Source of the DNA: Podospora anserina
Taxonomy: Eukaryota
Assembly: GCA_017654855.1 (NCBI GenBank)
Contig: CM030333.1
Location: 868,001-932,000 of the forward strand
Length of the DNA stretch: 64,000 nt
Direction of reading: 5' to 3'
This document shows, piece by piece, positions 1 to 64,000 of the stretch. Position 1 is the first letter of the stretch, and each line of letters begins with the position of its first letter. The notes beneath the pieces were generated by a model that made no database searches, was not told the origin of the DNA, and was given only the letters and a program-made list of their open reading frames with translations. Position numbers and translations under genes: made by a program.

Positions 1-2074
1 GAGCACCAAAGCTCTGGTTAGAGTGAGCAGAAGGCACGCCGAGCCTCTCGGTCTGGCGCCGGAGCGAGTCCGATGTAATAGATTCGGCGTCATCGTCCAG
101 ATCCATGCCCTTGTTGAAACCCTCCTTGCCGCCACGAGCGGTAGCCGCGAGCGCGTCCAGCTCGGTAGTCGTCGTGAGGTGCGTCTGAGACTTCATGAAC
201 GAGGTTCTGTCATCGGCCATGTAGGTGTAGCGGCCATCCGGGTTGTCGCGGAAGATGACAATGACAGTGGTGACAATGAGCATCAACAGCAAAACCAGCG
301 CAAAGGAAGCATTAGCAATCCACAACACGACGCCCACAACGCCAGTGACGAGTCTGGGCTGGTTAAAGACCTCGGTGAAGATCATCAAAAAGATCGAGTT
401 GACAAAGTTGATGGCGCAGATGGCAATGTTGAAAGAGTTGGTGCTCTTGTCCATCCATGGGCGAAGGACGCTGGCGGCAATCAGGGCGCCGGCTTCAATG
501 ATGAGAAAACCCACGGCCTGAACGGTTCCCGAGTGCTGCGCAAAGGCGATGAACATGGCCTTGAGTCCCAAGTAGCCAAGGTAGGGCAGGATGAAGTAAT
601 AGGCGGAGGCTCTGAACTGCACGTAGAGGAAGCCCCACTTGTTAAGTGCCTGGGGGTCCGAGAAGAGGATATAGGCCGGGTTGTTGTGCATGACGATGGA
701 GCGGCGGGCAATCATAATCACCTTGAAGGCGGCCCAGCAGAGCGTGGTCGTCATTCCGATCAGGAAAAAGACAGCCAAGACCATCAGGGCAGCCGAATCG
801 TTCTGGGTGAACTCCCACAAGCACATGATGGCCATGGACGGGAACCCGATGAGGGTAAGACGGAACAAGATGCCCTTGAGGACCGTGAGCCAGCCGTTGC
901 GGAAGTCGAGGAACTTGTCGCTGTCCATCATCTTGTTCTTGACGGCCATCTCGCAGGCACCCTTGAAAGCGGCCACGGCCAGACTGACAAAAATGACCAT
1001 CAAGCAGAAGAAGGCCACGCAAGTCATGAAAACGTTGGTCGACTCGATGCCTGCGCGGAAGGCCACACGCTGGATCCCGTACACGATGTAACTGCCGGAG
1101 CTGGTCTCGATATTGGCGCGACGCATGAGGTCCCGCTTCATGGCTTGCCCGAGAGGCTCAGCGATGCTCCTCGGCATCATGGCCACAGAGCGCTTCGCGA
1201 GGCTCATACCAGCTTCGATAAAATCCAGAGATCGCTTCTCAACTTGCACGGAAACGGTCGTAAGCGAGTCGAAGATGGTGGCCGGAGTACCACCAGTGGC
1301 GCGCTGGTACCAGGTAAAGATGTCCTGCATGAACTCGAGACGAATGATTCCCATGCTCCACTGGAAATCCTGGGTCCACGACATGACAACAGGCGGCAGA
1401 GGCACACCAGTGAGACCAAGCATGGCCTGGGCCTGGAAGTAACCAAAGAGCGAGAGGGCGTTGGCAGCGACGTGGGAAGCGGCATTGTAGTGACCGAGAC
1501 CAGACATGATAGCCGACGATGTGAGAGCCAAACCAGCGACAATGGCAGTAGCCCACTTGACACCAAGCAAATCCACCGTCTTTCCGTTGGAAATATCAGC
1601 CTCCACGCAAGCAACAGCGTTTCCTTCCTCGGGACCATCCGTCATGGTAAAAATCACCTTTACGGTGGCGTCGAGATCGGGGAAGTTGTAGGCGATTCCA
1701 GGTACTTGTTCCAGGGCGTCACCGGTGACGGGAAGGTTGAAGTTGAGAGGAATCTTGCCTGCTGTCATGGGACAGAGACCAGCCAGACCCATATCGCATG
1801 GGCTGACTTTTTGCTTGATGATGGGGAAACCATAGGCCGAGACCTCGACATCGAAAGTGACGTTGCCCTGGACTGACGAGACAGCTACAATGTCGACGTT
1901 GGCTGTTTTGTTATTTGGTGTGAAGACGACCTTGAACAAGCTGGCGCTGAACAGCGAGTTTTCCTGACAAGAGTTGAGCGAGTTCGACTGGAGAATCGGC
2001 TCTGCCATTGCTGGTGCGACGAGCGCCGCGAGCGACGCGAAGGCCGCAACGGGCCGTGTTAAAGATAACCTCAT
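1..2074 (-). CDS. TRP-like flavin-carrier (FLC/Pkd2 family) membrane protein, 3' end outside the window
   Basis: ATG at 2074 (minus). Reads as a signal peptide MRLSLTRPVAAFASLAALVAPAMA, then TRP_N-like domain (PGIAYNFPDLDATV, VACVEADISNGKTV) and TM region (SLFGYFQAQAMLGL, WTQDFQWSMGII). No stop inside the window, which would explain its absence from the ORF track. Confidence 0.9.
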   Translation of the reverse strand, partial: MRLSLTRPVAAFASLAALVAPAMAEPILQSNSLNSCQENSLFSASLFKVVFTPNNKTANVDIVAVSSVQGNVTFDVEVSAYGFPIIKQKVSPCDMGLAGLCPMTAGKIPLNFNLPVTGDALEQVPGIAYNFPDLDATVKVIFTMTDGPEEGNAVACVEADISNGKTVDLLGVKWATAIVAGLALTSSAIMSGLGHYNAASHVAANALSLFGYFQAQAMLGLTGVPLPPVVMSWTQDFQWSMGIIRLEFMQDIFTWYQRATGGTPATIFDSLTTVSVQVEKRSLDFIEAGMSLAKRSVAMMPRSIAEPLGQAMKRDLMRRANIETSSGSYIVYGIQRVAFRAGIESTNVFMTCVAFFCLMVIFVSLAVAAFKGACEMAVKNKMMDSDKFLDFRNGWLTVLKGILFRLTLIGFPSMAIMCLWEFTQNDSAALMVLAVFFLIGMTTTLCWAAFKVIMIARRSIVMHNNPAYILFSDPQALNKWGFLYVQFRASAYYFILPYLGYLGLKAMFIAFAQHSGTVQAVGFLIIEAGALIAASVLRPWMDKSTNSFNIAICAINFVNSIFLMIFTEVFNQPRLVTGVVGVVLWIANASFALVLLLMLIVTTVIVIFRDNPDGRYTYMADDRTSFMKSQTHLTTTTELDALAATARGGKEGFNKGMDLDDDAESITSDSLRRQTERLGVPSAHSNQSFGA

Positions 2075-4641
2075 GGTGACCAACAATCGATTCAGATGAC
2101 AGGCGGCAGTCTAAACAACCTGTGCTTTTTTAGAGAGTCGGGAGTTGGCGTGAGGTGGGTGAGTGGTGCGGCGTAATTGGTTTGTTTACTCGGTTTGAAC
2201 CAGTCGCTTCTTTTGCGGTCGTCCGTTGCTTTGTCCGTCGAGTTTGCAAAACCGTGAGCCGCCAGCGTGCAGGTGTCGGTAGAGAGAGCCTGTATTTTTG
2301 GTAAAGAAACAGACTGGAAGATGAAGAACAGCTAAACGAGGCGCTGAGAGAAATTTCGAAGGGAAACCAGGGAAGAATGCGGAATGAAGACGGCGTCGAG
2401 TGAAGAGGCGCGCGCGCGCTGTGAGAATCGAAGGTGGGTTGCTTTTGGTGTCGATTGTTGGCAGGGAGAATAGTACAAAAAGCGAGAGTATGCTGCCAAA
2501 CAACGGCGACCAGTTGGCTAGTTACGCCAATGCTGAGAATTCCGCCACCTTTTCTCTCAAAAACGACAGTGAGAAGAAGGAGATTTTGCAACCATCAAGC
2601 GGATGCAAAAATCTATGTGGTGGTGAGAGGTGGAAATGGAAGTCTGAGTGAGAGAAGCGGAAGACGAGGGAGCATTTGGGATTAGGGGGGTCTGAGAGGA
2701 AACGGGGGACACAGCGCTTGTGTCGCGGTGCAGCAGGTCTTCTGTCGTAATGAGCGCACGGGGGGGGAGCGGGAAGCGCCAATGCCTGCCAACCGTCTCT
2801 GCCAGGGTAGCGCCCGTTAATGCACGCTTGGAGATGAGATCGCCATGTTAGTGCATGACGATACAAATGTCATGACTTGTGCCCAACGGCGGGTCAACCG
2901 CTATCTCGTGGCCGGGTGTTACAGACTGGGCTCTAACAGTTCAACCTCACAGCGCGTAGCCGAGACCGTCGAACCCCTTATTACTCAATGCAGTGCTACT
3001 GTCGGAGAATTCGATTTCTTCATCGACATTCATGATGGATGGATATTTCTCATGAGCAAAACAACAGAATGAAGAGACATTCGTATTGCATTCCAAGAGT
3101 CTTGACGCTTTCTTGGGAGGCGCTGGGCGAGACTTGGGAGGAATCGCCAAGCAGGGAATTTGAACATGTTGTTCTCCGCGAGTTCCGTCATAGCATTCCG
3201 TTCCCTCAACGGTGAGAGGGTGCGATCATCAACACCGCCCCCCTCTTGCGAGCTTTCCAAGATCTTGTCTGCATCTTGCACACGCAAGCTCCATCTCTTT
3301 TCTGTCACTACCAGCCACCGAACCGATAGAAAACGTTGCAAATCCATCCTAGAAATCGGATACGGATTGTAATGAAGGGGACTTGCACAGCCCCCCCACC
3401 AACATCCCGGCAATGAAACGGGAGCGCCCCCCCGCTTCAAAAAGCTCGCTCCGGTCCACGTTTCTGACCAGTCCGTTTTGTCCGTGTTGGTCGCCATGAT
3501 CACGGCTCGTTTTGGGTGGGAAATCGACAGGCAAGAGCAAGAGATGTCATTTGTTTATTTACCACTTCCCTGGTTCACAAGAGGCAGCCTTCATGATGTC
3601 TGCAGATGCGGTGGCGGCCAATCAGGTCGTGACCCCTCCCTCTGATGACATGCAGCAGGTACAAGGTGGTGTTGGGTGTGCCCCTCCAGCCTTCAAGGTC
3701 CAGACCACTGAGGGCGCCAAGAGGTATCCATGGGAAGACGAAATCGTCAGTCTCTTGGGTTTGTGATCCAGAGTTTGGACCTGGAGAAGAAAAGACAAAT
3801 GGAGTTGTCAGTCCGGTCAGTTGCTCCCGTCGAACGCACATCCATGGCGATCTCCCACTCTCAAACATTGGCGTCTCTCGGGAACTGCAGCATGCGAAAC
3901 GTTCCATCTGATGTCCCGCCAAGGGTCCCTGTGGTTATCATTTTTTTTGGTCTGGCCCTCTCTCACGAGACCGCGAAAATGGTGATGGCAGTTGATGAGG
4001 CGGAGCATGTTTGCTCTCTTTTTACGAGCTTGATTTTTGATGACCGGACAGCCTCTCCGGGGGGTGACGCTTGAGTATAAGTCGATACAGTTGAACCGAG
4101 CGCAGCGCTACTTGACACTTGTGGCTGCCGCTGGTCATCCCATGTCGAGCATGAGAAACGGCGACGGTGACACTCATCCTTCAAATAGCTTGGGCCTTCT
4201 TATATGGTGTCCCGTGAAGCCAAATGATCCTCTCGCAGGCACAGGCGCGGCTCCCAGATTAAACAAGATGGACACAAGGTCCATCTGGCTCAAGGTCTTG
4301 ATGGTCACTTACACACAAACTTGGCAGGGGTTAGGGCCCAGAGAGAGAGGTTGTCTAATCTGACCTCTGACTTCCCTCGCTAAAGGGTTAGGGTCTCCCT
4401 GCATCAGCTTTATTAGATGCACACGATAAGATAACGTGTCTCCCACATGCCGATGACCTCATGTGAAGGTAGCTCTAAGCAACCACCCCCACCATCATCG
4501 CTAGCATCACCGTATAGACTAGACAGCTATCGGCGACTATCCTCACTGCATCTTGGAACAACCAACCGTTGAACCGTCTCTGAACCCAAGACCCTGTACC
4601 TAAACTCCCACCCATCTGCCCACCCGGCACCTCCGACAAAC

Positions 4642-5859
4642 ATGTTCCTCCTCCGCCGACCACCTCGGTTCAGACCATCCCGCATCTTCAGCCATGTCCC
4701 CCACCAAAAGCCAACACCCAGATCACCACCACCACCACCACCATCACCACAATCCCTCCGCTCCTATCCCCAACCAAGATGGCACTCCACCAAACCCCCT
4801 CCCCCAGAAGAAGAGGAAATCCACCAGCGCATCATACCCCACAAGCGCAACCCCTACAACCCCTCCAACAACCGCAACCCCTACTCCTACCGAACCTACA
4901 ACAACGACCACTACATCCGCCTCCAAGCCGCCGAGCCCCTCCGCGGCCCATCAAAGATCACAACCACAGCCGTAATAGCCATCGCCACAACCGCCGGCCT
5001 CCTCTTTTACTTTGCGAACCTCGAAAAGGTGCCCGTGTCCAACCGCACCCGGTTCAACGTCTACGGACCAGACTCCTCCACCCTAAAGTCAGTAGCCGAG
5101 ATGAGCTACAAGAGGTTGTTGATCGAACTGCAAGATCAAGGAGCGAGGATACTACCCGAGTGGGATCCACGGACTGTGAGAGTGAGGAGGGTGATGCAGA
5201 GACTCATTCCCTTTAGCGGAATGGGCGCGAATCAAGACTGGGAAATCTTCGTCATCGATGCCCCAAACCAAGCCAACGCTTTTGTCCTGCCCGGCGGAAA
5301 AGTCTTTGTGTTCAGCGGCATCATGAACCTCGCCCGAGGCGACAGCGCCCTCGCCACCGTTCTAGGCCATGAGATAGCCCACAATGTCGCAGGGCATTTT
5401 GGCGAGAGGCTGTCGCAGGACATTGGGAAGAATATCCTTTTGTTCAGTCTCATGCTGCTTGGGGGGGTGATTGGGATTGGGCCGTTGATTGCGGGGTGGT
5501 TTGGGACGAGCGTGATTGATATCACTTTTGGGAACCCGATGAGCAGACTTCAGGAGACGGAGGCGGATTATATTGGGTTGATGATGATGAGTGAGGCGTG
5601 TTTTGACCCGAGGGATGCGGTGGGGTTTTGGGGGCGGATGGAGATGGTGGGACAGAGGGAGGTTGCGAGGGGAGGGGTGGATGTACCGGAGTGGGCGAGC
5701 ACGCATCCGAGCAATGCTAATCGGATAAAGAAGATACAGGAGTGGCTGCCCGAGGCGATGAGGAAGAGGGAGGATAGTGATTGTAGTACTACGGGGTCGA
5801 CGGCGGATGCGTTCAGGCGGGCGTTGGAGACGGGGGGGTTTATTATTATGGGGTGGTGA
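4642..5859 (+). CDS. oma1: Mitochondrial M48 metallopeptidase Oma1-like
   Basis: Arg/Pro-rich presequence-like N-terminus, TM segment followed by VPVSNRTRF, NAFVLPGGKVFVFSG, HEIAH zinc motif, SRLQETEADYIG and STHPS. Confidence 0.92.
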   Translation: MFLLRRPPRFRPSRIFSHVPHQKPTPRSPPPPPPSPQSLRSYPQPRWHSTKPPPPEEEEIHQRIIPHKRNPYNPSNNRNPYSYRTYNNDHYIRLQAAEPLRGPSKITTTAVIAIATTAGLLFYFANLEKVPVSNRTRFNVYGPDSSTLKSVAEMSYKRLLIELQDQGARILPEWDPRTVRVRRVMQRLIPFSGMGANQDWEIFVIDAPNQANAFVLPGGKVFVFSGIMNLARGDSALATVLGHEIAHNVAGHFGERLSQDIGKNILLFSLMLLGGVIGIGPLIAGWFGTSVIDITFGNPMSRLQETEADYIGLMMMSEACFDPRDAVGFWGRMEMVGQREVARGGVDVPEWASTHPSNANRIKKIQEWLPEAMRKREDSDCSTTGSTADAFRRALETGGFIIMGW

Positions 5860-6517
5860 CGGGGAGCGGGGTGTAGGAGGGAAAAGCGCCGTTCCAAGGG
5901 ACAGGATTGTGATTTTCTAGCGTGGAGTTGGGGACATTTTGTTTTGCCACCCGTGAGGGTATGTAACATGAAGGGCGGTGTATGAGAGAGGGATGTAAAG
6001 TAGTTGCTGGGCTGTCTACACCACTTGATCAATTTACAGGGAATAAATCATCCAAGGGCCGTCAAGCATGGTTGCCATTGATCCGAGCCCAAACAAAGTC
6101 TTGGATACTAAAATCAAATATCGGATATGCGAACTGTCAAGCTCAGACTATGTATCATCTACAAGCACTGCAAGCCCGGATAGTGGATAGTTGAAGCTGA
6201 GATCTTATATTGGGAGTGGCATCATGGTGTTGCTTCAAGATATGTGACAAATCACTCTTTTAGAAATCTCTTGCCCCTGTGACTCTTGTAATCATGAATC
6301 TATAGATATCACCGGCCACACCCTCTCTTACAAGCCTTTACCCACAACAAAACCACCAAACAAGATGAATCCAAACATCTCCACTTCGAAGGAACAACAT
6401 CGCCCCTTTTCTCTATCATATCCATACCTATACAAATACTAAACACAGTGGTATCACTCCCCATTCCACTCCCCATTCCACTCCCCTTCCATTCCCTCTC
6501 CCCTTATCAACCTCCCC

Positions 6518-7309
6518 TCAGATCAGCGCCAACCCCCCAAAATCCCTCTCATCAATCGGCTTATACCTCTCCGCCAAAACCTCCTCCACACTCCTCTCCA
6601 ACCGCCTCTCCCTCTTCGCCTGGTCAAACCTCTCCGCCAGCGCCCTCTCAATCTCACTCACACCCTCCAACTTAGCCTCAAGCTTCCCCTCCAGCTTCTC
6701 CTCCGCCAAGTAAACCTTTGCCTTTGCCTTTCCATAAACCTCCTTCCCCTTCTCCACCGTCCTCTCAACAACCTCCCCAATCTTTTTTTCTGCTCTAAAA
6801 AGTCCCTTCTCAGCCGTCTGCCATCCTTCTCTGCTTGCGTCTGCTACTCGCTCCTTGATGGCGGGGGCATTATGCGCCAGGTCGACGACGGCGGAGGAGG
6901 CGGTTGATTCGATAGCGGGGGAGTGGGACTGGGCCCAGTTTACTGCGGCGATGACCTCTGAGTTCCAGCGGGACTTTGCTTCTTCTAGGAAGGAGGTGGT
7001 GGTGGAGGCGAGGGTTTGGCGGGGGATGTAGGTGTGTGTGCCGTCGGTGGTGATGTAGGATGATTTGCGGGGGGGGAGGGTGGAAGAAGACAGGGGGTTG
7101 AGGGTGTCGAGGGTGTGGGATTGGGAGCGGAGGAGGGTGGATTGGACTTCGCGGTTGCGGCGGTGGGTGTGGAGGGCTAGGTAGGTTAGGGAGAGGGTGA
7201 GGGTTAGGCCTCCGGTCTGTTTGTTGTGTGACTGGTTAGAAATGAATGGGAAGGGTAAAAAGGGGGAAGGGGGAAAGGGGGAACATGCGAAGCCGGCTAT
7301 GAAGCCCAT
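6518..7309 (-). CDS. MICOS subunit Mic12/Aim5-like protein; exons 7309-7289 and 7216-6518
   Basis: Removing a 72-nt intron (GCATGT...CTAAC...ACAG) gives MGFIAGF-TGGLTLTLSLTYLALHTHRRNR and later EEAKSRWNSEV, as recalled for fungal Aim5/Mic12 proteins. Confidence 0.72.
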   Translation of the reverse strand: MGFIAGFACSPFPPSPFLPFPFISNQSHNKQTGGLTLTLSLTYLALHTHRRNREVQSTLLRSQSHTLDTLNPLSSSTLPPRKSSYITTDGTHTYIPRQTLASTTTSFLEEAKSRWNSEVIAAVNWAQSHSPAIESTASSAVVDLAHNAPAIKERVADASREGWQTAEKGLFRAEKKIGEVVERTVEKGKEVYGKAKAKVYLAEEKLEGKLEAKLEGVSEIERALAERFDQAKRERRLERSVEEVLAERYKPIDERDFGGLALI

Positions 7310-7864
7310 TTTGGTGTCTGGCGGTGGTGGTGATGATGGTATGAACCCTGAAGGTGCGCGATTAGGGGAGGAGCGCGCAAAGGCGCAACGCGGTGACCCG
7401 GCGGTCGGAGGTTATGCGATGCTCAAAGGCAGGAAGGAATGGAAAAGCTGCAGTTAATTGACCCTTCCCCAACTGAAGCGCATGTTGTTCAGATAACCGT
7501 TGGAAGCAACAAGTCCACGAAGTGACGTAGAGAGATGGGCTTGTGAACAACAGCAACAGGGGACCCAAGGGGCACCCGGGCTTGGCACTCATCCCGACAC
7601 CGTTGGCCCCCACTTGTGGCTTTTGCGCTCCCGGCCGGCAAAAGAGACGGCCGGCGCTGATAAGATCAAAAATTCATAGGTACCGTACCGGAGCGCAAAG
7701 AGACACACAATACACCAGTTGCCCATCCCGCCGAGGCGCATCCGAACCCACCCACCACCCCGGCGCACCCATTGACGACGACGACGACAACTTTGATACC
7801 CCAGCCTTCCCAACCCAACCTCCCCACCTCTAACCTACCTACCCCCCCAAAACAAACCTTCAAA

Positions 7865-8497
7865 ATGGCCGGCGGCCACGTCAAATACCGCCACCTCTCC
7901 CGCACCTCCTCCCACCGTCAAGCCCTCCTCCGCAACCTCGTCACCGAGCTCGTCCGCCAGGAGTCAATCCACACAACATGGCCCAAAGCCAAAGAAGCCC
8001 AGCGCCTCGCCGAGAGGCTCATCACCTATGCCAAAAAGAACAACGAAACCAGCAGGAGACAAGCCCAAGGCATCCTCTTTGTACGTCCCTTCCCCCTCCT
8101 ACCCTTCCCCACCGCCCCCTCTAACCAGCAAATATAGACCCCCGACGAACTAATGCCCAAACTCTTCGGCCCCATCCGCGAGCGCTACCTCAACCGCCCC
8201 GGCGGCTACACCCGCGTCCTCCGCACCATGCCCAAAAACAAGTTCGACCAGGGCGACTCCGCCATCCTCGAGCTAGTCGACGGGCCAAAGGACATGAGAT
8301 TTGCCATCACCGCCGCCGCTGTGGCAAGAGACAGGAAATTGGGGACGGGACACACGGACATCACGATTAAGAATATCCAAAAGGTCACGCAGTTTAGGCC
8401 TGAGGGGAGGGATCAGTTTGAGGAGATGGTTGAAAAGGTTGCCGGGCTGCAGCTGAACATGAATGAGCTCAAGGACAAGGCGGTCAAGAAGGAGTAG
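7865..8497 (+). CDS. mrpl17: Mitochondrial large ribosomal subunit protein bL17m; intron 8081-8137
   Basis: L17 signature YRHLSRTSSHRQALLRNLVT...IHTTWPKAKE and RYLNRPGGYTRV; GTACGT...CTAAC...TAG intron joins the two track ORFs. Confidence 0.93.
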
Positions 8498-8723
8498 ATC
8501 AGACAAGATGGGTGTATTTTGTATAATATGGGGGTGGGAAGGTGGTGGTGGGAAAAATGCGCGCAAACAATTCTTCACAAGTGTAATTTTACAAAACAGC
8601 TAGAACAAAAAGGTATGGGAGGGCTGAAAACCACCGGAAGGTGGGGGGCAAAAAACATAAAGAACGAGCAAAAACGATTAAAAACAAGATTGAATCTTCT
8701 CTATACGCATCCGGGTGAAGAGA

Positions 8724-11021
8724 CTATACAAAATCAAAAGTGTCCCCCTGCTCCTTGATCATCTTTCCTACCCTCGAAGTCCCCACAATCCTCTCCAGCT
8801 TCATCAAGTCATACTTACTAAACATCACCCTGACCACTCCCTGTCCGTGCTCCACCATCAAGCTCTGCTCGCTCTTCTGGAGGTAGCCACCCGCAATCTC
8901 TCGGTAGAAAAGCGGGTTGTCCGGTAACGAGTACATAATCACCCTCTTGACACCCTTGATCTGATACCGTCTAAAGTGGTGGGCTCGCTCGGTGTACAGC
9001 AGCACCTTGTGCCTTCCCGTCAGGAAATGAGACCTCGCCCTGGAAGCCTCGGGAATGTCCGCGTATTCGGATATGGTACCAAAGGTGACAGCCTCCACGA
9101 TGGGGTTGTTGGCGAAGAAGTTTCTGACCCGGACAAAGTCGAGATAGGAAGGGATGAAGATGAGGGTGCCGTTGGCGTCTTTGGCATTGCGCTTGGTGAG
9201 AAGAGGCACGATGGCCTTGGTGAAGTAGTTGAAACGGGCGTCTGGGTCGGCGGCGACGGTGGGGGCGTCGAAGCGGCTGAATGTTTGGCGAGCCTTGACA
9301 GGGAGATATTGGATTGTGCCGGGGCATTCTTGTTGGAGACGGACTTTGCCGGCCCAGTTGTGACAGTGGGCACGCATGAGCTCGGCCAGCTCGGGGGTGT
9401 TGAAGGCCGAGAATACGACAGTCTGGCGGAAGTACTTGGCCTGGTCGTCGAGGTACCAGCTGCGGACACGGCTAAAGTCGCAGCCGTGGGCGTCCTTGGG
9501 TTGGATGTTGAGGTGCTCGAAGATAAACTCGACGTGCTCCCAGTTCTGCATCAGGAGAGCGTCGGCTTGATCGACAATGACGAGCTCGATCGACGAGAGG
9601 AAGTCAAAGTCGACCTTTCTTTCTTCTTCGGAACCGATGGCCATACGGAGACCCAGAGGACTAGCAAAGATGATGTCCGAGTTGTAGAACTGAGAAAAGT
9701 ACTTGACAGACTTGCGGGTGAACTTCATCCCGAGGCGGAACATGTCGTCGTCGTTGCCTGAGAAGAGGTCCCGGAAATCTTCTGGCTTGTCATCAGAGAA
9801 CTTGGACAGCTTTTCGATATATCCGTCTTCAAAACGCTTCCTGTTCTCCTGCTGGTCTGGTTGGCAAACAGAAAGAATGCTGTCGACCATCTTGACGCAT
9901 GACTGCCTAGTTGGGAGTAGCATGAGAACTTTGGGACGGGTGAAGCCCTGATCCCTAAGCTCGAGGTCTTCGTTGGCATCGGCTTTGGCGAGTCTGGCGT
10001 TGTTCTTGATCACTCGGTCGCGGGTCTTGTAAAGATGATTGAGAGCATGCAAGGCCGCCAGATTCCGAAGATCCTGTGATGATCCAACTGTTCTGTCGCA
10101 GTACAGCATATCCCGATAGTTGAAAAGGAACGGTGCCACGGTCTTCTCAACAACGCCAAAGGTTGATCTTTTGAATTCCATAACCTCCTTCAGCCGTTTT
10201 TTGAGATGCAGATTCGAAACACTCGTTATTGGTGCTGGTAATGGCAACTCCTGTCCGTCCTCTGTCTGTGGATAACTCCAATAGGCCCTGGTGGACTCAA
10301 AAGGCTGCCGTTGCATCTTCCATTTTCCGTTTTGCGCAGCTCGCACTCTTGGCGGTACTGTGTTTTCGTCGGGGTTTGAGATGTGAGTTTCGAATGGGTC
10401 GGTCTCGTCCAGATCATCGTCCTCATCAAAGAGATCTTCGGGTTGGATATCAGCGGTGTCCTCCTCAGCCTCTTCAACTTCGTCAACATCTCTTTGCTCC
10501 TCCTGCTCATCGTCTCTCTCATCCTCGTCGCCAGATTCTGGCGCTGGCGCTGCCTCTGGTTGATTGTCCTCTGCTGGAGCATGGTCAAGCTTTCTCCTCT
10601 TTGCCTTTTGCGGGTTAGTCTCAATGAGTCTCTTCATGAGATTTACATATGGCTGAGCGGACGTGGCATCCTCCTCCTCATCCGAATCCGAATCAACAAG
10701 ACTCATGACATCAGACTGCTCCTCCTCGTCCTCTGGAACACCTTCATCTTCACTTTGGGAATCGCTGAATTCTGTCAGTCAGGACCTTTTTGTTTCAACG
10801 AGTTGAATGACTTACTCATCATTCGCAAGTCGTGCGCTGTCGAACTTGGCGCTGCGTGGTTCTGTCGGTGCGCGTGCTCTTCCTCGCCCTCTACCTCTCG
10901 TTCCACCTCTTCCTCGGGATGCAAATCCTTCTCTTGCGCCGCCTCTTGATCCTCCCCGTGAGCCTCCACGCGAGCCTCCCCGAGGTCCTCCTCTAAATCC
11001 TGCACCTCCTCTTGGTCCCAT
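8724..11021 (-). CDS. utp25: U3 snoRNA-associated protein Utp25 (Def family); intron 10815-10765
   Basis: [44 protein letters not shown] motifs. RGG-rich exon 1 from ATG 11021 joins in frame through GTAAGT...CTGAC...TTCAG. Confidence 0.93.
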
Positions 11022-11639
11022 CTTTGACCTTTGAGTGAATGAGTTTGTGATGCAATTTGACTGCAACAAGTCAATCGATGGCAGTTTGCCAGAAAAGCTG
11101 TATAAATTTATTGTATTTTCAGCCTTGCCGCGCCGGCAATCCAGTAAGCCCCATGCCAAGAGACAAACCAACCAGGGTCGTTAGAAGTGCCCCACTGAAA
11201 GCCGTTCGCAGAGCTCCCGCTGAAAAAAAAAAAAAATGATGGGCAGCCTCGCGGGTGCTGCAGAGTTGAAAGAAAACTGCCCAAAAACTGCCCCGCCACT
11301 TATCAGCTTATCTTAGCGCGCACAACCACACAGGTCCCGCATCGGCTGCAAAACCAAAAATTCGAGGTCTGACCCCAGCCCACCGCAGGCTCAGGCTCAG
11401 GTTCGTGCCAGTTGAGTTGAAAGAAAGAGAAGGGTCCATTTTTTGCTGGCCAGTGACGAATCTCCTCCCCGACCCGCTCAGAGGCAGACTTCCCTTGTCT
11501 CCTCCCCCCATAATCTACTCCATAGCTGGCCGTCAATTTTCCCTTTGCCTTGCCCCGGGGTCCAACGTCCACTCATTCCCGATAATCGTCCATCACCACT
11601 CCCAAACCACCACCCCGAGACCACCCGAGACCACTCAAC

Positions 11640-12873
11640 ATGGCTGTCGACCAGGAGAACTTTGTCCACCTCACCAGGCCGCTTGCGCCCACCCTCCTGG
11701 GCTTCGGTGCCGGTAGTGCCCCGCTTACCGTCAACATCCAGCCCCAAGTATGCCAGCCCCTCCTATCCTACCTACTACTCCCGGACCAGCACTCTTCCCC
11801 CAATGGCACCTTGATGTCTAGACTGGGTGTCATGCTGTACGATCGCATTCCTGGAAGGCTAACCGTGCCATCTCTAGTCTGTCTTCTCCATCATCGACCA
11901 TGCCGTCCGCCGCGATATCAACGGCTCCAACTCGAACCGCGTAATCGGCGCCCTCGTTGGCACCCGCAGCGAAGATGGAAGCGAGGTCGAGGTCCGCTCT
12001 GCTTTCGCCATCCCCCACGTCGAGACCGACGACCAAGTCGAAGTCGATGTCGATTACCAAAAGAACATGCTCGCTTTGACCCTCAAGGCCGCCCCCCGCG
12101 AGCAGCTTCTCGGCTGGTACACCACCTCCCACGAGCTCAACTCCTTCTCGGCCCTTATCCAAAACTTCTTCGCCTCCCCAGAGACCGGCACCTTCCCCCA
12201 CCCCGCCGTCCACCTCACCATCTCTTCCGACGCCGGCAGCGCCATCTCCACAAAGACGTACGTCTCCGCTCCGGTGACGGTTGTCTCTGAGCGCGCCGCC
12301 GATACCTGTCTCTTCATTGAGGTTCCTCACAAGCTGTTGATCGCCGACTCGGACCGCTCTGCCCTGAGCACCGTCTCCTCGGCCGCCCACACCGAAGCTC
12401 GCGCCGCCCCTGTTGTCTCGGATATTGAGAACCTCGCTCAATCGCTCGAGGTTGTCTCTGACCTGTTGGAGCGTGTTTCCGGATTCGTCGGTGAGGTCCT
12501 CGACGAGGAGCGTGACGGCTCCCACGCCCTCGGGCAGTATCTTATGAACGCCTTGTCTCTTGCGCCCAAGGTGTCCAACCTCCAGATCGAGAACGACTTC
12601 AACAGCCACATCCAGGACGTCCTCATGGTCAGCTACCTGGCCAACACGATCCGCACCCAGATCGACCTGTCGCAGCGTCTTGCCACAGCCACCATTGTCG
12701 GATTTGGCGGCGAGGCCGGTGAGAAGAAGGAGGGCGAGGAGGGCGAGAAGAAGGAGGGCCGTGAGGGCGGCGGCGGCGGTCGCGGAAGGGGAGGGAAGCG
12801 TGGTGGTCGTGGCGGTGGTCGTGGTGGAAATCAACAAAGGGAACCGAGGGAGCCCCGGGAGAATGGCGAGTAG
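11640..12873 (+). CDS. eIF3f: Translation initiation factor eIF3 subunit F (MPN domain); intron 11748-11877
   Basis: Spliced product ...[18 protein letters not shown]...[44 protein letters not shown]-rich tail. Confidence 0.92.
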
Positions 12874-13891
12874 AAGAAGAAGAAGAAGAAGAAGAATCTT
12901 GAAAAATAGATGATGGTCTTGTTCGGTTTCTTGTGCACTGATATCCTCCTCTTCTTTTGTCTGCTTTTCGACGGAAAAGAAACGAAAATGTTGTTTTTCT
13001 TGGTTCTCTCAAAAAGCAGGGTTTTTGCGGCGGGATATTATATGGGGGTCTGTCTACATGGGAAAGAAAGTCATGGCGTTCTTTTTTATAGGAAAGGGGA
13101 AATAAAAACATTGTAAAAAGCGTGATCTGGGGAAGTCTAGCTGATGATGTGAGTAAGAAGGGTCTAATAGGGGGCATGATCGGCAAGTCATGGCAAAAGT
13201 GACGGGTAGGAAAGTGACGGGTAGGTTGTTGTGTGCGGGAAAGTTGGGTAACATAATGTCAGACACGGATTTGTGTTCAAGAGACTGCGCACATCCTTAA
13301 CCAACAACAAACCCCCTACTACCACATAAACATCAGGTCGATAGTATCTACAGTTCATCTTTCCCAAGAACCACACTTGACACATCACGTATGCACAACT
13401 AATCAGCAGTTAACACACCCTGTATTGTCTATCTCACATCTATAAAAGCCCTCGCCACGCCCCCAACACGAAGCAAATACAACATTATATCGCATTAATT
13501 CTATGTTGAGAGAGGCCTCTACTCCTGCTGTAACAATTCCGCTCGCCTCCCCCCTCCCCCGATTCCATCTTCCCTCCTCCCCTCTGCAACCCCAACAAGA
13601 GAAAGAAAGAGCTAGAGTGGGGATGATGAGAGGAAGATGCCCGCTAACCATTTGAAAAATACACCCGTTCAATTTTTTCTTCATTCAAGGTTGTTAAACA
13701 CCACCCTTGATAGGAAAAGAGAAAGCACACCCCCTCCCTGTACGCCTAAAACGCCTCGATGCAGTTCACGTCCCGCCACCCACCCAAGCCAACAAAAACC
13801 CAGACTTTTACGCCTTCATGAACTTTACGTTATCCATTTCGAACCCTCTTACTCGAACGACACACACTTTGTTGATTAGGGATTCTCATCA

Positions 13892-16645
13892 TCAAGTCGA
13901 GGGCTTCTGCGGCAATGTGGCTGGGTTGCCGTAATTCGGTAGGTGGCTATATGTCTGCTGTCCTGGCGGCCCGTTGGACTTGGGTGCCATGTGTGGTGGA
14001 CCGCCCATATGCTGCGGCGCATGCGGGGGCATGCCGTGCAGAGGTTGATGCACATTGTGGTACTGCGTCATGGAGGCGTTGGAGCTCTGTCTCGTCATAC
14101 TGTAGGCACCGGGCACCGGCCCATAACCGGGCTGCGGCATTGGCTGCGGAATCGGCTGCTGGTACCCGGCGTAACTCAAGTGAGGTGAGTTGAACTGAGG
14201 ATGCGGACTGCCGTGGTGAGAGCTTGTTCCTCCATATGATCCAGCCGGCGGCGGCGTAGACTGCTGCATGGGGATTCCGCCGCCGGGCACAAAAGACTGC
14301 GTCTTTGGGTTGAAGGACTGACGGCTGTAGCTCCCTGGAATTGGATGCTGGCTCTTGGGATCGTTGGGGTTGACATTGACAGGAAGCTGTCCAAAGGCAT
14401 AAGGAATCCCAGCATGGCCAGGAACAGGGCTCCCCCGCGGAGGCGGATAAACACCCTGAGTGAAGGCTGGGGGCTGTTGAGGTTGAGGTTGGGGCTGCGC
14501 CTGGGGTTGTGGTTGTTGCGGCCATGCTGGCTGCTGAATGGCCGGGACAGGAGCGTTGTACATCGGCCCGGCCACTGGGGGGGCATTAGGAGCCTGGTAG
14601 GCCGGCTGAGGTGGCAGTGGAGCTCTTGGTTGTGGTCCAGCCGGAGTCTGATACTAGGCCGCAGTTAGCAAGGGAGGTGTTGGTTGAAGAGAGCATACAC
14701 GGAACGTACGGTCTGAGGCACGGCATTGTAATGAGGAGGATATCCATTGCCAGGCATCATCTGGGGAGGATGCGGTTGGCCAGGTCCATACATGGGCTGC
14801 ATGGTAGTCTGATACACCGGTTGTGGCGGCTGTTGCTGCTGGTATTGCCCGTTGAACTGAGGTGCAGCGACCTGATAATACTGAGGCCCTGCAGCCGCCC
14901 AGGTAGGTTGTTGGGGCCCGCACCAAGCAACGAACTGCGAGCGAGACTCAAAGCCCTCGTTGTCATCTCGTCGTTGCTTGTTGACCTTTCTTTTTCCACC
15001 GTTGACTCTATCCTTGGCGGAAACAGAGCTGGCACGAGAGACACCATTACTGTCCTCGCCATCTGCACTGTTGTCAGCAGACGGTCATACGGCGCGCGGC
15101 AAGCAAACGCACCTTGGTTCTGATTCTCCTTATTTTCACTACTTCCAAAAATGCGTTGACGGGCTTTGTTGTACGCCTCTTCTCGCTCCTCTCGCGTCAT
15201 CCTGCAGGGCTGGGGGTCAGACAACATAGCTCTCTTCAAATCACAAACATGTACACTTACTTCTCCCGAGGGACAGACTTGTCCTTGCCATCGCTGCCAG
15301 CTTCCGAGGTTGGCTTAGAGGGAGCCGCACTTGCGGGGCCAAACTCTCCATCCTCACCCCGACGCATGATCTTTCGCGGCATCACGGCGGGTGCCGGAGA
15401 ACTGCTATTAGGAGTGTTTGCTGCAATACTAGACAGAGAGGGAGGGATCCGGCAGAAGGGCGTCCTAAAGATACGCACCGCCCCAGCTTGGGACTCGAAG
15501 GAGTGTGTCATATGGTAGTAGTCTGCCAGTTTATGCATCAGCATTCTGCAGAATGAGTTGCTTGGAGGCAGGTCCATGAAAGGCTCTCTGTCGGGTACAA
15601 CGTCAGCAATGTCGGGAACAGTCGGCAAGGGGGAAACTGCGTACTTTGAATCCTGTACGAATTCGATCACCTGCTGTTCCAATCGCAAAAGAAAGATGCG
15701 GTCCTTGTGGGACTGCATAGCTTCCAACAGCTTCTCGTCTGGGTGTTGGCTCAGGAAGCCGTTTGCCATCCCATCAGGCGCGACTGCTCCGCTGACAAGA
15801 GGCAGCTTCGCATCTGAGGTAAGCTGCTTGTCAGAGACACCACTTTGGGGGGTGACGATTCCCTGGTTTTTGTTACCAACCAGGCCATGGTGGGCAGTCG
15901 CTGCTCGTGATGGCATGTCGCCAATCTGGATGCGGTGAATGCGAGCGGCCACGTCTGAGCCCATGCGCGAGCTGGCCATGTAGGAGCCGCGGATGGAAAA
16001 CGCATCGTCGTCCTCGGCCGCAGCCTTCACGCTGGCACTGTCATCAGGACGCAGCGATTCCTTCTCGTCTAGAGCGAATGTGGTCCCGGACGTGATACTT
16101 TTGCCGTCAAGACTGGGCGGCTTCGTTCCAAGCTCGGAATTCGAGTCTGCTCGTTGCGAAACGTCGTCGGCTGGTGTTTGGCCGTTACTGGCTCTGCTCG
16201 ACCTTTCCACGGCGCCGGACAGAGACCCGTTGGCCACAATGACATTAGACGGTGACGCCTCGAGCTTCAAATCCTTCAACCCCTCAACAACCTTGGCATC
16301 CATGGACTGAGCCGTGCTGGCCATCTTCTGCGCAGCTGGTGAAATGTTCGATTCCGGGGTCGACATTTCGAGCGCGGGGTTGGCCGTGACTACTGGCGGA
16401 ACCGGAACATCGACGCTCTTGGTGGTCTCCCTTTTCTCCTTGGGCGGCGATGGACCTGGAGATTTCACAATGGTAGTAGTGGTGGAAATGTCCTTGGACG
16501 CTGATGCAGCGGCAACCTGAAAGCAATCACTTATCAGCAAGCATGTTCTGCGGCTTCAACAAGAGGCGGACAAAGGTTCAGGGCATACTCTTGCAAACGA
16601 CAGTCGCTGGTTATCGGTCACCACAGCAGAGGGAATGGCCGTCAT
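13892..16645 (-). CDS. R3H + SUZ domain RNA-binding protein (encore/ARPP21-like) with P/Q-rich C-terminus; introns 16588-16517, 15644-15588, 15260-15202, 15112-15063, 14709-14654
   Basis: R3H motif LPPSNSFCRMLMHKLADYY; SUZ motifs KIMRR and TREEREEAYNKARQRIF; five canonical GT-AG introns with branch sites keep one frame. Confidence 0.85.
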
Positions 16646-18145
16646 CGTGCGACCTTTGTTCTAACGAGCGCAAATAGAAAATTCGTGTCTGCCTATGTAT
16701 CGAAGTTTTCGAAGACAAACGAAAATGCAGGTGGTTTCGGTCCAAGAAGTGTCAGGCGGGGGAGGCCGGTTGACTTCGTAATAGGGCAGAAAGCAGAAGA
16801 GTGGCGGTCCGGCAGAAAGACGAAATCAAGAAATGAAACGGAGCAGAGCTGTCAAGAGCGAAGGAAGTGCGTCGGTATTAATCATCGTTGGTCTTTGTGG
16901 CCGTGATCGCAGGAAGGGGTCTGTCTGTCTGCTGGATGAGGGCGACGACGATTCGATCGATCCAGGGGCGGGATGTGATGGTTGAGCTTTTGTGCACTCC
17001 AGGTGGCTACCTTATCGCAGGACTGCACAGGTGCCCGTCGTTGTCCGACCGTCGGCGCTCCAGACGTCTGTACTGTGTGTCTGGGGTTCTCGACACAGGG
17101 AAGCCACAATTGGGCAGTTTGAAGAAGGGCAGATGGCTCGGCCGGGTGAGGGGCGGTGGTGGGAGGATTTCCAGCGTCCGACAAGTCGTTGTGGTTGCAC
17201 GAGGAAATCCGGTGAGGAGGCTTCCAGGGTTGCAGGTAGGCACCTTCTCTCTCTTTGCCCGCTGGAGCCAGTGGCAGCGGTTTGTCAGGCAAGCGGGCCG
17301 GCCCCGGTTTTATTTTATAGGCGGAGCTACCAAACAAACAAACCCGGACTTCTCAACGACCCAGGGTTATGCAGCTGACTTTCCTTTGCGCAGCTGCGCT
17401 GGCCATGCTGAATTATCAGCAATGCAAGTGCCCGAGCACAAACCGGATCCAAAGCAGGCGTTGATGACATTGGGTCGGAGGGGAGGCATCATTTGGGGGA
17501 CTTTTTGCTGTCAGCGCTCAGGCCGCCAGACCCCATCTAAGTTGACCAATCATCCACACATCCTCATTCCCGTCAACCTTGAGCCTCGATTCCAGCACCA
17601 CGGCCCCCATGTGTGCAGTTTGCAGATGCCCACGTCACGATGTTTATGAGCAGTGGTATCGGTAGCTGGAATAGTAGTGCTGTTGTTCTCACGATGTTGC
17701 TGCTTTAAACATTCCTTGTGACATGCTTTAGCTCCCTGATAGTTCCCCTGATATGTGTATCTAACCCTAACCCCAACCCGAGCAACACCCGCAAGCATGT
17801 TGCACTGGCTTCACAGTGCTTGGCAACCAACTCAACTTCAACTTCGCGACAGCGCGTTTCTACACCATCGCAGCCACAAGCAGGAAAAGAATTCAAAGGC
17901 ATAACCGTCTCACAGATTCTACTGGCAACCGACTTCTCGAATTTGATCATCACAAAGAGCGGCTTGACATTCAGGTGCAGCCTTCATACCTATCAACCGC
18001 CGCATCATCGCCAAATTTTCACTTCATCTTAACAATTCGGCCGCTCAGCTTGCAACTCAATCATCCACTGATATCCCAAACTTGGCATCAACCGTTTCAT
18101 CGACCACAACACCAGACCGCATCTTTCTCACGATTCAAGAGCACC

Positions 18146-19164
18146 ATGTGGCGCAGAAGCGGTCCTTCCAAAGCGACATCGACAAACGTCCAGTGCCAAA
18201 AATGTCTTAAACGAGATACGTACTTTTCATTTCACCGAAACTATTTCCATTTCCCCCATCTAACACTCACAGCACGGCACTATTCCTACGAATGCAAAGC
18301 TTCAGCCCAGGAGCGGCCGTATATTCCCCGACCCTCACGAACTCAGCAGCTGTTCAACCCCAAGCTCCAACCCAAGCTTACCAATGCTGTCCCGGATGAC
18401 ATTGAGAAGAAGTAAGCTCCCACTACCTGAGTCCACTGACCTCAAATGCCTAACTGTCCCACAGGAAGGGCGTAGCCGATAAGATCCTCGCTGAAAAGGA
18501 GGCCGAGCGTGCCAGGAAGCGAGAGCTGGAAAGGGACGAGGAAGAAGAACTGTCCGTAAAGGGTTCACCGCCCCCACGGCGGCACAGGTCGCCATCTTAC
18601 GACTCCGTATCCAGCATCTCGACCAGGTCCCCTTCTCCAGCCTCAAGGCGCAGTCCCAGTCCCCCAAGAAGAGAACGGATCAGCCGCGATATGGAGTTGT
18701 CTCCCCGTGGACATCCGGTTCGTCCACGATCTCTAAGCCCGGAGGAGCGCTATTCTAGGGAACCGTCAGCCATTCCGGAGAGAGATTACCCGCCTCGGCG
18801 ACGTTCCCCTTCGCCGAGCCAGGCCCGTTCACCCAGGCGCCATCGCGACTTTGACGATGAGCCTGAGCCTGAGCGTGCCCCTCGGCATGCGCCGCCCGGC
18901 AGAGACGCCGAACATGACTCGCACAGACGTCGGGGCTACTCGAGATCCAGGTCGAGATCTCCTGCGCGTTCTCCACCAAGGCGCGATGGGAGAGGCCGCG
19001 GTGATGGTCCTCGGAACCGGTTCAGGGACAGGGACGATGACCACCCCAGAGAAAGAAATGCGCCGCCAGCCCAGCAGCGGGCACCTCCGCCGCCGCGCGA
19101 AAGGAGTCTGAGTCCCTTCAGCAAGAGGTTGGCGCTGACACAGTCGATGAATATGGGTAGATAG
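18146..19164 (+). CDS. ZCCHC10-like zinc-knuckle protein with RS/RD-rich C-terminus; introns 18216-18275 (AT-AC) and 18412-18464
   Basis: CQKCLKR-G-HYSYEC knuckle after splicing, RPYIPRPSRTQQL, KKGVADKIL, then long SR/SP-rich tail ending RERSLSPFSKRLALTQSMN. Confidence 0.85.
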
Positions 19165-19229
19165 ATTGCAATAATTAGAGCGAATCAAATCTGGGTATCA
19201 TATGCCTACTTTTTTTCTCTGCAAAACCA

Positions 19230-19904
19230 TCAAGCAACAATTTCGTCTTGCTCATCAAGCCTTCGGGCCAACCCCAACTCCTCATCCTCGGCCTCCTTTT
19301 CTCTCCTGGCCTCTTCCTCTTCCTCCCGTTCACGTAGTTTAATCCCCTCCACAATTGCCGCCCCGTCCAGCATCCCATCCGCCTCCTTATCCTCACTTTC
19401 CTTGCTTCCCCTGTGACTCTGCTCGGCAACCTTCTTCTTCTCGGCTAATCGTTCTCTGACCATCCCCGCAATGGCATTATCCGTCCTCACATTCAGCACC
19501 TCCATCTTGGCGTTCAACTCTCTCTTCAGATCCCAGTTTGGTTTTTTGGGTTGGAGCTTGAAGAGGTCGATGCCCTTTTCTGCCGCCTGGGCTGCGTCGA
19601 TGGCGGCTTGGCGGTTGACTTCGTCTTGGAGGTCTGCTGCTTGTTCTTCGAGGGTGGGTGCCTCGAGGGAGAGAGTGGGGGGGGCTTCGAAGCCGAGTTT
19701 GGGGCCTTTGGTTTCGGGGTCGTAGTTGCGGCCGGAGAGGTGGAGGTGGGAAACTTGTTTTGTTGGGGGGGATTGGGAGCGGGAAGGGGAAGGGGCTTCG
19801 TCTGATGGGGAGGGTGAGGGTTGTTTGCGTTTTAGGGATTTGAGTTTTGCGAGGCGGGCTTTGCGGTCGTCGGTTGCTGCTGCGAGGGTGGTGTGGGAGG
19901 ACAT
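19230..19904 (-). CDS. cwf18: Pre-mRNA splicing factor Cwf18 (CCDC12 family)
   Basis: ATG 19904 in an AAAATG context; DRKARLAKLKSLKRK, LSGRNYDPETKGPKLGF, DLFKLQPKKPNWDLKR. Confidence 0.88.
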   Translation of the reverse strand: MSSHTTLAAATDDRKARLAKLKSLKRKQPSPSPSDEAPSPSRSQSPPTKQVSHLHLSGRNYDPETKGPKLGFEAPPTLSLEAPTLEEQAADLQDEVNRQAAIDAAQAAEKGIDLFKLQPKKPNWDLKRELNAKMEVLNVRTDNAIAGMVRERLAEKKKVAEQSHRGSKESEDKEADGMLDGAAIVEGIKLREREEEEEARREKEAEDEELGLARRLDEQDEIVA

Positions 19905-20403
19905 TTTTGTTGTGGTGTGGTGGTGGTTTTTCGGAGGGAATTGATGTTCCTGATGTTGTTTGACCGCGAATTGGTTCGAGGTACACAGTCGCGCCGCCTG
20001 TGAACAATTTCCAGTGGAGGATGATGTTGGATGTGGGTCCCTGACAGCGGACAGGGAAGCTTTCGACAGGGTTGGGGGGTTTGCGTGCCGAGAGGTGGGC
20101 TGCCGCTCGTTGCCGGCCGGAAGCTCTGCAGCCCCTCGCAATGCCGATTTTTTTTTTGGGAGCTGGATGACTTTCTCATCGTGATAAGAGAGACATTTCG
20201 GAGACGGCACCGGCGACCAGCGACCGGCGAACCCCCCTGAACAAATCGCTCGGGATTGCCAGTCCAACCACAACATGCCCAACTTCGACGACGAATTCGA
20301 CGCATGACGACCTCACCCCACGTCCTCCCGCCCGATTCTCATGGCGCGCGACTGCATCCCGCGCCGTCGCAGAGGCACCACAATCGTCTAGTCGCATCCG
20401 GGG

Positions 20404-23400
20404 ATGATACTGCGGGCCGGCTTGGTCGGCCGATCATGTCTGGCTCGAGCCTGTCAACGTCGGTCCCAAATACCCCTTATACACCCCTTACTGCCGCCAC
20501 CACCAATATCCCAAACATCGAGAGTGCAGAGGTCAGAGCAACTGCTGGCCCAGCTCGCCCGAGATGCGCCCTTCACCACTACCACCAGATTGTCCTTCCA
20601 GAGCGACGACTCAGATATCATTCCGCCATGGGAGAAGTCTTTGGGAAAGGTCGACAGTCATATGAGCCCCGATGACATGGAGGAAACAGCCAAGGCGAAT
20701 CCAGATCCTGCGAACAATGTCAGCGAGACATCGCCAGAAACAACACCAGTTCCCTCTTCACTGGGGCCGGAGGAAATAGAAAGGAACTATGCGAGCACAG
20801 CTGAGCCTGGGGTGGCTAGCCACACGTTCAATGCTGCGGATCGGGACAATCAAGTACCCCAACTTGAACCCTACCGTTTCGCCGAGAGGGGAGGAAAGCT
20901 CGCTTGGGGTCCAGGTCACAGAGGCAACTGGTTGGACTCATGGGAGGCCAGGTTCCGGCCGCTGTACAGAGCCCTGAAGTCAGGGCGCGCCTATTCACGC
21001 ATGTTGGCCGATGTGGAGGATTTCCCTGACTGGGGAAAAACAGAGATGCTTTTCGAGGCAGCCGAAATCGAGCAGGGGGAGTTTAAGGAGCGCCACTGCG
21101 GATTTGGCAACGTAGATGAGTACATGGCGAAATGGATGGACTCGATGCTCTACCTGCTCCGCTACGACCCAGAGCTAGCTCCCAAATTTCTCCGGGCGAC
21201 TTTTGAGGGGTTTCTGACGCCGAGGTGGGCGGTGAATGATACGGTTGAGTTCCTTGCCAAATGGTGCTCGTTGTCTCGCTCAAGCAAAAAGACTACGCAT
21301 GAGCTCGCCGAAACGATCCGTCATATTCTGCGGACTCGCACTCTATACATGCTCGAGTTCACCCAACAAACGCTGTTTCTTCTGACGAGAGATATGGAGG
21401 CCGAAGCTCTGTGGAATCTGTATCGGGACCTGCTGCAGTACGCTCACCCGCTTCACCCCTACACTTGGTACACTATAGCCCGTCGTCTTTCTCGGGATCC
21501 GAGGTACAAGTCCAGGGCGTTGGATCTGCTGGAGGAAGCCATCACCAGCGGCGAGCTCCACGGCGACGCGCCCCTGACCATGATGCTCAGCACATGCATC
21601 CTAGACTTTCAAGGTGTGGAAGACGGCCATTTAGAGCAGTTGGGGCGGCTGCGCCGGGAGCTGACCACACGGTTGCTCAACCTGATCACGCCTAACAAGT
21701 ATACATACAGTGTCATGGTCCGAGGCATGCGAGCCACCGGTGACTACCAGGGAGCGTGGACCATCTACCAGATCATGATTGATCAGGGCATCGAGCCTGA
21801 GCAGTTCATCTTCTCCAACCTGCTAAACGTGGCAAAGCGCACCAACACCATCGAGCCTGTGCTCCAGACCCTGGAAGAGCTTGTTCCCGAGGCGCTGAAG
21901 AGCAGGCACATCTGGAACGACATCATCGACTCTGTCTTGGTGATATCTCGGCAGCACGACCTCCAGCTGAAGGAGGAAGGCCAACGGAATGCGCATGCTG
22001 CGTTGACGTTCCGGGCCCTGCTGCTGGTCTATGCAAGGTTCTATCGGTACAAGGAACTCCAGTCTCTTATCCCTGTCAGGCTGGGGCCGCCGTATGAGAC
22101 AAAAGAGCAGGTTTTTGCAACTGCGACCTCAGATATGGATGTTGTCTTTTTGCGAAAGATTGATCTCATCCTCGAGCGCCTTCCTGAGCGGGTTGAGAAA
22201 CCGGCGGTTCCGGGGTCGGATGTCATTAGCATTATGCTCAGGGGGTACACACGAGCGGTTTGGAAGGCGGGAGAGGTTATCAGCTTTTACAAGCGGCTCA
22301 GGGCGAAGCTTATGCAGGGACAATACACCGTGTGTCAGATTTGTCGGGAGCAGGACAGCCGAGTGCATGATGCTATTTTGGGCTCGTTGCTCAAGATTCC
22401 AAAGTGGAACAATGTCGCGTGGGCTCCTGCGGAGAACTCCAAGAGAGCGGCGGAGAGCCGTGATGCGTTGCAGGCGGGTTTTGGTATTTTGGAGGATATG
22501 ATTGAGGGTGCCATGTGTGCGGAGAGGGTGTTGAAGGAGGAAGAGGAGGAAGAGCTGTTGGCGAAGAGGATGGCGGATGATGACTCGCCTGCTGATGAGG
22601 AGGCGGTGCGGACTATCGAGAGTGTCCTGCCAAGTCAGGAGGATGCTGTCTTGTCGGAACAAGAGCCTTTGCTGATCGAGGGGGGCGATGGTCTACCAAC
22701 TGAAGATTCAGCAGCTCAAGATATAATGACCGAAGAACATATTTTAGTCGAAGAACATCCACCACCAGAAGAAGAGCACCGGCCAGCTGAAGAAGATTAC
22801 CTAGCGCCCTCAGAAGAAAACCTGCCAACGAAAGATTACCTTTCGCCCTCAGAAGAAAACCTGTCGACGGAAGTAAACCTGCCAACGGAAGAAAACCTGC
22901 CAGCCCAAGATGGCTTGCCTGTCAAAGATGACCTACCTGTCGAAGAGCAGTACTTACCTGCCGAGGAAGACCTATCGGTCGAAGAAAGCCTTCGAGGGTA
23001 CAAAGAATACCTTCAGGCTGAGGAAGACCTCCCAGCCGGAGAAGACTACCTACCACCTCCAGAAGCCGAACGTCCTGCAACTCAGGAAGAGCTACAGCCA
23101 ACTGAGGACGAAGCCCAAGAAGAACCGCTTCTCACCACCGACCAGCCTCAAGAACCCACCGAACCACCACCCTTATCCGAACCCTCGAAACCATCACCCC
23201 CAGAACAACCCCGACAATCAGCCCCCTCACCCCAGCAACTCCTCCCTCTCCTCGACCCAGACCTCGTCACCCCCCTCCACCCGGCCCCCCGCCCAGGCGC
23301 AGGCTGGCCCTCTTTCAAAGCCCAGCAGGCCCAATGGGCGGCCTTCCACAAAGAGGAAACGTACCTCTACTCCATGTCGCCCGCCCCGACAATCTACACC

Positions 23401-23985
23401 TTTAATATTCTCTTGTCGGGCGTCATCCGCGCCTCCCGCTCCATCACCAACGTCAAAGACTGCATCAAGCAGGCAGAAGACTGGATAAAGTACCTTGCCG
23501 ATCACAACCTCCAGCCCAATTATCACACCTGGGCTATTTTGGTCAGGAACTGGTCGCGGCAGCAGCGGCCCGGGGCGGTGGCGTGGGCGATGAAGAAGAT
23601 GGAGGAGGCGGGGTTTAGGGCTAATAACAAGATGATGGAGGAGTTGCAGTTGTTGAGGGATAAGGAGAGGGCGTGGAGGGAGCTGGAGAGGTTGATGGAG
23701 GAGGATCTGGGGAGGGAGAAGGAGAGGGGAGGGGAGGGGTGGGAAAGGGAGGAGGGGTGGGAGAGGTTGGGGAGGATTGTGAAGGAGCAGGAGGAAAGGA
23801 GGAGGAAGTTGGAATTTGAGTTGGTGGTGGAGGATGAGATGTATGGGAATGAGGTTTATCGTGACGGGAAGGGGGGGGAGAAGGAGGAGAGTGATTGGGA
23901 TATGTTTGTGAAGAGGGTGGAGGAGGATAGGAAGGGGGAGGAGAGGGAGAAGAGGGAGGGTGGGGGGGGGGAGGCGACGTTTTAA
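20404..23985 (+). CDS. Pentatricopeptide-repeat protein, probably mitochondrial, with acidic low-complexity insert
   Basis: 1193-aa ORF with basic N-terminus and PPR-like units (PNKYTYSVMVRG...GAWTIYQIMIDQGIEP, PTIYTFNILLSG, PNYHTWAILVRNW...MEEAGF). Confidence 0.85.
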   Translation: MILRAGLVGRSCLARACQRRSQIPLIHPLLPPPPISQTSRVQRSEQLLAQLARDAPFTTTTRLSFQSDDSDIIPPWEKSLGKVDSHMSPDDMEETAKANPDPANNVSETSPETTPVPSSLGPEEIERNYASTAEPGVASHTFNAADRDNQVPQLEPYRFAERGGKLAWGPGHRGNWLDSWEARFRPLYRALKSGRAYSRMLADVEDFPDWGKTEMLFEAAEIEQGEFKERHCGFGNVDEYMAKWMDSMLYLLRYDPELAPKFLRATFEGFLTPRWAVNDTVEFLAKWCSLSRSSKKTTHELAETIRHILRTRTLYMLEFTQQTLFLLTRDMEAEALWNLYRDLLQYAHPLHPYTWYTIARRLSRDPRYKSRALDLLEEAITSGELHGDAPLTMMLSTCILDFQGVEDGHLEQLGRLRRELTTRLLNLITPNKYTYSVMVRGMRATGDYQGAWTIYQIMIDQGIEPEQFIFSNLLNVAKRTNTIEPVLQTLEELVPEALKSRHIWNDIIDSVLVISRQHDLQLKEEGQRNAHAALTFRALLLVYARFYRYKELQSLIPVRLGPPYETKEQVFATATSDMDVVFLRKIDLILERLPERVEKPAVPGSDVISIMLRGYTRAVWKAGEVISFYKRLRAKLMQGQYTVCQICREQDSRVHDAILGSLLKIPKWNNVAWAPAENSKRAAESRDALQAGFGILEDMIEGAMCAERVLKEEEEEELLAKRMADDDSPADEEAVRTIESVLPSQEDAVLSEQEPLLIEGGDGLPTEDSAAQDIMTEEHILVEEHPPPEEEHRPAEEDYLAPSEENLPTKDYLSPSEENLSTEVNLPTEENLPAQDGLPVKDDLPVEEQYLPAEEDLSVEESLRGYKEYLQAEEDLPAGEDYLPPPEAERPATQEELQPTEDEAQEEPLLTTDQPQEPTEPPPLSEPSKPSPPEQPRQSAPSPQQLLPLLDPDLVTPLHPAPRPGAGWPSFKAQQAQWAAFHKEETYLYSMSPAPTIYTFNILLSGVIRASRSITNVKDCIKQAEDWIKYLADHNLQPNYHTWAILVRNWSRQQRPGAVAWAMKKMEEAGFRANNKMMEELQLLRDKERAWRELERLMEEDLGREKERGGEGWEREEGWERLGRIVKEQEERRRKLEFELVVEDEMYGNEVYRDGKGGEKEESDWDMFVKRVEEDRKGEEREKREGGGGEATF
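22792..22905 (+). repeat. Coding minisatellite: 39-bp duplication followed by 18-bp units
   Basis: gaagattacctagcgccctcagaagaaaacctgccaacg (22792-22830) and aaagattacctttcgccctcagaagaaaacctgtcgacg (22831-22869), then gaagtaaacctgccaacg and gaagaaaacctgccagcc. Confidence 0.85.
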
Positions 23986-24469
23986 AAAAAAAAAAGAAAA
24001 AAAAAAGAAAAGGGGGTGGGAGTGTATATGTACTTGTATGAGAGAGTACAAAGATGTTGGGGGGTGTATATTATTTCAGATGTATATATGATGATTAGAG
24101 CCTTGTTTATACTTGACTTTCAAGATATATTGGGGCTTTTTAGTAAAGTTGATTGCGAAAAATTTTGAATCACAAAGAGATGGAAATCCCAGCTTTGAAT
24201 TACCTCATCGCTAGCTTTTGATTCTTTCCATCCCAGCTTGAAATGGACACAACAAGCTCGAAACAATAACACCGAATGCTTGGATGGCTGGTCACAAGTG
24301 CTTGGATAGATATTAATGAAAGACATGTTCACAGCATTTCTCACGCAGTCCAAGGGGTCAGATGTTGACAGCAACAGAAACAAACAAGCTCTTGATATTT
24401 GAGCGTTGGGGTATCATTACAAGCAAAAATACGCCCCCCCCCCCCTTTTCCACACATCTATCCCGACAA

Positions 24470-24800
24470 ACGCCTCCAACCAATGCAAATATGCCTGTCC
24501 CTCCGGTATCAACGCCTAAAACGAATGCAACTAGGCCTCCCAGACATCCTTTGACGCCTCCATTAACCCCGGATATGCGTAGAACAGATGAAAATTAGGC
24601 CTTCAAAAATGTCGAATAGGCCTCCCCCCCCAAACATAAAACGACGCCTCAAACAAGTGTAAACAGAGGCCTATCAGGCATGATTTGATGCCTCCCAACC
24701 AATCTTTTGATGCCTCAAACGAAAGAAAACAGGCCTCTCAAACATAAAAGAACGCGTCCCGGCTTATCTTTTGACGCCTATCCGAACATGTCGGAGGCCT
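24470..24800. repeat. Periodic array of 16 A[CGT]GC[CG]T hexamers with divergent spacers
   Basis: Core G at 24472, 24493, 24514, 24535, 24556, 24577, 24599, 24620, 24646, 24669, 24690, 24712, 24733, 24754, 24776, 24797. Confidence 0.85.
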
Positions 24801-26385
24801 TCCCATTGCCCTCATCGAGCTTCTTTTCCTTCTTCTCCTCCTTCTTCTCCTCCTCCTTCTCCTCATTCTCGGGACCCATAACCCTCCGCACCTCCGGCCC
24901 CGTATAATTCCCCGACTCAGGATTGTACCGACTATTCATATACTCTGTATACTTCTTCATAAACTCCTCCCTCTTTCGTTCATGATGCCGGGTTGCTGCT
25001 CCTGGAGGGGGCCAGCGCTCCTGTTGCGGGGGAGCGGGAGGGGGAGCGGGAAAAGAGGAGAGAAAAACGGGAGGGGTGATGGAAGGGATAGGAGGAGGGG
25101 GGTAACTCGGTGGTAGTGGCGGAGGAGTGCGAGTCGGCATCGGGGGAGGACGATGGGGTGAAGGAGGGGGGGTTGCAGGAGAGTCCGCCAGGGACAGCAG
25201 GGCTAGCTTACCGATGAGGGAGGGGGGAGAGGCGTTTTGGTGGGGCTGCTCTGGCTGGTGCCGCTCGTTTGGCTGGTACTTTTGCTGCTCTTTGGCCGGC
25301 TGGTACTTTTCGTACTGGTGCTGCTGCTCCTCAGCTTGATGGTACCGCTCTTTTGGCTGGTACTCTCGAGACCGCCGTTGCTGGTCTTGCTCGTCCTGTT
25401 GGTACGAGTTATGAGACTCATTGGACTCGTCTTCTTGCTCTTCAGCGACCGGCTGAAGAAGCGGCGACGACGGGGAGAAAGCCGGGCGGGGAGAAGGCGG
25501 CGGCGGCAGGAGAACAAAACTGGGGGGACGGAAAATATCATCCTCTTCGATTTCGTCCCAGTCGATGCTCGGCACTCGTCTGGTGGCATCCCGATAGGCT
25601 TTCGCCCGTTCTTGGGTGCGCTCAGGCTCAGGAGCAAGCTCCAGGCCGGCGGCGGACGACGGCTCGGGGTCGCTTGCTGGGACCGGCGAGTCGCCGAGGG
25701 GGGGGAGAGGCGGGAAGAGTCTGTCCAGGGTTGCCAAAACGTTTTTGGCCTCTTGGGCGTGCTGGGAATTGGGGGCCTCGGGGTGGAGTTGGCAGCTGCT
25801 GCTTGCCGCCGCCCTGGTGGGCGACTCCAGGTCGTCGAGGCAACGACCCAGCGGAAGGTTCGCCATGAACTGCTTGTAATCAAGCAGGGTGAGGTCGTTG
25901 TCGTCGGGCTCGTGGGGGTCCCGGAGCAGCTTTGGTTTGGAGGAGGGGGAGGGAGCGAAGACGGACGAGCTGGTGGCGACGGGGAGGTTGGAGGGGTTGG
26001 AGGAGGAGGAGGAGGGAACGGTGGTGGCAGCAGGAGCAGCACCCTCCTCGAAAAAGGTCGCCAGGCTCTTGACGGATTTGTGGCCTTTGGCCACCGCCTG
26101 GGGGGTCGCAGAGGGCGACACCTTGCGCCCGAGGTTCGAAGCAAAGGTATCTATCGACATTTGTTGTTAGAAAACTCCAGTCAAGTTGATTTCTTCGACC
26201 TTTTTTTGCTCTCAAGTAAGCAAACAAGTGAATAAAGTCGAGCACAAAGGTGAATTTCGAGTAGTCAGTCGCAAAACGGCCGAGTTGCTCGACAGTCTTG
26301 ACTTACCGTGGCTCCGGCGTGGGATCTTCCTCTCCAAGATGAGGCCGGCGAGCGCCCCATCTTCTTTCTTCTCCTTCTTCTCCAT
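24778..26385 (-). CDS. Orphan Pro/Gln-rich low-complexity protein; probable intron 26306-26151, 5' end uncertain
   Basis: 460-aa ORF. Upstream exon MEKKEKKEDGALAGLILERKIPRRSH joins in frame through GTAAGT...CTAAC...TAG; another GTAAGT donor near 26468 suggests further 5' exons. No domain recognised. Confidence 0.6.
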
Positions 26386-29282
26386 CGTCTGTGAGCGGTA
26401 ACTGCGATGCCGTGCGAGCGCCTGGTTAGCGGTTGAGGTTGGTTTGCTCGAGCAACATCAAGACTTACAGAAGCAGCTGTGAACGCCAATGAACAGTTCA
26501 GAAGCGTTTTTCGAGAAGTCCCAAGATCTCAAAACAAATAAGTGTGTGTGAACCGCTTAGTCGCCATGCTTAGTCGTCCTGCGGTGCCTCCATCATCAGC
26601 TGCGGACCCGCCTGCCAGCCGCAGTCAAGCCGTAGAAGGCCCGGAGGGTTCCCAAGGTATCTGTCGAGACATTGCGGCTCTGAAAGAGTGTTCACAAGAA
26701 ACAGTGGCTCTTGGAGTCCAGCTCTCCGTGGAGGTGGCAGAGTACATTGTGACTGACGAAAGGTTCGTCAACGCAGTCCATATATTTGACTCGTTACTAT
26801 CAACCTGTTGATCAGAGTTGCGGACTGTAGAGTGGCGCTGGGAGCGGCTGCACAAGACTTGTTCGCTACCTACCTCACATACAAACTACCTTATGGAGCC
26901 AACAGAAGGACCAACAAGGACCCGCTGCTCCATCTTCTAGAAGAGTTCACTTTCTGCTCTTTTGGGTGTTTGGCCTTCAGCTGAGGACACAGTCTTCTCC
27001 GTGAACCTGAGCACGGTGGAGAGCAGGAGAGACATGTTGCCCACCGCAGACAGCAATTCAGGGAACTGGGGCTGTTCTGTACATTGGAAGAGAAAATATC
27101 ACGAGGATTAGAGTGTTTCTATCATGTATATGAGTAGAGTCTTCTGTTGCTATCCAATATCAACAGTTGAGGTGGCTCGTGCGTTCAGGGGCTGCTTTGC
27201 CCCTGAACTGTTTGCCACCGCCCGGACCATCACCATGTAAACAAACGTCAATCTTCACATTTGCCTCCGAAATATAGACAAACTGGCATATTTGACTCTT
27301 CAAAGTGTAGTTTAGGTTCATTAATGCCACGAGCGTACCCTCCTTTATCTTCATGTTCAGTCCGGAAAACACTCTCCAAGCACACAAAGTGCTGACATGC
27401 ACAACAAGTGACACCCGTCATTGAAGATGACAAATGTCCGAGTGTGATGTTGTTCAGATCTGTCTTTAAGCCGCAAGCCATGTAAGAACCTAACCATAAC
27501 GGTGGTGACGTGTTCTCGTAGCCGCTGGCACAAGGTCCAGACATAGCCGTTTTCGGGGGTAAAGCGGTGTCTCCACCATGAAGAGGCATTGCAAGTGTTT
27601 ACAACAAGCGGCACAGGAACTCGCGATACAACACTTGAGCCATTCTCTGGAGAACTCTGGAGAGGTCCACGTTGGCCGGGATCATGCTGACTGAATGCGA
27701 CCTTGAGCCCTTCTTTGGCTTCCAAGAAGCGTTACACAGACCCAGCGGCTACAACTATATCTTACCCTCGCCGTCCCTGAACATATAGCTCAACAAATTA
27801 ACTCCCCAAAGTACCTTTCTCGTTTCCATTCCTCTTTGTGCCAGAATTTACAAAGGACAAGTGATGAAGTTGGCCCTTGATTCTGGCTCTGATTGGCGCT
27901 GACGGGTATTACCGTATCCATCGTATAAGCAGGCAAAATAGCGCGGTGACCCCTTTTACATCAACAGCGTCTGGTCCCAAACTCGCTTCCTCTGGCAATG
28001 ACACTCACCCCTGATCCAGTCGGATTTGCCAGAGGTGATCACCAAACAGAAACACCAAGCTGAAATGGCCCCCATGGGCCATGGTCAGCCCCGAAGTCTT
28101 GCAATCAGATGCTACGGTGCAGATCAGGAAGCTTGCTCCGGAGCTGAAAAGGCGCTGTCGATCACCAGAAGCACCACATGTTTGGAACCAGTCTCCCGGG
28201 GCCCTTTTGTCAGTTGCACTGCACCACCTAGCACTGATAAGCTACCTAACACGGGCAACGACAAAAATATCATAATGTCGCGGCAAACACCACAACCTCA
28301 CACCGAGGAGATACTGAGCACAAATGTCAGGTCAGTGTCTTCAGCTGGGCAAGCCTCCAAAGGTCCAGACCTCCTGTCTTATACTCTCACCTTGGGTCAT
28401 GATCTGTTCGTCATGCCACTCCTTCAGTCACAGGTCCAGACATGTCACGGTAGAAGCCGCTCAATTTCCAATGACGACAACGACGAAAAGCCGTGCCACG
28501 GCCGCCGCCATGATCCAAAGGGCTCTTTTCCACACCATACTGTTAGGTGGTCTCCGGGAACCCCACTGCAACGTTAATCGCGCGGCGTTCTGTCAGACGC
28601 TTTGCTCCAGTCTTCACCACTCAACGGAAAGACGAAGATACGCTGCGCCGTCCCGTGCCATGACAACCGACAAGGAAGGCACCTTACAGCTGATGCGCAC
28701 ACCCCACCATCTCACGGGTAGTCACCTCCCCCCTGTCGGTCTGAAGGATCATCTAAATGGAATTCCAACCCACCACCAAACACAAGTAAGTTCCCGTCAC
28801 CTCATCAAAAAAGTCTTGAAATTCCAAAACTCGAGAAATACAATTGACTAGCATCATTTTTTCCAAAATAGCAAAGCGAGGAAAAAAAAAAAAAGAAAAA
28901 AAAAAGAGGCGTGACCTGACTTTCTCCTTGGCTGGGCATAATCCATCGCTAACTAACCCCAACTTTCTCGCCGATTTTCCTGTTTGGGAATGTAGACCCT
29001 TGTACGCCTTCTCTCTCGCCTTTTTCTTCTTTTCTTCTTGTTTGTCTTTTTTCCCACGAGCGGCTTGTCACGGCCACCCCCGCAATTGCCTTCCCGCCCA
29101 ACTGCCAGAAATAATCACAGCAAACATTTTTCTTTTCTGGCATTGCTTCTTTTCCATCTCGAACCGGCCGGCGTAGAGAAACATTGTGAGTGGTCAAATC
29201 TCGACCGGCGAAGCGGGCATGTGTGCCGAGCTGAAGGATACCCATAAGCTGAACCGACACGAGAGGAACTGACATGGTCAGG

Positions 29283-29310
29283 CACACACAGACACACACA
29301 CACACACACA
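29283..29310. repeat. (CA)n microsatellite
   Basis: Interrupted CA dinucleotide run. Confidence 0.8.
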
Positions 29311-30736
29311 TATATGCAGGAGACAGATCGACGGACGGGCAGGTTCCTTCAGCTGCGAGCACGTCGGTCGGTAAGGTAGGCAGGGCTTGTGTTGCACCTC
29401 GACGAGGGAGAAAGGCCCTTAAACACTGCGTCTGTATGTAATGTACAGGTAGGTAGATGGCTGCTTTCGCTAGGCAGCCGTTCAAATGTCTGACGATGAC
29501 ACCAGTCGCCATTAAGCAAAGGGTGACTTATCTTGCATCCATCGTGGACTTTTGTTTTTCTAGATACCTAGTCTGCAGATTCCAAATCATGTCATCTTTA
29601 CCACCTGAGCCACCAGAGTAGAATTTCCAAAAGCCAAAGAGGGTAACTGGAAAAGAATGCCTTGGCTAAGCGCCACTACACTACTCCCCACAACCGATCA
29701 TCATCAAAGATGTTTTGGATCTAGAAAAAACAACCGGTTGATCGATAGCTTCGAACACTGCAAGGAGGCGCAGTGACTGTGTGGCATGGACATACTGTGT
29801 AGGTAGATAGATGGATACAACCTACGTGTAGCTCAAGTCCACTTTCTTCCACCACTACCTCCATCTCCATCATCAATCAACATCACCACGCACCAAAATG
29901 TAACCCATTCTCCCTCGTTCCCAATTCCACTTAACCCTTTCGGTAACTACTTCGTCCTTTTCCCTCCAGATCTCCCTCCAGATCTTCCCCACTCCCGGGC
30001 GCTCGCTCACCAGCCGGCCCCCGGCCCCCACTGTCACCGGTAACTCAAACCTGACACCGAGAAGACCGACTGACAACACACACAAAAGACACCACTTTTT
30101 GCACAACGTTCATATAATTTTTATTACAGATCTGATGGGTGCAAAATACACGACAGGAAAATAAGGCAATGCCCGAGACATACACCACCTTGGTTGTAAC
30201 AAAAGTTTCTAGGCAGGCAAGATGCACCCGTCCATCTCTGCGTGGGATTTTTACCATTTTGTGTGTGTGTGTGTGTGTAAGGAGGCAACCATTTGCATAA
30301 GGGGATGGATGGACGTCTTGGGCATTTTTCCATTCTGGAAAATCACCTGATTTGACAATCCCATTCTCTGCAATAAAATCAACTACAGTATGATGATGCC
30401 TGGAGAGGATATGTTAAATGTTGACAAGAAACTGCATTAAAACTAAACAACTAATCAACTAAAAAGGAAACTATCGGCCGTTACAGAGTGAAAATCATGA
30501 AAAAAAAAGATGAAAAAAAGATGAAAAAAAGAGAAAGAAAAAGAAAATAAATGAAAAAAGAAGGGGGTATTCCTTATTCCTTTGCCCACGCTGTCAAATG
30601 TTCCAAATCAATCCATCTATCCCATCCCATACCATTCCATACCAACCCATCATGTCGTGAATCGCAGGAGATATATCAAAGAAAAACAAAAAAAAAAAAG
30701 GTATCCAAATAGTCATAAATCATACCCAACTCTCAT

Positions 30737-32509
30737 TTACTCCTCCTCCCCCTCAGCATCAACATCCCCCTCCGCATCCTCCTCCTCCCCCCTCCCACTA
30801 ACCACAATCTCCTCCCTCACCCCCCTCCCTTTTTGTCCCTGTCCCCCCCTAACCTGCCCGTTCCCGCCACCCCCCTGCCTCTCTAACACCTTCCTCAACT
30901 CCCACCTCCCCCCCCGTCCCCCCCGTTCAATAATCCCCACCTCCCTACTCTTAGCCCACTCAACCAAGCTCCCATCCTCCTCCCCCCCAAACCTGACCTG
31001 CCCCTCCCTCCCCAACGCCGCCCCCTCTAGATGCTTAGCCACATGCTCCATCCTCTGATCCCACGCCTCCGGGCCCCTAAACTCCCCCACCTTACACCCC
31101 TTGACAGGACACCTCATAACCTCAGGCAGCTTACACCTCTCCCTCTTTCCCCTCTCCTGCAGCTCCCTCAACCTCCCCTCCCACCCGGCCATCTCCTCCT
31201 TCTCCCCCGGCGTCAACACCCCCCCTTTATTCGCCCTCCCGGCACAAAGTTTCTTCGCCCCAGCAGGCATGTGCATCCTCTTCAGGTGCTGGGTGTACAA
31301 ATCCTTGCGATTGAAAATCGCCCCATTCGGCAGACGACAACCGCCATTGTTCGTCTTGGCGCACACACCCTCTGTGCAGAGCCAGTAGTCCAGCAGCAGG
31401 TGCTGCGTGATGACGTGACGCTTCCATTCGTTCTTGGCCGCAAAGGTCGCTTCGCAGCCGGCAAAGTGGAACACGCAAGTGAAGGGGCGGGTGTGCTGCT
31501 TCTTGACGTGGGCGTCAAAGTCGGTGCGGTCGGGAAAGTCGGTTCGGTTGCAGTCGGGGCATTTGAAGGATACCGAGGAGGGAGCCAAGGGGTTGATCCG
31601 GCGTGGGGAGGGTTTGGGGAGCCGCTGCTGCTTGGGCGGTTGTTGTTGTTGTTGTTGTTGAGGCTGGGGGGGCCAGACTTGGGTTGGGATGCGTTGTTGT
31701 TGGATGATGGGAGCGGGATGGTTGTTGTTGTTGAGTTTGGTTTTCTTGGCAGGGCGGTGCTCGTCTTCAGAGCCAGAGTCGGAATGGCGTTTGGGGGTTG
31801 GGGGGAGGGAAGACTCCTCGGAAGAGGAGTCGCTGTCGTGGTCGAGTTCCCGCTTAAGGGGAGAAGAGTAAGAAGTAGAAGCCTGGATCTCCTCCTTGAT
31901 CATGGGCATGTCCTCGGCCGGACTGGCAAGACGAGTAAAGTCGGAGCCGACGGTGTTTTGGTTGGTGCTCATGTCGCACTGGGTGGATGTGTAGCTCGGC
32001 TCAAAGAACATGCCCTGGCTGTAGTCCATGTCGTTGTCGTTGTAGAGCGAGTTCATGCCGCCGTCAGTCCAAGCCCCGTAGCTCGGCATCATGCCCGAGC
32101 CCGTGAACCTGATGATGGCGTCGTGAGTGCTCGAGAAGTCGTCAAACTGCCCTGGCATGGGTGAGAAGACAGATGGGACCTCAGGGGGCGTCGTGGGATA
32201 CTCGTAGAAAGATTCAGTCTCAGCACCGGGGCTCGGGGCGCTGCCCGAGGCGGAGGACAGCTCGTGGGAAGACATGGGACTGGCAAATCGTTGTTGCGTC
32301 GGTGGTGGAACAGCGGAAACGCCCATGCTCGTAAAGTATGTCTTGGAGTGGGTGTCGTTCAGGAACCGCTGAGTGGTGGCGGAGAGGATAGGGTCGATGT
32401 AAAGGTTATCCTCAGTCTGTGTCGCAGCCAAGTCTTGGATAGGAACGTCGATGTTCGCATATCCAAAGCTCGAAGTGCTGCTGAAGATGGTTGAGAAGTG
32501 GCCAGCCAT
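30737..32509 (-). CDS. C2H2 zinc-finger transcription factor
   Basis: CPDCNRTDF...HVKKQH, RPFTCVFHFAGCEATFAAKNEWKRHVITQH, FNRKDLYTQHLKRMH, WDQRMEHVAKH; polyQ tract. Confidence 0.9.
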   Translation of the reverse strand: MAGHFSTIFSSTSSFGYANIDVPIQDLAATQTEDNLYIDPILSATTQRFLNDTHSKTYFTSMGVSAVPPPTQQRFASPMSSHELSSASGSAPSPGAETESFYEYPTTPPEVPSVFSPMPGQFDDFSSTHDAIIRFTGSGMMPSYGAWTDGGMNSLYNDNDMDYSQGMFFEPSYTSTQCDMSTNQNTVGSDFTRLASPAEDMPMIKEEIQASTSYSSPLKRELDHDSDSSSEESSLPPTPKRHSDSGSEDEHRPAKKTKLNNNNHPAPIIQQQRIPTQVWPPQPQQQQQQQPPKQQRLPKPSPRRINPLAPSSVSFKCPDCNRTDFPDRTDFDAHVKKQHTRPFTCVFHFAGCEATFAAKNEWKRHVITQHLLLDYWLCTEGVCAKTNNGGCRLPNGAIFNRKDLYTQHLKRMHMPAGAKKLCAGRANKGGVLTPGEKEEMAGWEGRLRELQERGKRERCKLPEVMRCPVKGCKVGEFRGPEAWDQRMEHVAKHLEGAALGREGQVRFGGEEDGSLVEWAKSREVGIIERGGRGGRWELRKVLERQGGGGNGQVRGGQGQKGRGVREEIVVSGRGEEEDAEGDVDAEGEEE

Positions 32510-35500
32510 CTTGAATGGTGATGAGGGAAAGAGAGGTGGTCGATGTTGGGGCAGAAAGCGTCAAAGACACAAACGTACGGCAAGCCAGAGCTGTATAGCC
32601 TCAAGCTTGAAGAGCCAACATGGGAGGGTGCGAGTAGTTATGTGCGGTGCTGTCTGAAGGATCCAGCAAAGGAAAATGGAAATGAGGTCGCGGTGCTGGT
32701 CGAGGTATGGGTGGCACGTGAAGACGCAGTGAACAAAAGATGCAACAGCGGATCCTGGACTTGAGACCCACGCACCGTAATATAAAAAGGCGAGGGGGAC
32801 TTATGCTGCATAGCTCGATGTGGCGATGATCAAGAACAGACCACGAAGAGCGGGAGCAGCTTGGATCAAATATGAAGAAGACAAAAGGTACGAACCACAT
32901 GGAGACAAGGGCAGTGACCGCGTTTCCATCTTGGTGTGCCATGTTCGGGAGAGCGCGCCAGAGCTGGCGGTTCTTCTGCTGCTCCCCACTTGTGCCCAAG
33001 CCCACCACTCTCTAAGCTCATCGCCAGAGGGGAAGGACGCTCCCCCCTTCGTGGCTCGCTGCTCGGGGAGAATGCGGCTCTGCTGTGGGCCCAGGATGTA
33101 CTCCTACAGCCTAAGCACAGCATCTGGGTACAAGAGGGTTCTGCCAAGTAGCCAAGGTGGTAGCGAAAAGGCCCTGGCTCACAGGAGGGGGGGCTGAGGC
33201 CAGGTTCCCAGGCCACCCCTGCCCGATTTCGCGGCAGGGGGGCGGACGGGGTTGGCAACAATCTCTTGAGAAGCGCTAGAAGGGTGTTGTGAGCCGTCGT
33301 CTTTGAGCGCTGCGCCTCAGGCTTGCTTGCTTTCTGAACAAGAGGTGAGTTGTATACGGGACAAGTCTGAAATGTACAGCGCACAGGGTACATGATACCT
33401 ACAGAGGAAGCGCGCGAGATGTCGAAACAGACGCGGGAGCTGTTTCCAGTGAGAGTTCGTTTACTTTGCATGCCCGGTTCTCCCGCCGAGCACTCTCGGG
33501 GCTTCACAGCAGAGGCCAGTCGCTCGGGTATCTGATATGTCACAAGCGGGGGCCGAGTCAATGGCGCGAACATGAACAGCAAGGTACATACCCCAGACTG
33601 CAGACTGCCCTGGAGCGCGGACGGGTTGTGGGCGAGAGCGATGGTTCGCGGACAGCTCTTGATGATATCGACACCCTCCCACAGACACCTCCCCTGGTCG
33701 AGCAAAATCCCCCTAATTCCCAACCCGACAAGAGGAGACGGCAGATGACGGGATGACCAAATTTGAGGCTCTTTTGTGCTTCTACTTGCTTGTATTCGTC
33801 GTCCTGCTTCCCCGGACGGCGGCGTGATTCGTGGCTCCCGATGAAAGTGGCATTTGCCCATTTCCGATCAGAGTGGGCGCCACAAGGTCGATTTACTTCC
33901 TGCATGAGCATATGTCAGTCACGTCAGTCAGGAAAGAAGAAAAAGCTGAAAAAATCAATTCATCATGATGTTTGGTTTGCTGTGCTTGTTGGTGATTTGG
34001 GAGGTGGTCGGTGCACTTAGGATTACCGCTAAAACAGACGCTAAGAAGCTGTCCGTTTCTCCCCAGACTGAGGTGCCCCACTGGATCCAGTGAGTGGCCC
34101 AGGGACCCAAACGCTCAAATCCTTATTAACCCTTGGCCTTGGCGGCTGTCTTCGTTTCCATCTTTCTTGGCGGGGCTTCCGTCTCTTCTTGATGCTTGAG
34201 ATGAATTCCATCGTTGACAGTCGACTGTCGTGTCGTGTCGTGTCGTGTCATCTCGGGCACATCTGACATCTCGCTAGTTTCTGTCACGTTCACCAAAACA
34301 GCCCAAGCATGCAGGGCATCCAAGGGCGACAACACACTGCGATCGATTTCCTCACCAGGACATGACAGACAGCAGACGGGAGAGAAAAAGAAGGGTTGCA
34401 ACCGCGGACGTGGCAGACGTCCGGAAAAGGTGGGGTTCTACGCCCAGCTTCTGAGCATCTTCCCCTCTGGTCTCAACCATGGCCGCTCTGATTGGGCCCT
34501 TTGCGTCGCCGGTCAGAATGGAATCTCTCTTTCCCGTCTTCAAACCCAGCGCCCTGGGCTCGCCTCTGTCTTGGGCTCTGACCCTTCCCGTCCCTCTCTG
34601 ATATGCCGTCGTTCGTCAACAAATCACACCTCCACCGCCATTTCAACCTCAGAGTAGGGTGATATTGTAATTTCTGATGCAAAAGACTTCACATCTGGAC
34701 AGTCACATGTTTCTGCGCCGGCCAGTGATTAGCAGAAATCTCTGTCGGGCCCAGTCTTCCCCTGCCCGCCCGCCGTCCTCCCGCAGCTTTCGCCTCCTCG
34801 CTCTTGTCTTCAACTCGTCCCGGCGGCAGCAGCGTGGCTGTCAGACTTGTCGCGGGCCCGGGGGATCGACGGCCAATCAGCATGACACCCCAGAGAGCAA
34901 GCAAGTCAAGCAACAAGCAAAGCCTATTCTCGTCTTGGGGGCCAGAAATCTTGGGAAGGACCCAGCCCCACGGTCAGAGACCGCCCTAGTCGACGTTTCT
35001 CTTTGCCGGCGACGGGCCTCAATGACGACTACCTATCGGTCTCTGTAAACGGCAAATGGCCGTCGGTCGAGCTTTTAGCCTCTTGACCGGCGATAGAACA
35101 CGGAGCGGTCAGAGACGCATGAGCTTAATTGGCCCGACACCCGTCACAATGTCACGATAGCAAATCGACACTGGTAAGACTGCCGCTGCGACACTGGAGG
35201 GGGAAGCCTGGCAAGGCGACGGTGGTGGTGACGGTGCTTGTGGTCGCCTTGTTCTTTGCATGCACCCCGCCGTGTAACTCCAACTGATCAGCCAAACACT
35301 TCCGAGGGAACAACTTCACCAACTGGCGACACCCCGTTGCCAAGAGATCATCAGCAATGACAAAAACCAAAAAGACAAAACGGTCAAGAAGCTACGTCTC
35401 ACATGGGTTGTTGACCTTGGCCGCCACGACGGGCCTCCTTTCACAAATGACAATCGAAGCTGGACAGACACCTCTACCACACACCTAGATCCGGCCCATT

Positions 35501-37246
35501 GGTCTCGTGATGAAAAGCGCCCGTCTAGGCGCGACCGACATTCTTCCATCTAGGCAAGGCCCTCCGCGAATCTGACCAACCCATCCGTCCTGATGGCGTC
35601 CCTTTGATCGGATATGGGGGGGCCTGCGTCAATGCCGTATGAAACAAACAACTAAAAAGAGCAGACCAAGGGCGCAGCAGGGGTTGGCTCTTGCATAGAC
35701 TTCCACTTTCCAGAACGAATGGCGAGTCTCCATAACGTCATGGCCGCGTCCATGTCGACCTCGAGATCTCTTCAGATGTTGAGAGATCAGACGGAGCGCC
35801 CTTGGCTCCAGCCCAGTCGAAACGCATATGCAAGCCCGATGTAAACATGCCAATTACACTCTCATGAGCTACACCATCCTGCCATGGGTCTTATGGCTGT
35901 TCTACCCCTGAGGGTTTACCCCTGCATCTGGAGATCTCAGACTTCAAGAGTCTCTTGGGAGAGTGGCCGGGCCAGCCACCCTACATCATGGTGAATTCCA
36001 AATTCATGGCGGTTCGCTCAAAATAGGTTATCTGGGCCGGCTGTGAACTCACTGCCATCTCTGTTTGGTGTCGGTATCCCAACTGGGTGTCTTCATCGGG
36101 CAAAGGGCTTCCTTACACTCCCAACCGACGAGGCAAAGATATCAGAGCCCTAGATGATACTTCTAATCTGGTGACCGGGATTTTGTTATTTGCCCGTCTT
36201 TCGGTTTAGATGCAAGCCAAGTGCCTTGCCAAATCGATGGGGAAAGTGGTGAAGATTCCGAGAGCAGGCACAGAAAGACACAATCCATTCTGAATAGCAA
36301 TCACCTGTCACTCTTCTACCAGCTGTAAATGGACACGAATGGGTCAACAGAGCCCACAACATCCTACCTCTGTCTATAATTCGCAGCCTTGACGCCAAGT
36401 ACACGATGGACGAGGTCATCTTAGGAGGCCCAACGTCCCCGTCCCCGTGCGTACACCATCAACCCTCGTGTCAAAGTGGTAACGAGGCCTGACCACCACC
36501 ATTCCACAAAGGCCATCTTCGTATGCTCATCTTGACGCCTACAAGAACAAAACTATCTACTCAATGGAATTGGCTTGCGATGTTCCAACTTTGCCACCGC
36601 CATAGGCATAGGCTCTTAAGCGCGAGGACGGGGGATGCCGAATTAGACGCCTACTCAACCATCCCCAAGGTCTTTTCTCCCTGCCTCTTCATTGATCAGG
36701 TGAAGTTTAAACGCCGTGGATGACGCAGTATGCAGCGTCCAGACGATTTGCCACCACCAGCTGAGGTCAAGAGCCGCGAAAAGGTTGTTCTAGTCGGGGG
36801 ATGCATCGTGTAATGCTCAAGGCTGGTCTACACCGAACACCAGAAAGAGATGTAAACAACATCCCGACCTCCCCATCTTCCTACTAACTTCGCCTCGCAA
36901 AGCTCTTGGCCTGCTTTGGCGCCGACAAAGACCTAGGATGCATGAGAATCGCCACCACAAAGTTCATTGACGAGAATATCCTCAGACAAAACACATCCAC
37001 ACCGCATGGAAAGCCTGAGTTGTGAGGTGAGACTGAAGTAACCATCTACAATGAGGGATGTATCATTCTGGACACCAGAACGCACGTGTGGATGATCAAT
37101 GTGGGTGGGAGGTGGTCCTAAACGAGGGTGCGAAGGGCAGTAACGCCATGATGGATGGATGGATGCTCTGGATAGGTAGGTACGTATAGACCTGCCATAG
37201 GGACGACAGTTCTCCGGCCGAGAATCTCGGATCTTGCCTGCAATTT

Positions 37247-37250
37247 ACAC

Positions 37251-37285
<35 letters not shown>
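37247..37285. repeat. (CA)n microsatellite
   Basis: About 19 CA units with one interruption. Confidence 0.85.
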
Positions 37286-37286
<1 letters not shown>

Positions 37287-39614
37287 CCTCCTGGGAGAAC
37301 ATGCAGGATCAGACCTCATCTCAGGAAGATCTGTTGTCAACACAGACCTGTCGGGACCACAGGCGGCGATGAGGATCATCAGTCGAGTTATGGCCAGGTC
37401 TTCAAAGCTGGCACTCATTATTTGGATTCATCTTGACCCATCATGGCTACCTATCCGTCCGTCATCAATTCAACACCATCCCACATCCATCCCGATCCCG
37501 GCATCAGATACCACTCCCTCCAAAGGCACCGAAACGAAGCAGCCTATCACATCGTCCGACTATGTGCCCATTGACTATCTTCCACATGCGGGCTGTCCCT
37601 TCGCGCTATCAAGCCACCGGTTCACAAAAAGACCCTCGAAATACGAAGAAAAGGGCACTAGGGAACGCCACAAAAACGTCGCTGTCCAAAAGATACCAAT
37701 CCAGCACGGCAAGATCTTGCCGACCTGAACAATGACCAGGTTTGACCGCACGGTCACACCCACTCGAAGAATCCTTTGCTGTAATCATTGAACCATGAAT
37801 CAATCAACCACACCAAGGCCAACATGGCATCGAAGACGAGCAACCATCAGAATGAGCATCAAGACATTATATCTTGAATGGGACCAGAAACTCATGCGGC
37901 TATACGCCACCACATTCGCAAACAGAAGAAGATCGGCAGGATAATACCGAACGATCAAGAAGATCCATCCATCTGGGCTATCTGGTGTGGCTGGGCCAGC
38001 TGAAAGGTGCATGTCAAAAGCTGCAAGTTCAACACATGCCTAGGTGAGTAGGATCACCTGCTCACTCACCCGCGAGTCATGATCGCAGTCTCTACAATCA
38101 CACAGAACAAAAGGAATTGAATTGCTTGGAAACACCCTCGAGCACCCCCAATCGTTGGTACCGGACCGGATCTACCGAGCATTATCGAACACAGCTCAGG
38201 CTCCGTTTCTCTCGGCGCTCATCACGACATCCCCCAGGGCACGTAACATCGCCTGCAATTTGCCCAAACCTGACCCTTTTTACACTCGGGGGCAATAGCT
38301 CAGGGCAAAGCCCAGTTAAGTCTCTTTTTCCTCTGGGCAAAGAGAGACTATTTCTCCCCTGACACTCCTGCCCTGAGCCATCACGTGTGGCATTGCCGCT
38401 TCATTATTTACTAGTCCCCCCCAGCTCAGGCTTGTTTCCTTCTCGGCATCCGGTCAACACGCAACTTTGATTTCCGCTCAAAGGCTTATTTCGCTCTGGG
38501 CATCTTATCCTTCTTCTTGTTACCAAAGGGATATTCTCCCCAGCCAACCTGTACAGTACACTACTAAGCCCACACCGCATTCCCCCTCCCCTCTTACTCT
38601 TTTTGTCAGCCACTAAAGCAAGCCACACTTCTTGGAGAAGGCTTGGAAGTAAGTATCTCACTCAATTCTGAACCGACATCAGCCGGGTCAAGACATTGCC
38701 GAACATGAGGCCAACCCCACGGACACATCCCAACCTTCACCACCACCACCACCACCACCACCATGATACCCAGCAGGGATCACTCCCCGACCTCTGCTTT
38801 CTCCGCGCTTAATCCTTCTCTGCCACTCGAAAAAGGAAACTCGAAAAGGTCATCCTAAGAGATTTTGGTCAAAATTCATCCCGGTTGGTCAGGGGAGTTT
38901 TTTTTAAACGCGCGTGGCTTTTGTTGGGCTGAGAGACATACACGCATACATCCTTTTATCACTTCGCCCGTCTGTGTGTTTTGGTGGTACAGACGCCTAA
39001 TTACCGCTGCCACCCTCACCCTCACAACCATCATTTTGTCATGATGATGATGATGATGATGATCAGAGGTTGTAGGTAGGTAGCTGAGCCAAGCTGGAGG
39101 TGGTTGCAATCTCAGCTTTCTTACTCATGGGCCGTGTAGCCTTGAGCTCTCACCGCTTCCTATGTTTCTCCTGACACCATTTCCAGCCCTGAATTCTGTC
39201 AGTCCCATCTAGGTGGGTTCCGGTCCATCAAACTTGACAGATACCATTCAGATTTGCCCTCCTCGTTCAAACTCCTGCATTTCGCCTCTCACACAATACC
39301 AAAATCATTTTACACTTGTCGTCCCCTTTTCATCACCATGATTTTAAGACGTTTCTTCCTACTTATTACATAGATGACGACAACATGAACTGCAAAAGTG
39401 AGATGCAATCAAATTCAAGTCAAGAGAAAATGCTAGTACTCCTGAATATCCACCCATCCATCTCTATAAACCCATCGTTAATCCTCCCAAAAATACCCAA
39501 TCCCAAAAATGCCAGAATCCCCCGCTTGCTCAACCGAAGGACAAAAACATGAGATGCCGTGCATGATACAAAGAGGTAGTTCACACTTTTGCGTAGATGA
39601 TGATGTCAAAGTTT

Positions 39615-39704
39615 AAAAAAAAACAACAAAAAACAAAAAAAAAAAAAAAAAAAAAAACAAAAAAAAAAAAAAAAAAAAAAAAAAAAACAAAAAAAAGAAA
39701 GAAA
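39615..39704. repeat. About 90-bp poly(A) tract with sparse C/G interruptions (U-rich on the transcript of the 39809-42803 gene)
   Basis: Directly visible, about 105 bp beyond the predicted stop at 39809. Confidence 0.9.
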
Positions 39705-39808
39705 CTGGCCATCCGAAAAAGTGATGAGATGCGTGCTATCCAAGATGCTCTCCCCCCCCAAACAAAAGAAGAGTAAAATAAATCTTTCCTCCCAATCGCA
39801 ATGCTTTC

Positions 39809-42803
39809 TTAATCAAAACTCATCTCCTCATTAGTCGCCTCATTCTCAAACGTCCGGCAATTCCTACACTGCGTATGGCTGCAAGTGTCCATACACTGGT
39901 TCGTCGTCTCAAAGTTCCAAAATGCACCGCAGTTGCACTATACACCACCAAGTCAGCAACCGGTTATCCACATGTCGCCAAGGCAAGACAAGCACTTACA
40001 CAAGTCCACAACATCTCCCCCCCCCCGTCCCCCCCTCGACCTCTTCCCACTTCTCCCACCCCCAACAACAACATCCCCCCCGTCCTCCTCCCTCCCCCTC
40101 TTTTTCGTCCCACCACCACCACCACCAACCCTAACCTCCTGCTCCCCAACCATCTCCAAACTCCTCCAATTCCCAATATCAACCTTCTCAAACCCCCCCT
40201 TCCCCATAAAATGACGATCAATATGATCAAACCTCTCGCTGTGCGCCGGCCCCCCGACCCCGCGTGGCTCGACAGTCTTGACGCAAAACCCGCACCAGAA
40301 CCTGCTCTCAAAGTTCCTCCCATGTCGGTAATCATTCAGCTTCCGTTCAATCTCCTCCCCGTCGCGAAACTGGTGATCCCGTTCCAGATGCCCCTTTAGA
40401 CTCTCCCTGCGATGACAAACCTTGCCGCATTCATAACCCCCCTCACCAGCAGCAGCGGCAGAAAAAACCTGCTCGGTGCACCGCCAAATCTCCAGCTGAA
40501 AGTGTTGGCTGTTTTCGTGTCGCTTCCAGTCATTCTTGCTCCCAAAACGCTTGTCACAATTTGAAAATGTGCAGGCGTAGGGTTTCGCGTGGCGTTTTTG
40601 GTGTTTTCTTTACCCCGAAAAGAATTAGTCGCTTGATACTGAATTTGGGGACGGGGAGGGGACATACTTAAGCTCGCAAGGCCTCGAAAAAACCTTGTTG
40701 CAATCATCAATCTCGCACTTGACCTCCTTCGTAACCTCGGCAACAACAGACGACGGCGCAGACGGCGTCGTCGTCGTCGTGTTGTTAAGAACCACCACCT
40801 CCTCCGACTTTTGATACCCAAACTCCTTCACAATCCTATCCAGCATCCCCCGTGACCTGAGCATCTCCAACGTCGCCTTGAGGTTCTCCACATCCCCCAA
40901 ATCTATCGAGACAACACCCCCCGGTGATTGCCCGGTGGCAGTAGTAGTAGTGGTGGTGGTGGTAGTAGTAGTGGTGGTAGTAGTAGGCTCGGGAGATGGC
41001 GCCGCAGCAGCAAGAAGCTGGAGCCGGCTCGCGTCTTCTTCAAGATTGGACGAGTCCTGTTGTTCAGAGACTTCGTTGTCCTCCTCCCCAGCTTCAGATT
41101 CCTCATCACCCACCATGGCGGCCGACTGTCTTCTGGAATAATCCAGAGTCATCTGGTCTGGCGAGATGGAAGTTAAAGTCACAGGTTCATTTTTGGGCTG
41201 CTGCTGCTGCTGCTGCTGCTGCTCCGCAAATTCATCATCATCATCTTCTTCTTCTTCCTGCATGATATTGTCCGGGCTGGTGTCATCGTCTATCTGTATC
41301 ACCTCGGCGGGGTGGGCGTGCATCTCACCCGCTTCATCCATCGAAGGCAAAAGTCCGCTGCCGGCACCGGTCAGAATATCCGGAGAGACATGTCCTGGTT
41401 GCTCCAAGGTTTGCTCCTGAACCGGGGGCTCAACCTGCTGCTGGAATCCATGTGGAATGTTCAGTCCTTGGAGATCCATCTCAATGGGGATACGTGGGTC
41501 ATCCAGTCCGGTTTGGCTCTGGTGGCTGTGGAATCCAGAGGCGTTCATGAGAGCAGAGTAATCCGGCTGGCTCATTGATGAGCGGTACATCAGGTGCTGT
41601 GGTTGGATCACCGCAGGTTCATCAGGCACATGATGGGAGAGACTCGTCATGGGCTGGCCATGTCCTAGTCCGCTCCATGATGCATGTTGACCAGCATAGG
41701 TAGAGTGTGTTCCCGCTTCCGAAGGCGCGTGCTCGGAGGCAACCGAAGCACCGCCGATATCCGGGCGGCCACTGGCGATAACAATGTTAGCTTCCCAACT
41801 AGAACTGTTGATGAGTACAAGGTAACGCACCGATACAAAAAGTTGGACAAGTCCATGTTCTCCTTGTGATGTACTCGCTTCAGATGCTGCCTGAAGTTGT
41901 CTGGCCTCGGCCACGTCTTGTTCTTGTCCTTGCACGAGTCGATAACACATTGATAGACAGGTGCATCACTCTTGTAGATCCTGTGGACGCCCGCCCTGTG
42001 GCGATCCAGGTCGTTGTTAGTACTGAATCCCTCGGTTGCCTTGGGACAATCTGGCATATCGCATTTGAACGGCTTCTCGTGCCGTGCTTTGTGCTTCCTG
42101 GCAAGCAATATTGCATCAGCAAAGTCTGATCAACCCCGAGTGAGCCAATACCGGCAACGTACCTGAGCTCCGAGTTTGTCTTGAAGGTGAGCTGTGGGCA
42201 ATCGAGACATCTGAGGTTGTTAGCAGTCGAAGTGGTGGAGCTCGCCCGTTGACTTCGAGCATCGCAGCGGCGTGTCCTGTCGTCGGTCGTGACTTGGCTT
42301 AGACCATAGCGACTAAACTGCTGTGTGATGTTTTGCGTCTCTGGGTTGTCGACGTCCCCATTATACACTGAGGACGGGTTGCCCACGCTCCGAATGGTTT
42401 GGCTACCGTAACCCGAATCGGACACAAGCTTTCCTCCGGTTGGGCTCACGAGCGTTTCTGCTTCAGACGGGGGTGCATTGTTTCGATACTCGGTATAAAT
42501 AGGTGCGGTGAAATCAGAGTCTCTCCATGAGACTGGTGCTGTGGCTAGTTGAGAGTTTTTGACAATACGGTAATTCTTCAAGAAATCGCTGGCGTTCAAC
42601 GTGCTTGCCATCATGTTTTGCTGCGGGACATGTCTGTTGCCATAGGTACTCAAGCCGCCCAGATTGTCCTGCATCATGGCATATGCTGTGTAGTTGTTGA
42701 TACCAGCCCCCGATGGCCTGGTCATGCCCGCCATTTGGGACGAGTCAGAGATGGGAGCATGCTCGGCCAGGTGGGCGAAAGAGTACCGCGGAAGCTGCGA
42801 CAT
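39809..42803 (-). CDS. Multi-C2H2 zinc-finger transcription factor; introns 42162-42098, 41830-41772, 40667-40608, 39999-39938; apparent frameshift at 40017-40026
   Basis: CLDC...ELRKHKARH, KPFKCDMPDC...DLDRHRAGVH, WPRPDNFRQHLKRVH, CEIDDC...ELKKHQKRH, FGSKNDWKRHENSQH, FWCGFC...RFDHIDRH, and a terminal Cys/His exon. Confidence 0.88.
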
Positions 42804-43982
42804 GATGCCGGCCCCCCGTGATGACTGCCTGGACGACTTGTATTATTCGACGAGGCAATCGTGAGAACGTATGTCGTCAAGTTAAGGTGGTTGTCTAAGA
42901 AGGTGTCAACAGGGAGGAGGCCTGTACAGTTGGCTTCCTGATGGAGTCCATCTTGGAACGGACAAGGAGAGGAACGGGTAAACGTCTTGGCGTTCTAGAC
43001 CTCGAATTGAGATTCGAGGATGCTCGACAACAAGGCCAACAACTATGGATGGAAGATATGAAAAAGGTCTACTAACGGGCAAAAGAAATACACCCGATTC
43101 TGTCAGTGTTTGTCAGAAGACCGCAGTCGTCGGGCGCAGTTCACGGTGCAAGAGCTGGAGTTGCCCGACTCAGCCAGACATTGCCACTAGTTGTGAATGG
43201 GCGGGCGCGGGCTGGTGATGGTTGGAGGGCGACGAACGGAGATCAAGGTTGTTGGAGTGGGATGATCAAACAATGGAATTCCAGGCAAACGTTTGCGTCA
43301 ATGATGTCGTCTCAAAATGACTTGTGCAGTGAAATGGGAGAGAGGGAGCCGATGTCGAGTGAAAATTGGGAATTGGGAATTGGGAAAGGGGATGGATGAC
43401 AGGCAGCAGTGCCAGGCTTGGCAGAGCACAGGAGCACTGAGAGCACACATCGGCCGCCTCACTTTTCCACTTTCCAACCTGGAAGTTTCTGTTTGAGGGA
43501 AGTCGGTGACTTGCGACTGACCGGTTGGCTGAGAGGCCAATCAGGCTCGGTGAAGAACGCCTACAAGTTCGCAAAGCTGAGCACAACTCATGGTCGCCTG
43601 GTCACGTGGGTCACCACTGACATCTCTTGATTGGATGACACTTGGCTGTGCTACACTGCCAAGTCACACCTTGTGCTTCCACATCTACAACAGAATCAGC
43701 AGTGTACACTCTCGTGGAAGCAGGATCGGAGGATCATAGGAGCGTGAAATTTCTCAAGCACTTGCCTTTTCCTTTTTGTTTTCAGTCTCGGAAAGCTACG
43801 ATGGCTTTTTCTAGTGCAGGGTTTGTGGCACTCGCCATGGAGCTCCCAGGTGTGGTGATGAAAACCTTAATCATGGCCGCCCAGTCAAAATTCAGAAAGT
43901 CATGATCAACCTTAACACGATCATTTTCCGACTCATTCAACTCATCAGGTAGTATTCTTTTACTAAACACCACAGCAACCTC

Positions 43983-44921
43983 ACGAGGGATCACGTCGAG
44001 AGCCTCTTCCTTGCCTTGGAATTCTGGAGCCAGGTAGCCGTCCAGCAGTCCACTGCCGATGATGAGCCAGATGGCCCAACAGTTCAGCGATGGCAATCAC
44101 CATTCTCATACACGGCCTCTGAGGCCGTCCGCCAAATCCAGGAACAAAGAAAAGATGACAGCCGCTTGACCTTGTCTGATGCAGGGTGAAAGATGATCGC
44201 CGCGGAGAAACATGCCGAGGGGTACGACAAGGAGGCATATGAGCATGCTCTCTGGTTGACCCAATTCACACATGCAACTGTCAGCACCATGAACTCACGC
44301 CAAAGCAAGAAGAGTAACGCCCGACTACAGACGTATTTGCTTAAGCTTGAACATCCATTGGCTACTGCCGGGCAGGTCAAGACAGCGGCTGGCCTGGACA
44401 CAACCCCACCCATCTTCAGTGGCGCTGGCGATGACGGTGATTCGGCCAACTTCTGCAAGATCGTAGGGGCAGAACGTAAGAACCACATCATGTCATACTT
44501 GAACCAGACTGGGCATTCGACTTTCAAGCCCACTTTCATCACCCGTTCCGTTGCCTTCCAGCGCAGGACCAATACCCAGTCCTCTACTTTGTCTACGGAA
44601 CGCTGGCAGACCCCCCGTGTTCTCAAAGAAAACATGAACCTCGACGACGAACTTGTATACAAGCCTGCTAGAGTGCGAGGTGGTTTGCTCAAGGTCTGGG
44701 GAAACAAGTACAAGGCCCTCGTTGATGCGCCTTCAAGGATGGATCACAACAAGGCGATCGTCGATGGTTACGCCTTTACTGTCGAGAATAGCATGTAGGA
44801 GGATGCTCTGTGTGGGTATGAAACGGACAAGTATGAGGTGGTACGGTGCGCCATCGAACTGCCAGAGGAATGCCAGGTGGTGAAGGGCTTGACTTTCCGA
44901 TTTGTTGGGGAGACAAAGTGA
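43983..44921 (+). pseudogene. Gamma-glutamylcyclotransferase (GGCT/AIG2-like) family pseudogene
   Basis: YFVYGTLADP lies out of frame with the flanking ...KYKALVD...EDALCGYETDKYEVVRC...KGLTFRF; in-frame TGA at 44187 and TAG at 44796; no ATG at the apparent start (ACG at 43983). Confidence 0.78.
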
Positions 44922-46378
44922 CACCACTCCATCAACTCACAGCAGGGCTGTGGGCTCCTTGACACCTTTGCTCCCTCGCGTATTGTTACCTGCCAGGTTA
45001 GCATCTCCGGGGAAGAGCCCCGAAGTGCAGATCTGTATCGGACCGTCAAGCGCGGCTTCTCTTCGACCACAAGTTCATCGGAGTCCTGTCGGGTGGCTGC
45101 TTCTGATGGGCCTTGGCGGTCTGTTCTGGATTGGACAAGGCATTCGGCTGTGTAACTTGTATAGGCCGCGAGCCTCAATTTTTTACACCAAATTCTCGCC
45201 GGTCTCCTTTTCCGCATCATGGCTGCCTGAATCGGCTTAGAAGGCGGGCGTCCCAAAGCACGGCGAGGAATGTTTGCTTACTCGGCTCAAGCCACCATCT
45301 GAGAAATAAAAGACAGGTCATATATCATACCCTCTCCAAACCCCAAATTCTCTTGTTCACCATTTTCAAGCAGCGTCAGATCCATCTTTTACCCCACAAG
45401 CGTCAGCAGACCAAGCAATGTTTGCCTGAGAAGCTTCAACACTACTGTCCCCGGCTTGACTTCCATCGCGCCTCCCGAATGCGGGCCGATGCCCTATGGC
45501 CACGCTATACCGGGCCTTCGCAGGCATCAGTGCCAGGGAGACCTTGATATCGCCTCCAACCAGTCCGAACTCGCTCCGCATCTCCTACCGTCACCCTTTC
45601 TGTAGGGTTATGCTCTCGGGAGGCTATCAAGTCACCACGTCTCGATACTGGTCGATATCCTCATACTTATAGATATCTTTGCGCACAAGAGAGGTCGGGG
45701 AATCTCATCACCACATCCCTTCTTCTCTCCGGGTCGGTTGATGTACCAAAGACCGGCGAGGTCCGTCTCAGCTGGTCTGATGTCGGCCACCAGGCGTCAG
45801 TTGGGTAATTTGCGCCGGGCGACCCCCACTCCTGGTTGTTTGCTTCGTTGCAGATGGTGTAAGGTGTGCGAGGAGGACCCAGTCTTTGCAGCAGCACAAC
45901 TGCAGAGCAGAGGCTCGACTTTAACAATCACTCACAGATGGCCTAGATCCGCTCGACGCACTATGTGATTAGATCCTACCCGAATGTGCTGTCACTTCAT
46001 GGCACCCACACAGCTCCTTGTCGTCTCACAGGTGGATGGCTGGCGTCGTCATATCCAACAAAGATCCAGGCTCCTAGGTGCAGTGTGATGATGTGCACCC
46101 TCCGACTATCGATCGAGAAGTCTCGGTTTAAACGTGACTGGCAGCTATGTGGTGCTTGGAAGGGGTATATAGATGCCTCAATCGCCGTTTTTTTATCTTC
46201 TCGGAGCAATTTCAGATCACCCTCTTCCAGTCATTACTGTGGGCTAAAAGTCTCGTCTCGAGGTTGTTGACGAATCTTGTCTAGTCATTTGAAAGACTGC
46301 TTTCTAGAATCTCAGGATACCAAGCACCAACACAGTCAACCCGCTTCGCCCCTTTTTACCTCGCCCCTTGCCGTCGGT

Positions 46379-46665
46379 ATGTGCGACTACGAGGAATTCA
46401 TTTGGTCCTGTGAGCACTCAGACTTCCGGCTCAAGTCATACTGCCATAAAGCCCGAAACAACCCGGGCCACGCCTGCAACTTTGTAAAGCGGCTACGCCA
46501 TTGCTGGGACCAAGGCCGTCCATGTGACGCTTGTCTTGCAAAGCAGGCAGCTGAGGCCCACGCCCAGATGATGAGCGGTTGGTACGGGTCCAGTCAAGGT
46601 ACGTCAGAGGTCAGCTGTCAGATACTTCCATCCAGTGCTAACACCAAGAAGGCGGTCGAGCCTAG
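46379..46665 (+). CDS. Small (about 78 aa) Cys/His-rich fungal protein; intron 46599-46648 or 46651
   Basis: MCDYEEFIWSCEH...SYCHKARNNPGHAC...W.Q..PCDAC; GTACGT donor, GCTAAC branch, tandem AAG/AAG acceptors, stop TAG 46663-46665. Confidence 0.72.
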
Positions 46666-48568
46666 ACTTTTCCAGCCAGCCATTGGTCCTTCGCTGCAGA
46701 CCATCCATCGGCCACGGTTGCCAGTTTCTGATTCATCTCGATGGGGGAGCCAGAAGATTGTCTCTTGGTGTTGTCGGAGTTCAGAATAGAGTTTTCATGG
46801 TTTGTTCATTCAGGGGGGCGTTTCACTGTTACACAGTTTGTGGGAAAAGAACACACTTCTTTTTTGTAGAGGAGAAGAGCAATCCAATCACTCTTTGCCA
46901 TGATGATGAACAGTAACAGTCCACTACATATAGTCTCACACTCTGGTACCTACATTGCCCACCTATCTTATCACCGAGTCTCCCGAGATTGTACTACATA
47001 CCTATATCTTTTGTCCTCTCGCCTTGTTAGGCGGGGGACTTTGGGGATAAAGGTTGTTCCAGTAATCTACTACTACCAGGAGGAAACTCGCTGACACTGA
47101 GTAAAAAAAACTAGCCCATTCTTTTTTTCTTTCGTCGCCTCCACCGAATTACGTCCCACCCTCGGGAAAGAAACCTTCGTGTCATCTCCCGTGCCCTTCC
47201 CTCCTTCCTTCTATCATGCGGTAACACGCGGACGCGGACGGGAATGGACGAACCACGTCTGTCTGTCCCAAGCCATTTTGTACGTCCGAACCCGCCATGG
47301 GCAATCATGAACTACTTTTTTTATTCCCACGACGGATACCAAGGTAGGTAGGTAGGTATTTTCCCCTTGATATCTGCAACCCCCGTTTTCCCTAGGTCGC
47401 ATAGACCATCTGGCACATGATGAGCCACACACTGCCGGCTTCCTTCCTTGCCTTCCCGTACATGGGCGCCTGTGTTACATACTCGGCTGATGGAATATTC
47501 CAACCCCTTTTCCAATGGGGACTGGGGAAAATTTTGCTCGCCTGCTTGCCGGCCGGGAGCATGATTGATGATGGCTGGGAACAAACCCCCCCCCCCCCCC
47601 CCCGGTTGGGGAGCTTACATGAACAGTTAGTTTGTCTATATCGGATGCGGGTATCCTTTGCTGTTGGAAGAACTACCTACCGAAGTGTTCGGTAACTGAA
47701 GAGAGGGTGTCTAAGAAGGTGAAGGTGACACACGCTACGTGGTTGACAGTCGGGGCCGGGGAATTACATGCGGGTAGGTAGTTGAGATATGTAGGGGTTG
47801 GTTGAAGGTGGGACATGGGTAGAGAGGGAGACATTCCATGGAAACGGTGAAAAAATTCATATGGTACAAATGTCACACATCAAACCCAGCAGAGGGGGTC
47901 AGCGGCCGAGAAGTGGGGGATGTGGAATTCATGAATGGGTTAATGGTTAATCCTCAACAATACCTCCCTGATGTCAGTTGGATTCTTCCAAACTGACGTT
48001 AGGTAGCTGCCTACATTTTAACATATTGAAAACAACTCCGAGAAGGCCGGGTGTAACGTTTTCCATACATCACACCACGCCACTAGACTTTCACAAGAGT
48101 TACGACTGTTCTTTGTGTTCAGTTGGCGCGGTACTTACCTCGTGGACAAGCACGACGGTCAAGGGCGCGGCCCTAAAAACCCCTAGCAACTTCCTTCAGA
48201 GACCGCGGAAAGCTTTACGCATTTTCTCATTCGAGCCATGCGTTACGAAGAGGTACAGACAGGCCTTTCTTTTTGATTTATACTTTAGTTCTGGTATAAT
48301 AAGACTCCAAGGATTAAAAATACGTGCACCAGAGGCTGAACCAAGACCCATCTTTACCGGGGACATACATCCTCCGTACTTTCCAAGCTTTCGTCCCCTC
48401 GTTGTATCATCCTCCATCCCAACTTACCATCCCAACTTTCCCCCATCATCAGATCAACTCAAGGGAACATTCCACACATCAGCACCCAATCAAAGTAATC
48501 ACATCAAATCATTTATTCCCCCCTCTATAACCCCCCCCCCCCATGCCTTCTCCTCCTCATCCCAACCT

Positions 48569-48987
48569 CTACTCAAAATTCGTAGCCCCCTCCACCCTTC
48601 CCACAACATTATACCTCTTACTAAAAAACGTAACCCAATCATTCAACGTCCCCTTCTCCTTCTCCGTCAGCCCAGACCAGTCGGCATCCACATCCTCGAC
48701 CTTTGTCGAGGTCTTGCCCAGGGCCTTGGAGGCGTCCTTTCCGGCAAAGACGTGGTAGGCGCCGCCGGGGAGGTAGGCCTTGTTGCCCGTCACGTCGTAG
48801 ACGAGGCCCTTGATGGCGACGTAGCATTTCCCGTCTGCTTGTTCACCTGTTTTTTGAGTTAGAACATGTGTGAGGGTGAAAGGGTGGTAGATATACCGTT
48901 TGCTTTGGCCAGCTCCGAGAGAGAGATTGGGTCGTCCTTTGGGGGGTTGAGCTGGACGGGGGTTTTGGGTTCGAATTTGCCGGACAT
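48569..48987 (-). CDS. Small cytochrome b5-like heme/steroid-binding protein (MAPR family); intron 48896-48847
   Basis: YVAIKGLVYDVT, YHVFAGKDASKALG, WVTFFSKRYNVVG. Confidence 0.92.
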
Positions 48988-49510
48988 TTTGACAGATTTT
49001 GTGATGTGGGATTTATGTGCTGAGTGAACGATGTTAGTGGTGAGATGTCGTTGTGTTGGTGATAGGGGCTGCTCAGGGGAAGCTGATGGCGAGCTCAAGT
49101 GGGGGCGGGGTAAAATAGCTACCACCGGCAGAAAAGGGAAACATACAGCTTTCGGTCAGACAGAAAGGTTCGTTGATTCTGAATAGCTTTGTTAGATCTG
49201 GCGGAGCCTGAAAGCAGGTAAGAAATACTTACGTACTGGAGAACCCTGAGTCAAGAATCTTGTGATTGTTCAGTTGAGACAACAGATGAACCTCGGGATG
49301 GTGGCGGCTCGACAGGGATCAGGCTGGGACCTGGGCAATGACGTGCAGCGGCCGCCAAGAAAGGGACGGTTTGGTGCCTCAGGCACTATTGTCTTATCTG
49401 CGAAGCTTCCGGAGAGAGCTGCCAAGAGCTATGACCTAAGCTCCCAAAAGTTTCCTTCAACTCCAGGTTCAAGGGGCATCACCAGAAGTGGGAATTGCCC
49501 AGCTTTCACC

Positions 49511-51283
49511 ATGCCGGTTCCAAGAATAGCCGGTCTACGGGCTGTAGGAGCGCAGAGACTACTTTCCACACCACGAAGAAGCCCGCAAACAGCGCTCAAT
49601 GGAGCTCGTCAATCCCTCGGAATCGACCAGCAAGGCCGTCTAAAGTCGACAACCCCACCACCGGGCGGTGGACAAGGGACAGGTCAACAACAAGGGCAGG
49701 GGAAAGAGGGCGAGCAAGGAGAGGCTCAGAAGGAACAGTTCAAGAAGGGGTTATGGTCAACATTCTGGACGCTATGGAAGAGGGACATGAAGCGAGGATG
49801 GGAAATCACGAAAAAGACATCGCTCAAACAGACATGGAAGGAAGAGCCAATCGGTCTGGTCATCGGCGCCGTTGGTGCGACACTCTCCATGTGTTTCCTC
49901 GCTTTTACCTTTTACCAATACTTTGCCTACTACAACTCTCCCACGTTCACCGTTTTCCCCGAGGACGTCGCCTTCGCGTTGAGGAAAGCTCTCTACTTTG
50001 GTGACTTCAAAAAGGACACCAAGCGCGCGCTGCATTACTACAAGCAGGCTATCGAGCTCTGCCAGGAGCACAAACTCGACCACTTCTCCGACGAGGTGAT
50101 GGGTATCAAGCTCAAGCTCGCCGACTGGCTCGAGAAGATCGACAACCACCGCAACGCTATTCACATTCTCGAGAACCTGCTCTCTGACTGCCAGCGCTGG
50201 ATCGTTGCGTTTGAGAAGGCGGAAAAGGAGGAGATTTTGCCGGGGCAAAAGAACTACAAGCCTCAGCATGCTATCAAGGCTGTGGAAGGTGAGACACCGG
50301 GCGAGGTCAAGATGGTTGTTATCCCACCGCCACCGGTTGAGGAAGAGGGAGGAGCCAAGTCAGAAGGAGAGGCGGCTGCTCAACAACAGCAACAACCACC
50401 ACCACCAACCAACCCAGACGGCACACCTATTCAGCCAAAAGAAACTTTCCGCGGCAAGCGCACACGTCTATTGATGAAGTCGATTGGCATTGCTGTTAAG
50501 CTCGCCTCTCTCTACTCTGATGACCATGTTCTAGAGCGGGAAACCGCCCACGAGAAGCTCGTCTGGGCCGTGGAAACCAACCTCAGAGAACTGGCTCGCC
50601 GGCAAAAGGAGCCCCTCAAAGAAGGAGAGGGCAAATGGATGACACCCGAGGAAATCGGCGGCACGCTCGAATCTCTGGCGCACGACTACCAAGCCCAGGC
50701 CCAGCATCACTTGGCCGTGCCTCTTCTCTTCCAAGCACTAAGAATGTGCGATCAACCATGCCATACAGCCATGCTTAGTATGTTTTTTATTTCATCTCCC
50801 TTTTTTGACCAAATTTTCACTAACATGCGTCTAGTGTCAAACATATCCACCTCATTCGCCGAACACCCCCTCCTCCCACCCGGTGAATCCCCCGTTGATG
50901 CTCTGATGGAGCAAGACGCCTCCAAGATTTTTGCTACAGCCAAGCAGCAGCGCTCTGCGTACTTAGAGGCGGCGGAGAGATGGGCGCAGAACGCGATTGC
51001 GCAGGCGAAGAGGACGACGGGGGAGGAGAGGACTGAGGAGTGCGATCAGGCTTGTGCTGCGGCGGTGATCAATTATGGGTCTATTCTTGCGCTGCAGGGG
51101 AAGACGGAGGAGGCGAGGAAGAAGTTTGAGCAGGCGAGGGAGATGATTGGGAAGATGGAGGGGGGGGATAAGGGGGTGTATGAGAGGGAGGTGGAGGAGG
51201 GGTTGAGGAAGTTGAATGGAGAGGGGGAGGACAAGAAGAAGGCGAAGAAGAAGATTATGCCTGGGGGGGTTGTGCCTAGGTAG
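49511..51283 (+). CDS. Mitochondrial TPR-like membrane protein, Mgr3-like (i-AAA protease adaptor); intron 50778-50834
   Basis: ATG 49511 (ACCATG), basic presequence-like N-terminus, one TM helix, FPEDVAFALRKALYF and helical repeats; 57-nt GTATGT...CTAAC...TAG intron. Mgr3 assignment is from recall. Confidence 0.75.
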   Translation: MPVPRIAGLRAVGAQRLLSTPRRSPQTALNGARQSLGIDQQGRLKSTTPPPGGGQGTGQQQGQGKEGEQGEAQKEQFKKGLWSTFWTLWKRDMKRGWEITKKTSLKQTWKEEPIGLVIGAVGATLSMCFLAFTFYQYFAYYNSPTFTVFPEDVAFALRKALYFGDFKKDTKRALHYYKQAIELCQEHKLDHFSDEVMGIKLKLADWLEKIDNHRNAIHILENLLSDCQRWIVAFEKAEKEEILPGQKNYKPQHAIKAVEGETPGEVKMVVIPPPPVEEEGGAKSEGEAAAQQQQQPPPPTNPDGTPIQPKETFRGKRTRLLMKSIGIAVKLASLYSDDHVLERETAHEKLVWAVETNLRELARRQKEPLKEGEGKWMTPEEIGGTLESLAHDYQAQAQHHLAVPLLFQALRMCDQPCHTAMLSMFFISSPFFDQIFTNMRLVSNISTSFAEHPLLPPGESPVDALMEQDASKIFATAKQQRSAYLEAAERWAQNAIAQAKRTTGEERTEECDQACAAAVINYGSILALQGKTEEARKKFEQAREMIGKMEGGDKGVYEREVEEGLRKLNGEGEDKKKAKKKIMPGGVVPR

Positions 51284-54200
51284 GGTGGGTTGATTAGGGG
51301 GGGGGGAAGGGGGGGGGGAAGGGGCGGGGATTGTGACTGGGGCGGTAGGGGTGGTTGCCTTGAGGGAGCTACAGAGGTGTGCAAAGAGCAGAGGACCATC
51401 CTAGGTTCCAAGACGGAGCTGGGGATTTTGCTGTCGGTTCCCTGGTTTTAGGACCAATGGAAGTGGTAAATGGACGCCCGACAGTTGTCGGTGATGGGCT
51501 GCCGCAGTGGTGACTAACCACTTTATTACTGCCTTGCTTGGTTTATGTCAGCGGCCCAGGCGGGTCTTTTGAAGGTCAGGGGGGGACGGCAGTTGTGCTT
51601 GCCGCACACACACGGAGAGGGAGGGAGGGAGGGAGGGAACATGTCTCCAACACGTGAAGAACCTCTTGGCTAATAACGACATTCAACCCTGACCATACTG
51701 CAGATATCCTGCTGCTGCTGGTGCTGTGATCATTCGGTCCTTTGGTCAGGAGCTACAAGATCTCATTGGACGGGCTGGGTTGGAGCCCCCTGACTGAAGT
51801 AAGCAAGCATATCGGGCATCTAGAGGGCCCTCGGTCTTTATGGCATCTTTCATGAGGCCTCGAATCATATATGGAATACCGAGCATTCCTCAAGTCTGGT
51901 ACTGCTGGTCTCCCTCTCGGGAAGCTCGACCTAATCGAGAAGGAGGAAAAGATACGAAGTGGCCACCTTAGGTACATGGGATATACCTTGAGGAACAGAC
52001 CTCCCTGCAGATTCTGCAGATATGGGATCGGCCCGGGTGTGTGGAACGATGGGTGCTGGTTGATGGAAGTGGCACTCTGAAAGTGGATGATGCTACATGC
52101 CTTGGGCAGTTTGGTTCGAGTTTTGGGCGGAACCGCAGGGCTGAATAGAGGGTTGAGGCTCAACGGGAGGGAGGGAGCGGCAGCCAATGTCCTTGTCCTC
52201 GGTTTCGGTGAGGATTTGCTCAGTGCCTGGACTTTTGTGTGATATAGCTGTTTTGTATTATTATGTGTGTGTGGGGGGTGGAAGGAAAGAGAAAATGATG
52301 ATACCCCTTTCTGTATATATGGAAATTGTAACGAACAATACACAGCTCTCCATGCTTTTTTATCGGCCACTTGTGGTAGAGCTGGAGAGGTTGATACTGT
52401 GAGGGCGGGGGTGTCGTGAAAACTGGGCGAGTCTGGAGATGGGGATTTATTTGGGGATGGCTGGACAAGGGGCTGCTTGTACGAGAGTTTATACTAGATT
52501 AGTTGCTTGTTATCACATAGCTCTGGGCATTCTATCCGTTGATAGCTCTGGTGTAAGGAAAATGGCGTTGACACCTTTGGTTGTAAGCAAGCAAGCTGAT
52601 TAGATAGCTTGGTTGTGAGTACCTATGTTGTAGGATGATCGCATCCGATATAGGGATATGCTAGATGAAGCCTGACCATCAGCTGTTTGTTTTTTATTCT
52701 CTCTGGCATTTCCATCGCAGCTTTGTAACGGCTTTTTCGGACACGATCTTGTCCCGTTCTCCCCCCAGCTTGAGATCCACGTTTTGCTTTCTAGTATTCC
52801 ATCGACATCATCTGCTTACCTACCCCCCTAGCTTACAATATCTTGACCTAAGCTTTACGAATCCTTTTCCGCAGCTTGGAGTTGGATACTTTTCTTGTGT
52901 TCCAGAATAGGAAATATCTAGTTATTTATACGCGAGTTAGCCACGAGTTTCTTGGCTGGGCGGTTAGCCGTCAGCATGTCATTCATTCATTCATTCATAC
53001 CTAACCAGAGGTAGCCGAAACCTGCTTGGCTCTCGGTGACCCATCATCACATCATCCATTTTGATAATGAGACCTACCTAGGCTTTTCGGTCGAGGCCGC
53101 TGCAGCTGTATTCTTTATTCCAAACTCTGGACAGCATGAATACTACTCTGGACATCAGAGAGTGCATGAATAGATGGAAACCCTTGGCATCGGCCCATGT
53201 AAGCCCTCCTCGCAAAAAATGCCTTGAGGGTACCTGGTAGTCAAAGCATACCTAGGCCTGCTACAGTGTAGTAGTCCACTCCCATCACGACAGTCTATAA
53301 CCCCTACTTCGACGGCTCAGCCCGCCGCCACCGCACCAAACTCCCCCCAACCAACCAATATGAACCTCTTGAACAAGAACACGCAAAAGAAAATGACGAC
53401 ACTATCAGACCACTTCTGCGTCGTCCATCCCGTGTCTCGATATGCAACACGATCTAATCTTCCCTCTCCCGCAGACGACGACGGAATTGCGGGATAGCGG
53501 CGAGACATCACCGAACCCGGGCAGCCAGCCAGCCAGCCCCAAGTAACAAGGCTGGCAAAGGTACCCGTGAAAGGAGGGTGCGGCTGGGACAGGGGTTGTA
53601 AAGGTTGCAATCTTGCATGAAGAAAATTGTTAAGGTCACCGCTCCCGTCGCTATTTGCTGGGAAACCTCTCAAAACACGTGGAGAATGAGCAGGCGAACG
53701 GGCCTGGCTTGCATTAGGGTCGGTCGTGATGGAGGGGAGGTGGGTGGTCTTGGGAGTCGACCAATCGGGGCTGCAGCGCATAACCAAGACTGAAATGGAA
53801 ATTCTGCGTGTTCAATCATGGTCATTGGAATTCGACATGTTTATTGCAATTGCGTCCTCATCGTGGCGAGGGCATCGCTGTCGGGGGGGATCGGACCCTC
53901 AGGGTTACTGCCAATATGGATCATCAGGATGTTTTGTACGCAAAGCTACGATGCTGATTTGGTCTCGTGTGCAATGTAGGTGGCTTGTTGCCGATACTAT
54001 TCCGTCTGGGGTTTGTGGAAATCTTTCCGCGTGTGTGTCTCCATTAGGATCCAACCTCTTTCAATAGTGCTAACAACACAGCTCGTGTTTCTGCATACGC
54101 AAGGTATACTTCCGAATTGCAGGCCCACGACGAGAAAAAGAGGTGGTGTCTTTCATTCTAGAAGCCCTGAGGAGAGTGGGCGTCTGCAGGAAATACGGGT

Positions 54201-57200
54201 GCCTGGCCTGGATGCACTACATGGTTGTTTCGGAGGACAGTTTTGGCTGGCGATATGTCAAACAGACGCTTGAGGCTGGCCAGATGAGGACTTGTGCCGC
54301 TTTTGAGCAGGGCAAGGGTCCGTCCTTGCTATGTGCTCCGGAGGGGGTTCCGAGGACCTCTGTATACACCAGCAAGGGCGTTGAGTTGGACGTCCGAAGT
54401 CGACCTTTGCATGCTCTAAAGCACATACCGCGCTCAGACAAGACCTACACTGGGAAGGTAACCTGAATTCGATGTGAAGTCCAACCGAGCCAGCTCGAAG
54501 GTCGCAACTGTGGCTGCTGATAGGTTCCCGGGCATACTGTCGGTCAATCAACTGTGTAACCTGACGAAACCGTTGTCAGGTCTTTTGTTGTGGCCACGGG
54601 GATAAGACTCTGAGCGTGTCATTGGAGAGCTTCTGGGGTTCTGGATGCCAGGTTCTTCATCTGACGTGGGATGAAGTGTTGGGCACCCACGAGCGCATAT
54701 CGAGGAACCTTGAATGTTCTAGAGAGAGAGGAAGGAGAAGGCATCGGATGTGGACCCCAACCGCGCTCCGATGGTGTTGATCATGTAACTGGTGTGTGGA
54801 TGTGATCAAGGCAGAGAGCAATGGAAGTTGATAAGCGTCCATAAGCCAGCTGTCAGCCTCGGTCAGCGTGTGGGGTAAGGTTGTCGGGGTGCCTGCCAAA
54901 CATGGGGCGTCAGGCGACCATTTGATTGGTTCATTAGTCTCAAAAGGCGGAGTCTTGGCTTGGGGTTAAGCTTAAATATGGATTGGTCCGAGCGTCTGTC
55001 GTCTTCCTTTAGGACACTGAGACCCACTCTTCCGAACCTCCTCGATTCCATCTTTGCTACTCCTGGCGTAAGTGGCAGACATGCAAAGTGTGCTCTAAGC
55101 GATGCGCCTAATACTTCCTCGATGTGAACTGCGAGCGGGCCGTCTGCCCGTACTTGGGGTGACACCCATCAATCTCACCACTGGTCTTGGCAGCCCCCAA
55201 CGCTCAAGAGAGAAAGTCGAGATTTGGGCCCCCAGGTCATTTTCGGTGCCCTTTTAGCGAGTCCAAGTATTTCTATGTGAGTACCTGTATGTCTGCGGGC
55301 TTCGTTGACGTTTTTCTCTTTCTCCCGGCCCAGATATATCCAGGGATCAGTCAAACCACAGAAGCTCCACGAGTCGAGATCTCTGCATATCAGATCTGGT
55401 TAAGGTTATCCCGTCAGAGCCTTGTTTGCTGCAGTACGGCCATGCATTACTCGACGGGCCGCTGGCTAATAAATCTTGGCGCTCTTTATCGTGGGCTTTG
55501 TGGGTGTCGTCCAAGTCAGCTCCGGACCCAGAGGTATGGTTCTGTCGGAACACCAACGCCACAAAGGCTACTGCGTCAACCGTATGCTATACGATGTATT
55601 GTATCTTGAAGCTGCTTCTTGTACAGCCGTTTCTTGCTCGGACTGATTAGCTGAACATAGCACCAGCTCGTAGCTTGGACACAAACTGGGCGAGAGTAAA
55701 GCAAGCTAGTTTTTGCCTCACGATAAGAAACGGAGAGCAGGGAAGGAGGGGACTAGACGCAACGTGGTCAACCGCACCCTTGCATGAACCTGCATCGGTG
55801 CCAGTAATAGTAATATCTAGTGAGCAAGATCATGTATCTAAATCTCTGCAACCCCGCTCCCGTAGAGGCCGATAGCCGAATATGATTGTCTCCCTCGATG
55901 CCTGGCCTGATTCCAGGTTGACATTTTAGAAACACTATGTTTGGAATCACTGTTAAGAAGTGCCCCGCAAGAACCCCGGGGTAGTGGCCAAGGGGGGGAT
56001 CAGGATTGACGGAAAAAAGACCCTGGGAAATCGATACATCTCATCTTCAACAGCACAACATCTACCCCACAGACGCAGACCATCTATCGTCCAAGGTATG
56101 TTCGACAGAGACATGATCCCAGGCAACAACGTTTTCAGTGCTGCCAGTGGACGGCCAAGCTACACCTTGATTGATTAGCTCCCAGCCACATCCAGCCCAT
56201 ATTGTTCAGGAGGGTGTTTCGGCAGCTGCCGGTCTTTTTGGCCATGACGGCCCCCACTGACCAGAAATCCCCACAATCCCTTCCCGGTCTCATTGCCGTC
56301 GAGCTCAGGGGACGCGTACCTCACGCTGGGCGCAATATCGAGCAGGCCTTTTCCGTGCTCAAGTTCATGAAGATAGATCAGGTCCTGCGCAGCAGAAGCA
56401 CGAGACCGGCGTGAAAGCACACCAATGGCAGCAAGCATGGCGCAATGTCTCTTGTCTCTTGTCTCTCGTGATAAGATAATCAGCCTGGGTATCTTGGGAA
56501 GGTGGGGATGACTGAGGTGTAGCATGCAGTTTGGTTAAGCTTTTCGACCACGATGAATTGAGGAACGCGTGAAACGGACAGAGGCATCCGCGCTCCACTG
56601 GCCGCTGCCCCATACTCGTCTCTTCCAGGTTGTTTTTACACCTCAACATGGAACCTGTTGCCTTCAAGAAAGAATTCCAATGATCGCCGTTTTCTGGCTA
56701 CCTACCTTACGTATTACACCGACAATCCTTTAGGTGAATCCCGTCGGCAGCGGCGCCTAATCAGGTTGGTGTCTCCCCTGCCCGACGCTAGACCCGACGT
56801 CTCGGGCAGCGATTTCTACGACTGGGCGGCTCGTATAACCGCGTCCGCCATCACCATCATCCCACCAAATCATTAGTTCTAGCACCGTTTCATCCCCCAC
56901 AGCAGAAATCCAAACAGGAAACCGTTTCGTCTTCTTTCTGCCTCCAGGCCTCACATTACCGCTTCACGAGAGAGTAGACGACATGTTTGTCATCCTTTAT
57001 TCCGCTGCGAAAAATTGCAATGTTGCTGACAGAGATGGACAGAAGGTTGCAAATATGCAAAGAGACGCCTTCCTCCACCAATCATGAGCGCCGGACGGGG
57101 CGAGTTTCTAGAGCAATACCTTGGCGGCTGAAACCCTCTTGTTCAACAGCGTCCCATTACTCAGTGCAGGCAGCCTTGGGGAGTGGAGATGGTGTTCTGC

Positions 57201-58252
57201 TCCAAGCCTTACAGGGCAGCGCCGTCCAGTGGCGCGGGTCTAACCAGCTTTCGGCACGTACACGTCCTGTCTGTCGATATTGCTCTGTTGGAAATGATTT
57301 CGTATTGTTTACTCATCATTTGCTTTGTTAAATCCGTAACGAAACCTGATATTTTGACGTCACTCTCGACAACACCGAATTCCCGGCCGCTGTCATTCTC
57401 GATGCTCGCAGGCATGACAAGGATAGAAGATTATGAAAGCATGGAACACCTCGGGGCTTCGCGCTATCTGCTGACTTTTGTGAGCGCTGCAGGTGAGAGA
57501 TATCGTGAGTTTCTACTGGCCCATCAGCATAGCTCGCTCCGAATGGGGAAAGTAGGGCTGAATTGGATTTCACAATACCGAACGGCGGCCCCGAGAATAC
57601 ACCGTTAGTCGGTTCAATCCCAGGAGGAACCGGTTCTCTGAATTGCGTGTGTCTAAGCCCGACATCACCTCAACACTTGACCTATGGAGAATTGTTCCCA
57701 AGGGGACTCGGATAAGGAGTCTACAGTTCTTTCCGGCCGTCACTTTATGAGCAAAGTCCCTGCAAACCAGACGCATTACAATGCGGAAGCATGTGCAGAA
57801 GGGCGGTCTCCAGATTGCGTCCTGGGGTCCCATCTCATGCAGCTCGCGGTACAAAGTACTTTGCTAGCTTGACTGACCCCTGAACCCCCCGCTCCCCCTC
57901 CATCATATGCTCCCCACTTGGGACCCCTGTTGACAGCCCAAGATACATTGTACACACGAAGGAGTTGCCTCGACTACATCGACATGTACCCTCAACCCGA
58001 CGCCGCTGCCATGCGGGTTGGCCTCGCCTCACACCGTGGAGACCTCCTGTCAACAGCCGTTCTGGGTCCGGTATCAGGCTCTTGCTGGATATAATAACAC
58101 GCTCCCCGGTCTTCATCAGCCTTGGCCTCGAGACGCAGCTTACTTGCTTCACTCATCCTCACTTTGACCACGTCAAGTCTTAGTCACATACTCGCCACCT
58201 GCTTCTTGCTTTGTAGATCCTGACATACATCAAGCTTCTCATTAACAACGAC

Positions 58253-58994
58253 ATGGAAGATTTTGGAAGCGCTCTCGACATGCCTTCACCTTCCAACTCA
58301 CTATATTACGTGTATGGGGACGGAGAACACTACTCCTCTGGCTCACAAAGCCCCAGCAACTCGACCGTGAGTCTTTATTCATCCATAGAACGGACAGTGC
58401 TGACAGTCAAATCAAGTACGACATGGCGTCCACGGCAGATCTCACTAGCTTTGCCAGCGTGTACCCAAATACGGAACACGAGGAGGAGTCAGGACCGCAG
58501 GATCAACAACAAAAGCCAGCAGCCAAGAGAAAACGCGAGAACCGCTACAAGAATGCCCCTCCCTCCGTCTTGTCGGTAAGTAAAATCCTCGTGCGGCGGC
58601 CAATTACTGACCGTCACGCTCGTGACTTGACCCCTCCTTGCTTCCGAATATCCACTGACATATTGTCTGCAATCAGAGGCGTCGAGCACAGAACCGTGCT
58701 TCACAGAGGGCTTACCGGGAGCGGAAGGATCAGAGAATCAAGGACCTTGAGCAGATGCTCAATGATGCCAAGCAGCGGAACGATGTTCTCAACCAGGCCT
58801 ACGCAGCGCTCCATGCTGAATATGTCTCCCTCAGACGGTCTCGGCTCGAAGACCAGCAATACCACCACCAGCAACCCGATTTGACATATGGTAACTCGCA
58901 TCACGGCATGGGATTGGAGGCGACAGGAACCGAGGGACTGGATATGGAGTTGTTTGTCTATCCGGATCTAAATCCAGGATATTCGCTCAACTGA
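58253..58994 (+). CDS. bZIP transcription factor (Yap/AP-1-like basic region); introns 58367-58416 and 58576-58676
   Basis: Spliced KRENRYKNAPPSVLS-RRRAQNRASQRAYRERKDQRIKDLE followed by a leucine zipper; both introns canonical and phase 0. Confidence 0.9.
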
Positions 58995-61900
58995 GACAAT
59001 ACACTCGGCCATTCCTTCTGGGCCGGCCGAATCTCCTCGAGGATTCTATCCATCCCTTCGGAACCGCCGAAGCATGATTCGTCCGGACACTCTCACCGAG
59101 GATACACACATTCTGAAGACATGCGCTGTTTTCTGCTCGTTCTGAGGGCTTGACGAGAGCAGGCTTTCTTGTGCTGCGGGGCTGTCCTGTTGTGGTTGGA
59201 TATCAGCGGCAATCACGTCACTGTGATAGGAGGAGCGCCTGTCGATATCGAATCGGAGAGGGTGGGTGGCTGCATGTTCCAATCGACGAGGAAGAAGATT
59301 GGGGAATACACCTTCCAGGTTTGATTCTTCGGGGTGAGGCTACCCCGAAAACAGAGGCCATGGTGGACGGCATGACCAAGCTGGGGCTCAAACAGACGGC
59401 CTTGCTCGGCATCTCGCGGAACTTTCCCTCTGCCCGCGCAGACTGGGGGGCATCTCGGTTGTGCTCTTTTGCATTTTGGGCTTGCGTGTAAGTGGTGCAC
59501 ACAGAGTCTCCCGCTTTGCTCGACTCACCGAATTGGGGGAGCGGGGCATATGCATGCATGCACTTTGGGGACTGCGGGCGTGATTCACTCAGCCTTCTTT
59601 TTCATTTTGGTTTCTGCTCTGTACTACAAATGGCTACGATAGGCAGGAGATTGGGAGGCATTTGCTTGATGATACCACGGGAAATTAGTATGCGGAGGAA
59701 ATATATATATGTGTAATTCTATTGATGATATCTCACTCATATGATTGGATAGATGATCTCTATAACTGTCATCATTCCACTGCTTCAATAGGGAAATATT
59801 ACCACAATGGGGAGCTTCGCTTAGCAAAGACAAAAGAAGAAATGTTGACTAGGTCACATGTCTGGTTGGGTACTTGATAACATTTGGAATGACTGGAATA
59901 TGGAAAACAAGCCGAAACCACGGGTGCCAGACTTGGGACCGTACATTTGCTTCACAAGCCACAAATCTCGCATGAAACCAAACGATTTTATGACGCACCA
60001 ACTTACAGGAAATCATCAAGTTCATGACGCCTGTCATGATGGCTTAGACAGACCAAGACTCAGATTATCAAGGATATATCGTCTTGACTGGGTTCATGTA
60101 GACTAGAATCTCACCAGGATACGCTGCTTACGCTTGGTAGGTACACACGTACTCGCAGAGAAATCTTACTGGCTGGGCGGGATCTAAACGCGCCTGAGGA
60201 AGGCGCAGTGTCTTGTGTACAGTTTTCGTCACCGAGGGGGCAGAGTTCTGATTGTGTGGAGGTCTGTCCATGATATCAAGTGCTTCTTACCTACCGGCTT
60301 GTTCTTTTCGTCATAGGTAGGTGTGCTGTTGATGGTTTTAGAGGGGAAAGCGAAAACCCGGGGATCAGTGAGGCTTGCTTCGCGCCAGCAAGTTTGAGCA
60401 ATGAGAGAGGAAAAGATCTTGTTCCTACTACAACTTCTTCCTTTCAGGCTCGCAGGTGTGTGGTCCGATCGGGGTTAGGTGCTGAGCAACGGAACCTTCC
60501 GAGGTCGTACATGGTATAAAGATGTTGTACTGGCAAGAAAGGATGCCTACTGCGTAAGGCGCCTTCGACGGGGTCTGAGACATGACGGACGATATTGGAA
60601 GCCGGAAGGTCAGCGGAATTGTCGGTATTGGCGCGGATGAGGAAGATGAAGCTAGTGGGCGTGTGGCGTTTGGTGGGTTAGGGTGGTGTGTGTAGGTAGG
60701 TGAGCGCTAAGGTTCCGGAGTGGGTGTTTTAGGATTGGTTGGACCGGAGATGGGAAAAGGAGGTGATGGCACCCGAACGACGACACAAAACGGAGTTTGG
60801 GCGCGGCCGTGGATGGGGGCTTGAGGTTGACCAAGTTGTTCGATGGGTGGATGATGGCGGGGGATGACATCGTGCCTGTCGATCTGGGTGTGTCTGGTGC
60901 AGAAGGCTTACTTTGTTGCCATGCTATGCTTCCTCATCCTAGGTAGCTGAGTGATAGCCTGGAAAGCTGGGGTAGGGCTTTGGATATGGAATGACGGCCG
61001 TGATGGTCATCATCGTCATGGCATAGGACAGCCATAATTGCGGACAACTGGCCAGGGGAAGCCCTGAGGGGGGTTGAATAAGGTGCTGCCTTGAGTTGAG
61101 ATGTAAGTGTCGTATAGTGAAGGCGGTCAGGAGACGGAGATAGCGAGTTGACGATGTGCAAAGTGCTGTGTCCTCATGAAGTTTCGACGTCTTGGGCGAC
61201 ATGAAGGGAATGGTGGTGTTGACGGTATATCGTAAACCAAAAGGGAAGAGCACAATGACGGAATCACCGTTATCGGAACAATCCCGCGATCCTCATGCAG
61301 TATCAACCTCAGCTGGGACTTGGCAATTGGCTGTCACTTTGTGTTTCTGTTTTTCGTTGGTTTGCAAGGTATATTCTGTGAGGGGGAGAAGATCAAATCA
61401 ATTTTGGTGTGCGGAATGAAAAAGTGTGGGTTCTGACTGTGGAAGGAGCGATGACGTTGGCGTTGGCCGTTCCTTCCTCAGTCAGCTCTGAAGAGCATGT
61501 ATGTGGACGGTGACTTCCCTCTTCGACCACGCGATTACTGGACTGAAGTTTTTCACTTTTTTGAACTGCTTTGCAAGTACGGTCATTTCCTTCATGTATC
61601 TGATACTTCCGTTGAAGGTTCCCAAAGTCAACAATAACGCCATACCAGTCCTGTCAGCACTCTTCTTGATTTCGATCGACACAGCCCGGGTGGCTTTACA
61701 ATACGATTGTTGACGCCTTGCCACATATAATATGCTTCTCAGCAGTCCTTTTCTGCCATCAGCCAAGTCTTGTTCATGGAAGCCTTGCCCTTCAAGCTGC
61801 TCGCCCGGCCTGGCCCGCTCCGTAGATGAGTGCGGATCGCTTTCGTCCTTGGTGTTGACGATCTGGATGCTGACAACACCGTTTCTGGCGCAGGCGGCAA

Positions 61901-64000
61901 CTTTCGACTGCCCATCTATCATTAAGAGCGACCGAACCCATCGTTGCCTGCCCGAATACCGTCATAATTGACGGGATTGGACAGTGTGTTCGCCGCCGCC
62001 CCCCGAGCCAGAATCTCACGTCGAGGTTGCAATACCATGCTGGATTTTTGGTTGCCTCATACGTACCACCGCCATCCATCCGTTACTTATCAGGTGTCAG
62101 AGAGTCCTGAAGATGGCCGAGTCTAGCTCAATAGGGGAAAACCACCGGTGTTTGTTGCTGTCAGCTTTGAGCATCATGTGACAACCGAATGGGAGTCAAC
62201 AAACATTTTGCAAGGTCAACCTCCTTTTGTTACACCCTGGAAACTCCTTTTATTTGGAATAAAGGCGGCTAACATGATCCCAGACAAATGAAAGCCTGTA
62301 TATGATAAGGGCACAGCCAGAATCTCGGTCGTCTAGAGCCAACCCAGCACCCAACAAAGCAGATCTGATGGCCGGTCGATGGCCTGAGCAACATATTGCA
62401 GGGTGTTATGATGAAATGGCATGAGTAAGCCACATTATACGGGAATACCCAACCGTGCTAGTATGGCCGGTCAGACCTAGTAGCTAGCCCCCGTGCTTAT
62501 GCTGCAGGATGATATGTTTCTGGTTTAGGTCATGTTTCTTGTAGTCATTGCTCATCTGTAGACTGACCCTATTGTAAAACTTCTGCTACTAGTAGAGATT
62601 GGTAAACCAAGGGTTTCATTCTAAAGTAAGTGTACATCGCAATAATTCTTCATCGGTGTCAATAAGCTAACAATTATTACATGGCAGGTAATAACAGTTT
62701 GTCAACCGCAAAAAATATGAAACCCCACAACCTTGCATTTGACAGATTGACAACCCTTATTTTTATTTCAGGGGCACTTTGCTTTGATTATGTCCCCGGA
62801 CGCTTTAGTCTCCTCGAGAGACGTTCAAGCTTTGCTGCGTTGATCTGATCAACGACATGGAACTTTCCCGCCTATACTGAGCTTGTTCTGTTCGCAACAT
62901 CCAACAATAAACCTCCGAAAGCCGATTTCAAACCAACACACCAAGATACACGCCCAAGAGTAGTACCACCGGCATTCGACCACAGTGAGGGATGAAGATA
63001 TCTTTGATCGCATTGCGGTCGTCGATGTTGTTGGCTGGGTAGCCTATAATGTCGACGTGGTAGTTCTGTGCTCAAGGGCCGGGAAAGTACCAGTTCGTTT
63101 GAATGGCTGGTGCGGGTATCTATGCCGGCGTCCTCAATCAAACCAACGATCACCTCTGCTTGGATCGTTGTGCTCTAGAGACCGAGCCACTGATCCTCTA
63201 CGAGCTTGAGCTCTGATTCGAGGGGGCTGTTCCTGACGACGATAAGCTGCTGGTGGTGAAAGGTGACTCGTTGTTGGTGGAGTTGGGTTTGCTGTGAGAA
63301 AGATCTCGGCGAGTCTGTGTGAAGTCGGTGCCTCTTTTCCCATACCATTTCCCGGACGGGAGACGGCTGGTTGAACGAATAGGGGATGAGGCGAGCATGA
63401 CGAGGAACTCAATTCGGTGGCTTTGGCTCAGGGAGACGAGGGTGCTATAACCTTTGGGCGGGTTCAAACCCCCCCTTTAATAGGTGAGGGGGGATGCCCT
63501 CAGCCTCCATGTTTTGGCCCCCGACATGATGTGTGATCGACTCGCCGAGCTGGGTGGTTGAACTGGTTGCTGAATCAGCCTCTTACGATCTCCTCACTGG
63601 CATTCGACCACCCACGTCCTCCAAATGCTCGACGTTCAGCGGCAGTCCACCCAAACGACCATTTGTGCAACCCATGAATATGCGGCTAGATGGACAGAAT
63701 CAGGATAGTCATGGCCTAGGGCTGGACTGTAGGATAGGAGATGGTCTCGGCATCAGCGGTATGTGGGGGTTGGCGCAAGTCGACTGGGTGTTGGATGACG
63801 ATGGCGTCGCTTTGGGCTTGCTGCGTGTCAGCATCTAGGCCGTCCCAGCAGACAAGTGCTGATCAGCGAACGGCGGCCCTGTGATATGATATACGGCAGC
63901 GGCAGGTCAAAAAGGCGGAGGGACTGTGCAGAAAGAGCACATTGCATTTGTCACGGATACTACAGGTCACCTCTCACGTGAGTTTGACGGATGGTGGTGG

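What the first reader, a model, noticed from the sequence alone, without database searches (positions are those of the whole stretch)
18216..18275. Apparent U2-type AT-AC intron that builds the zinc knuckle of an RS-rich protein
Seen: AAA CGA G|ATACGT...CTAAC ACTCACAGCAC|GG CAC TAT. Removing this 60-nt AT...AC segment gives CQKCLKRGHYSYEC, an exact C-X2-C-X4-H-X4-C knuckle. Retention stays in frame but puts 20 residues inside the knuckle. The nearby canonical pair (GT 18220, AG 18272; 53 nt) shifts frame to an early stop. The donor is the GTACGT used by other introns here with G+1 changed to A, not the U12 consensus ATATCC. Established: ascomycetes lack the minor spliceosome, and the major spliceosome can process A...C termini. 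Inference: a rare intron with three outcomes (functional, knuckle-dead, NMD) in an RS-domain protein could act as a splicing-fidelity sensor or autoregulatory switch, and gene predictors would mis-model it.
Basis: partly seen in the sequence, partly recalled or inferred. Interest (0 to 1): 0.88.

Follow-up and report, generated by a model that had tools for sequence, protein, structure and literature searches.

The report
Conserved AT-AC intron splitting zinc knuckle
A 60-base intron with the rare AT...AC ends really is cut out of a Podospora anserina zinc-knuckle gene, evidently by the ordinary spliceosome; the same odd intron sits at the same spot in many other filamentous ascomycetes and is often mis-annotated, but nothing shows that it acts as a regulatory switch.

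Summary
The window is Podospora anserina S mat+; the gene is PODANS_2_1460, a zf-CCHC_3 (ZCCHC10-like) protein with an RS-rich tail. Contigs of three RNA-like runs from three studies all join 18215 to 18276 (60 nt skipped, ends AT..AC, no ambiguity). The same contigs join 18411 to 18465 (GT..AG). A DNA-like run carries the unspliced sequence unchanged. Splicing gives a 301-aa protein with CQKCLKRGHYSYEC; the reference model keeps the 60 nt in frame (321 aa).

The donor (ATACGT) and branch site (CTAAC) are major-spliceosome type with A for G at +1. There is no U12 motif, and Ascomycota lack the minor spliceosome according to the literature.

New here: 33 of 38 distinct intron-bearing sequences at this Gly codon (32 metagenome sequences plus the window) have AT-AC; 4 have GT-AG and 1 has AT-AA. 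Gene models from Sordariomycetes, Eurotiomycetes and Leotiomycetes carry the retained-intron signature.

The "sensor/switch" idea is unsupported: the in-frame retention and the nearby AG are not conserved, and the intron interior is no more conserved than intron 2. It is a new, deeply conserved member of the known U2-type AT-AC ("type II") class.

The parts
18146..18215 (+). Exon 1: ATG to the first base of the Gly codon; encodes MWRRSGPSKATSTNVQCQKCLKR + G(1/3), the C-X2-C half of the knuckle.
   Evidence: the RNA-like contigs end this piece at 18215.
18216..18275 (+). Intron 1, 60 nt, phase 1, termini AT...AC (U2-type 'type II').
   Evidence: Skipped in contigs of X1, X2 and X9, ends AT..AC, both=0; present in DNA-like run X17.
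18216..18221 (+). 5' splice site ATACGT, preceded by exon AG (18214-18215); U2-type donor consensus with A at +1.
   Evidence: Orthologous donors are ATATGT 14, ATAAGT 10, ATAGGT 3, ATACGT 3, ATAGGA 2, ATAAGA 1; none is ATATCC.
18260..18264 (+). Branch-site motif CTAAC; the branch A at 18263 lies 13 nt before the first exon-2 base by the script's count.
   Evidence: A CTRAY motif with branch A 11-13 nt before the 3' splice site is found in 30 of 33 orthologous AT-AC introns.
18271..18272 (+). AG that is bypassed (CACAG|CAC); it is not used as the 3' splice site.
   Evidence: No joint ending at 18272 in any laid contig. Using it with GT 18220 would frameshift to a stop after 66 aa. A similar AG is present in only 16 of 33 orthologues.
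18274..18275 (+). 3' terminal AC of intron 1.
   Evidence: Joint 18215->18276.
18276..18411 (+). Exon 2: GG of the Gly codon, then HYSYEC (second half of the knuckle) and the conserved ERPYIPRPSRTQQLFNPKL block.
18412..18464 (+). Intron 2, 53 nt, GTAAGC...CTAAC...CACAG; canonical GT-AG, phase 2. It serves as the internal control.
   Evidence: Joint 18411->18465, GT..AG, in the same three contigs. A GT/GC donor was picked at this offset in most orthologous sequences that have intron 2.
18465..19164 (+). Exon 3: RS/RD-rich tail ending ...ERSLSPFSKRLALTQSMNMGR and the stop codon.

Best explanation
18216-18275 is a constitutively spliced U2-type (major-spliceosome) AT-AC 'type II' intron in the P. 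anserina homologue of the zinc-knuckle protein ZCCHC10 (PODANS_2_1460).

**Proposed mechanism**
1. The donor AG|AUACGU pairs with U1 and U6 like an ordinary fungal GUACGU donor, apart from the A at +1.
2. The CUAAC branch site is used for step 1.
3. At step 2 the first and last intron bases must form a non-Watson-Crick pair. A(+1) pairs with C(-1), not with G(-1). So the AC 13 nt downstream of the branch A (script count) is used, and the nearer AG (18271-18272) is passed over.

The product is the 301-aa protein with an intact CCHC knuckle.

**Why the odd termini persist**
The two termini are a compensating pair. Either single reversion (GT-AC or AT-AG) should block step 2. The state is therefore locked in, and it has been inherited at this Gly codon across leotiomyceta. 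It has occasionally been converted to GT-AG (Dothideomycetidae-like sequences) or lost (Pleosporales).

**Shown versus inferred**
- Shown: the junctions, the sequence signals, and the comparative pattern.
- Inferred: use of the major spliceosome, the A-C pairing at step 2, and the lock-in explanation for conservation.
For: **Junctions.** 18215->18276 (AT..AC, both=0) and 18411->18465 (GT..AG) occur in one contig each of 3 of 3 RNA-like runs laid, from 3 studies. The DNA-like run carries the unspliced sequence with 0 differences. Five RNA-like runs hold 0.88 of the sampled words. By my own arithmetic, that is what a fully spliced transcript without intron words would give (173 of 1471 words lost).

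**Product.** A 301-aa ORF with an exact knuckle. Pfam PF13917 matches in two stretches split by the insert.

**U2-type signals in 33 distinct AT-AC orthologous introns**
- 30 of 33 donors have +2..+6 pentamers (TATGT, TAAGT, TAGGT, TACGT) that also occur in the GT donors of intron 2 of the same genes.
- 0 of 33 has ATATCC.
- 30 of 33 have CTRAY with the branch A 11-13 nt from the 3' splice site. This is the usual fungal spacing: the passage in PMC4324775 gives a peak at 11-14 bp.

**Minor spliceosome.** Reported absent from Ascomycota/Dikarya (passages in PMC10639083, PMC2396436, PMC2846911).

**Rescue of G1->A by G->C.** Rescue at the last intron base in yeast, and U2-dependent AT-AC introns in SCN4A/SCN5A, are described in a passage of PMC1557818.

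**Conservation**
- 62 distinct sequences from 78 metagenome loci plus the window: 33 AT-AC, 1 AT-AA, 4 GT-AG, 24 without an intron. No GT-AC and no AT-AG.
- 46 of 52 database proteins with an insert at this site begin with D (G|AT) and 46 end with R (C|GG). 29 of 36 truncated models have R before HYSYEC.
- Named species with the signature: Podospora, Chaetomium, Colletotrichum, Tolypocladium, Akanthomyces, Hirsutella, Penicillium, Emergomyces, Cudoniella.
- L047 encodes a protein 100% identical over 266 aa to Hyaloscypha finlandica P0300 and has AT-AC in its DNA.
Against: - The three spliced runs are only guessed to be RNA.
- They are contigs, so isoform ratios, retention and rare cryptic products cannot be seen.
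- Use of the major spliceosome is inferred. No genome is held for this window, so I could not check it for U11/U12/U4atac/U6atac genes.
- The lock-in explanation is not a test. 33 of 38 could also reflect selection for the AT-AC state.
- The nominal excess of 3n lengths (17 of 33, binomial P=0.023) and of open retention frames (8 of 33 against about 10%, P=0.014) points mildly the other way. The sequences are related, however (L002/L003 and L051-L053 are near-duplicates), so these P values are inflated.
- Class assignments of most metagenome loci rest on 45-85% protein identity.
- The 'no intron' class mixes true loss with probable cDNA contigs such as L023.
Confidence: 0.85

Rival explanations
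1. Regulatory switch. The AT-AC intron is kept because its inefficient or error-prone splicing sets the level of this spliceosome-associated protein. The outcomes would be a functional, a knuckle-dead (retention) and an NMD (GT18220-AG18272) form, which could work as autoregulation or fidelity sensing.
For: - The host protein's human relative ZCCHC10 gave spectra only in the catalytic C complex (figure legend in PMC3923134). The A-C terminal pair matters at the catalytic second step.
- AT-AC is kept in 33 of 38 distinct intron-bearing sequences.
- There is a nominal excess of 3n and open retention frames.
Against: - Only the AT-AC-spliced form is in the contigs of 3 of 3 runs (weak, because contigs drop rare forms).
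- The retention frame is open in only 8 of 33, and 16 of 33 would frameshift.
- The upstream AG is present in only 16 of 33.
- The intron interior is no more conserved than intron 2: higher in 10 of 17 related pairs and lower in 7, mostly within a few points.
- Pleosporales do without the intron, and Dothideomycetidae-like sequences have GT-AG.
Confidence: 0.07
2. Fossil of a U12-type intron. This concerns origin and is compatible with the mechanism above. An ancestral U12-type AT-AC intron at this Gly codon would have survived the loss of the minor spliceosome in Dikarya by mutating its donor and branch site to U2-type while keeping the AT-AC ends.
For: - The intron is phase 1.
- U12-to-U2 conversion is a described fate of such introns (passage citing Burge et al. 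in PMC2846911).
- AT-AC appears ancestral in leotiomyceta.
Against: - No orthologue examined has a U12-type donor. 0 of 38 intron-bearing DNA sequences has ATATCC or GTATCC. No retained-intron translation begins D-I-L, which would be the ATATCC signature.
- The one animal-like locus (L076) has no intron at this site.
- A search for ZCCHC10 with U12 found only an unrelated sheep genomics paper (listing only). Supplements of minor-intron catalogues could not be opened.
- A de novo double mutation or intron gain is equally possible.
Confidence: 0.15
3. Artefact or non-spliceosomal event. Possibilities are an assembly or sequencing error at 18216/18275, strains that lack the 60 nt in their DNA, a decaying gene whose real product keeps the insert, or excision by an Ire1/tRNA-ligase type pathway.
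For: - The deposited reference protein keeps the insert.
- The spliced runs are not on record as RNA.
Against: - The DNA-like run X17 matches the window with 0 differences.
- The same contigs that skip the 60 nt also skip the canonical intron 2 exactly.
- 32 other distinct metagenome sequences have AT and AC at the homologous borders, with a CTRAY branch motif at the normal distance in 30 of the 33 AT-AC sequences (window included).
- The insert would break a knuckle that is invariant in the 20-protein alignment A1.
- No Rfam family matches 17000-20500.
Confidence: 0.02

Closest known systems
[quoted passage not shown] Passages of Sheth et al. 2006, PMC1557818, read.
   Same: AT and AC termini on an otherwise U2-type donor. 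They are spliced where U12 signals are absent. The borders are conserved over long times (human to puffer fish in that paper; several fungal classes here).
   Different: This one is in a 60-nt fungal intron of an organism group reported to have no minor spliceosome at all. It lies in a gene for a spliceosome-associated protein. U2 dependence has not been shown biochemically here.
U12-type (minor spliceosome) AT-AC introns
   Same: Terminal dinucleotides AT-AC, a non-zero phase, and a short branch-to-3' splice site distance.
   Different: There is no ATATCC donor and no TCCTTAAC branch site (0 of 33). The host phylum is reported to lack U11/U12/U4atac/U6atac. The short branch distance is ordinary for fungal U2 introns.
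Yeast first/last-nucleotide suppression (G1->A rescued by G->C at the last intron base). Mentioned in PMC1557818; I recall the original report as Parker and Siliciano 1993 and did not read it.
   Same: The same compensating pair, and the same prediction that an AG is skipped in favour of an AC when +1 is A.
   Different: Those were engineered mutants with reduced efficiency. This is a natural intron kept across classes of fungi.
AT-AC junctions counted in RNA-seq surveys of filamentous ascomycetes. Passages only, for each: Trichoderma longibrachiatum 69 of 14305 (PMC4324775); SnowyOwl models 0.03% (PMC4084796); Fusarium graminearum (PMC3577648); Frey and Pucker 2020 (PMC7072748).
   Same: The same class of junction in the same kind of organism.
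   Different: The passages I read give counts only. None names this gene or reports a conserved AT-AC position. Their supplements could not be opened.
Autoregulatory retained or 'poison' introns of splicing factors, such as SR protein genes. This comparison is recalled and comes from no call.
   Same: An RS-rich, spliceosome-linked protein whose own transcript carries an unusual intron.
   Different: No conserved alternative isoform, no conserved intron interior and no NMD-prone design across orthologues.

Membership tests
U2-type AT-AC (type II) intron | Intron begins AT and ends AC | tested here: met
   18216-17 AT and 18274-75 AC. The DNA-like run agrees with 0 differences.
U2-type AT-AC (type II) intron | Excised in vivo exactly at those borders | tested here: met
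   Joint 18215->18276, both=0, in contigs of 3 of 3 RNA-like runs from 3 studies. The runs are guessed, not recorded, as RNA.
U2-type AT-AC (type II) intron | The donor matches the U2-type consensus except at +1 | tested here: met
   ATACGT against GTACGT. 30 of 33 orthologous AT donors share +2..+6 with the GT donors of intron 2 in the same genes.
U2-type AT-AC (type II) intron | Splicing depends on U1/U2/U4/U6, not on U11/U12/U4atac/U6atac | not testable with these tools
   Inferred from the reported absence of the minor spliceosome in Ascomycota. No genome is held for the window.
U12-type AT-AC intron | Donor ATATCC(TT) | tested here: not met
   The window has ATACGT; 0 of 33 orthologous AT-AC introns has ATATCC.
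U12-type AT-AC intron | Branch site TCCTTAAC about 10-15 nt from the 3' end | tested here: not met
   The window has CATCTAAC. The orthologues have (G/A/T)CTGAC or CTAAC, the fungal U2-type motif.
zf-CCHC_3 / ZCCHC10-like zinc-knuckle proteins (Pfam PF13917) | Match to PF13917 above the curated cut-off | tested here: met
   52.5 bits against a cut-off of 27, E 4.4e-14, split by the insert. All listed homologues carry PF13917.
zf-CCHC_3 / ZCCHC10-like zinc-knuckle proteins (Pfam PF13917) | Intact C-X2-C-X4-H-X4-C followed by the RPSRTQQL block | tested here: met
   CQKCLKRGHYSYEC after splicing; these columns are invariant in A1.
zf-CCHC_3 / ZCCHC10-like zinc-knuckle proteins (Pfam PF13917) | Orthology to human ZCCHC10 and association with the spliceosome | not tested
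   One NCBI record is named 'zinc finger CCHC-type containing 10' (Aspergillus melleus, P0207). Human ZCCHC10 was found in the C complex (PMC3923134). No fungal data exist, and no solved structure was found.
Autoregulatory / poison intron | Conserved alternative isoform or conserved intronic element | tested here: not met
   8 of 33 open retention frames, 16 of 33 with an upstream AG, and an interior no more conserved than intron 2.
Autoregulatory / poison intron | Isoform ratio responds to the level of the protein or to NMD | not testable with these tools
   Only contigs were available, and the single read-laying run is used.

The most novel reading that the evidence does not exclude
The A-C terminal pair is not merely locked in but selected. 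The ZCCHC10-like protein would be a catalytic-stage (C complex) spliceosome factor, and the yield of its own mRNA would depend on how well the spliceosome carries out the second step on a non-G-G terminal pair. The intron would then give feedback between second-step capacity or fidelity and the supply of this factor. That would explain why 33 of 38 distinct lineage sequences keep AT-AC.
Probability: 0.07. Interest if true: 0.85.

Novelty: new member of a known kind. Interest (0 to 1): 0.5.

Why it matters
1. It is a clean natural example, with transcript support, of a major-spliceosome AT-AC intron in a lineage reported to have no minor spliceosome. It has kept its position and termini across at least three classes of Pezizomycotina. 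It shows in nature the first/last-nucleotide pairing rule known from yeast mutants. No GT-AC or AT-AG intermediate was seen in 38 distinct intron-bearing sequences.

2. It is a recurrent annotation trap. The P. anserina reference protein and many deposited models in Colletotrichum, Neurospora, Penicillium, Tolypocladium and others carry a broken zinc knuckle. Either the intron is translated through, or the first exon is dropped. The broken models can be found with one simple pattern: D...R between CQKCLKR and HYSYEC.

3. The host gene is the fungal relative of a human C-complex protein. This gives a concrete, cheap system (P. anserina genetics) for asking whether unusual termini tune a splicing factor, and for asking whether the intron descends from a U12-type intron.

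Tried and rejected
- **Whole genome.** None is held, so there was no search of the organism for minor-spliceosome snRNAs and no genome-wide AT-AC count.
- **Sequencing runs.** No RNA holder is listed. 16 runs are only guessed to be RNA; 3 of them plus one DNA-like run were laid.
- **Rfam.** 0 matches on 17000-20500 at E<=1.
- **PDB sequence search.** With the intron-less Alternaria-type N-terminus, the only hits were retroviral nucleocapsid knuckles at E 0.16 and 0.38, so no solved relative was found.
- **ESM Atlas.** It gave only 'Ascomycota, PF13917' and was useless for class assignment.
- **Earlier findings of this scan.** Nothing relevant.
- **Literature.** Searches for AT-AC with Podospora, Neurospora, Pezizomycotina or 'zinc knuckle', for 'AT-AC introns' with fungi and U2-type, for P. 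anserina annotation terms, and for ZCCHC10 with U12 found no description of this intron. The library lacks many journals, supplements are closed, and I did not find the P. anserina RNA-seq re-annotation paper. The corrected model may therefore already exist in a curated annotation.
- **A U12-like branch-to-3' splice site distance (11-13 nt).** Rejected as a signal. The four GT-AG versions at the same site have their last CTRAC-like motif at a similar distance (my reading of the sequences printed). T. longibrachiatum introns in general peak at 11-14 bp.
- **Excess of 3n lengths and open retention frames.** Nominal P is 0.023 and 0.014, but the sequences are not independent. I did not accept this as evidence.
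- **Extra conservation of the intron interior.** None was found.
- **Ire1-type excision.** Judged by eye, the borders do not fit the CNG|NNG loop motif as I recall it; I ran no fold. The spliceosomal signals are complete.
- **'No intron' loci.** They could not be cleanly split into true loss and cDNA contigs. The exception is the Pleosporales-type loci on 20-135 kb contigs.
Full report
**What is there**

The window comes from Podospora anserina S mat+. The unspliced translation of 18146-18412 is 100% identical to the N-terminus of the deposited protein PODANS_2_1460 (P0002, 321 aa).

The gene starts at ATG 18146 and has three exons: 18146-18215, 18276-18411 and 18465-19164.
- Intron 2 (18412-18464, GTAAGC...CTAAC...CACAG, 53 nt) is canonical.
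- Intron 1 (18216-18275, 60 nt) reads ATACGTACTT...CATCTAACACTCACAGCAC. It interrupts a Gly codon after its first base (phase 1).

Removing both introns gives a 301-aa protein with CQKCLKRGHYSYEC. It shares 259 identical residues over 303 aligned columns with the 302-aa Triangularia verruculosa protein.

The unspliced translation matches Pfam zf-CCHC_3 (PF13917) in two stretches, cut exactly by the insert (52.5 bits, cut-off 27). The alternative GT 18220 / AG 18272 intron (53 nt) runs into a stop after 66 aa.

**Is it spliced?**

No run is on record as RNA. However, 16 runs of 'organism A' are guessed to be RNA and hold 0.82-0.88 of the sampled words. Six DNA-like runs hold all of them.

I laid three RNA-like runs from three studies, plus one DNA-like run.
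- In each RNA-like run, one contig (5977, 2342 and 2182 nt) lies on the stretch in three pieces with no other differences.
- The joints are 18215->18276 (skips 60, ends AT..AC, no positional ambiguity) and 18411->18465 (skips 53, GT..AG).
- The DNA-like contig (24,661 nt) covers 17800-19300 without a difference.

The same contigs remove a textbook GT-AG intron precisely, so they are mRNA-derived. The AT and AC are genomic. A share of 0.88 is what a fully spliced transcript would give, since 173 of 1471 possible 31-mers touch an intron (my arithmetic). Contigs cannot show minor isoforms, so I can say nothing about low-level retention or cryptic splicing.

**Which spliceosome?**

- The donor AG|ATACGT is a fungal U2-type donor with A at +1.
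- The branch motif CTAAC lies 13 nt before exon 2 (script count).
- There is no ATATCC and no TCCTTAAC.
- Ascomycota/Dikarya are reported to lack minor introns and minor snRNAs (passages read in PMC10639083, PMC2396436 and PMC2846911).
- I could not check this genome itself.

The intron thus fits the known 'AT-AC type II' class, which the major spliceosome removes. Sheth et al. (PMC1557818, passages) describe the class. They cite SCN4A and SCN5A as the proven cases and mention hypothesised cases in fungal xylanase genes. They also recall that in yeast a G-to-A change at the first intron base is rescued by G-to-C at the last.

That rule explains why the AG at 18271-18272, which is nearer the branch point, is passed over in favour of the AC. 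This step is inferred, not shown here.

**Comparative evidence (the main addition)**

*Proteins.*
- Of the 120 best homologues of the P. anserina N-terminus, 78 have an intact knuckle. 28 have an in-frame insert between CQKCLKR and HYSYEC, and 14 lack the C-X2-C half.
- Two more searches and a search of cluster representatives brought the total to 403 proteins: 313 intact, 52 with an insert, 36 without C-X2-C, and 2 other.
- 46 of the 52 inserts begin with D, the reading of G|AT.
- 46 of the 52 end with R, the reading of C|GG or C|GC.
- 29 of the 36 truncated models have R directly before HYSYEC.
- Only 4-5 inserts have the G...G pattern expected for GT...AG.

These proteins are translations through the intron, or models that dodge it. 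They reveal the intron's terminal bases in named species:
- Sordariomycetes: Podospora, Chaetomium, six Colletotrichum species, two Tolypocladium species, Akanthomyces and Hirsutella.
- Eurotiomycetes: three Penicillium species and Emergomyces.
- Leotiomycetes: Cudoniella.
- Candelaria (Candelariomycetes) and Clarireedia show R before H.

(Names are. Lineages were checked for Cudoniella, Candelaria, Hyaloscypha, Neodothiora and Oleoguttula. The other class assignments are from my own knowledge.)

*DNA.* One metagenome scan with a 20-protein alignment returned 80 loci. 78 of them contain both halves of the knuckle.

| State at the Gly codon | Loci (of 78) | Distinct sequences (of 62, window included) |
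|---|---|---|
| AT-AC intron | 39 | 33 |
| AT-AA intron | 1 (L025) | 1 |
| GT-AG intron | 4 (L059, L061, L075, L080) | 4 |
| No intron | 34 | 24 |

No GT-AC or AT-AG was seen.

Features of the 33 distinct AT-AC introns:
- Donors: ATATGT 14, ATAAGT 10, ATAGGT 3, ATACGT 3, ATAGGA 2, ATAAGA 1.
- Lengths: 47-62 nt.
- A CTRAY motif with its A 11-13 nt from the 3' end in 30 of 33.

Intron 2 of the same genes has ordinary donors such as GTGAGT, GTAAGT, GTAGGT, GTACGT and GTATGT (the donors were picked by a heuristic).

*Assignment of loci by tblastn against the named proteins.*
- L047 equals Hyaloscypha finlandica (100% over 266 aa): AT-AC.
- L072-L074 are close to Cadophora (83%): AT-AC. The Cadophora model itself is 'intact', so some annotation pipelines already splice AT-AC here.
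- Chaetomium-like, Xylariaceae-like, Penicillium-like and Exophiala-like loci: AT-AC.
- L051-L053 are tentatively Botryosphaeriales-like (58-63%): AT-AC.
- The GT-AG loci are nearest to Cladosporium, Cryoendolithus and other Mycosphaerellales, and to Neodothiora (Dothideales).
- The Alternaria-type loci lie on 20-135 kb contigs. L010's first 110 residues are 100% identical to Alternaria burnsii P0121 (96% over 362 aa by tblastn). They lack both introns.

*Reading.* AT-AC at this site goes back at least to the common ancestor of Sordariomycetes, Leotiomycetes and Eurotiomycetes. Within Dothideomycetes there was a conversion to GT-AG and a loss in Pleosporales. The direction of change is a parsimony inference on a class tree that I recall. 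Outgroups (Pezizomycetes and beyond) were not resolved.

**Why is it kept?**

The simplest account is a lock-in. AT and AC compensate each other, and each single reversion should stall the second step. The pair can then only be left by loss of the intron or by a double change. The absence of GT-AC and AT-AG among 38 distinct intron-bearing sequences fits this, and so do the rare GT-AG and intron-less lineages.

I tested three predictions of a regulatory design.
1. *A conserved in-frame retention isoform.* Only 8 of 33 AT-AC introns are both 3n and free of stops, 16 are not 3n, and 9 of the 17 that are 3n have stops. The nominal excess over about 10% (baseline from the Frey and Pucker table, PMC7072748) rests on near-duplicate sequences.
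2. *A conserved cryptic GT...AG pair.* The GT is just +5/+6 of the donor consensus. An AG within the last 8 nt occurs in 16 of 33.
3. *A conserved intron interior.* In 17 related pairs, intron 1 identity is higher than intron 2 identity in 10 and lower in 7, and it is close to third-codon-position identity.

None supports the three-outcome switch. What remains untested is whether the efficiency of A-C splicing itself is used.

**The host gene**

The protein has a zf-CCHC_3 knuckle, a conserved RPSRTQQL(F/L)NPKL block, an RS/RD-rich tail and a conserved C-terminus ERSLSPFSKRLALTQ. One NCBI record calls a homologue 'zinc finger CCHC-type containing 10'.

Human ZCCHC10 gave spectra only in the catalytic C complex in a spliceosome proteomics study (figure legend of PMC3923134). 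It is listed among interactors of the spliceosomal protein FRA10AC1 (passages of PMC10048706). Orthology and a splicing role for the fungal protein are not shown. No solved structure of a relative was found.

**Novelty and score**

U2-type AT-AC introns are known, including deeply conserved ones. AT-AC junctions are also counted in ascomycete RNA-seq surveys. My searches found no description of this intron or of its conservation. The library is incomplete, however, and supplements were closed.

I rate it a new member of a known kind. It has real but moderate interest: a natural, ancient A-C terminal pair in a lineage without a minor spliceosome, located in a spliceosome-linked gene, and a widespread annotation error. 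Interest 0.5.

Noticed in passing
L025 (intron at the knuckle Gly codon); protein P0384: One metagenome locus, closest to Helotiales proteins, has AT...AA instead of AT...AC at the same site. One database ORF has S (AGY) instead of R before HYSYEC. An A-A terminal pair may be tolerated, or these may be sequence errors.
   Followed up: partly
L005-L012, L014, L015, L017, L020: Pleosporales-type orthologues lack both intron 1 and intron 2 on genomic contigs of 20-135 kb (L010: first 110 residues 100% identical to Alternaria burnsii P0121). The whole gene is intron-less in that order.
   Followed up: partly
L059, L061, L075, L080; proteins P0252, P0264: GT-AG versions of the same intron occur in sequences nearest to Cladosporium, Mycosphaerellales and Dothideales. 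This looks like a double-change conversion of AT-AC within Dothideomycetidae.
   Followed up: partly
window 17762-17780: CTAACCCTAACCCCAACCC is a short telomere-repeat-like run about 370 nt upstream of the ATG. It lies just upstream of the stretch that was laid (17800-19300), so transcript cover there was not examined.
   Followed up: no
protein P0252: A zf-CCHC_3 protein filed under Quercus suber is most similar to Capnodiales-like fungal sequences. It carries a GT...AG-type retained insert. This is probably fungal contamination in a plant assembly.
   Followed up: no
protein P0008 (Apiosordaria backusii, 472 aa): This gene model drops the C-X2-C half of the knuckle. It also runs past the normal C-terminus into about 170 extra residues of low-complexity sequence, so it is probably a mis-fused model.
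   Followed up: no
window 19230-20312, minus strand: A convergent 360-aa ORF begins to overlap only about 70 nt after the stop of the zinc-knuckle gene. The RNA-like contigs run on beyond 19300, so the two transcripts may overlap at their 3' ends.
   Followed up: no
L032, L037, L078, L079 (Chaetomium-like loci), intron 1: The 3' half of the intron (…CAAGCTCGCTCGTAGCTGACAGTCGCAGAAC) is much better conserved among these relatives than the 5' half. The recurrent CAG(A/C)AC ending is common in Sordariales-like sequences. Whether the skipped AG helps early 3' splice site recognition is open.
   Followed up: no

Follow-up and report, generated by a model that had tools for sequence, protein, structure and literature searches.

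Two related MITE families of Caenorhabditis, CERP2 and CELE2, are described in excerpts of bioRxiv 10.1101/2022.01.21.477252 as having spread a motif of fixed spacing that is kept in gene-associated copies. The motif studied here in Podospora anserina is likewise kept in gene-associated copies and lost elsewhere. The CERP2/HIM-17 system, as those excerpts present it, differs in that its motif pair is a germline promoter with a known THAP protein, whereas the Podospora reader is putative. The Podospora motif also forms lattices of 5-16 units, located at either end of genes, in introns or within coding sequence, and the window copy lies at a 3' end. A second comparable case is that of the VANC targets in Arabidopsis VANDAL elements, which passages of PMC5735166 describe as oriented motifs of 8-9 bp confined to a transposable element with its own protein. 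There, too, a short motif has been amassed as tandem repeats in DNA transposons, and its density matters. The Podospora site, in contrast, is symmetric, strictly phased and best kept in host genes, and no encoding element was found for it.

Neurospora MSUD provides the third comparison. According to sections of bioRxiv 10.1101/573907, 6-bp units at a period of 21 (6H-15N), or of 22 in another frame, are read as paired, whereas periods of 17-20 and above 23 are not. The 6H-15N and 6H-16N designs share with the Podospora arrays the six-base unit, the period of 21 or 22 and the unrelated spacers. They were, however, designed as identities between alleles, arbitrary in sequence and 1500 bp in extent, whereas the Podospora arrays are natural, short and non-allelic, and repeat one degenerate word. 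By analogy, the window array would act most like the MITE co-option of Caenorhabditis and the VANC target repeats.

Two Podospora MITEs that carry a 21-bp unit of this kind, discodeles and mantella, have already been catalogued, in the portions consulted of PMC8105982 Table S3 and PMC10787394 Supplementary Table 2. Within a limited library of literature, we found no description of the 21-bp lattice that these two MITEs share or of core-conserved copies at host genes. What appears new here is the transposon-linked phased site array whose cores are kept at host genes; the MITEs themselves are known by name.

A phased hexamer array between two convergent genes

The window, that is, the whole stretch of 64,000 nucleotides of P. 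anserina DNA that was analysed, contains 16 cores of the type A[CGT]GC[CG]T at positions 24470-24800. The array sits between two convergent genes, and the features of the locus are as follows.

24470-24800, no strand: 16 symmetric hexamer cores of the ABGCVT type, arrayed with a 21-bp period and randomised spacers of 15-20 bp
Core starts: 24470, 24491, 24512, 24533, 24554, 24575, 24597, 24618, 24644, 24667, 24688, 24710, 24731, 24752, 24774, 24795
24624-24631, plus strand: C8 run in the sole 26-bp unit, a phase shift of 5 bp; the next unit, of 23 bp, adds 2
20404-23985, plus strand: pentatricopeptide-repeat gene of the PODANS_2_1480 cluster, its 3' end 485 bp before the array
24778-26150, minus strand: exon 2 of a proline-rich, Podosporaceae-restricted gene without Pfam match
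26151-26306, minus strand: predicted intron of 156 nt with GTAAGT donor, CTAAC branch and TAG acceptor (from sequence inference)
26307-26385, minus strand: predicted exon 1 of 26 codons, whose product agrees with the orthologs of Triangularia setosa and Apiosordaria backusii at the N-terminus
24774-24780, minus strand: core 15, which shares bases with the stop codon of the minus-strand gene (TAG, 24778-24780)
24795-24800, minus strand: core 16, in the codons K-A-S near the protein C-terminus

The earlier note, made from the letters alone, had listed 16 consecutive cores with their spacings, and the number and every interval were reproduced. Ten spacings are of 21 bp, three of 22, one of 23 and one of 26, the register being off 21 in five units. 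The coincidence of the 26-bp spacing with a poly-C run was also verified. Such density is peculiar to this segment, as the second-densest 330-bp stretch of the window holds only four cores. A shuffle check gave the same answer: when the window was resampled 200 times under a first-order Markov model, the longest core run was 3, against the 16 observed.

It had been expected that tandem-repeat finders may miss the array, and Tandem Repeats Finder indeed made no call over it at score 30. The description of the spacers as unrelated held in that they lie near shuffle level, and did not hold entirely, since the ten 21-bp units show a slight mutual likeness (pairwise identity of 0.316 against 0.276 in shuffles, a level reached by 26 of 2000 shuffles). 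The statement that the array is not a current seven-residue coding repeat agrees with the presence of stops in all six frames across it. On the plus strand, its first six units read as T/M/R-P heptads. BLAST of the array region against its own genome returned the self-match only, with no second copy, and an Rfam search gave a single match with an E value of 0.5, which fell outside the array. One further DNA run spans the array with identical sequence. Three runs presumed to be RNA yielded short contigs only, at a depth of 2-4, which covered the array in part and left most of the minus-strand gene uncovered.

The minus-strand gene is, by inference from its ortholog number and its neighbour, Pa_2_1490, and its four relatives are all from Podosporaceae. 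It probably has an upstream exon of 26 codons and an intron of 156 nt, as the resulting 483-aa form fits the N-termini in T. setosa and A. backusii. The start ATG of the 460-aa database protein falls within the predicted intron. That the array begins in the last codons of this gene was confirmed, with core 16 in the K-A-S codons and core 15 over the stop. The K-A-S residues are identical in the P. bellae-mahoneyi ortholog, and read-through of the TAG would add just 20 residues before the next stop. The pentatricopeptide-repeat protein on the other side contains an acidic insert with an 18-bp coding repeat (window positions 22813-22946; Tandem Repeats Finder score 90).

A genome-wide family and two MITEs with the same unit

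A scan of the genome for periodic clusters, which had been suggested as a check, revealed that the array is not a singleton but one member of a genome-wide family, and the reversed-pattern controls remained empty. In the 36-Mb genome, three in-phase cores were matched at least 131 times by the forward and at least 134 times by the reverse pattern (overlapping matches, both strands), against 0/0 for the reversed-pattern control. Four cores at exactly 21 bp were found at least 109 times in the genome and not once in the control.

The family was compared through 71 distinct arrays from fetched genome stretches, which form a sample and not a census. Spacer identity to the unit consensus covers an unbroken range of 0.25-0.80 over these arrays, which were classed by age into 33 young, 19 intermediate and 19 old ones, the old ones being single-copy for the most part. 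Relics of MITE ends are present in 23 of the 33 young and 3 of the 19 intermediate arrays, and in none of the 19 old ones. Fourteen of 43 arrays, including that of the window, have no BLAST partner among the arrays compared. Viral contigs contained 68 loci with a five-core pattern, all of them ordinary tandem repeats with a spacer identity of at least 0.64. Because none of the 68 matches falls below that value, ordinary repeats do not yield the core-only pattern. When metagenomes were scanned with the discodeles end, the one match was a chance hit in low-complexity sequence.

Two MITE families carry the 21-bp unit, a link that the earlier note had missed. One has a length of 130-260 bp, CAC..GTG ends and an exact 5-bp TSD in 14 of 25 copies, and its internal 21-bp unit has an AGGCCT-type core; its coordinates map, with smoothly drifting offsets, to MITE_discodeles rows in the part consulted of PMC8105982 Table S3. 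The other, of 270-460 bp with GAG..CTC ends and an 8-bp TSD that is exact in 6 of the 12 scored and off by one in 3 more, carries the 21-bp unit internally and maps to three MITE_mantella rows of the same portion of that table. The discodeles (L002, L009, L024-L049) and mantella (L218-L244) elements have unrelated ends and TSDs of 5 versus 8 bp, and a common 21-bp repeat; their subterminal AT-rich blocks are also alike. CAC ends together with a 5-bp TSD are a signature of Transib, to which discodeles might belong; no transposase was found for it. In fungi, passages on Transib mention it from soybean rust only. A search for an autonomous element among 20 TIR loci, examined at 8-9 kb, turned up nothing beyond short or broken elements, and three MULE-domain loci had neither TIR family nor flanking arrays. 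Passages on chromatin report MITEs to be free of H3K9me3 and not of H3K27me3.

Judged by its sequence, the window array belongs to neither discodeles nor mantella, as it has no ends and no spacer match. It resembles discodeles in having an internal 21-bp unit with an AGGCCT-type core. Unlike discodeles, it is without a CAC TIR, as determined by a weight matrix over the window and a profile HMM in the 400-bp flanks, and without a TSD, there being no ends to anchor one. Its spacers show an identity of 0.33-0.39 to the discodeles unit, with scores that 216-645 of 2000 shuffles reach (400 of 2000 for one score of spacers against a MITE unit), and it consists of 16 units with intact cores and no BLAST match. 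The GAG..CTC TIR of mantella, whose ends differ from those of discodeles, and its 8-bp TSD are absent from the flanks of the window array, and mantella cores are decayed, with 20 of 73 intact. Among the TE rows consulted in PMC8105982 Table S3, none covers the expected place of the array on chromosome 2. We infer that the 21-bp unit of the window array shares ancestry with the internal repeat of discodeles and mantella, and that the window copy is probably of MITE origin. Because the copy has no TIR and its spacers fail to match the MITE unit, this origin rests on the gradient over the 71 arrays.

Unequal decay of cores and spacers at host genes

The decay of cores was followed in MITE controls, which were picked by their ends and whose cores were read only between spacer matches 21 bp apart. 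In 17 discodeles regions, 5 of 21 cores fit ABGCVT, and identity was 0.79 for cores and 0.80 for spacers. The 16 mantella copies gave a similar picture, with 20 of 73 cores fitting and identities of 0.76 and 0.80, respectively. The window array, with 16 of 16 cores intact, differs from discodeles and mantella at Fisher 2e-6 and 4e-8, respectively. In old arrays, 118 of 151 interior phased positions are intact, a figure that is inflated because old arrays were found by their cores and the MITE control cores by spacers.

A mutation test free of this bias made use of arrays retrieved with a search pattern that left core positions 2 and 5 open (N). Changes to A, or to T on the mirror side, are transitions, of the kind made by RIP. 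This transition (AAGCCT/AGGCTT) made up 1 of 64 changes in ten old arrays, compared with 23 of 44 in 13 young ones (p 2e-10); in other words, the commonest mutation stood against all others at 1 versus 63 in old and 23 versus 21 in young arrays. Its scarcity in old arrays means that selection is needed. Of 154 old cores, 55 were unchanged, 84 carried one change and 15 carried two. Information in the old arrays is confined to the hexamer, with flank positions at or below 0.10 bit, and the trace of the MITE spacer, an A at +7/+8, fades from 0.73 in young through 0.60 in intermediate to 0.40 in old arrays.

The suggestion that conserved cores and period with diverged spacers reflect selection was thus strengthened, as both the MITE controls and the mutation test show decay to be unequal beyond neutral. 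The opposing case, a decayed minisatellite, is half true with regard to origin, which probably lies in a MITE repeat, and false for the present state because cores diverged more slowly than spacers. Taking these several independent signs together, we conclude that the window array is under selection.

The position of arrays relative to genes changes with their age. With coding segments called by a heuristic codon model, which misassigned at least L064, L080 and L090 among the old arrays, a coding-like segment is at most 150 bp away for 13 of 19 old arrays, compared with 1 of 33 young arrays and 0 of 18 discodeles-TIR copies. The median distance to such a segment is 39 bp for old and 496 bp for young arrays. 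The sites include gene starts, stops, introns with full splice signals (L074, L083) and coding sequence, and the neighbouring genes are ordinary ones, unrelated to one another. Published chromatin peaks at five array-associated genes revealed no common state, with H3K4me3 at one, H3K27me3 at another and none at the remaining three.

Several of the individual sites can be described more closely. An AFG2-like AAA gene has arrays at both ends (L082:508-660 and 3023-3133), of which the first ends about 45 bp before the ATG, possibly within a 5' UTR intron, and the second begins immediately downstream of the stop; the final codons themselves contain a near-core that is in phase. At a SNF2/RING gene (L089:2973-3189), the array starts at the stop and overlaps the TAG as in the window gene, and a second array (L089:5355-5528) lies upstream of a branch site and acceptor. 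A glutamate synthase intron is filled by an array (L074:2977-3108), and the next exon (809-2944) encodes a LAGLIDADG-type homing-endonuclease domain, probably an intein. Several old arrays are present at ribosome-biogenesis genes, namely those for Rix7 (L076:2985-3074), the AFG2-like protein (L082), a DEAD-box helicase with an SPB4-type extension and the Noc3/Utp10 divergent pair (L058 and L086 for the last two).

Two arrays lie inside coding sequence, those of Rix7 and PODANS_3_2815, and are read in different frames. In PODANS_3_2815, the lattice appears as [DKE]-A-[SFY] every seven residues. The Cercophora samala ortholog keeps 5 of 9 full fits, and in the A. backusii ortholog 15 of 15 in-phase positions are alanine, both flanks fitting the DNA word at 12 of them. 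When the alanine lattice of the latter was held fixed, none of 20000 shuffles matched both flanks. Several of its heptads resemble a translated MITE unit. Within the P. anserina complex, two last-heptad alanines and one lysine are changed, and no additional orthologs emerged when the PODANS_3_2815 alignment was used as a search profile.

The frame used in Rix7 gives R/T-P heptads, of which C. samala keeps 4 of 5 dipeptides and T. verruculosa one. The last two Rix7 cores fall in an ancient motif, which is R-Q in 52 of 62 scored relatives and R-H in the P. anserina complex and C. samala, where it completes the word. Since this change came without a linker longer than in relatives, cores can arise in place. 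Two Lasiosphaeria Rix7 proteins likewise have 5 of 6 heptads in a TP-rich linker. As far as the protein sequences tell, the coding arrays persist across genera, both of them in C. samala and one also in A. backusii; protein-level selection might still act on either coding gene taken alone.

What may read the lattice

We hold with moderate confidence that the array is a co-opted lattice for a putative sequence-specific dsDNA-binding protein, with one site per two turns. The site would be a two-fold symmetric hexamer, A-[CGT]-G-C-[ACG]-T, and its repetition every two B-DNA turns would place neighbouring dimers on one face and permit cooperative binding. Copies that landed in UTRs, introns or flexible coding linkers would have been retained by the host, and as ends and spacers decayed, selection would have held the cores and their phase. 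The protein would thereby be the selective agent, and its binding presumably cooperative.

The distribution of core variants bears on this proposal. On the sense strand, the ratio of AYGCCT to AGGCRT is 35:4 in the 11 arrays at 5' ends and 18:35 in the 13 arrays at 3' ends. The two free core positions track local strand composition, and the allowed set is equal on both strands, which points to a symmetric double-stranded ABGCVT site and not to an RNA word. Among the explanations offered in the earlier note, putative protein sites on one helix face fit best, by virtue of this symmetric degeneracy and the polarity flip between gene ends. As a counterpoint, the helical phase is broken by the 26-bp and 23-bp units in the window array. 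If a protein does read the lattice, it would represent an undescribed fungal DNA-binding system, for which a bait is ready and AAGCCT serves as a built-in negative control. Such a system would be strong enough to shape both codons and residues of Rix7 and another protein across genera.

The lattice could instead be read by DNA itself, a possibility that we consider unlikely, though the strongest of the alternatives. In a direct DNA-DNA pairing code, hexamer identities every 21-22 bp would pair intact duplexes without recombination. Pairing would then be open to any two arrays, whatever their register or relative orientation, and could loop gene ends or gather loci into clusters; MITEs would carry the lattice to unite their own ends or copies. 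The intervals of the window array, 13 of 15 being 21 or 22 bp, are consistent with such a code, and so is the common lattice of discodeles and mantella, whose ends are unrelated and whose TSDs differ in length. In old arrays, one-base gains exceed losses (10:4), which is not the case in young arrays (3:13; p 0.009). Both this difference and the mild rarity of double changes that destroy both 4-bp halves of a core (15 versus 21 expected, p 0.04) also speak for pairing. However, identity pairing leaves unexplained the exclusion of A at position 2, where C and T are tolerated, and 21+22 and 21+20 triples are equally common genome-wide (17 versus 18 matches, no bias). The arrays measure at most about 330 bp, compared with the 1500-bp segments of the Neurospora assay, and MSUD is apparently absent from P. 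anserina, according to a passage of the 2008 genome paper. Since allelic copies are identical anyway, selection for pairing would need ectopic pairing. If DNA did read the lattice, the arrays would be a natural substrate of the kind that the direct duplex-pairing model for RIP and MSUD calls for, the first known to us. The question could be tested with two natural arrays in the existing Neurospora assay. A true pairing code would be genome-wide, with the geometry that proved optimal for synthetic DNA in Neurospora; it would have been spread by two MITE families and kept at the ends of genes, in introns and even within coding sequence so that non-allelic loci or both ends of one gene can pair.

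It also seems rather improbable that the array is the relic of a vanished transposon lineage, whose transposase or anti-silencing protein once needed the cores. The present copy would then be neutral, and its spacers would have drifted over many transposition cycles. The presence of the unit in two MITE families and the continuous gradient of spacer identity agree with such a history, as does the evolution of VANC targets as motif-bearing tandem repeats in TEs, described in passages of PMC5735166. Against it stand the absence of a TIR and of a second genomic copy at the window array, which is among the arrays without BLAST partner, the gene-proximal bias of old arrays, and persistence across genera inside host proteins.

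An RNA-level element in the 3' UTR, whether as a landing pad to which an RNA-binding protein attaches or as a substrate for processing or for phased small RNAs, had been put forward as well, and appears quite unlikely. Old arrays do overlap or adjoin transcribed regions, namely UTRs, introns with complete signals in two cases and coding sequence in two, and folding of the window array beats dinucleotide shuffles, with z of -2.2 on the minus and -3.6 on the plus strand. When cores were fixed and spacers shuffled, however, z was only -1.2 on the mRNA strand, where 13 of 120 controls fold as well, and -2.1 on the other strand. A landing pad is disfavoured by this folding, which on the mRNA strand is no better than in spacer-shuffled controls, and by the sense-strand word, which flips between 5' and 3' arrays. 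A phased small-RNA substrate fits poorly with a 21 register broken five times and with no mRNA-strand structure beyond the cores. Moreover, the excluded variant is the G-U-compatible AGGCUU, and Rfam gave no weighty match.

Directed mutation, in which short-patch conversion between arrays or from MITEs rewrites cores in phase without host benefit, is in our estimation very doubtful. The R-H change of Rix7, which shows cores arising in place, speaks for it, but MITE copies, which would be the best templates, stay unrepaired, and if conversion drove cores towards AGGCCT, 63 C/T variants against 1 A variant would not remain. We know of no mechanism that rewrites cores in phase in a directed manner. 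Lastly, a decayed seven-residue coding repeat or an ordinary minisatellite, noticed through core-based picking, deserves next to no credence: 21 bp does equal seven codons, the first six plus-strand units do read as T/M/R-P heptads and L080 may be a protein-level TP repeat, but stops lie in all six frames, the coding copies use different frames, Tandem Repeats Finder makes no call, spacer identity is 0.32 against at least 0.64 in 68 of 68 viral-contig matches, and neutral MITE controls lose their cores, so that shuffle-level spacers, MITE core decay and the spared transition rule it out for the present state.

Among the fetched stretches, one of 3.2 kb (L256:3094-6302) has inverted repeats of 186 bp and 82 bp bounding a 321-codon ORF without Pfam match. 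Paired arrays flanking transposed cargo genes were also considered and rejected, since the neighbours are unrelated ordinary genes and the pair at L063 is one array split by pelobate. Copies of the pelobate-type Tc1/mariner element, 91% identical, are located inside that one array (L063:3213-5175) and about 50 bp from another (L252:6966-8927), and it is possible that pelobate prefers inserting at arrays.
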